Shown here piece after piece: positions 1-64,000 of a DNA stretch of 64,000 nt (within the stretch, counting starts at the first letter, position 1; each line of letters starts with the position of its first letter). A program made the translations under genes and the position numbers. The notes beneath the pieces are model-generated. The model searched no databases, was not told where the DNA came from, and was given only the letters and a program-made list of their open reading frames with translations. This stretch comes from Pecten maximus (lineage: Eukaryota): NCBI RefSeq assembly GCF_902652985.1, contig NC_047027.1, positions 33,976,001 through 34,040,000 of the forward strand. Direction: 5' to 3'.

Positions 1-2922
1 GTATGTGTATTCAAACCACAAAACAACACTGACACTGCCGACTTAATACTATTGTGGTAAAAACAGTGGGTATTGGATACAGAATTTACAAAAAAAACAA
101 AAAAAAAAAAAAAAAAAAACGTTCAGTAATACCTTCACCCGTTACCATTTTAGATGTTTTACAAAATGTATTATTCCAAAAAGGCACCTTGATTTGGGAG
201 ACAAAATCAATGAGATAATCACAAGATTGGAAAATTAAAGAGAATGTAGAATGATTTCTTAGAGAAAAAGAAAAATATGAAAACGTTGTGATGATACTGA
301 AGCATGTGCAGGTGAGATGTTCGTTCTGTTAATTGATGAGAGATATGGTCACATCGGTCGGATGTAGGGGATATCCCGGTCAATCAGTCTGGAGAGCCTA
401 ACGACTATCAGGAGACATGTGAGCAGATCGGAGGAACCTGATACAGGCGAGAAGTAGGCAGAGGTTGCTTCCAGCTGGATTTGGAGGAAGAGGGAGGAAA
501 GATGGGGTGCTCATCAGGCAAAGTGCTAACCACAAGGTGACGAGAGACAGGTAGGCATCACTGCCCGAGGTGATGTAGCAGGTGACAAGATGTTGCAGAA
601 ACAGCAAGGTCAACACGCCGCAGTACCAGCAAGCGGCGACAAGAGCCGACCGGTCCCTGGTTGGACCTGATCAACCCAGCCGGCGAACCTCTGGAGGACG
701 TCGTGGAAAGCGCCGGAACGTCTGAGGAAGGAGGATGCACCTAATGATGTGCCCGGCCAGTATTGGATTCAGTTATTCAGTGTATTCAAGGTATATTACT
801 CTTCTAGAAAAGGAAAATATTTAACAATTGGTATTATAGAAATAAAGAAATCAATTGAATGTTTATCTACTATCGCTATCTTCAATATCTTACTTGTAAA
901 CCTTATCCTCCTAAACAGATTCCTACATAGGTTTACGTTTAAAGGGGCATAACCTCTTCCAGACATCAGAAACATGCACAATTTCTATTGATGAAATCTA
1001 CGTCCGAACGATGATTATATGAGAGTTTGTGCCTTCAAGTAATGGAATTAACACCGCGATGTACATGAAATAGGGGTATTGTATACACATACCGTATGTC
1101 TTTGCGGTAATCAGTGACAACTTCGGGTCGAATTAATAATTTTAGGACCTAATACACGAAGAACTCTGGTTTATCGTAAGAGAAAAACTGCAGTTTTAAT
1201 GTAAAGATTATTACTTTCAGTACTTGGGAAAAATACATGTTTTCCATTAAGTTTAATTTTGACAACCTAAACTTTATTCAAACGAAGATATGCCCCTTTA
1301 ACTGTCTTATATAAATTAACCAACGCATATTTTCCAAATAAAATCTTTATTCATTGTAAAATATTCATCTACTTCAGGATAAGTGCAAGCAGTCATCATT
1401 TCTTCTCATCTTCTGGATTTTTACATAAACGCTTTTTGCATACGCACTTAACTACGAAAGTGTCAGTACTGATCTTTAACTGTTCGAAAACTTACACAAA
1501 TTAGAAATTATCTTTAAATACGTATAATAGTCTGTTCCGCTTAACTGCTCAGTGTTTGAGATTACTAGCAGATGATGGAATATCAAATATCTCATAAAAA
1601 GAATAAGATTACAAGTTGTAAATGATGAAATATATTTATACAGATAATAGTTAGGAAACATTCCAATTATCTTTGTTTCTAGCACAAGCTGGATATACAC
1701 AGCTTAGGATTAATTTGCGAATGCCCTTCAAAGAATTTAATTTCAAAATTGAAACAAAAATAATGTGAGTTTCCTAGTTTGTATATGATGTTAACCACCC
1801 TTTAGCAAATCAAAACATTCATGTACGGAGATGTACACGGATAATAGTTCTGCTCAGCGGTCAAATTTAAAGTGACCTCACAGAAATATCGGCGATATTG
1901 TTACACTTTCCGAAAGGTCAAATGCTCCAACCTTTCGATTTGATTCTTTCTGTGAAATACAAGGAAGCAACGTGGTATGAAAGCTGCGAAGAGATACGAA
2001 AATGTGTCGTAAATAATCACCGATAGGACAAAATACCAACAAGAACAAAAACAGACCCTTTCAGATAAATAAATTTGGTGGTGAATGGTTAAATGTTTAA
2101 CATTTTTCTATTTACATAGTACTGTACATCGAATGCTGGTCAGCAACTAGCCTGCTTTACTTTTTTGAATGAATTAAAGTTGTAATAATAATAATAATAA
2201 AACAAATAAATAAAAAAAAAATAAAAAAAAAAAATAAAAAAAATAAATAAAAAAAGATAAATAAATAAAATAATATATTTTTTTTCAAAGGAGTAAATAA
2301 CTGTATTGCTTCTTTAGGTCAAATCTCAACACCAATATCAGTATGTACAAATTCAAAGCAACCAGCTCAGGAGACGCCAGCATCACTATCGGTAACTACC
2401 TGTAAAATCTACTGTTCTATTGTCTTATCTACCTAAGTCGAGTTGTTCGCTTCTTTTCACTTTTGTTTTCATAAATGTTTTCTTTCACAATATACAGTTA
2501 TTTGGTAACACTATTAGGATTCAGACGTTGAATGTGGATATACGTCAGGCGTGTTACCTATATATTACTTATAACATGAGATACACAGATTATCATCAAA
2601 GAGACGTAAACTATCGAAAGGTTGCGTGCTTTAATGACACATTACATATAATATAGATAAAAATGGACAAAAATATTAACAAGTGTAAGTCGGTTACCCT
2701 GGCTCAATTAATTTTATATTTGAGAGAATATTTTCATTCATTACCGAATATTACCCCATAAAACATTTGATAACAACACTTTCCCCTGTGATAAGAGTAA
2801 AAAAAACAAATTTACATAATGAGAAAAAAGTCTATACAACATATTTCATCATTATTCTGACAACTATGCGTAACGTTCAACGTACATAGTTGATGACAAA
2901 ACTGTTTTGAATAAGATATTTC

Positions 2923-5655
2923 TCAGTCATAAAAAAAATCAGATGAATCGTCTTCAAATATAACCGTTCCGTTCTCGTCACAGATCAGATCCATACTCTT
3001 GCTCTTTTGTTTAGATAAGCGTGGTTTGTTCCGACGTTTGCGAGATCTCAGGATGTTGTCCACTTCTGTAACGAGCCCCGGGAGTCCGTAAAAATCAGCC
3101 TCCTCTCTGAGAAGGTAGAGTTCCTTGTAGCCCTGTGGCACGGTCAGTTTCGAGGTTCGAAGATAATTCAGGACATATCTGCAATGAAATCACCAGAAAT
3201 ATTTAATTACAAAACAATTTGGTTTATGAAACTTTAAAAATCAAGTAAATAAGCAAAAAGAACTATGGTATTATGGACCTGTCCTGAACTGTATCCCCCT
3301 CGGCCTTCGGTCTCGGGTAATATTGTCCAGGTAAGGTTCATAAAACCATGGATTGCCCTCAACCAAAGTCTGTATTTGTATAATATATCGCCAATTGTTA
3401 ATTTGATGTGTACAAGTCGTATTCCCCTGTTAGTTTTTCCTTAATAATTAAAGTTATAATCTTTACATTAATACGACAGTTTTACTCTCAAGATAAACCA
3501 AAATGATTCAGGTACTTAATCCTAAAATTCTTAATTCGCCCCGAAGTACCACTAATTACCACAAAGAAAGAAGTTATTTTACGATTTGTCATTGTTCTGA
3601 AAATTTCAGCGTTACATGTAATTTCATTACTGGTAGGCACAGACACTCATATATTTCCTGTTCGGATATAGATTTCATCAATAGAAATTATACATGTTTC
3701 TGCTGTCCAAACGAAGGAATCCCCCCCCCCCCCCCCCCCCCCCTTTAAAGAATTGTGAGAGTAAATCAGCCTTAGTCATTACAGCTTCACGTGATATAAA
3801 ACAGACTTGAGCATCACCTACCTAGGAGATAGAAATACGTATCAGTCGTGTTTATGATCGGATAATATGATATTTGCTGGCATACATTTTAATCGATCTA
3901 TGACAGTATACGAGAGCGTTGTATGTGTTTCGGAGGGAAACAGCTGGCCTGAAGTCGTCTATAACTCAATATTGATGTATGTTACCTGGGATATGATATA
4001 TAAACACTGTATCGGAGTACAACTTATCCGGAAATCACCTGATCATAGCGCCTACACAAACTTTTGTTGTTTATATTTATGTTTATTTGTTTTTAATTTT
4101 ATTTAGTTATTTTTTGTTTGTTTGTTTTTTCTTCTTTTTTTTCACGCTTGCCTGCTATTTTTCATTTTTTTTTAAATTTGTTTTCCCCCTTTTTAAGGTT
4201 ATCTTTTTGGTTGCGGGATATTTTCTAAAAACTTTTCCGATACTATGAGTGCTGATACAACATGTATATTAAGCAATGGACAGTGGTTTTAATGTTGTTA
4301 TAGTCGATATGGTAGCAAGATGTATGGTGGGCAAATGTAGCATGGAACCCGCTCGTTAGGGTTTCCATGCTACATTTGCACATCATATATCTTGCTGCCA
4401 TATCGACTATAACAACATTAAAACCACTGTTCAGTACTTATATTTACATTATCTTACCATTTTCGTCAACTTAGAAAAAAATAAACTAACATAAAAAATC
4501 CCACCTTTTTTAATAACACATGACCCACTGGGTGTGATAGCCGTATATTTACATTTGCTCCGCATTTTCCCATTGACACAATGCTAAGAGGCAGTTGCCA
4601 CCATACGCCTATAACACCCAGTGCCTCAGGTTATAACACCCAGTGGGTCATGTGACATTGAAAGAGGCAGGGTTTTTTTGTGTTGGTTTATTTTTTTTCA
4701 AAGTTGACGAAAATGGTGAGACAATGTAAATATAAGTATTGAACGGGTTCCCATGCCATTTGCCTTCCATACATCTTGCTGCCATATCGACTATAACAAC
4801 ATTAAAACCACCGTTCATTGCTTAAATGGTGGCAACTGCCTCTTAGCATTGTGTCAATGGGGAAATGCGGAGCAAATGTAAATAAATAACACTGTTATAT
4901 GTACCAATTAGTTGTATGAATAGATGAAAAAAAGCCGACTAAACCAGTATATGAATTGCCATATTAGTAATTAATGTCAATATCAATTCTGCTTTAATCA
5001 GTCATTAATATTATTTACCCTGACAAATCGAGCCATCTATCATTAACAGGGCGTTTTACCAACGAAAAACAGTGTTATAACGTTTTTTTATGAATAAAAT
5101 AATATCTCTAAATAGATAAAATAAATTGCCTCGGCTTATCATGAGGAACTTCATTACACTTTGAGCTAGTTAGATACAGATTAATGAATACGTTATCAAC
5201 CACGGAGAGGAGGGTAGTAAAGGGGCCATATTCATCATAACGTTCGAAAATTCTGTTAACTTTGTGATTAAAACAAAACTGCTCAATTCTATGTTTTGTC
5301 TTAGCTACATATTCAATGTTAGAAATATAGGTCATGTATTCAATGTCATTCAACACATTTGGAAGGTATCAGGTTAAATAGAAGCCCCGTTAAAAGTTAT
5401 TTATTAAGACTGTTTCATCTAAAATGTAACGACGATGCTAGATATATCTAACAATTCTTAGCGACCCCACACAAACCTGAATACGTGTCCATCTCGATCG
5501 ATGAAGATTGTGCCCCGATGATCCCGCATGGAGTTGATTTCCCCCACGGCGACTCTGTCCAGGAAGCCTCCTCGGACACTGGTCATTACGGACTTTGACG
5601 TTGTATATAGGGCTCCCCCTACATTGAGCTTGATAATTCTGTCCCGCTCCGCCAT
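2923..5655 (-). CDS. KCTD-family BTB/POZ (T1 tetramerisation domain) protein, BTB-only, 144 aa, 2 exons
   Basis: Exon 1 5655-5477 (MAERDRIIKLNVGGALYTTSKSVMT...FIDRDGHVF, donor AG|GTTTGT) joins in phase 2 to exon 2 3178-2923 (acceptor TTGCAG|). The junction reads [43 protein letters not shown], which matches the KCTD T1 motifs LNVGG, IDRDG, FRYxLNxLR and EAxFY. It is closest in style to KCTD6/1/15. Total 435 nt. Confidence 0.92.
3266..3352. repeat. Short fold-back (hairpin) element in KCTD intron
   Basis: atggtattatggacctgtcctgaac...ccctcggcc-ttcg-gtctcggg...gtccaggtaaggttcataaaaccat is an imperfect palindrome centred on a TTCG loop. Confidence 0.55.
4270..4885. mobile_element. Nested inverted-repeat (MITE/fold-back-like) element in KCTD intron
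   Basis: About 4270-4345 is the reverse complement of both ~4361-4432 and ~4748-4823. ~4428-4540 pairs with ~4635-4744, and ~4545-4603 pairs with ~4826-4883. No coding capacity. Confidence 0.7.
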
Positions 5656-6985
5656 GTATAAGGTTATATTTATTGATTACCCGTAGTAATATCTTGATGG
5701 CGACATATGTTACATGTTATTTACGGACTTGGTTAAGTTACTTAGAAAATACATTTTGTGTTCGAGTTACCTCCCCTACACCATAAATAAAAGCATTTAA
5801 ACCTTAAATCGAACGGAAAAAAACTATCACCGAGTTAATAGGATTATTTGGAAATGAGTTATTTATATATTTTTATCATTAGCTGGATTGTTTTGAAATA
5901 CGTGTGCGGCGAAATTTTCAAGGAAAAAATATTTCTCATAAATATAGATATATGACTTTTTTATACACAAGACATGCCGCGAAGGCAAAGGAAAGCATTT
6001 GGTAAAATATCAACATCATCTACGACTAACAGAGCCAAAGTCGTCTGTTAGACATTGTTAAAAGATAGGTTTAACGTGGAAAGCAACCCTGAATCTGTGA
6101 TAAAACTTCTCTGCATTTGATAAACAAACCCAAGCTTCTCTGTTTGTCATCCGGGGATGTGACCCGACGCGCGCAGGGATGGTACATGTTCTATTTATAG
6201 ATGTTTGTTACATTTTTACGTATAGATTGTTGACGTATCAGAGCAGCTTTCGGGATGAAATTAAACAGATATTAACCCAATATGATTATGAAGTCTAACT
6301 TGGTAAAGTATCATATTAATACAAAAAAAAAAAAAAAAATACAAAAAAATAGAGCGACTTTAAGGCGGGCGAGATAGAACGACTGCGATGTATGTTAAAT
6401 ATTTCTTTATCTATTTATGACCGCAGACAGACTAATGTTAAATGAGAATTATTATTCATTTTATAAACTTTATCGTATTTTGGTAATTGATTGGGGAAAA
6501 TGTTTCCACGAAAAAGTAGAAAAAAAGAAGAAGACAATAATGTAGGAATCACTTTGATTTCCTGAGTACTATATGTCTCGTTTACATCTTAAAAAATTGC
6601 GAATACATGATTTTGCCAATTCTGAAATGATTTTAAATAGGCAAATGACGAGCTATTAGAGACGTGGATTTCTATATCGGTAGCCATTACAGGTAGCTTA
6701 GTCGCCATTGCAAGGTGTGATTTTCTTAGAAATAATAGCGAAGTATTTGAATTCGGTATTGATTCTCCTCGAGTCTTCACGCGAAAATAAATTCCACGCG
6801 AAATATAAGTGATTTGCAGTATGGTACATGTAAGTATGTTGCTTCATTGGAATATAAATTGTCAAGAAGAATAAAAGACGCTGTTCAGGAATAAAGTGAG
6901 CTTCTTTGTTAAATTGTATAACGATTTATTCATCAATAATACTCCTAAGTACATCTCTTTTATTAACATTCTAAAAGGGGTAAAA

Positions 6986-8553
6986 TTATCCAACAACTGG
7001 CGCAGGACCGGAAACCATTTTTGTTGTCGTCATCGAATCGGTGGTGCTCATGGCAGCTTTTGCTGACGTCATTGTATTCGTTGTTGTATCTGATGAGGCA
7101 GCCATCGTTTGTCCCATCGTGGTCATCATATCGGTAGATGATGCCATTGCTGTCGTCATAGCCTCGGTTGTAGTTGATTCCTCGGTTGTCATGGCAGCGC
7201 CATTGCATGTTCCGTCACTTAAACTGAGTGCGAACCCAGATTTACACTTGGTGCATTTCCCGAGAAAATTGCACGTGTCACAGTTTGTGTCCTTACAGGC
7301 TGAAAAAAGTAATGATAATATGTATTCAATCAACTTATACATCATGTTTTTGTTTTGTTTTTTTGTTTCACTCGAGCATGTCGGCATAGCATGTCGGCCA
7401 TTTACATGAAACTGAACACAAAATGACTATATCATGGAGACCTGACTTTATCATGGAAACATATTTTTTTTTGACGCAAATGACTATTAATTACATTATC
7501 TGACCTTGAGCCAATTGATATTTGATAATAAAAGATATATTATTTTGTACAATAAAATTGGCTTACACATATTTCAATATCAATCTAATATTTCAAAATG
7601 TTTATTAAAAGACATTGGAAATAATACACCAATATACAATATTAAATTGTTCTGACAACAAATCTAGACTCCTTTTTAGTCAGACACATATAGTTTGCTA
7701 TAAAACGTATTTTTATTTAACCCACCTCTACAGATCGAAAACCGGATTTGCTGGCAATAGAACCCAGATGGACACGATGCCAAGCAGACCCCAATACTGA
7801 AACAAATCAATATAAGAATACTGACATCGTTTAAACACTTTTCAGGAAGACATTTTCTCTCTGCTGATGTTTTCTGAAAACAATTTTTTTGAAATTATTT
7901 GGTGTTTCCACTTTAAAATTTGTCCTCACGACATTTTCGTTGTGTTATTTGTTACTTGACTAGAAGTGACGTCACAAAAATCAGTTTATCATATTTTGTA
8001 TGTCAATGGATGAGATTGATTTTCCTATGGGTACAGGCTGTGATATTTCAGTGGGATTACATTATATGATAACGCCATCTCTACACGTGAGCTCGATTGT
8101 GAAGACGTCTATAAGTAACCGTCACCTGAACCCTCCAGTCAACAGGTTATACCTACCTTGATGTGCCATGCTTTTGGTAGTGAAGGCAGTATCCGTTTTC
8201 ACAGAGAGAACACCCCACCTGGCTAGCGCAGGGAGTTATTTTACAATGATCAGGGCAAGCTGCATAAGAGTAAGAATACGTCTACAATGACTTAAATTGA
8301 ATGTTTAATTGGCATATGATTTCTTCCGAAAAAGTTGCATTTTGAAAAACAAATACATTCATCATTTGAATAGTTCCTTCGTTTAAAAATGTGAAAAACC
8401 TTTATTTGCTTGATGAATACAGATTGTGTTGTTAATCCCGCCATACTTACCGCCGTACCCTCCGCTTGTTTCTGTTATTACACTCTCATTAGCGGCTAGA
8501 AATCCTCGGGACGCTTGGAACAGGGCCAATCCCACCACGGATATTAGTAGCAT
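6986..8553 (-). CDS. Secreted R-spondin-like protein (signal peptide + Fu1 + truncated Fu2 + Met/Thr-rich tail), 196 aa, 4 coding exons
   Basis: Exons: 8553-8451 (MLLISVVGLALFQASRG...SGGYG, G|GTAAGT); 8259-8157 (ACPDHCKITPCASQVGCSLCENGYCLHYQKHGTS, AG|GTAGGT); 7796-7726 (SIGVCLASCPSGFYCQQIRFSICR, G|GTGGGT); 7299-6986 (ACKDTNCDTCNFLGKCTKCKSGFALSLSDGTC + Met/Thr tail, TAA). All introns are GT-AG with compatible phases (1,2,1); total 591 nt. AATAAA on the - strand at ~6963-6958 and ~6930-6925. An acceptor at 8563 implies a further upstream exon. IGVCLxSCPSG and CDTCxxxxxCTKCKSGF match vertebrate RSPO3 as I recall it. Confidence 0.85.
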
Positions 8554-9015
8554 ATTGCATGTCTGAAAGAGAATGGATCGTTAACTCATGCTTGTATGAT
8601 CGGGAGTATTCGGCACACGAAAAGTGCCGAAGATTCCGGATTGATTCTTATAAAGCTTCTGCGACTTATATATATATATATATATTTTTTGTTGTTGTTT
8701 TTGTTTTTGTGCTGTTTTTTTGTGATGAAATTCAATTTTTCTCATTTTTTGGGGGTTTCAAATAATGAGAAAATAATTCCAAATAAAAGTTGGTCCACCG
8801 GATGTTTCTTAAAGGGATTCAAAATAGTTCCACTGGTTATTGTATTTGACACCATAAAATTTTACAATCTGACTTCACATATATGAATTGAATATCTACT
8901 TGATTGAAGTGTTTTATGGTAGAAGTTTTGAAGTTGTATTTCTCTCACCTAACCTTTTGATTTCAATAGATTTAGTGACATGAAAAACATGTTCACCTCA
9001 GTCGTGATATTCAGC

Positions 9016-10853
9016 AGGCTAATACAATAGATTGAGACAATTAACCTTACCAGGCTAATACAATAGATTGAGACAATTAACCTTACCAGGCTAATACAAT
9101 AGATTGAGACAATTAACCTTACCAGGCTAATACAATAGATTGAGACAATTAACCTTACCAGGCTAATACAATAGATTGAGACAATTAACCTTACCAGGCT
9201 AATACAATAGATTGAGACAATTAACCTTACCAGGCTAATACAATAGATTGAGACAATTAACCTTACCAGGCTAATACAATAGATTGAGACTATTAACCTT
9301 ACCAGGCTAATACAATAGATTGAGACTATTAACCTTACCAGGCTAATACAATAGATTGAGACAATTAACCTTACCAGGCTAATACAATAGATTGAGACAA
9401 TTAACCTTACCAGGCTAATACAATAGATTGAGACAATTAACCTTACCAGGCTAATACAATAGATTGAGACAATTAACCTTACCAGGCTAATACAATAGAT
9501 TTAGACAATTAATCTTACCAGGCTAATACAATAGATTTAGACAATTAACCTTACCAGGCTAATACAATAGATTGAGACAATTAATCTTACCAGCCTAATA
9601 CAATAGATTGAGACAATTAACCTTACCAGGCTAATACAATAGATTGAGACAATTAATCTTACCAGGCTAATACAATAGATTGAGACTATTAACCTTACCA
9701 GGCTAATACAATAGATTGAGACAATTAACCTTACCAGGCTAATACAATAGATTGAGACAATTAACCTTACCAGGCTAATACAATAGATTGAGACTATTAA
9801 CCTTACCAGGCTAATACAATAGATTGAGACTATTAACCTTACCAGGCTAATACAATAGATTGAGACTATTAACCTTACCAGGCTAATACAATAGATTGAG
9901 ACAATTAACCTTACCAGGCTAATACAATAGATTGAGACAATTAACCTTACCAGGCTAATACAATAGATTGAGACTATTCACCTTACCAGGCTAATACAAT
10001 AGATTGAGACAATTAACCTTACCAGGCTAATACAATAGATTTAGACAATTAACCTTACCAGGCTAATACAATAGATTGAGACAATTAACCTTACCAGGCT
10101 AATACAATAGATTGAGACAATTAACCTTACCAGGCTAATACAATAGATTGAGACAATTAACCTTACCAGGCTAATACAATAGATTGAGACTATTCACCTT
10201 ACCAGGCTAATACAATAGATTGAGACAATTAACCTTACCAGGCTAATACAATAGATTTAGACAATTAACCTTACCAGGCTAATACAATAGATTGAGACAA
10301 TTAACCTTACCAGGCTAATACAATAGATTGAGACAATTAACCTTACCAGGCTAATACAATAGATTGAGACTATTAACCCTACCAGGCTAATACAATAGAT
10401 TGAGACAATTAACCTTACCAGGCTAATACAATAGATTGAGACTATTAACCTTACCAGGCTAATACAATAGATTGAGACAATTAACCTTACCAGGCTAATA
10501 CAATAGATTGAGACTATTAACCTTACCAGGCTAATACAATAGATTGAGACAATTAACCTTACCAGGCTAATACAATAGATTGAGACAATTAACCTTACCA
10601 GGCTAATACAATAGATTGAGACAATTAACCTTACCAGGCTAATACAATAGATTGAGACAATTAACCTTACCAGGCTAATACAATAGATTGAGACAATTAA
10701 CCTTACCAGGCTAATACAATAGATTGAGACAATTAACCTTACCAGGCTAATACAATAGATTGAGACAATTAACCTTACCAGGCTAATACAATAGATTGAG
10801 ACTATTAACCTTACCAGGCTAATACAATAGATTAAGACTATTAACCTTACCAG
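9016..10853. repeat. 36-bp tandem satellite, ~51 copies
   Basis: Unit caggctaatacaatagattgagacaattaaccttac repeated head-to-tail without spacers; only point variants (acaatt/actatt, ttgag/tttag). Confidence 0.98.
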
Positions 10854-11249
10854 AAGTCTTTGATTCTAAAATATGAATTAATTGACTGGTGTACAAAATT
10901 ACGAAAATGCTTTTAGCATCGTTAAACCATTTTACCTTGAATGATTCAAAGGTGAAGCATGATACGTCATTCTATTGAATTAATCCAAATATAATATCTG
11001 AACCCTACATATTACTGCATCTTTTAGTATTAGAAATGACTGACCATTCAAACAATTTTTTTTTATAGAAAATTGGTACAAGACGTAATTTTTCATTTCG
11101 AATAATATTTTGAACAAACTACATCATTTTGTGGAATGCCCCTTGACTAAACCTAGCAATCCATTGTAGCTAGGCATTGCATTCAATATCATGTTTGAAC
11201 TTAAAGCCTTTATTTGTTTTACACCTAGTTAATTTGCACCTCATACCCT

Positions 11250-12295
11250 TTATTTAGTTTACAACTAGTACCCTTTATTTAGTTTACAACTAGTAACCTG
11301 TATTTAGTTAACAACTAGTTACCTGTATTTAGTTTACACCTAGTAACCTGTATTTAGTTCACAACTAGTTACCTGTATTTAGTTTACAACTAGTAACCTG
11401 TATCTAGTTTACAACTAGTAACCTGTATTTAGTTTACAACTAGTAACCTGTATTTAGTTTACAACTAGTAACCTGTATTTAGTTTACAACTAGTAACCTG
11501 TATTTAGTTTACACCTAGTAACCTTTATTTAGTTTACAACTAGTAACCTGTATTTAGTTTACACCTAGTAACCTTTATTTAGTTTACAACTAGTAACCTG
11601 TATTTAGTTTACACCTAGTAACCTGTATTTAGTTTACAACTAGTAACCTGTATTTAGTTTACAACTAGTAACCTTTGTTTAGTTTACAACTAGTTACCTG
11701 TATTTAGTTTACACCTAGTAACCTGTATTTAGTTTACAACTAGTAACCTTTGTTTAGTTTACAACTAGTAACCTGTATTTAGTTTACAACTAGTAACCTG
11801 TTTTTAGTTTACAACTAGTAACCTTTGTTTAGTTTACAACTAGTAACCTGTATTTAGTTTACAACTAGTAACCTGTATTTAGTTTACAACTAGTAACCTG
11901 TATTTAGTTTACAACTAATAACCTGTATTTAGTTTACAACTAGTAACCTGTATTTAGTTTACAACCAGTAACCTGTATTTAGTTTACAACTAGTAGCCTG
12001 TATTTAGTTTACAACTAGTAACCTGTATTTAGTTTACAACTAGTAACCTGTATTTAGTTTACAACTAGTAACCTGTATTTAGTTTACAACTAGTAACCTG
12101 TATTTAGTTTACACCTAGTAACCTGTATTTAGTTTACAACTAGTAACCTGTATTTAGTTTACAACTAGTAACCTATATTTAGTTTACAACTAGTAACCTG
12201 TATTTAGTTTACACCTAGTAACCTGTATTTAGTTTACAACTAGTAACCTGTATTTAGTTTACAACTAGTAACCTGTATTTAGTTTACACCTAATA
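11250..12295. repeat. 25-bp tandem satellite, ~41 copies
   Basis: Unit acctgtatttagtttacaactagta, head-to-tail, with degenerate flanking copies. Confidence 0.97.
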
Positions 12296-12956
12296 CTCTT
12301 TATTTGATTTCCACCTAATGCCCCCTTTTTAAAAGCATGTATCGTATTTGTTATACTAAGGTGACTAAGCGTCATCATGAGAGATCATTGAATGAAGCTC
12401 GTTATCTCTTCATCTCTGTGTCGTTGATAACACGTCTTTTTTCTTTGTGTTGTTTCGGATGCTAATTCATTCGCATAATGTATTGTATAACGGAGAATCT
12501 TTCAAACATTCCATTTCACTGCGCCAGACAAATTCCTACAACAACGAAGTTTACAGGTAAACTTCCTAGTTACCTGGGCTTTCAACCTCATTTACTGTCG
12601 GAGATGATATCTCGTGATTCAACGGAGGATAATCCTAATGTTATTGCAAACTTGGTGACAATGATGTTGGGCAATGGAGTTCCTGAACGGCTGTATGGAG
12701 TATATGTTAATTTATTTGTTTAACGTGCACTGTTGTTTGTATATAGCTAAGGAAATGCATTCCATAGATGACGGACTGATTTAAGTGTTGAATAATGTGA
12801 GGCTCCCCCTCCCCCTCCCCCCTCCCGCCATAATACATTTTTTTCTCATTGGTAAATAAAGGAATGGGAATAACAAAATATCTAGAAATATCTAACCTTG
12901 GAATTTGAGAGGGAAGCAGATATATGTTGACCTCTTTACTATCCCCTAAACGAAAC

Positions 12957-12987
<31 letters not shown>

Positions 12988-13269
12988 TATTGTTATTTTT
13001 TTTTGTTGCAAAATCGTCATGCTGAAGAATTAGGTATACATCTTTTAAAAATCTAAATATGTAGTGACATACATGAAATTGTTTTGCCACATCATATCCC
13101 ATTCCCACAAAGTACTTGTTTTATATATTGTCATATTGTTCCGTATATATTAATATGAATTAATTGATATAATACTGTGATTCCTCTTCGTAGAACCTAA
13201 AGTGGTGTCATCTGTTTGGAGGATAACGCAACACAGTATAAATCCTTTGTGTTACTTTGGAAGCCTATT

Positions 13270-14312
13270 GCAAGAGGCAACTAATGTGTCCGCCTCTATC
13301 ACTTCCTGAATCACGATCGGCTTTTCTTGTTAATGTCTTAAATTGAGGGCGTACCGAGAATAAATGCATGACTCTATATTGTCCTTCTTGATGTGTAAGG
13401 CGATGTGACCAAAAACCCCTGACCCCTCCCCCTCTGCCAAATTACCCCCCCCCCCCCCCCACACCTCTCCCACAATTCCCACAACCCTTTGATGAATAGA
13501 TGCTTTCGTCTGCGTCTTCTATTTCATTAATATTGGAGATGTTGCAGGCTATGTGTATACCAAATGTGGTTGATTTCCATTTAAAACTTTATGACTAGTA
13601 GCGATTTAAAGATGAGCCTCTATTTCCCCTATTTGGCCCAACCCTTCAGGCCCCTTTGGGGTCAGAGTCAATATTTATACAAGCTCTTTCCCTTTCCCCT
13701 ATGGATATTCCAGACCAAATTTGGTTCAAATCCATTCGTAACTTTATGATTAATACCCCTATTTTCCCTATTGGGCCCCGCCCCTCAGGCCCCAGGGGGT
13801 TCAGAGTAAAAAATTATACAAACTCTGTTCTTCTTCCCCCAAGGATGTTCCTGACCAAATTCGGTTAAAATCCATTTAAAATTGATGACTAGTAGCGAAT
13901 TAAAGACTAATATCTATTTCCCATATTTGGCCCCCCCCCCTCAGGCCCCTGGGGGTTCAGAGTAAAATTTATACAAACACATTTCCACTTCTCCCAAGGA
14001 TGTTCCTTAATAAATTTGGTTCAAATCCATTCATAACATTGTGACTAGTAGCGATTTAAAGGATTAACACCTATTTCCCCTATTTGACCCCGCCCCTCAG
14101 GCCTCTGGGGGTTCAGAGTAAAAATTTCTCTGTTTCCCTTCCCTCAAGGATATTTCTGACACAATTTGGTGAAAATCCATTCAATACGTTAGGACTACTA
14201 GCAATTTAAAGAAAATGTTGACGGACGACGGACGCCGGACGACGGACGGACGACGGACGACGGACGCCGCGACATGGTATAAGTTCACCCTTCGGGCCAG
14301 GTGAGCTAAAAA
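13270..14312 (+). mobile_element. Non-autonomous Helentron/HINE (pearl/CvA-like) element with internal ~150-bp tandem repeats
   Basis: Starts CAAGAGGC. About 4 internal units of ~150 bp (gactagtagcgatttaaag at 13593, 13887, 14043, 14193), then a (GACG/GGAC)n microsatellite at ~14220-14268, then a terminal stem-loop agttcacc...ggtgagct followed by AAAAA. This layout is established for bivalve HINE elements. The 5' boundary is approximate. Confidence 0.75.
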
Positions 14313-15373
14313 TGGTGGTAATATGTACGCAATATTGCATTAATACACAGGTTATGTCTAATTAGGAATACACTTTGACCTAAAATTGAAATCGAAATGA
14401 CGTTGAGTCAAGATATTGACGAGTTGGAGACACTATTATTTTCATCATTTGAAATTAATATTTATAATATTATCAAATTATCATTCAAACTTATTTGTCG
14501 TTCACAGAGTAAGCTTTCTCCAGTTATTGTGCTACATACTTGTGTTGATAGCAATAATGTCTTCTAAATGACATTTCCTTTCTTGTAATCACCTGAGAAA
14601 TTGTTTCGATATCTGTACATGAAATGGCCAAAATATATATGTTACCTACCATTGTGACTGGATCTAGACGGTGATTAAAACGGCCGAGCTTAAACTGATC
14701 TTATCTACACCTCAGAGGTATATAATGGGAACGTAAACAGACTGTCTGACGTATCGTGGGTAAATCATTGACATGGCCACAAAGGCCAACCCACAATCAT
14801 TTTTATTTACACAGATTTTTTCTACAGATCTTCTACGTTAGTGATTTTTCTAGAACCACGTGTTGCGATATATGCGTGTTCTATGAATAGTTTAACTTAT
14901 TATATAAGTATATAAAAGAACAAACAGCTAAGATTTTATATCATAGTCAGCATCACTCCTCAGTCATCACCTTTGCCTCATAGAATATGTTATATATATA
15001 TATAGGATTAATATTAAAAATCAATACGTTCTGTATTCATAATATTCACTGTGAAATGTATATAGGTAAAGGGTAATGATGCTTCTTCAAATATATGACC
15101 TTGACATGTATTCCTTGCGAGGCTAAATAAAGGTGTGGTATGTTATTATAATTATATATAAAAATGACAGTCATTTAATTCGCAGTTACACATTGGTAAT
15201 ATGATGTGGATATTTAAACATCTTCCATGTGACAAAGATAGTATAAAGTACACATGTGAAATAAAGATAATTAGAAACCAAGAAATAGTACTGTAACATA
15301 TATATAACGAAAAAGGGGGGCAAGGGGAATCAGACCATGTGTTCCACAAGGATGAGCGTTATGTATTATACAA

Positions 15374-15404
<31 letters not shown>

Positions 15405-16367
15405 ACACAAACGAGATGTTCAGTGATAGCTACTATGCTTAAAAGGGATTAATCATTGTTCTTGATTTAGTTGTGTGCTAAATACGCACCTTCAAATATT
15501 TTCGTCAACAAAACCTTACTCAGTCAAAGCGTTTGTGACAATCGTAGCCGTGTCGAACGAATTGTCCAAAAACATTTAGAATAATGTCCTAAGGGTGGTC
15601 CAAAAGTGGACAAGTGTAAAGTAGATTAAGCTATGGATATTGTATATCTGTCAAAATAAATATAAAATTGTATCATGCAGCTTAAAGTGTAGAGATTGCA
15701 GGGGCTAAATGTTGAGAAATCTTAAAGTTGGAAAGTTAGGGAAGGTAAAGCATAGCATAGGCTTAATTGACCTCATAAGTTGACCAGTCTTGCAAACATT
15801 ACGTGACCTGATTATTATGTAGATATACTGTACATATTATGAACCAGAATTAGGCCAGAAATTTCGATCATAGTGTAAATGACAGTATTATATTATGTGA
15901 ATGTAAATATGTAGTGGAGTAGGTATAGGGAATGGTAATGGGTAAGGTGGGAACTAACACATGGACAGTCTGCCAGTCTACACAGGTAACACTGGTGCAA
16001 CACAGAGACAGGCGCGGTTCAAGTTGATAACTTATATACGTTTATTTGATTTTTAAAAGATGTGAAATAAGAACAAACACTGTTTATATTTTCGTGTATG
16101 AATGATTTTATTGTTTTACCTTGGCAAATATTTTTGTTTGTGTATTTTACTTGTTTGATCTTTTTGTGAGTTTAACTCTATTGCAATGTTAATAAGCCCT
16201 GATTTGTCCAGTATATGGAACATATAAAAAGAATTACTTTAGCTCTACCGAATAATAGGGCACCTTGACATAGAGGAGTCTATCTCATCAAAATAAGGAA
16301 TCTTCAAAGAATTACTCACCTGTCCTCTGTAATTGTATTCATAGTTGGACAGATACTATATATGTTT

Positions 16368-16560
16368 CTAAATTCACTGAAAGAGGAAATAGCTCTAAGT
16401 TCCTGTAATTCTGTATCGATAACTGACTAGAAACTGTAAATGTTACTAAATTCATTGAAGGAGGAAACAGTTGTAAGTTCCTGTAATTCTATAATGATAA
16501 CTGGCCTGAACCTGTACCTGTTACTAAATTCACTGAAGGAGGAAACAGCTGTAAGGTCCT
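16368..16560. repeat. ~79-bp diverged tandem repeat, ~2.5 copies
   Basis: ctaaattcactgaa(a/g)gaggaaa(t/c)ag.t.taag.tcct recurs at ~16368, ~16446 and ~16524. Confidence 0.7.
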
Positions 16561-17583
16561 TTAAAATTTGCCAGATACTATTAATGTTACTCAATTCACA
16601 AACTCACAACTAAATCAACCAAGACGTATATCAACTGTCTTCTCTAATCTCCACTCATGACCTTGGTCAAATACCTACCCTAGTAATAGTGGTATGGGGA
16701 ACCTTCGCTATACATATCCAGGGTGTACCTGGGTGTTTAGTATTTTTCTTGATAAACGGTAGATTTATAATCTATTATTTTGCCTATTCGTCCTTGTGAG
16801 CCATCATCGGGTGCGCTACGCTTCGCTTCACTGATTACCGTGTGGTATGTGAAGCGAAGCGTAATGCAATCGACCGTGGGCATCAGAAAATGGTAGAACA
16901 CAAATTAAAGTGTAACTCGTATAAACGTTTAAGTATATCCTGTTTCAGATATGAATATATCGGCGAAGAAACATTTTTGGATTGTAACTCAATTAATGTG
17001 TTTTGATATTAGAAAAAAATCAGAATAAAAGACATTTGTGTGGTAAGTCTGTTGTTATAGAAAATGTCGTTATATTGTTTTTTGTTATAACTTGTTATTT
17101 GACCTTCAGTACAACATATGATTAATAATCTATATTTTCACACGATTTTCATTTCAAATATCAGAAATAAATCACAGTCATGGCAGTAACGCTTAATCTG
17201 AAACCAATAACGGTAAAGCAAGAAATTGCTACGTAGGTTGCTATGCACTTTGTACGTAATGACTGTTATAAATAGCTCTTTTGGAAAGAATAGATAAGGA
17301 GTTTGAATAATAACTAGCGCCCGTTGCACCACCATGAACAGATAAACAAAGATATTATGCAATCTCCAAACAATAAATAAAGATAATTTAAAAATGATAG
17401 ATATTTATGTATATATATACAAATAAATAAAAAGTTAAAAAATAAATAGATACAAATTACAAATGAATGAATATAAATAAATCCATGAATCAAATTGTTA
17501 CGAGGTTGGGGTTTATGTAGTGATGAATTATTTTGGAATGTCTAGGACGTGATGTAAGGCACGGTAAGGCGGGGAATTCCCCC

Positions 17584-17590
17584 TATAAAG
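17584..17590 (+). promoter_or_regulatory. Candidate TATA box of the Ig-superfamily gene
   Basis: TATAAAG ~130 bp upstream of the ATG at 17716, preceded by GGGGAATTCCCC. Confidence 0.4.
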
Positions 17591-17715
17591 TACCCCAGTA
17601 TACCCGGATAACCTTTGACCTCGTCTTATCTACCTGTTTATAGAGCCATAGTTTGTCCATCATTACAAAACACCTGACCTTACTGGAGATCAACACAGTT
17701 TTAAAGTACTTCACC

Positions 17716-20700
17716 ATGGACGGGCTTGCTGTGTTTATTATCATCACTGGAATAGTATCACAAGCTGCAGGTAAATAGATATAAAACATATTCTACTTAT
17801 AACACTGTGGTTAACATATCTTAACATATTCGGTAAATGACTCTTACTATTCTCTCATTAGGTTGTATGATTAAAACTATTATTACCTTGGTTTGAAGTC
17901 GTTGTTTTGAGCTACTCTTTTTTAGTTTAAAATTTTATGTTCGAATTTTATTTAATAAGTTGACATCAATTTCTACAAATCATTTTGTGTTAAGTACTTA
18001 TGTTACATGTAATGTTGAAAAAACTTTTATAATTCAATACATACCGGAATGTAGATATATAGAATTTCGCATTCAGCAGTACTTTATCATCAATGAATAA
18101 TTGTTAAGTATCTATTGATTCAATAAGTTATGAAATGTAATTGACAAATGACAACAAACATGAATTTTCATAAAATCGATGGCTATTTTCATCTCTTCCT
18201 TTCTGTTTATATAATCTCGCCATTTTGAAGGTTTAAATATAGACACGTACTACTTAACGAGGCACGATTACTTCATATAGGTAATGACTTTATATGCTCG
18301 TTACCAAATAAGACTATAAAATAAAACTCGTTGTCTTCGTCAATTATTTAATGTGTGGAACGTCAAAATGCTCAAGCGTCATCCAATTAATTTTGGATAT
18401 TACTTTTCTCTCTAAAATTATTTTAAAGACGTTCTATTAATACACATTGAAATATTTCAGGCCTTTTCCTAACCATCGAGCCTCACAAGATACAGTACAT
18501 TGGGGGAAATGACGTCACGATCCGTTGTGGTCTTGGAAAGACTGATATCGAGACAGTTGGATGGATGCAAATATCAAAACAAACTTTATTGATGGAGAAG
18601 AGACCGTATCTGTTGCTGAGAGTGATAGATGGTACAGGGCCAGAATGGAGTTCTGGAATCGACGATGAAAAAATGGACGAAAAAGCATCGGTGAGCTATT
18701 CGACAGTACCATTAGAAGAAACCTATTTGGAATTTACTCTACATCAGATTGAATGTGACGATGGAGGTGTATATTCATGCGAGGTTTCAGGGACGAACCA
18801 GAACGGAAGTGTGATAAAGGAACATATTCGAGAGGAACTCATTGTTTATTGTACGTATCTTATTATTTACATGACTCTTTTTTGTGTATCTATATTTTGA
18901 TCTTATTACACGTTACGTTTTAATGACGCCGAGAAATATTAACAATTGTCAATAATTGTTATTTTCAGAAATATTCATTAATTGGTATTCAATCATAACT
19001 TTTGTTTTTATATGAAGCTTTTGGACAAGAGCCAACTATAACTTACTTCTCGGCCAAGGTGCCTAACCAGGAATTGATTGTGGACTCAGGTAGTGAGGTT
19101 ACGCTCCTGTGTAACGGTCTGGTAGGCAAACCTTCCATGCCAATAACTTGGTACCAATACAACGCTAAAGCGGGAGCGTTTACACAAGTGGAGGAAGGTG
19201 TTAGTCAAGGTAAGAAACATTCATAAACAAACTTACATCACTCAAAAGTTTGATATTTTATTACATGAATGCCTGCTATCCTCAAAGATAGTACAAATCA
19301 ATACACGGAGTTCCTCACAATAATCACAGTAATATAACGTAAATACACTACATAATTAACCACCTAAATAATAAAACACCAACAGGAAGACGAGTGGAAA
19401 CGATATTGACCTGTAATATCAACCATTGTACACAAAATTAAATGCTGGTTAAAAAGTACCCGGTACAGTACATAATGCACAACCGGTGTATATGAAAATA
19501 AAGTTTGGTGATTACAATCAATTATAAGATGTAATGAAGACGTAAATGAATTTTGATATGTTCAGATTTTTGTTATTATGTATATTTCACAATTAGATAT
19601 ATGCTTTATATTTTGAAAGGGTATGTTCATTGACATTTCATATTTGAAATTGAATCCCTATTGAAAAGAATATTTTTTTTCATTAATGTTACTAATATCG
19701 TTATGAGGTTTCTGTAAGGGAAACAAGATATTCAAATTATTTACCAATCGTTTATTTAAAGAAACATTGATGGTTGAAAAGAACAGTATGTGTTCTTACA
19801 ACGGGAGCAGCTACCTGACATTTACTGCGAGCGGTTATGAAACAGAGGTCACATTTAGATGCGGTATCGGTCAGAGGTTTGATACCATTACCGTGATAAC
19901 CACATATACAGCGAGGAGAAGTTGTGAGTAAATCATCATTATAAACATACCTATCTTAGCGATATCTTAGTTTTGAACATTCATTATCGCGCTTATCAAA
20001 GTTTATTCTTACAATTTTTCTAGTAAATAGCGTATTTGCGCAATATCAATATCTTTGTATGCGATTTTGATAATTTGGTAATAAGCTGAAATTAGGAGCG
20101 AAATAGCAAACACATTATTGTTATATATTCTGACCAGGTCATATGTGTATATCACAGTTGTAAGCGAAGCAAACATATTCTATTGAAAGAAATATAAAAA
20201 TCCACCTGCCTATATCCTATTCATTTCGATGGAGAATATATTTCGGTACATGAATGTTAAATACTATGCTTCATTTCTGTTAGTTAATCGGATTTTCGGA
20301 GACGAAAATGTTACTCCGTATCCAGACTCCAGTGCAAACAATAGAAAGGAGAAAGGTTTGTTGTGTTTTATCTGACATTTTTCAACACATAAGGTTTCAT
20401 ATTCTAATCATATAGAAGGAATCTTGCATTATTTTTTATAATGCTTCTTGCTTATATAGTAAGTTATGAAATAATTAAATAGATCAATTTATTTTTCTCC
20501 AAACTTGCAAATAAGTTCATTTGTGTCGAAGAATTGGGATCTCATTACAATCACACCATGTTTAAAAAAAAAACAAAAAAAACGCACAGTAAAATATGTC
20601 AGCTCACTGCATGATGTATTGCATGATTTCATACACTATTTTGTTGTTTTGTTAACCGTTTTTATTGTCATATGTCATTAAATATAATTTAAAATTTACC

Positions 20701-23700
20701 ATTGGCTATATTAATAACACTGACACACATTCCAGATATATATATATCATACTTTTATTTGGACCAGTACAAATCGAGCTGAAGTGGGAAATAAACTTTC
20801 GCATATATATGAGCAGGTATTAGGCAAATAGTAGCAGAATCTAGTCTTTTCGAATTTCTTCGAAGTTCGAAGACAACTTAAAACCTTTCTGTACGCATGG
20901 TGCCTGGTCATTTGTCTGATGAAGATTACAGCGTACATACCATACTAGTGCTGGCTGTATTTTACCAAAGGTATTGTATTTTGTATACAAAACAATACAG
21001 AACATGACAAACATAATGACATTTTGTCATGCCCTTATTAATATGCTACTATTTCATTTCTTTACAGGACTGCTACTCAGCATTAACCCTTCAAAGGTGC
21101 AGTATCAAGGCGACTTTGATGTCACAATAAAATGTTCCATTGGAGATTTAGCTGATAATCTAACAGAATTCGGATATATCCAAATTCAGAAAGAAGGTCC
21201 TGTTTCCTTGAAACGTCCCTACCTAACACTTCGCCGAACAAATGGAACCGGGCCAGAATGGGGAACTGGGATAGATAGGGTGAACCTCGAGAGTAAAAGC
21301 ACAGTGACGTACCGGCGATATCCTTTAGAGGAACTCTTCATACAAGTCACGCTACATAGGATGGAGTGTGATGACGAGGGAATCTACACGTGTGCTCTGT
21401 TTGGAATTTATAATGGACATAGCATGGAAGTGAAGACTAAGAGGGAAGAGCTATCGATATACAGTAAGTAATGTGATGTTGTATGGATAATCGTTATAGG
21501 TATCAGCCTATCGACACAATATGTCATTTTAAAGGACAGTGTCTCCTTTATTGGGATAATGTTAAGTTAAACTTCAATTAAACATTGTGTGTATGTAGCA
21601 ACCTGATATTTGATCCACAAACCTCTCGTTTGACTGAACAATCGCCTCAAGTGAAGGAGTAGTGACGTGATCAAAAAGCCTTTACAGAAGGTGGAAATAT
21701 TGAAACAGAAGTCGTGTTAAGGCAATACCGTAGTAGGTTTACTGTTAATGCACTCACATGGAATATGAATTGCGACACCTAGATTATAATGTCATGATAG
21801 TAAAATCGTGAAATTTTTTTGTTAGAAAAGTAAAAAGGTAAAATATAATAATATCAATCTATCACAACATATGTATCCCTCAAATATCAATAAACTACTA
21901 ACATATAGTTCCCCTTATCTCAATATATACTACTATTATATATTTCCCTTTAATAAAGAATATACTACTTATATATAAATCCCCTTAATATCAGTATATT
22001 AAGCCACTATGCATTTTTCTTGTAGCGTATGCAGGCGAACCACAAATAACAGTAGATGGACAAGTGTACCCTAGCAAGGTAATCCATGCTTATCCTGGCA
22101 CCAATCTCACATTGACGTGTTCCGGACCCGTAGGTAAACCACAAGCGCCTATACAATGGTATAAATACAATATGATGTCTGGAGCCTACATCTACACGAC
22201 GACTGGAACGAAACCAGGTATGTAATTATATACAATGGTTAGTTAATTATCTGCCTTATCACAAAAAAAAAAAAAAAAAATTGGGGCCGCGGTGGCCGAG
22301 TGGTTAAGGTGTCCCGACACTTTATCACTAGCCCCCCACCCTTGGGTTGCGAGTTCGAAACCTACGCCGGGCAGTTGCCAGGTACTGACCGTAGGCCGGA
22401 GTTTTTTCTCCGGGTACTCCGGCTTTCCTCCACCTCCAAAACCTGGCACGTCCTTAATGACCCTGGCTGTTAATAGGACGTTAAACAAAAACAAACAAAC
22501 CAAACACAAACAATACATCGCCCAGGGGGTGTTGTCCGAAATGAGAATATTAAATGTTTTCTAAATACAGACCCCCCCCCCCCCCCCCCCCCTGACAGGA
22601 CTGCATTAACTTGATAGTTCTACCAGTAGGACCTTATTCGCGGGTATTCAATTTCGCGCAACCACGTCCTGTTTTCATTCTTCTGTAAACACTTATTTAC
22701 ATGTTTGTGTATATAACTGTTCGCTTCGTATACATCTTTGCGCTATATTAGGTACCTTGAATACAGCGACTCTAAATCATCCGCGAATATTACAAGAACG
22801 CCTTTTGTTTGCAGCAACCCAAGCTTAAAATGGTGCTTATGTCATTATTTTGATACGCCTTCTAATGGTCTGATCGAAGACCTTTAAAAGCTGTATGTAA
22901 ATATTTTTTTTGTATATAAGTGTATGAGGAAATATATGCAGAATCCATTTCAAGCAAGAAATCTCTTTAACTAAGATAACGGCATAGTTTTAATGCTGGT
23001 GGTTATAATGTAAAACTGCTTGTGAAATAAATTAACGAATTAATGCGTTTCACCACGAATAACAAAATTATATCAGTTTGAATCATTTTTGGTTATAATA
23101 AGACTGCATTTGAATCAGGAATATAATTTTATTAATGTGTCATTTGAACAGATACATCCACTGATTCAGCTTGCATTCAATCTAAACTTTGTTTTGTTTT
23201 TAATAGCATATCTGCATTTTACATTTACCGCTACATTGATTAATCACATAATTCATCTTGACCAGTAACGCCACCTGTCGCGTCATATCCGGGCCAAAAT
23301 TATACGGTTATGCTTAAAAAAACCCACATATTTAGAAACTACAGGGCACTTGAATTCAGAGTTATACTCTCTCATGAATGACCTTGATTTTTCTATTTTT
23401 AGAAACCATTGACTTACCTATTGACCACCTTTGTCGATATACTGGAACGTCCACCATGACATTTCTGACGACTACGTTTGAACAGGATGTGACGTATGAG
23501 TGCAAGATTGGCGCTTTTGCGGATATCATTACCGTTATCGTGGATGGCGGTTCGAATGGTAAGTAGTCACAATTATCTTAAATGGATTCGATTGGTTCTT
23601 ATTGTTTTGCACGCACAAACAGTATCATTGTGCCTACCTGAATTTAGTCAGCATTATAAACAGAAGTCCCCCCCCCCCCTTAGCCATAGAGGTTAAACTA

Positions 23701-24565
23701 TATACGTAATATATCTATATTCCATATATTCTATATTTATACCGCAATATATCCAAAATAATATCAAATAAATTCGAACTGCACAAATCTTTGCCCAAAG
23801 GCATGTTTATCCATTCCCTGCTATTAATACAATCAATGATACCATTATGATACCACTCTCAAGCCGAGGGACGCGTGGCCGTGTGGAGGGAGGGGGATAC
23901 ATTTTGTGCATACCTGGCACACTTGCAAAGATACTTTAAGAAAAATGACAACTAGGACAATATCAATATGATGTTAATCAATATCCAGTTTTCAATAATT
24001 TACATATTTTAATTTACTAGTAAAATGAAAACATACATGTTATCACGTTGAAGTAAATCTGGACAAACGAAATTTAGTATTGGGTGTAAAGAAAATCATT
24101 TTTGGGGATTTGTTTTATTCGAATAGGCATCTTTATCACGTATGTGTTAATTTCATACATTTAGATATAGGGCCGTTATACAGCCGCCAGAAACAGTTAA
24201 CAGCACGCCAAGGTAAGATATATTTTGTTATACGCTGGTATATTACAATTCTATTTCGGTTGAATATACACGTCTGAATACAATTAAACGTGTGTACATA
24301 TGTTTGCTAAACACATATGTTGATAACATTATTTTTAGTATACATCTATATGTTCCTGATACAGTAAGAAAGCATATCCTTGTGACATTGTGTATTCCTA
24401 AAAAAGGTAATAAAACTAATCTCTATGACGTATATATCTTTCTTGGTAAAATATCATGAAATTATGTATTTGTTTTCAGGAATCAATATTGCTGAGTTCC
24501 ACAAAGGTTCGCGTGTTCTGTGCCTCATTTTAGCAGTGCTGGTTTGGTTTAAAATCAGGAATTGA
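17716..24565 (+). CDS. Ig-superfamily cell-surface protein: signal-V-C2-linker-V-C2-hydrophobic C-terminus (possible GPI anchor), 582 aa, 10 exons
   Basis: Exons: 17716-17770 (MDGLAVFIIITGIVSQAA); 18461-18850 (V1: DVTIRC...IECDDGGVYSC); 19018-19209 (LLCNGLVGKP...ITWY); 19762-19923 (MCSYNGSSYLTF...FRC); 20284-20355 (linker); 21068-21463 (V2: DVTIKC...MECDDEGIYTC); 22026-22217 (LTCSGPVGKP...IQWY); 23403-23558 (LCRYTGTSTMTF...YEC); 24165-24212; 24480-24565 (GINIAEFHKGSRVLCLILAVLVWFKIRN*). All introns are GT-AG and phase 1; total 1749 nt. The last two exons are less certain. Confidence 0.85.
22283..22515 (+). mobile_element. Full-length tRNA-derived SINE (V-domain-like core), young copy, in Ig gene intron
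   Basis: A-box GGTGGCCGAGTGG, B-box GAGTTCGAAACC, core TTTCTCCGGGTACTCCGGCTTTCCTCC, (AAAC)n tail; inserted after a poly-A run. Confidence 0.9.
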
Positions 24566-26689
24566 TCAGAGTCCCTGACAAGAATTGTTTGTTGATTATT
24601 TTGAACATATTTATGTCTTATTATATAATGCTTTATAAAGCTTTGTTGATGTGAAAATGACAATGATTAATTTAAAAACTTGACTTAAGCCTAGGTTTTG
24701 GGGTCTTTGAAGAAGAAGCAAAACCATGTTGTAAGTTTGTTGAATATCAAAACATCCATCTTCTTTGTATACAGTACATTGTATTTAACTTAGTTTTTAA
24801 GGTTAACCGATATTGGTGTTACATTAACATCAATGAAATAAGCAATGATATATTAATATCGATGCATTACGCCTATAACGCCGAAAATCAATAATACTAT
24901 CCTGATATCAAAACACGATTTCATATGTTTTAAAAGATATTCCACACATTTTAGAAGATTTCATGATTTTTTTTGTGAAATCCTATAACCGTTTCTACTT
25001 ATATTCCTATTGAGATCAAACGCCTATAATTGCATATGAACAAAAGTATGACATTTGATTTGTGGTAATTCTGTATAGATCTGGCTAGATCGTTTTAAGA
25101 TCCTGTGAGATTTCCGTTTTTGATCCCCCGATCCGTGATATCAAAGTATACCCTTGATGATTTTTAAAATAACTTAGCTGTGAGTTTGTCCTCATGGACA
25201 TTACACGCTCTCGAAAACTACATCTAAAACCGCTTTCTCTGTCTCAAGATGTAAGTTGTCAAAAATGACTGTTTTACTGTCTGTAAATAGTCAGTCGACA
25301 ATAGGCTGTTTGTCGATATAGATATATTCCAATATGTGACGACATCATTAATATGATAGTCGACTTGGGCCAGTGTGTCGAGAATAGGCATGATCACACT
25401 TGTATAAACACATTTTCCCTTTGTTTAGATACAGGCTGTTGGCCATATTGTTATGTGTTTACTCAGAACAATATTTCATTTAGAAATGTTGTGCGTAGTG
25501 GTAACTTTCCGTATGCACTTGAGTAAACACACAACCCGGCACTTTACTTTTGGCCACGAGATTATTATAATGAGAATGAATGATTAATAGGATTTCGGGA
25601 TATGTTTTCATGAAAATCATTTTTAAATCTAACATTTCGCGATTTCTACCTTCACGCAGCATATATGTAACTTTATATGTTTATTACATTGATGAAATGA
25701 ATAATTTTAATAGACTGATTTATTTTGTGACATAATGTGCTGCGCATAATTGTAGACACAAATAAAAACAATGATACAAGTAAAATAAATCTTGTTTTCT
25801 TATATCTTTTTTTGCGTTTTCAGCCTAACATTCAACTCAGGATTGGAGTTTACTCATTGTTTGGACAATTCAAAGTAAGGATGTCAGTTGTTTATTCTAA
25901 TCTTCATTTTTTTTTTTTATAAATGACAATTCAGAAAATAACAAAAAAAAAATCAAAAATCAAAAATCAAAAATCAAAAACAAAAAACAAAAGCAAAAAA
26001 ACAATAACAATAAACACTAAACAACAATAACAAACTCAAGCATAAGGGATGATGGTAATCTACAGAAACAACGGTGTCTGCAGCATGGTGGTGTATTACT
26101 ACGGATGACAGCGCATGCGCCTGATAATATATGGAATGCTTCAGGTAAACTTTTACCATCTCTGACGATATAAAACAAGTGAAATGGCAGGGAGATATGC
26201 ATCCTGATTCCTGTATCTAATGATAATGTAATGGTGTTTTTAATGATGATCCAATCAATTAAAAGTATCTATTGTCCTTCGATATCCATTTTATGTTGTC
26301 GACAAATGCATTGTTTGTTTGTCAATGACCTGCAAATTGTACATAATATTGGTATAAACACTACTCTTGTACTTACTCATAGCCTACGGGAGACAACTCC
26401 GAATCGTCACGACAAACCATTACGATTTACAGATTCCATGTCGTATATATTTCCTTTTTATCAATATTTATGATATAAATGGTTACCCCACTTTTAAGGA
26501 TGGATAAACACAGTTTATGCAATTATTTGTATTAAGATAACTTCAGAAGAAAACTTAATGCTATTCAAAATTGAAATCCCTTATTTATTAAGTTCGATGG
26601 CATTTCCAAGTAGAATAAACTGTGCTTTTAATGGCTTACATCGTTATTGTATATATACTAGGCTCTCTTCATGGAGGAAGAACCTGAAA

Positions 26690-26960
26690 TAGAAACCTTC
26701 CGGAACTCCTCAACTTCAAAATCAGCTTTTTTATGATGCATTGTTTTCAAATGTCACAGAACCTATTGACCGTGAAGAGCAGATATTACCCGGATAACTT
26801 CAAATCATAGACACTACATACTTTCTAAAATTAACCGCTTATATAGATATTTACACCATGGCGTAGCCAATAGGTATGACCTTATATACAGAGGTGCAGG
26901 CAGATTTATGTTTCTTTACTGTTTGTCAATTTTCCATTTTTAGATGGTAACATGCCGAAT
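26690..26960 (+). mobile_element. Decayed Penelope-like reverse-transcriptase fragment
   Basis: Translates with a stop and indels as QILPG*LQIIDTT...TAYIDIY...VNFPFLDGNMP. This resembles the C-terminal RT motifs IYPxELxIKDTT / SYLDL / VNFPFLxxNIP of Penelope-like elements as I recall them. Confidence 0.6.
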
Positions 26961-27056
26961 TTCCGATCTAAGTGGTACTTTTATGACACAGTAGATTCGA
27001 TATCCATTGACGTGTCCCCAAATTGAATCGACTACTGGCACAATCTCATTAAAATC

Positions 27057-27538
27057 TAGATGGTCATTTTCACTTCCCTACATGAACATCTAACGACATC
27101 GCATAAGGGGTCCATTCTGGTGACCTTTGTCATCTCAATATTTCCCTTTCAGGGCGAATTGTCAATTTGAACTCATCCATTCTTCACAACATGCATCTAG
27201 GGTAACCATTAATAAAAATAGGCTTTGTTTATTCTTGATTACATATTGAGTCAACGACTCGTCTTACATGTGGTCAAGTAAAATGTACATTATTTACAAC
27301 CTTTTCGGTACAGCATGTATATATAGTAGCCATATGTTTCGTTGGACGAAAAGACTTGAAACAAATTTACAGATTATGCAAGCTATGCTATCTAGTCATA
27401 CTATTTTGCACATAAGAAATTCACTTCCAAGATTCTGTAAGTAGTAATTTGATTGGTTAATCCATAATGTCACCCCGACGTGACCACTTATGCGATGTCG
27501 TTAGAGTCCATGTAACGTTGTGAGAATGACCATCTATA
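27057..27538. mobile_element. MITE-like element with ~55-bp terminal inverted repeats
   Basis: agatggtcattttcac...tacatg..tctaacgacatcgcataag (~27059-27115) is the reverse complement of cttatgcgatgtcgttaga..catgta...gtgagaatgaccatct (~27481-27536). Confidence 0.7.
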
Positions 27539-28909
27539 TTTTGATAAGGTTTATTTTAACACTTTATGGTTTCGAGAGCTGTAGATTGATGCGTGGAGAG
27601 ATCTACTATTTGGATGTTATATCTTGTTTCTGTGGTACAATCTGCATATTTTTAGAAATGTTCAATACTAATTGAAACACGGCTTCGTCCTCATCACCCC
27701 AGTTTCATTTCATTGCATTGCCTGGATTTAGCATAATAAGCTTGCATTGGCGAAATATAATATGATCCCCGATGATACAGAAGTTACATGCGATTTTAGA
27801 AAGCCCTGTTTGGTTTTGAACTATCATGACGTTTTTTTTTTTATTCTCTTGTCAATTTCATCATTGGGGATTTATGTATGTACCGTGCAGAGATTTAAAG
27901 GCGAAATAAGACATTCTTATTGAAAATTAATATGTTTGACTAATAAATGGTACCAGTCTTTTTGTTGAATAATTTTTTATAGTGATTTTCAAATCTGAAT
28001 TCTGAATGTTTATATTATATTAAGTCTAAGACAACAACACCAACGCTTGTGTATATTGCGGCGTGAAGTAGATGATTTGATACACCTTTAACACAGAGTG
28101 TATCCCTACATTTGCCTCGGTAAACAAATGAAAAATTACTTCCGTACGCAAGTTACAAGTCTATATTACCATAAACATAAAAATGCTATTACGTGTACGT
28201 AGTTGACCTTTCTCTTCAACTCAACGCGTCAACTTAATGTAAATGACAACATACCTGAAGCAATAACACAAGGTGTCGTACATAGGGCAATGTAGACATT
28301 ACAAACAGGACAGTAACGTAAGAAAAACTAAATATACAATGTAATATATTCGTCATCTTAAAGTCAGTTTGGTCCTGATCAATCATTGAGAAAATCAAGT
28401 ATCTTGTACACATTAAATGTTGTATTGTCGGATCGGAATGTTTACTTCGAGTTAAACGGGATTCCCGATTATCAGAGTTCGGGAAAACAACGCTTGCGTT
28501 TGTATTGATGCAAAATTTAGTTTGACCATATAATCCATTTTACACATTCAAATTTGTCCTAAAGATCAGCTCCGTGTAGCACAATGCTAAAACAAAGAAT
28601 ATATGTTTCTGTTTACAACAAAACACATTCAAAGTACATATGTATTGACACAAAGAGACGAATATAAAGGCTTTATAGATATAAATTTAGTAAAAATTAA
28701 AGCAGCAAATGTCGAATAATTAATCTAACATATGCTTTATGATTGTACATGGACCTCTCGATGAAGATCCTCTGTCCTTTCAGGTCACCCTGGTTATTTT
28801 AGTGTTCTGTAGGGACAGGGTTTAATTACGAACTGTTTTTGACCTATAAAAGCCAGACGTGTTTGAATTTGTTAGGGTAAATCAATATGAGAACTTTAAA
28901 TTATTTAAG

Positions 28910-29160
28910 AATACCACGTATAAACACATATAAAACACGTATAAAACACTAAATACATATTAAACACTAATTATGTATAAAAGACGTATAAAGCAAGTAT
29001 AAAACACATACCAAAACACACAAAAATACGTTCAAAACTCGTTTATGTAAACAAGTATAAAACATGAAAAGAACACATAAAAACACGTACAAAACAGCTA
29101 TAACACACCTATACACTACATTTAAAAACTCGCATAAACCTCGTACAAAAACACGTTTGA
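28910..29160. repeat. Degenerate ~11-bp minisatellite (aaaacacgtat-like)
   Basis: Recurrent taaaacac(g/a)ta motifs. Confidence 0.6.
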
Positions 29161-30794
29161 AATTAAATGTTCTGGTAGAAAATACAAGAAAATAAAAACG
29201 ATGTTTGCAAATCTTAAAAAAGTGCCTCGCTGATTCACCAGGTTTTATATTATTGTCAGTGTTCCACGGATATTCGCGTGGAAATATATTTTAGTCATAG
29301 TTTGCTTTAATGTGACACGATATTAGAAACAATAATTTGTATAAGCGGCGACTTGTACTAAAGTGCACCAAGCCGATAACCTGTCTTAAATGAGTAGCTG
29401 ATAATATACATATTTAAATATATAATTATTTGTACATTTTCTATTTATAGAAACAGGATTAATATAATGAGATCGATGAAAAAAGGAATTCTTACCTATT
29501 GCGTTTGTTGTTTTCTAATTAAAAAATCTTAATTATTTAAGAACATCACGATGCATTGAATACAACGTAAAAATGATAAGGAAATGGTCACGTTATAAAA
29601 TAGTCTGTCACAGATCTCCAGCACAACACGCTAATTAATGAGAATAGAACGCATATAAACAGCTAATTTAAATTCGTACTATACAATGCATGCTACTGAC
29701 GTACTCTGAACTTTTTTAAGACACAACTTTCTTTTGTTAATAATGACGTAGTACGAGGACTCTCACCAGGATGTTATCAATAATTAATGCCCATGGACTA
29801 GAGAAATAAAAAAAAGTTGGTTAAATGATTAAGCATGTACGATTTTGTTTGTGTTTACGATTACAATAGTCTTTTCTTGTTTTAAACCGACCAAAATTAC
29901 AATTTGCTGGAGACAAAATGTTTACTTCAAATTTAATAAATTATTCATTGGGTGTGCTCGATTTAGTCAAAATAAATGCGACTTAGTGTTAATCTAATTA
30001 ATTTTAACGGTATGTACTTTGTTTGCATACGTTTTACATTTAGAAATTTGATTGATAGCAAAGTATTTGAATTAGACAAGAAGCAAGGCCGTACAAGTCT
30101 TCCCAGGGGACGAATGGGCCATAAAAATATAGGTACAGTCCTGTGCCAGACATCCAATGGTAGTACCTCCTCTATTCACACCTATATTATGATAATATTG
30201 TATAACTGTGATGTAGCGATGACAATTGCTTCCTATAACGATATCTCTGACGTGAATCCATCCTTTATCATCAAGTAAAAGTGACTAAAAATCATTACTG
30301 ATACTTAATTAATGTCCTTGCTTTCAGGGAAAAATATTAATCATACATAAAAGGTCTAGAATATGTTTTAATTGTTTCAAAGTATATTTTACTCTCACAA
30401 TTGAATTTTGCTTACGAACCAATTTGACCAAAACCAGGCAAGCAACAATAAGTAGGTTATACAATTTAGCTCAGGTCCCTGAGACCTTTTGAATGTTTTG
30501 AACATACCTCATGTGTTGTATTAAAGGTTGCTTCAAATAGCCAACGAATCTTGTCAAAATAGTTCGAGAGCAAAATTCCATTGTTTCTGTAAGAAGATAT
30601 CGAAAACATTCCTTTTGGCGTTTCGTCTTTAGATTTGATATGTAACTTTTGGTGAAGTCTGGTTTAGGACGCTGTTACTATATTTCGAATTTGTGGGGTT
30701 TTATATATTCTATTTATATACTTTCCTGCTAGTTAATGTTGATCTTTTTAGTTAGAAGTAGTCTAAAGCATCGTCTGTAACGCACAGAGGCCGA

Positions 30795-30980
30795 TGCCAC
30801 TTGATCACTAGTCCTCCCCCTCTTGGTCGCGAGTTTGAAACCCATGAGAGGCAATTGCCAGGTACTGACCGTTGACAGATGGCTTTTCTCCGGTTGCTCT
30901 AGCTTTTCTCCACTTGGAAAACCTGGTATGTTCTTTAATGACCCTGGCCATTAATAGGACGTTTATCAAAATAAACCTAA
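30795..30980 (+). mobile_element. Diverged, 5'-eroded copy of the SINE at 22283
   Basis: atcactagtcctccccctcttggtcgcgagtttgaaaccc...ttgccaggtactgaccgt...ttttctccgg...aatgaccctggccattaataggacgt aligns to 22325-22485. Confidence 0.85.
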
Positions 30981-33139
30981 ATCTGTATTGCACATGGCAC
31001 TTATAAATTCTAAATGTATGCTGCCCACATATACAACTACGCTAATGCCACACCTTTGTTTTCCTAATTAATTATACAATAAAGATGTAGAAAAGACAAT
31101 ACATACACTATGTACTTAATATTGAATGGATTATTCCTTTGATCAATACATATGAGGCGCTTGGTCAATGCCTTCATTAACAGATGTGACAACGTACGAC
31201 AAAGCGATGACAGTTCAGATTGCTTTATGACACGTGTTTGACAGATATTTGTTTCGTTTACAAATAATTCCTTTTGTTTTCGAATATTGACGTCATATAC
31301 TAATGTATAATAGCTTAACAATTAAAATTTACATGTATCCTTATCGGTAATGAATATATGATAGGCGGGACACTTGGTGATGCATGTAGTAATATGAAAA
31401 TATAACGTCACTTCGCCGAACGTATGCTATACTATTGCGAATATGACACACTTATAAATTTCTTAATTGTGATATAGACCTAAAAAAGAGTACATATATA
31501 TATGTTGATATGGCCTCACTGAATGAACACTTAATATCCTATTTATGCTCCAAAGCCATTTACCTGTAACCCGATTCCTTTTCATGGCGATCGTTTGTCG
31601 CCTTATTTACATTCGCAAAATGAATTTTTTTCTCCGTTTCGCTTTGAAACATTCACAGCTGGTCATTATATTCGTGACAAATCCGTTTTGCAATTTTCCT
31701 GACATGCAAACACAGAGAAAATCAACCACCTATCTAAATTGATCGCATGATGTTACTTGAACTGAACATTAATCACAGAGAACGTGCTATTTACGCTCCT
31801 TAATGTGCTTTGTCATTGAACTGTTTCAGAAGATATCACATCCTCATTTTTTTCGTGCTGGATTTGATGTTTAGCTTTTGTTATACTCTTTTTGCATTTT
31901 AAGTGATACATTATGCGATATCGCTGTTAAGATCATTCCTACATGTATTCAGCAATCACATTTTACATTTTACATGATCAAATTATATTTATACTTGCCA
32001 ATCTTTGCTACTATTTAACGATACCAAACTATTCTTGCATCGACACATTGACCTTTGAACTTGCGTATGTAAACATTATAGTACAGGAACTACTTTCCCC
32101 TGACATATGGCTTTGTTTTTAAACAATTTATACCGCGACCCAGTTAGAATATATTCCGAGAAGAATTGCTCCATAAAAGCATGGGCAACCTAAAAATGAC
32201 ACCCAATCCCTATATATTGACAAGATTTCTTAGTCAGTTAGAGCAAAAGATAAAGCCGTAACGCGTATGAACATTATCTTCGTCAAGTTATAAAAATAGA
32301 ATAAACAATGAAAGATATATTACTTAATAAGCATGTTTGTAGTTATAGAGCAATGACCCCTACATCTTCAATCCAAGGTTGATGATCTGTCTTTTTAGAT
32401 ACAGATGTCAAATGACATACGTTAGAGGATTTATATATATACATATATATAAGGCTACTACGTCATTAGCTTAATTAACATTCATGACGTCATATCAAGC
32501 TCTATTTTCTTTCTTCCTGTTACATTCCGGTTTGTGTGTTTGTTTGTGCCTTACCTTTTTATTTTTTTTATTTTTGTAGTGAACATGGTGTATTGTATCA
32601 ATGTATTATAATGTATGAGTCTGGCTTTACATACATGCCAACTTATTATTCATGGCGCTGCAGGTGAGCTTATAGATGTTATGTAATCACTGATTGGTCA
32701 GCTATATATAGGGCTAGTACCGCTTCCCCTCCCTCATTCCTCAGTTACCTGATCGCATTCGAAGCCCTCAATTTTGTTAGTTTTCAAAACAATTCCACCT
32801 CTTATTGGTTGTTTTGGGGTTTACATTATTTCATTTATTATTAATTAATTGATTAATTGATATGAGCGGTAAAATAAAATTTTCTGACGGGCTGTTTTGG
32901 CACCAACACCTGCCACTGATTTGTACTTCTGTGTTGCTTCTATGGTTTATAAAATATGATTACAAATTACAATATGTTGGCTTTTTTAATTATTATTATG
33001 TTTTTGACTCACGAGGATGACTCTAGTTATATAATACCTTAATACGCAATCTCAGAGTCCTAATATACGCTTTCAGTGGGAGTTTTCACCCCTTGTTGGG
33101 GCAGGTAGGACTGGTGTCGGTAGGCAATATGCTGTCTTA

Positions 33140-33332
33140 TTCTGGTCATGATGTCGACAGATTTCTTATGTGTGCCTGGAAACTAACTCGAAAAATGCGT
33201 ATTAATCTGGATGGCATAAGACGGGCCTCCCGTATGTTTTCCAGTGAGGTAGTAACCAACTACTACAATGAGGTCCCGCCCAAAAATGACACTGGCTTTT
33301 CACGAGGCGATACACCAATGGCCGACAAATAA
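33140..33332 (+). mobile_element. Diverged copy of CORE-type SINE (related to 39590-39760)
   Basis: cgtatgttttccagtgaggtagtaaccaactactacaatgaggtcccgcccaaaaatgacactggcttttcacgaggcgatac aligns to the reverse complement of ~39600-39700. Confidence 0.55.
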
Positions 33333-34069
33333 GGAAGCGTTTCGTACGATTTCGTTCCATTACCTAAGCTTTTGTTGGGTTCCAAATTATATCGTTCATT
33401 TCAGTTTCTGGTCAAGTTTGAGAGTAAGGTCCACTCTGTTACTATCGGTAAAATTGCAACCTGTGCAATTCCGTTTACAGAGAGTTTTCGTTTCGTTTTA
33501 ATTTCATTTTGATTCTATTTCGCTACCGTTTACAATACGTTTTCATTCCATTCCGTTTTTTTTAGGTAAACCGCTGTATTAGTACGTTAAAGATACATAT
33601 ACAGCTAAATTGACTTCTATATTAATTAATACAGAGTGCCTGACACGGTCCGCCAAGGATAGCCCTACTTTGAAGGACACGGTATACACAAGTTAAGCAG
33701 AGCACTATAAGACGTAGAAACATTGGTGTATTAACTGTGAACTCTTCCCTGACATGATGATTCTCGTGTTACATTGTCCAGTCTTGCACCTTTGACGACA
33801 TCTGAGGTAACACACAGTGTGGAGAATGTATCACATGGAGGTCAAGCTATTTATTCCAAACTTTCGTGAGATAAATGCTACTGACTAAATCACAGGTGTC
33901 CGAATGGTAAACAGTAACACCACTGATATCTATTATCTGTATTATTCAAAGGCCTTAGATAGATGTACGAGTATTTTAGCCCGCAACATGAAGAGACACC
34001 CCTCTAGGCTCTATAATTCCAAGCTTGACCGGAAAGAGGAAATCAGATGTCTTATTTGAATTATCATTT

Positions 34070-34450
34070 GAAAAAGTAAACCGACTTACAAGCATGCATG
34101 CTATTATGATGATAATACGCGTCTTGTTAAGAAAATAAAACGACTTACACGCATGTTGTTAAGAAAATAAAACGACTAACACGCATGTTGTTAAGAAAAT
34201 AAAACGACTTACACGCATGTTGTTAAGAAAATAAAATTACTAACATGCATGCTATTAAGAAAATAAAACGACTTGCACGCATGTTGATGACATTATGACA
34301 ATACAACGACTTGCACGCATGCTATTATGACAATACAAGGACTTGCATGCATGTTGTTATGAAAATAAACCGACTTACTCGCATGCTTTTAAGAAAATAA
34401 CACGGTTTACGCACATAATACTAAGGAAAAAACACATCTTACGCGAATGA
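34070..34450. repeat. 32-bp minisatellite, ~11 diverging copies
   Basis: Unit tgttaagaaaataaaacgacttacacgcatgt (copies at 34125, 34157, 34189...). Confidence 0.9.
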
Positions 34451-37034
34451 TGTTATAAAAAACACGATTTTGTAGCCTTGCCAAGGTTTTCTGTTTAATA
34501 TGATATTGTCAATAAAGGCATGATTGATATCACATGCCGAAGTTTACTTTATTCTCGGTCGTTAAGCGACAAATAATATTTTTTTACGGGGTGACAGTAA
34601 TAGTTGTCCAGGACAGTGTACTATCAAGGACGGCCATTTAGTACACAATAACGGTCATGTGATACACATCTCGCCCTCGCGTGAGGATATGTGAAACTGA
34701 GTCAGCATATTTATATAATGGTTTACAATATTATAAGGTGGTAGTTTTACTTGACCAAACCTGTATTCAATATTCTGTAATGTATTGTTAGGATTATATA
34801 AACGAAAGCACCAATTAGTAACATCATTTAAGTTAATTTTGTACATGATGTAGCTGAACAATAATATTGATTCATTTAGGTATAATTTTTACCCTTGCTT
34901 GTAACAAGCATTTTGATTGGCTAAAAATATGTAATCAGACCATAACGTAGAAATTACGTCACTGTTTGTCATGTCGTTTTTAACTGGCTGATACAGATGC
35001 GTCATACAAATATCGTCAATAAAGGTGTAATTCTACATTGATTGTGTATAACATATGCAATCATAAAGATTAGTTGAATATGTGTTTATGGTATGGAGCT
35101 ATTACACAAAAAAGAAGTGTTCCTTCTTTACTAACTGCATCGCGGTTAATTTAGAGTAAAATTCTTCTTACTTTTATTTGTATTATACCTCCATAACATA
35201 AACAAATGTAAAAACACCTTTTGTAAATAACGCTTTACCAACTATATACAAAAGTTACTGAACCTTATTTTTCGATATAATCTGTAAGTCATTCACAATT
35301 TGAGGTGGTTTCGGGTACATGCATTAACACACTTGCTTGAATTCCAGCGTCAACACACAACATAATATTAAGAAACATGTCCTCTAATAAGGCATAAAAA
35401 TGAATATATTTAATAAACTATTTATATAGTATAACAATTCTTAAATATTTTTTCTTTTCAAAGTTACATCTCTTATTAAGCTCAATATTTAAATGTTTCA
35501 TACAAATGTTATGATTATATTCAGATTCGAAATTTGAAGTTCATATTGTACTGTATTATAACTTAATATACATATTGTTGCCTTGAGGAGAGAACTAATA
35601 TATACCTGTTGTTAAATCATTTTTTCTTAATCAAATAGAATGTGCTGAGATTGAAATATAAGATTGAACATGAAAACAACGACAATGTTGCCGTCTTGCA
35701 AATTAAGGTTAATGTTGTGTTCTATCCCTTGTCTCAGTATATTATATGAAATGCACACTGTTGTACATTGTTCCAACTTGAACATTCCGATGACGTCATG
35801 TTAACATATTCCCCGTTGTGTCTGCACCGTTGTTTTATTTTTGTTTGTGTTTCAGTGTGTTGTTTTCCATTCGTTTCGGTATGTTTTAATTCAGGAAATA
35901 ATGCTATACATCATCAGGCATTATAAAGTAGACTTTGTCAGTGCATTCGTAATAGTTTATTCTTAAATCCTTAACCAAATGTTTAATGATTTATGTCTTT
36001 AACTATTGCAACAACACATCCATTTAAAGCGTTTAACGATTCAAAATTGATGGTTATATCTTGCACAGTTTTGTCATCTCCTTGAGTAACATTGAGTCGA
36101 AGCTGCACTTTGACACCAAGACCTCCATCATTGGCCTGCTACTGCCCTGTCCACTGGAATACAAATTATCATGTTATAAACAAGTATACGTGCCTCGACT
36201 CGAATTAGCGACCCTTCGAACAATCACCAGGCCAAAATCATGCTACTAGACAAGTTAACTGATATAGCTTGTTCGTACAAACTTATTGGTTTGATCAGCT
36301 AATGGCATAAAGGACATACTCGTCGTTTCATATAAGATTCGAATACTTCAGCTCCGTTGTGTTATAGCTTGTTATACCGAATTAACGCAGTGATTGCTGT
36401 TTTCATTTTATACGGGGTGTGTAGATTAACTAAACTCAAACTTATATTTACTATTTACTTTCGTTTTCCCAGCAGCTTCCAAAAGTACCAGTACATTGTG
36501 AAAGTCAACAGAATCTTTTGGTCTGTTTTATCGCAGTGCTGTCGTGAACTGGTACAAATGTAAAACATGTGGTAGGACTTTTAATCTAAGTGTCCGTATA
36601 TGTTTCTGGCCTTTAAACACAAGCAACAAACAAATCTCTTTCTAAAACAGTCTCAGATGTTATTTATCTGTCACGAAGTTAGTCCAGTTTGTACATGAAA
36701 TACGAGATTTGTCAAAAATTGTGCGGAATGAATTGCATTTAGAAAATTAATTGGCTTGATAAAACCTCCGGGAACGTTTTTTTTTCTTAAACGCTAGAGG
36801 GTTTCCGTTTAAAATTTGGAGAAAAAAATGTCTTGCTTTATAGGTGTCATATGTTTTCAGTCAACAAATCCCACAATGCACTTTCCCATCCAAAAACAGT
36901 TTAAAATAATTATTTACCATAACCCTATATAATAACAAAATTGAATGTATTTGCAAAATGATTTATTTATCAAAGAAAATCAGAGATCCATTATAATCAA
37001 TTGTCTTTTCTGTCTTTTGTTTTTTTCTTTGAAA

Positions 37035-37425
37035 TGTCTTTTATATTAATTGTCTTTTTTATTAATTGACTTTTCTATTAATTGTCATTTCTATTAATTG
37101 TCTTTTCTATTAATTGTCTTTTCTATTAATTGTCTTTTCTATTCATTGTCTTTTCTATTTATTGTCTTTTCTATTAACTGTCTTTTCTATTAATTGTCTT
37201 TTCTATTCATTGTCTTTTCTATTAATTGTCATTTCTATTAATTGTCTTTTCTATTAATTGTCTTTTCTGTGAATTGTCTTTTCTATTCATTGTCTTTTAT
37301 ATTAATTGTCTTTTCTATTAATTGTCTTTTCTATTCATTGTCTTTTCTGTGAATTGTCTTTTCTATTCATTGTCTTTTCTATTCATTGTCTTTTATATTC
37401 CTTGTTTTTTCTATTAATTGTCTTT
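37035..37425. repeat. 16-bp minisatellite, ~24 copies
   Basis: Unit attgtcttttctatta (37081, 37097, ...). Confidence 0.93.
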
Positions 37426-38391
37426 CTGTTCACTGTCGAACCATCTTATATCAAATGAAGATCAAAGAATGTATTCTTAAATAGATGTATAAATCACAGG
37501 TCATATATATGTAGATATATACCCGTTTTTAGCCACTTCAATATAGCATAATGCTGCATGCAACCCTCACACTGTTATTAAGATAGAATGGTGACGGGTT
37601 GGCATCTCACTCGTGGGTTATCATCGGGTAGTCCGGTGTCCTACCACAGTAAGACATCTCCGGGATTCCACCAGTGTCAACAATAGTGATGAGAACTATA
37701 ATATATTTCACAATTGTTGTTATACAGACTATATGTTCATTTATTTGTATATCACATTGACGCCAAGGAATGAAATAATGAGAAAGATTGACCGAAACTC
37801 ACATGAGTGGTAACTGTATTTAATGAAACAAAACAAAAAACAAAAAATACAAAAAACAAAAAAATCATAAACAAAAAAAACCCCGCGAAATTGCGTTTCT
37901 TTATCGTTCAAGACTAGTTGTTAATATATATAGCTTAAATGTTTAATCAAATGTACGAAAGACTAACAATAGCAATGTAATATAAATCGTATGGAGTACT
38001 GTCCTACGATTGGTGTACAAACCCATCTCTTCTTACCTCCAATGACTTCCCGTTAATTTCAAAGGCAATACTATACCAACCAATATATCATAAAATGTTT
38101 CGCTTCTAATCAACCTGTCAAGTATCCAGCTAAGTTGTTGATAGATGTAAACATCCCCAGATCTCTTTATTGATGTAATCTACACTTTCTTCACATGTGT
38201 ATTTGGCTAATGGGCAATATCTATCTTACACATGCTACAATGGATGTTACTGCATAGGTGACAAAGACGACATGCTATATCCGTGGTATATATTGCACAG
38301 TGTGTAGTATACGATCACGTTTCGTCCAGCCCTGCTTTCACACTCTTCGACTGTCCGTCCACGGCCACGCACTGACCCTCCGCTCTCAGCC

Positions 38392-52607: not shown

Positions 52608-55244
52608 ATGTCATCGGTAATTCTAATCACGTCTTTTCTGGCGATATTGTCCTCAGGTAAGTTACTTGACAAACATATTGTATTGTTAATTTTATATGAT
52701 AACAATGACCCATATACTTACAACAAGGTCATAAATACTTCAAATATCATACACAGCTTATTTAAACATTGGTTTTCAGCCTGTTGTTACTGCTACGATT
52801 TTACGATAATTATTTGGCATGCGATGTACTTATTGCGTACTGCTTAATTCATATAAAGATGTATATAGATATTTGTGTTATTTCAGTATGTACAATTTTC
52901 TGATAATACAGTAATTGATACATGTAAATGAACTAAATGAGGTTGATGCTTAATGCAAATTTGATGAACAAACATATTCAACCATTTTTCAGTATATTTC
53001 AATTCACGTGGGTAGCGTGTCATAGCAGACTTGATTGATTGACACCCTTTTGGCGTTTTTTTTTATGGATTTCATTCATTTGAATTTCAGGTGTGATGGC
53101 GTTACTTCCGATGGAGCAGAGCATGAATGCCGACATCATGGCTGACGTTATGGACCTCAGAAGAAAGATAATGAAACATCAGATGTTATTGGCTTCTATT
53201 AGAGGGATAAAAGGTGGGAATCAGATTCTCCCTGCAGCTGCGATTGGTATGCGAGACTTCTTCCCACTTTTAGGAGGTGCTTTCCCTCCACAAGCATCAG
53301 GAACAAGTGGATCACAGATAGGTGGAAGTATGCCAGAAGTACCACCATCATTTCAAAATCTTGGAATCGCAAACCAAGGAACCGCACCACAAAAGAATAC
53401 TGGGAAACCTTCGAAAAAGAACAGCTCTATAAAGAATATAGACCAGAGCAGTGGCACTGTTTCATCACCAACACCAGAAGCTATTAATACGATGATTTCA
53501 TCATCAAATAATCAGTTCTCAATGGCCGATTTATTGAAGAATGGACCAATTGGTGGATCTAGTAACAATCCAATGGTTCCCCCTGTTAATACTAACCTAC
53601 AGATTAAAGGCTCATCAAGAACCCCCAAGGGGCAATCAGTGTCAGGTCAAGGGAAGGGAACAAAACCGGTAAAAAACCCAACCAAAGCTGGAGCTTCACA
53701 GATATCAGCACCATCTGGTAATGCAGGACAACCTGCCATGCCTTTTCCACAGCAATCGAGTCTTTCAGCTTTCAGGAAGTTCTATATACAACAAGAGTTA
53801 TGCTCTGAAACACCGTCCAGGCTAACAACGATGTGCAGCACGACGCTTGATTGCAGACATAACATGCAATGCTTTTCCGGAAGATGTTGTGCTTCTAGTC
53901 ACATACATGCTGAAATACTGGGTAAGTAGTTAATGCAGTTTTTTCAATAAATGTGATATAAATAGAGGTTACACAACGAGTGGTTGTTGGAAATGGAATT
54001 TATTTCACACGAGTAAGTTATTTTTTAAAAGTTACAAAAGACACAAGCTTTCACGAGTGTGAAATAAATGCCATTTCCAACAATTTCGAGTCGTGTGACC
54101 TGTTTCTACCACAATAATATCGGCTTGAATCAAAGGGAAACGTGGCCAAGCATAATTTCGCGTATGCAAATAAAGTGTACCGGTGACGTCCGGGACCCGG
54201 TGATGTGACGTCATTAGATTATTGATGACGTCAATAACAATTGCAGCTTGGGTCAAAGTTCACCGAGTTAGCCAATCAAAATGCGTACAGAGTTTATATC
54301 ACGTGTGGTATAAATAGATTGTTAATCAACAGCTGTAATGATTAACTGATGGTCTGAGAGTTGAATAACACAGGGTATTGTGGTAGAAATTAAAATAATA
54401 GCATGTTTAAACAGAGAAGTAAGAATACTAACGTTTGATGAGTTATTTCCAATGCATATGATATCAACGTAATTATAATGAGAAATTATAGAATTAAGAA
54501 ACAATGATATGATGTACTTTAATTGTTAAGTAATTAATTAAGTGTTTGCAATAGATGCGATATTAATTTAAACAATTACAAAATTTAAACAGAGTAGCTA
54601 GAGAATTACAAAACAGCTGTATGAGTTATGGTCAATGCATATGATATAAACGTAGGCGTACATAATTAAACTGCGAAGTTATAGAATAAGAAACAATGAA
54701 GTGCTATACTTTAATTGTTTCATCCTAGCTCTAGATTATATAGCTTTTTATATGTTTCGACTGGGATACCTTATTCAGTGAGTATATTTGTATAATCTAC
54801 TGAATTTATACCGACATATCTGTGATGCAAACATCATCATAATATCTAAATATGCATACTTCCTGACATCGGTAAACATCTGATGGAGTGGAAGTTGAAA
54901 TATCCCAGTTGAATTATTTTAAGATTACAATTCAGCATAATACGTTCCGACTCCTAAAACTGTAGAAATGTTTAAACTTTTATACGGTAGAATACACCTT
55001 ATAGATTCCGACATTTAATGATATTGAGCGGAAAATTTATCTAGAAAATTCAAGCCGTACACATAAAAATGTTTGCCATCTTATAAAAATTGTTCGAGCG
55101 TGAAACTGTATATTCTTTTCATTGTATAAATATTTGAGCATTTAATGCCGAATGATATTTTTTAATGCTTGCGCGTATTAACAGGGAATCCCTTTGTTTT
55201 ATTTTACAGACAACATGCTTGAACAGCCAGGAATGCGACTGTGA
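52608..55244 (+). CDS. Secreted Met/Gly/Ser/Pro-rich protein with C-terminal LCSETPSR Cys module (cluster gene C), ~304 aa
   Basis: Exon 1 52608-52656 (MSSVILITSFLAILSS, 49 nt, G|GTAAGT). Exon 2 53091-53921 (GVMALLPMEQSM...LCSETPSRLTTMCSTTLDCRHNMQCFSGRCCASSHIHAEIL, G|GTAAGT). Exon 3 55210-55244 (DNMLEQPGMRL*). AATAAA at ~55467. Confidence 0.87.
53960..54390. mobile_element. Fold-back/MITE-like element in gene C intron 2
   Basis: ~53965-54012 (gttggaaatggaatttatttcacac) pairs with ~54052-54100. tttctaccacaata (54102-54115) pairs with tattgtggtagaaa (54376-54389). Confidence 0.65.
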
Positions 55245-56039
55245 GGACCCGATATATAAATATAGGTCTGTGCCATTGTGACATCCACTTTTTCATTTCT
55301 ATATTTATTCATGAAGTGAGATGTATATGAATTAATCATATACATACAACACTGTTTCCATTTTTTTCATTTTTTGCTAATTTATATGCTTGCTACGTGC
55401 TCAGAAGCAGAGACTTTTAGTTATTTATGGTGCTTGTGTCGTTGGCACAGCTGTTTAATGCTTGTTAATAAATTTTAAAAGATTTGTATTTTTTTGTTTT
55501 GCTTGATTCTGTGAAACTCCAAATATATCTGGGATCACCTATGATAGCATACAGTATGTACTGCTGGTAAATTATTAAAGTGATTCCAACGGAAAATCGA
55601 CGATAAAATAGCTAATAATATATCTATATACAAAGTGACATACTTGTTCAAAACGTACATTTAGACTCGGACCATACGTTTCCAAAATGCAAGCGTCTTC
55701 AGCTTCATCGATGTTACGGAAACGCTTGTATAGTTCCATAGCACTAAAACATGTCATTCAATAATATATTTTAAAGTAATGCGTCAGGGAAAGTTGCAAT
55801 ATCCATTAATGGTAAAATATAGGTATTATGTTATATACACAGCGTAACAGATACATATATTTTAACATCCGAGAGCGGGTATTGCCTTGAAAGATAATAC
55901 ATTTCAACCTGAAATGTTCTTGCGACTGTTTTAAGTGTATATAGGTATATCATATAGCCCTTCGTCCATCATTATTATCGTCACGTTTTACTAGTTCTTG
56001 CATGTTGTTCTTGTAATAGTATAAGATTTTATTACAATT

Positions 56040-56455
56040 TTACCAGTGAAATATCGAAAATTATTTATTCTACAAAAGTGATATTTTAGTGAAAAATATC
56101 ACGGTTTCTTATTTGACCAATCAGAACACTGCTTACAAACGAGAATGGGGTGAATTAAGATTTGCATATAACTAACCGTTATGTTATATGACGTCATAAG
56201 GCAAGGTATAATACATAACGTCAAGATTTGGAGTACTTTTATGGGTCGTTGACAGGGGACCGTAATGAATTCTGGGAGAGATTAAGCTGACTCAGTATAT
56301 TTTGCTATCAAATGTCATAAACAGAATATCTAACAGGATCTTCAGTAATACCAAATATATTTTACTCGTGTGGCCAATATTTTGATACTATTCACTTGTG
56401 CTGATATCAAAATATTAGCATCACTCGTGAAATATAGCTGTATTACTGAAAACAT
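56040..56455 (+). mobile_element. Non-autonomous DNA element with terminal hairpin, copy 1
   Basis: Shares cagtgaaatat.gaaaat, gaccaatca...aaacga.aatg and the terminal hairpin tcttcagtaatac...aatattttgata/tatcaaaatatt...gtattactgaa with 63600-63962. Confidence 0.65.
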
Positions 56456-57559
56456 ATATCATCTAAGTATTATTCACATACTAACAACCGAAACCTAGAA
56501 AAGAGGATCTATTATACAGAAATACAGTGAAATAGTAAGACAAAGCGTTGGGTTTCATTACAAATATATTGTTATAAAGAACAATTGAGCTACCAATAGG
56601 CACTAAACATATTCATAGTTCAACCCTTTATTATGGTATTTTAAGCATAACACAAAATTATCTCTACTTAACAACCGCTGACAGAGGTTGAGATTGGAAC
56701 GAGATCACGTGACGAAGGACGAAGGAGCTGCGTTTGAGATATTCTTTCACACACACATACACACCCTCACACACACACCAGCCATCCCTTGTTATGTTCA
56801 TCAATGATTTACTAATTCCGCAAACATCAGGACGACGGCAACGGCGACAACAATAAAAGACAATACACCATTGTTTTTATTCTTAGAAGCCCTGCTGAAT
56901 CGTGATATGTTTGTGAGTAACAATTGTTTGAGAATACCATATTGGTTTTATTTCACTTTTATATAAACTTTATTTCATTCATAATTTAACATTACCTTTA
57001 TAGCAACACATTGTACAGTACGACAGAAAAGCGGAAACAGGTTGTAGTAACTTATATAAATCCGTTTCCTTTTATTTCACTTTACAAGATCAATTAAAGA
57101 AAATATAAACTTAATCGAAACTGTAATTATAAATGAAAGTATTTGTTAAAAATCCTTAAAACGGGAGTATTTACGATGAAAAATAACGACCATTGGAAAA
57201 ATACAAGGAGAAAAACGATATCCTTCATAAAAATATAGGTCCAGGATCATGCATGTCTAGAGGGGATCTACTCTACTTAGACTCCTTTCAGACAAATTTC
57301 GGCGTGACGTCATCGTACATGTACATTGTGCACAAATGGGCTTGTGTGAGATTTAATTATGCAACGGTAGAACAACATTTCATTTTTGTTACCAAAAGAC
57401 AACAAAAACAAATTTTGCTTACATCAAAGCATACTGTCCATAAATGTAAGGAAAATTATCATGTAGGTAAATTAAAAAGTAAATGTAAGCTTATTTTACA
57501 ACAATTGCGAAAAAGGGTGATATAAGTTGATATTCATCGCTCTTGTTGGAACGAATGGA

Positions 57560-57712
57560 AACTCGCAAGGGGTATAGCTGTTAGAGGAAAAAAGAGTACT
57601 CAGAGAAACCGACATTGTCGGGCAATTGACGACATATCTTTTCACGTCTATGCGAAGAATCGAACCCCGGCCGCATAGATGGAAGGCAGGTGTGTTACCG
57701 CTGTATCAACAT
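57560..57712 (-). mobile_element. Old tRNA-SINE remnant (antisense); related remnants at ~51380-51515 and ~41480-41575
   Basis: The plus strand reads gaggaaa..gagtactcagagaaacc...gaatcgaaccccggcc...gtgttaccgctg, the reverse complement of a V-core plus B-box and A-box. Confidence 0.5.
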
Positions 57713-59369
57713 CCCATCCAAATTAGAAAGTAGAAAAATTGTAACGATTTAATTGTTCGCTGCATCATTTAAATACGGATTCTTTATTCTATCTATATTT
57801 GTATTGTTTAAATCTGCTTACCATCGTCCATGTGACATTGCATTCACTGGAAACGCATTTTCATATTATTCTGCTTTGATTTTTAGAGACTTAGAACCAA
57901 TCCTTTCGCCAATTTGGCAGGGGGCGTTTAACTGTGCTACAGTTATCGGGATCCTTAGTATGATATTTAATCGAGGAGTTAATGCGATGCTCACGTATTA
58001 TGTCTGTCTAAAAAGTACACATATACAATCTGTACGTGTCATTATGTGTAATACGTCGTGTCTTAACTGTCATATAAATGCGACACAGGTTACTGATGCT
58101 GTTTATTCAGTATCAGATACATTACATTCTGAATGATGAGTAAGGACAAATGTTGAACTATGAAAAGGGTGACGTATAAACTGCATTACTTCATCTTATT
58201 TTATTTTACTTGGAAATTTGAGGATTCTAAAAGATTGTGATGTACCACTACTTATACACATGGTAGGCAAACGTAACATATCAATATTTTATAGATATCA
58301 AATCCTAAATCAAACAATTGACTCCCTTCCTGCTGCAGAAAGACGGCACGATTCCCTTACGATATTACATATTTCAGTTAACATATTGACACTTTCTCTA
58401 AGCTACAGTAAAACAGATATTGTTATTTCTATTCAAAGAATATAATTACTATGTAGGCCTTATATGTAGTTTTATCATTAATAGTGCAATATAACTCTAT
58501 TGACATCTTCCAGATACATTGGGTTATAAAAAGAGGATCTGCCGTAAGTGGCTATGTCACATGGAATCGATCGAGCGAGTTTAATATTTTGTGTCATGAA
58601 CCTGTCGAAGAGAGGTATGTAACAGTATTCAACGAGTCTACTTTAAGCAACATTATACAGCCACGGATTTAAAATTCTGTTTATCATGTATGAATCGGCT
58701 GAGATGATTTTTCACAAATATGGAGATTGACGGTATGATTTGTTAACCTAAACTTAAGTTTGTCAGTATTGTCTTTGATATTGATATGTAGGTTGGCATG
58801 GTAACACTAATATAATATCGGCTTATTAACACATAATTGCTTAAGCTACAGTAGCATCGCCACACTTATAATAAAGTGGACGTCGAGGGTCGTTACAATC
58901 ATAGTTTAGTGGGCAGTTTGTTTATTTTGCAATCATATCAAGGTCACCGTAGTGAATTGTTTCAATGATATCTTAGACAGCGACAAAGATTATACTTAAG
59001 TCGTCAGCGAGCATTGCTTAACAGTTCTATGATATAAATGTCAGTGGCGAGTTAAATTAAAATTATGCGTAAGTCGACGGTGAGTTTTTATCAACAATTA
59101 TATTAATTCCGCCGGCGAGAATTATTAAAATGATATTTAGGCGAGAACTGTTTCAATTCCATCAACTTCGACGACGAAGGTTGTTATCAAGTAAGCGATC
59201 AGGAAACAGCATTGTATAAGCAAGACATGTTACAATGATATTTCAGTCAGCAGCGTGACTAGATTCAGTTATATTTATGTCGACGATGAGGATTGTAACA
59301 ATCCGACAATTCGACAGCACGGTGAGCGACATTGCGCCATGAACGAAGCGACAATTCTTTATGCAATAA

Positions 59370-59506
59370 GCGACAGTGCGCCAAGCTAGAAGCGACGGTG
59401 CGCCAAGCTAGAAGTGACAGTGCGCCAAGCTAGAAGCGACGGTGCGCCAAGCTAGAAGCGACAGTGCGCCAAGCTAGAAGCGACAGTGCGCCAAGCGAGC
59501 AGCGAC
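59370..59506. repeat. 22-bp GC-rich minisatellite, ~6 copies
   Basis: Unit gcgacagtgcgccaagctagaa (59370, 59392, ...). Confidence 0.92.
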
Positions 59507-62500
59507 AGAATGAATGTGTTATACGACAGTCCGACATAAACAAATATATTTTAGAACATTGTGCCGTTTATTATTTTCAATTTGTTGGGGGGAAACACCA
59601 TTATACGAGAATTGATACATGATTGAGATGTGATGCAGCCAAACAGAACGAAATAAAAAAAAGATAAAAAATAAAAGTATTTTATGTGGTTACTTTAAAC
59701 AATATTGAATATTGGCACGTATATGACGATATATCATCGAGGTGTCATTCTTTACATAACTTTGAGAGGATAAACACCTAATCTACGTCTGAGGGAATGC
59801 ACTATTTGTACCGTAAAAAACAAAAATAGAAATAAATTTTAAATATATATTTGTATTCCGGTCTGTTTTTTTGAAAGTGATTGTAACCAGGCGCCATGCT
59901 TGTTCACACGACGGACAACACTGTGGTTGATTAAGTAAAGCACAACGTCAATAACCTACGGTCATGGCGCTCACGGAGGGAGGCCATGGGACAATTGGAA
60001 CAGCCAATCTCGTTTCGGCTCTAAAAATAGCAACCAATCAAATGCACCAATACATAATAAACTTTTTTGTGTAATATATTTTGGGGATCCCCGCCATGGA
60101 GGTTGCCATCAAAACATGTGTTTCAGATGATCAATGAATTTTACGGACAAATACACATTTTATTATTTTTTTCATAATAGCGTCAATTTCTGATTGTAAT
60201 TTGCATTTAAACTATTATTTAAAATAGGTATTTCACTATCGAAAGACATTCCTTTGAAGGCCGTCATTACTGTATATAATCGAACCGAACCCACATGAAA
60301 TGTGTCTTCCCAGTGGTAAAAAAATCCTCTAGATATATTTTTGGGAAACAAAAAAAAAAGTGTATGAATCGTCCCACGGTTTTTGTCCGTGAGCGTCAAG
60401 ACAATGGGTTACCGAGAATTATAAACCAGGAATGTAAATATGGCAGATATCTGACTACACTGACACCTCACAAAAACATTTTAGGTAGGACTACTCTGGC
60501 GGCGTGGCGACTAGTATTAACGTCTAGAAAGTCAGTAAAATCGAGTGTTAGGTGTGAACTTACCTTTACACTAAAATATATGTTTATTACCTAAATATCC
60601 AAGCTAACCATTATTATAATATTTGTTATGATGTACGTGACAATGGCTAATGATGCAAACCACAATTAATAACCACGACTAATGGAAATGCTAATTAGAT
60701 ATAATGAATGTCAAAATCTCACAATGGCATGGTGACCGACAGTGATGGTCACTAAATAATAAAAAGATATTTGAATAAAATAGATTTGTATCCTTTAGTG
60801 GTTTACAGGCATGATTTTGGGGATTATGACCAATGGCTTTGCATCTCGTACCAGCCGGCGATGTAGGGTATAACCTCGGGGCTAATTGTCTGTGGTACTT
60901 GTTTCTCCAAAAGCCCCTCTACTGAACTAACGATGAGTATATATCACCTGTCATAGATCCCTATTCGAGGAATGGCAGTTAAATATGATGACACTTCAAA
61001 TATGTATCTGAATGGTACCGTCAACCCAGTCACCATCTCAACTAGGCTGTTATGACGACATAAATCCTTACTAAGCAATTTATCTTTACAGGAAATGACG
61101 GAAGATAAGCATAAAATCACAAATTAATGAATTTCTTAATTTTGCCAACTTCTAATTCAATATACATATTCTACCAATCAAGAAAAATTGTATCTGATGA
61201 AAAGGATAAAAACAAAATGGCACCTTATTACCTCAATAATGTTACCTAAAACACTATGTACTTTGTCGGCCACATCCCTGTTTTGTATATTACCTGTAGT
61301 ACAGTTTATATATACACTTTATTTTATCGCTAAATTATGTAATATTCAGTGTGAATCCCCAACAAATACCTCTAGTGACTCATGTCAATAAAATCTTGCT
61401 TTTTATATGCAGACATGGATTATTATCCTGGTCTTTTTTCCTGTGGGTTTCTTTGGATATTCAGATGGGCTACTTGAAGTACATCAGTTTCATGAAGTAG
61501 AGGGAGAACTGTCACCACGAAAACAGTTCGATTCTTCTGTCTAACAACAGTTCCAGTGATATCAGTGAAAATATTCTACATCAAACATACACAGTGTTTT
61601 ATTATTCTAAAACTGAATAATTCAGCTTTTGCTCCAATATGGAATCCGCCCTTGGTGATGTGGGTCAAAGATAAGGAAATCAGGATGGAAAGTCACACAA
61701 ATTAAGCCTCACCAAATTTCAAATATTTTAAGGGATTTGCTTTAACTCCACAATTGATAAAATGGAGTTAGATGGATTGTAACGTAAGGTTTGTTTCTTT
61801 CATTACGCTAATGGACGAAGTTAGGTCACCAAGTCTTTTGCCGACATCTGACATGGTATTCTAAGGCTTAAAAATGTGGATTGATTAATATACAAGTTAA
61901 ATTTCTATATTATGTAACACGTTGCTATCGAGCTTATTTTGTTGTTGTTGTTTTACCCTTTTCCTGGTGCTGATTACCGTATTCTATATGAAATGTAGTT
62001 CATGTATATTCTGCTAAATAAAACATCAAAGGAGGTAGACGGATTACGTACGTGGACTCCAACGTCAACTACTGCTGAAATGACTGATATCTAATTGTTA
62101 TATATATGTGTTGTATAAACTTTGACAAGGCATAGTTATTACAAAAATAAGTCGCTTACGTAAATGTGTGCTTAAACGTAAAAGGGTTTTCCCTGTTTTA
62201 ACAATTTGATGTATGATGTTTCTACTATTAGAAATCAAAAACGGCTACATTTACATTGAGAGTCAATTACATGTGACATGCAGCTAGCCTGCATATATTA
62301 GTGGGTGGAGTATAGCATCAATGACGTTCTTATATCCATCATTGCATTTAACATAACCACATTTAACGAAATATGCTAATCAATTGTAAATGATGACACA
62401 GTAAACCCACATGTCGTGATAATATATTAACAAATTCTCACGATAGCACTTTTCCTTGATATAACTAATATTTCATTCCAATACATTTTCATGATGATCT

Positions 62501-63599
62501 AAAGGTTGAGTCATAACAAAACTGAGACAATTAGATTGAAACGACAACCTAAACGCAATTAGGTTCAATGTCCCGGTCACCTTGGTCAGATTAGAAATAA
62601 GTATGTATAACAAGCGTCTTGGAATTAATAAAAATGTCATTTTGACGGCGATGACATCAATGTATACTTCTCTGGGGGTAAACAGCTTTTTGTTAAAGCT
62701 CGCACGTATATACATATCAATATGTTTTATTTTTTCATTATCTTATTGCATAAAGATAATAAATAACAAAGTAATTAAATATATACTTGACAACCATGTA
62801 ATTTATCAACTTACACTTGGACGTGATTAACGTTCGAAATACATTTTTGTTGTGGCATCAGGTAGTTAATTTGTTTTTAAGGATCTGTGATATATTTTGT
62901 TAACATGTTTATATATATATATATATATATATTTCCAGTATTAGTAACATTTAAATAACATTATATCTGGAAAAAAAACCCATTTTTATGTTCATGAAAT
63001 AGTTTATCACACCAACCATAAATTTTCTAAATAGGTTACACTTGCATGACATTATTTCAATCCATTAAATGATTGATAAGACTACTTAACAGAGGTTTGA
63101 AATTCTAATGAGGAAAATGAACCATCACTTCATCATCATTTTGGATAATATATCAGGGTGTCCATTACTTACACTAGCACACACCATGACATGATACGTC
63201 AAAAAACTATTGTAATGCGCGCTTAGAATATTATTCTACGAATGTTTGTGTGTGTGTGTTTAAGAATGATATCGCAGACAAGGATGTTTATCAAATTGTG
63301 AATATTTATAAGGTCGACGTCAAAGATGTGGACGTTTCGACAGCTGGCACAGACGTCGCGATTTTTAATGAGATCATGCTTTCGGCATCGCATACAGTAT
63401 AAATTGTGGTAATCCTGAGCAGTACGCCATCGACGGGAACTATTGTTTAATGCTGTTTCATACTATATAGAGCAGCAAGTGTTTAGCTTAATCTATTATC
63501 GTTCATTTTTTCACGAAAATGGATGTGCCATTTCTGTTTTCAATTTTGGTAACACTCCATATATCTGGTAAGTTTTTAAACCTTGTTATTCTAATGTAA

Positions 63600-63962
63600 A
63601 CAGTGAAATATTGAAAATAATATATTCTATAAAAGTGATATTTTTCTAATGAAAAATATTTCTTTTCCTTATATTTGTCACTTGTGAAATATATCATTTT
63701 TTCCTGATTAGACCAATCAAATCACTGTTGGCAAACGACAATGAAAGAAAAAAATCTGACCCGGTATTTTTTTTCTATAAAAAATGTGATAGATAGAATG
63801 TCTAACAATATCTTCCGTAATACCAAAAAGAGATTTCATTCGTTTTGCTAATTATATCATATATTGCTATTTTCCCATTCGTGCTGCGCATCAAAATATC
63901 AAAATATTAGCCTCACTCGAGAAATACATTTAGTATTACTGAAGAGAGTGTTAGATATCCTG
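63600..63962 (+). mobile_element. Non-autonomous DNA element with terminal hairpin, copy 2
   Basis: Homologous to 56040-56455. The terminal hairpin pairs agaatgtctaacaatatcttccgtaatac with gtattactgaagagagtgttagatatcct. Confidence 0.65.
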
Positions 63963-64000
63963 TATATATTGCATTATATAAGCTACAGCACATGACGATC

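Follow-up and report, generated by a model that had tools for sequence, protein, structure and literature searches.

R-spondins have been defined as proteins that combine two furin repeats with a TSR-1 domain (PMC3937510), and vertebrate RSPO genes follow a plan of one exon per domain (PMC3532313). In vertebrates, the furin repeats (Fu1-Fu2) alone are necessary and sufficient for Wnt enhancement (PMC3937510). Residues S48, N51, R66, and Q71 in Fu1 of RSPO1 contact ZNRF3/RNF43 (PMC3937510), and the contacts with LGR4/5/6 comprise a clamp formed by F106 and F110, along with K59 and R87 (PMC3937510, PMC12111769); mutation of a single Phe-clamp residue abolishes LGR binding (PMC3937510). A survey published in 2025 reported RSPO homologs from molluscs, annelids, and brachiopods and a bilaterian origin of these proteins, with protostomes described as single-copy for RSPO (PMC12111769). 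Here we analyse a gene from the scallop Pecten maximus whose product resembles R-spondins in its furin repeats.

Structure and annotation of the gene

Analysis of the minus strand of the window, the 64-kb stretch of DNA under study, revealed four in-phase exons with GT-AG borders, whose translation reproduces exactly the peptide put forward in an earlier sequence-only reading. The exon translations are identical to residues 2-200 of XP_033759271.1 ("R-spondin-2-like [Pecten maximus]", 200 aa), and the full-length analyses were run on this database protein. The 100% identity with a P. maximus RefSeq protein bears out the mollusc origin assumed in that reading. On the other hand, the gene had been presented as hidden and it was already annotated by NCBI as R-spondin-2-like, a caveat that the reading itself had raised; its product, given there as 196 aa, has 200 aa in the database model, with an exon that starts at 8562 and not at 8553. 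The features of the locus are the following:

8451..8562, minus strand: first coding exon located in the window for the XP_033759271.1 gene, predicted signal peptide and short N-terminal stretch
8157..8259, minus strand: second of the four exons, initial half of Fu1 (C40 to S72), including the first extra cysteine (C63)
7726..7796, minus strand: third of the four exons, second half of Fu1, residues 74-96, including the second extra cysteine (C87)
6986..7299, minus strand: last exon, Fu2 as far as C128, tail of ~70 residues, and stop codon (6988-6986)
6959..6964, minus strand: AATAAA polyadenylation-type hexamer, identified by direct sequence reading, 21 bases past the stop codon

Exon 8451..8562 encodes residues 2-38 plus base 1 of codon 39 (200-aa numbering), with a tblastn match of 100% identity for residues 2-34 at positions 8562-8464, and is flanked by an acceptor AG at 8564-8563 and a donor GT at 8450-8449. 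An in-frame TAA is present upstream of this exon (8583-8581), and therefore the initiator ATG must be located in an additional upstream exon; the ATG at 8553, from which the sequence-only reading had started the protein, corresponds to Met5. The remaining borders were found at 8261-8260 (acceptor AG) and 8156-8155 (donor GT) for exon 8157..8259, which is phase 1 in and phase 2 out, at 7798-7797 (acceptor AG) and 7725-7724 (donor GT) for exon 7726..7796, and at 7301-7300 (acceptor AG) for the last exon. The intron phases are, in order, 1, 2, and 1.

The signal-peptide/Fu1/Fu2 exon plan agrees with that of RSPO genes, plus one additional intron inside Fu1. This intron, ahead of exon 7726..7796, interrupts the Fu1 hairpin, and no intron exists there in the canonical RSPO gene of the same genome. 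The phase-1 intron preceding the last exon lies within the codon just ahead of the first Fu2 cysteine, a position shared with a phase-1 intron of the canonical gene. The latter is located on a different chromosome (contig C4, about 32,776,700-32,784,200), with profile scores of 70.3 bits for Fu1, 45.0 bits for Fu2, and 42.2 bits for TSP1_spondin; it is this gene, and not the one encoding XP_033759271.1, that corresponds to the canonical R-spondin of the scallop. The XP_033759271.1 gene is single copy in the P. maximus genome: a second copy was rejected, since the sole other match was the canonical Fu1 exon (E 0.05).

Domain architecture and resemblance to R-spondins

XP_033759271.1 shows a hydrophobic N-terminus, with a helix modelled over residues 3-20 in the predicted structure, and its first Fu1 cysteine is residue 40; a signal peptide is predicted directly ahead of the furin repeats. 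The N-terminal stretch carries a conserved N-glycosylation sequon. The protein contains 16 cysteines in total, corresponding to seven canonical disulfides and one extra pair (C63, C87). As had been noted in the sequence-only reading, the long Fu1 hairpin has the same length as in RSPO1, with a Cys-Cys span of 19 positions (C58-C77 vs C56-C75 in RSPO1), and the Fu2 spacing is also the same (C98-C103-C106-C112-C115 vs C97-C102-C105-C111-C114). Fu2 retains its first two hairpins and misses the last one (RSPO1 C129-C142): no further cysteine is found after C128, where the sequence passes straight into a Thr-rich tail. This tail, also rich in Ser, Met, and Ala, contains several Asp/Glu and only two Lys, ends in PAPVVG, and shows a pLDDT around 50 in the predicted structure; it is probably disordered and O-glycosylated.

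The basic C-terminal region is absent from XP_033759271.1, and no Pfam match to a TSP1 domain was obtained with this protein. The presence of a downstream TSP1 exon was rejected on the basis of a motif scan, in which no W-x-x-W-type motif appeared in any frame of the 64-kb window, and of tblastn with canonical mollusc RSPOs, in which the strand of the gene gave no match to TSP1 in the window. A GPI anchor or transmembrane tail was also rejected, as just six residues follow a conserved Ser-Gly near the C-terminus. Because it has no TSR-1 domain, XP_033759271.1 falls outside the published definition of R-spondins (PMC3937510).

The Pfam Furin-like_2 family (PF15913), proposed in the earlier reading as a check, matched residues 47-131 of the protein above its cut-off (38.6 bits vs 28, E 1.3e-9). 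The match covered profile positions 5-88 of 102, with positions 89-102 unmatched, and in an exon-by-exon Pfam scan the last exon alone gave a weak match to this family (13.3 bits, profile positions 57-88 of 102). In a phmmer search of the PDB, the 13 sequence matches obtained were all RSPO1/2 (E 6.6e-10 to 1.6e-6), and neither PCSK nor IR/EGFR families were present among the sequence matches at E<1. When 1.84 billion representatives were searched, the nearest non-scallop single-stretch matches were vertebrate RSPO3/1; one bacterial repeat protein outscored them via 15 short stretches.

The structural model displayed pLDDT values >90 across residues 40-130, and the alignment behind it included R-spondins, which biases it toward the RSPO fold. 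All 34 Foldseek matches at E<=1e-3 corresponded to Fu1-Fu2 of RSPO1/2, with rmsd values of 1.6-2.6 Å for most of them and target-normalised TM values of 0.56-0.86, and the superposition suggested in the sequence-only reading matches RSPO Fu1-Fu2 at about 2 Å. The independent model of the Atlas likewise puts RSPO2/4/1 first, and PCSK6 clusters rank under RSPO by structure, with PCSK6 and VSP models reaching TM values of 0.65-0.72. PCSK-, EGFR/IR- or VSP-type repeats were rejected as closest kin on the PDB sequence search, Foldseek, and the Atlas ranking; in the comparison with PCSK5/6 that had been proposed, these types of repeats stand clearly below RSPO. The E values of the Pfam and phmmer matches and the conservation among scallop orthologs place the resemblance far above chance level. 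Altogether, its sequence, its fold, and the position of one intron mark XP_033759271.1 as R-spondin-like. The earlier claim of an R-spondin-like gene holds to this extent; its extension to the lophotrochozoan R-spondin does not, as the canonical gene is that on contig C4.

Receptor contacts, short relatives, and phylogeny

The residues known to contact the receptors were compared with those of 30 canonical RSPOs, mollusc ones included. In this alignment, none of the eight residues known to contact ZNRF3/RNF43 or LGR is retained in XP_033759271.1: positions S48, N51, R66, and Q71 of the ZNRF3/RNF43 face are occupied by A, V, K, and S, and positions K59, R87, F106, and F110 of the LGR face by G, Q, N, and K, respectively. 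In canonical RSPOs, S (29/30), N (29/30), R (28/30), and Q or H (30/30) are found on the first face, and F106 (29/30), F or Y at 110 (30/30), K or R at 59 (28/30), and R87 (28/30) on the second one. The loss of contact residues need not mean a loss of binding, and an interface co-evolved with the scallop receptors is possible.

Orthologs of the gene were found in Argopecten, Mizuhopecten (two genes), and Ylistrum; over the Cys-rich part, the identity is 75-84% in three scallop species besides P. maximus. The Fu cysteines (16 in the mature protein) are invariant in the four scallop genera, the tail is variable, and a start of the type M-(T/A)-C is common to three of the four scallop orthologs. 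More distant short relatives lacking TSP1, only 29-36% identical to XP_033759271.1, were identified in Haliotis rufescens (XP_046355242.1, 112 aa), Sinanodonta and Potamilus (120-122 aa), and the chiton Liolophura (XP_064598601.1, 133 aa), along with Fu1-only relatives of 82-93 aa in Haliotis rubra and Branchiostoma (amphioxus); some of the short entries in the databases may derive from truncated gene models, above all those restricted to Fu1. The relatives end immediately past the Cys equivalent to RSPO1 C125, or past Fu1, and have lost the contact residues. Of the nine short mollusc forms, eight carry the additional Cys pair, those of bivalves and abalone among them; it is missing from the chiton and amphioxus forms. 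Most short relatives have four residues between cysteines 2 and 3, in comparison with two in canonical RSPOs, and most end in Gly; the long Thr/Ser/Met-rich tail is found only in the scallop proteins. A word-indexed search with the short-family alignment yielded no further members.

Phylogenetic analysis placed XP_033759271.1 outside the canonical RSPO clade, across a branch supported by 93/98 in one tree and 99/99 in another; in the latter, the short mollusc forms lie on one side and all canonical RSPOs on the other. The Fu1-only proteins from amphioxus and H. rubra join the short forms at 99/97, and the canonical mollusc RSPOs group with those of vertebrates. A mollusc-only duplication from the canonical gene was not rejected in the AU test (p 0.077), so that the split between short and canonical forms may be old or limited to molluscs. 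Long-branch attraction may operate among the short forms, in which case their grouping as a family could be an artefact produced by parallel divergence.

Interpretation and comparison with known systems

We consider it likely that XP_033759271.1 is a small secreted protein belonging to a short, TSP1-less R-spondin-like family set apart from canonical RSPOs, which would have originated through a duplication that was either old or succeeded by fast divergence. Such a protein would act outside the cell via a rigid Fu1-Fu2 rod. Both the ZNRF3/RNF43 and the LGR faces are replaced and the proteoglycan-binding TSP1/basic part is missing, so that bridging of LGR to ZNRF3/RNF43 would most likely be absent, and the protein would more likely bind a partner different from LGR/ZNRF3/RNF43.

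The protein could instead be a working R-spondin that joins an LGR4/5/6-type receptor and ZNRF3/RNF43 and boosts Wnt through an interface co-evolved in molluscs, with a mucin-like tail replacing TSP1 for retention at the cell surface. The RSPO fold, the exclusive RSPO matches in the PDB sequence search, the sufficiency of Fu1-Fu2 for Wnt enhancement in vertebrates (PMC3937510), and the retention of R66 as Lys or Arg in most short forms are all consistent with this proposal, as is the ZNRF3/RNF43-type ectodomain gene that the search suggested in the sequence-only reading located on contig C8 of the same genome. We nevertheless judge it improbable, since the differences affect eight out of eight contact positions, including both Phe-clamp residues and Q71, and the last Fu2 hairpin is missing. 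In addition, the canonical scallop RSPO keeps nearly all the contact positions, indicating that the receptors have not obviously drifted.

That the RSPO resemblance might derive from a common cysteine spacing in a generic two-furin-repeat secreted protein of the PCSK5/6, VSP or PF15913 kind seems rather unlikely in view of the best single-stretch matches, both among the 1.84 billion representatives and in the PDB, which are R-spondins and not PCSK/EGFR/IR proteins. The long Fu1 hairpin length and the Fu2 cysteine spacing are also those of RSPO, the phase-1 intron and its counterpart in the canonical scallop gene interrupt the same codon, and the signal-peptide/Fu1/Fu2 exon plan is that of RSPO genes (PMC3532313). 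These observations have to be set against the presence of PF15913 in non-RSPO proteins and clusters from Cnidaria, Rotifera, and fungi, the TM values of PCSK6/VSP models (0.65-0.72), the NCBI names of the chiton and H. rubra relatives ('PCSK5/6-like'), and the position of the short forms outside all canonical RSPOs, with four of the five scanned scoring under the Pfam cut-off. As for a decaying duplicate or a gene-prediction artefact without function, the RefSeq entry is indeed a computed model; this explanation is very improbable for a frame open over four exons with consensus splice sites, a core predicted to fold with high confidence, and a Cys-rich part conserved at 75-84% in four scallop genera, with all 16 mature cysteines retained, next to a freely drifting tail.

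A broader and more tentative proposal is that of an old sister family of R-spondins, present at least in molluscs (scallops, unionid mussels, abalone, and chiton) and perhaps in amphioxus, that would have kept Fu1-Fu2 or Fu1, with TSP1 never present or lost early. A different surface, stiffened by the extra disulfide, might serve to bind a receptor distinct from LGR and ZNRF3/RNF43, or else its members might be natural modulators of that axis, and the furin-repeat module would have diversified before the protostome/deuterostome split. Should either of these activities be true, the family would represent a new class of mollusc extracellular signalling factor, and it would offer a natural experiment to tell the portions of the Fu1-Fu2 scaffold that R-spondin activity requires from those that it does not. 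The short RSPO-like family is previously undescribed, and no account of the XP_033759271.1 gene emerged from literature searches on R-spondin in relation to scallops, the shell matrix, the mantle or the byssus. Besides the single RSPO copy described for protostomes (PMC12111769), scallops, unionid mussels, abalone, and a chiton possess a further short, TSP1-less R-spondin-like secreted protein, in which every receptor contact has changed and a cysteine pair has been acquired. The bilaterian origin of the module, put forward in the sequence-only reading, had already been published (PMC12111769); this claim is neither new nor reliant on XP_033759271.1, and the canonical gene on contig C4 shows it better. 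Regarding annotation, the names 'R-spondin-2-like' and 'PCSK5-like' given to short proteins are not to be taken as orthology.

Canonical mollusc RSPOs (those of scallop contig C4, Sinanodonta, Tegillarca, and Crassostrea gigas, PMC12111769) share with XP_033759271.1 the order of signal peptide, Fu1, and Fu2, the 14 core cysteines, and the long Fu1 hairpin length. In contrast to XP_033759271.1, the canonical scallop RSPO has a TSP1_spondin exon, a complete Fu2, and Fu1 in a single exon, keeps S48, N51, R66, Q71, R87, F106, and a Tyr at 110, and is devoid of the extra Cys pair and of the insert of two residues that separates cysteines 2 and 3 further. Fu1-Fu2 of vertebrate RSPO1-4 (PDB 4KT1, 4UFR, 4CDK, 8XFS) superposed with rmsd values of 1.6-2.5 Å, at 31-37% identity and across some 80-97 alignment columns; in comparison with these proteins, XP_033759271.1 has a one-residue deletion in the Fu1-Fu2 linker and an extra cysteine pair, and does not have the third Fu2 hairpin, TSP1, or the basic tail. 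Replacements also affect the residues that align with the ZNRF3 loop and the Phe clamp of vertebrate RSPO2. PCSK5/6 and the insulin/EGF receptor families share a furin-like repeat of disulfide-stapled beta-hairpins. Unlike them, XP_033759271.1 has no peptidase or receptor domain, with PF15913 as its sole Pfam family; PCSK5/6 carry subtilisin-like peptidase S8 and P domains and many tandem furin repeats, as compared with two repeats in 200 aa, and IGF1R and IR gave Foldseek E values >0.1, in comparison with 4e-7 for RSPO.

Gene structure and annotation

The window covers 33,976,001-34,040,000 of contig C13. The gene is encoded on its minus strand (window 6986-8562) in four visible coding exons with consensus GT-AG borders, and the by-exon translations agree with the in-phase exons and the peptide quoted in the sequence-only reading.

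Coding exons (window positions; GT-AG borders, by-exon translation)
8562..8451, minus: coding exon 1 visible (from 8553 in the sequence-only reading)
8259..8157, minus: coding exon 2
7796..7726, minus: coding exon 3
7299..6986, minus: coding exon 4, last

The introns are in phases 1, 2 and 1, with split codons contributing Ala, Ser and Ala, and an AATAAA lies 21 bases 3' of the stop codon. A database search with the open frame around the last exon retrieved a protein (P0001) identical to the exon translations, the 200-aa RefSeq entry XP_033759271.1, "R-spondin-2-like [Pecten maximus]", on which the full-length analyses were run. This identity indicates that the gene is from a mollusc, as supposed from the sequence, and that it had been annotated previously: it was not hidden, and the caveat that an automated annotation might already name it was justified.

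The RefSeq start lies four residues upstream of the one proposed in that reading. The exon beginning at 8562 is preceded by an acceptor AG (8564-8563), and an in-frame TAA at 8583-8581 excludes a start further up the same exon, so the initiator ATG must be located in an additional upstream exon. The N-terminus M-(T/A)-C is common to three of the four scallop orthologs. Two satellite arrays were observed upstream of the 8562 exon, one just beyond it at 9015-10853 (36-bp unit, 51 copies, 97% matches) and the other at 11247-12292 (25-bp unit, 42 copies, 94% matches); both are probably inside the intron that separates it from the upstream 5' exon.

Immunoglobulin-like open frames with D-D-G-x-Y-x-C motifs (18365-18900 and 20974-21471, plus strand) mark a neighbouring gene, and residues 91-148 of a clam RSPO matched weakly by tblastn (E 0.089) at 18365-18538, on the strand opposite the XP_033759271.1 gene. 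Large open frames at 40738-41278, 46753-48630 and 53093-53929 correspond to low-complexity secreted-type proteins (Gly/Met/Ala/Pro-rich, Thr/Ser-rich) that share a terminal Cys module, which places the short RSPO-like gene near other secreted low-complexity genes.

The R-spondin-like core and the canonical R-spondin gene

The gene is conserved and single-copy, and its secreted-type product contains an RSPO-like Fu1 repeat and two-thirds of Fu2, with a disordered, Thr/Ser/Met-rich tail. The whole protein matched Pfam Furin-like_2 (PF15913) with 38.6 bits (cut-off 28) and an E-value of 1.3e-9, covering positions 5-88 of the 102 in the profile, and scans exon by exon were nearly silent (13.3 bits for the last exon). 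In a PDB sequence search, all 13 chains with E<1 were RSPO1 or RSPO2 (best E 6.6e-10). The AlphaFold model (pLDDT >90 at residues 40-130), fed by an alignment that contained R-spondins, gave 34 Foldseek matches at E<=1e-3, every one an RSPO Fu1-Fu2 structure superposed at ~2 Å, followed at E>0.1 by IGF1R, insulin receptor and Eph; an independent Atlas model also ranked RSPO2/4/1 on top, above PCSK6 and VSP. The 19-position Cys-Cys span of the long Fu1 hairpin and the RSPO1 spacing of the Fu2 cysteines, both noted in the sequence-only reading, hold. When 1.84 billion representatives were searched with a profile built from the four scallop orthologs, the first match was a bacterial repeat protein, via 15 short stretches, followed by vertebrate RSPO3, RSPO1, RSPO4 and RSPO2 together with a few short mollusc proteins. 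We consider it unlikely that XP_033759271.1 is merely a generic furin-repeat protein; the data support an R-spondin-like core.

A whole-genome PF15913 scan placed two exons of contig C4 far above all others, and the window locus was absent among the 8 matches listed.

Canonical RSPO exons (Fu1, Fu2, TSP1_spondin)
Contig C4, locus L001, 1472-1663
Contig C4, locus L002, 1505-1654 and 1974-2159

In this gene the Fu2 exon (45.0 bits) lies ~6.6 kb beyond the Fu1 exon (70.3 bits) and TSP1_spondin (42.2 bits, cut-off 41) ~320 bases beyond Fu2, every intron seen being of phase 1, and the Fu1 loop motif, the Fu2 aromatic pair and the receptor-contact residues are retained. It is the canonical R-spondin of P. 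maximus, and the window gene is not: no TSP1 domain was found in XP_033759271.1 or on its strand across the whole window.

Short relatives in molluscs

Scallop orthologs were found in Argopecten irradians, Mizuhopecten yessoensis (two genes, one contig) and Ylistrum balloti, with 75-84% identity in the Cys-rich part. All Fu cysteines are invariant among them and the tail varies freely, a pattern that points to purifying selection acting on the core. More distant short proteins, devoid of TSP1, were also present in other molluscs.

Short proteins without TSP1
Haliotis rufescens: 112 aa
Sinanodonta woodiana: 120 aa, two copies
Potamilus streckersoni: 122 aa
Liolophura sinensis (chiton): 133 aa, named "PCSK5-like" in the database

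Four of five short relatives scanned fell under the PF15913 cut-off. In all short forms except that of H. rufescens, four residues instead of two separate the second cysteine from the third. Eight of ten aligned members (P0001, P0002, P0004, P0066, P0028, P0029, P0061, P0048) end in Gly, which may be a C-terminal amidation signal, and the scallop proteins keep a PAPVVG/GPLVG C-terminus despite the highly variable tail. The two M. yessoensis genes (proteins P0003, P0065, P0066) share a contig of 626 kb; X2, a predicted isoform of 121 aa, diverges exactly after ...SICR, which fits the position of the P. maximus Fu1/Fu2 intron.

In a Fu1-Fu2 tree (90 columns), a 99/99 branch split the short mollusc forms from all canonical RSPOs, mollusc ones included (93/98 in an earlier tree with more rows). 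An AU test did not reject a tree uniting short and canonical mollusc sequences (p 0.077), so the split may be old or may reflect a molluscan duplication followed by rapid change. In a Fu1-only tree (57 columns), proteins of Branchiostoma (92-93 aa) and Haliotis rubra (82 aa) and one unplaced 98-aa protein joined the short family (99/97); given the long branches, the few columns and some entries that may be truncated gene models, this wider family is a lead, not a result.

The bilaterian origin put forward in the sequence-only reading had been published, with mollusc RSPO homologs, in a 2025 survey that reported homologs in Mollusca, Annelida and Brachiopoda and one RSPO4-like copy per protostome (PMC12111769). 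Crassostrea gigas was the only bivalve found in its species table, Pecten and Mizuhopecten are absent from its files, and it makes no mention of the short family; a literature search returned nothing on the XP_033759271.1 gene. The remaining novelty is this undescribed short R-spondin-like family.

Receptor contacts and comparison with canonical R-spondins

RSPO1 contacts ZNRF3/RNF43 through S48, N51, R66 and Q71, and LGR through the F106/F110 clamp, K59 and R87; single changes at R66, Q71, F106 or F110 abolish binding (PMC3937510; PMC12111769). These eight positions are nearly invariant among 30 aligned canonical RSPOs, mollusc included. In XP_033759271.1 they are A, V, K and S (S48/N51/R66/Q71) and N, K, G and Q (F106/F110/K59/R87), replacements also visible in the same columns against RSPO2 in the PDB search alignment, and the contact residues are absent in all short forms. 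Cys also occupies both positions equivalent to RSPO1 F61 and G85, which brings the mature protein to 16 cysteines, one pair beyond the canonical seven. The extra pair occurs in 8 of 9 short mollusc forms, the chiton lacking both and canonical RSPOs either; such a both-or-neither pattern is expected of a disulfide, which would join the second and third Fu1 hairpins.

XP_033759271.1 has lost the proteoglycan-binding part and the two receptor faces, all of which the canonical scallop RSPO keeps, and therefore most likely does not link LGR to ZNRF3/RNF43; it would be secreted, with an O-glycosylated tail, and act on another partner. A ZNRF3/RNF43-type gene, whose search the sequence-only reading had proposed, is represented in the same genome by three collinear exon matches to the ectodomain family PF18212.

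PF18212 matches
Contig C8, 37,180,631-37,192,399, minus, loci L009-L011: 24.3, 29.1 and 19.9 bits

The scallop thus possesses the R-spondin module's ubiquitin-ligase arm. Bursicon, a hormone that is conserved in mollusks as well, is the known ligand of Drosophila Lgr2, the best-characterised type B LGR of invertebrates (PMC3937510). That the interface of XP_033759271.1 co-evolved and bridging was kept seems unlikely to us, and we favour a partner other than LGR and ZNRF3/RNF43.

In comparison with canonical RSPO, the protein is devoid of the third Fu2 hairpin and of the basic tail. Its gene has a phase 1 intron between exons 3 and 4, in the codon preceding the first Fu2 cysteine, at the same position as the Fu1/Fu2 intron of the C4 gene and in agreement with the one-exon-per-domain plan of RSPO4 (PMC3532313).
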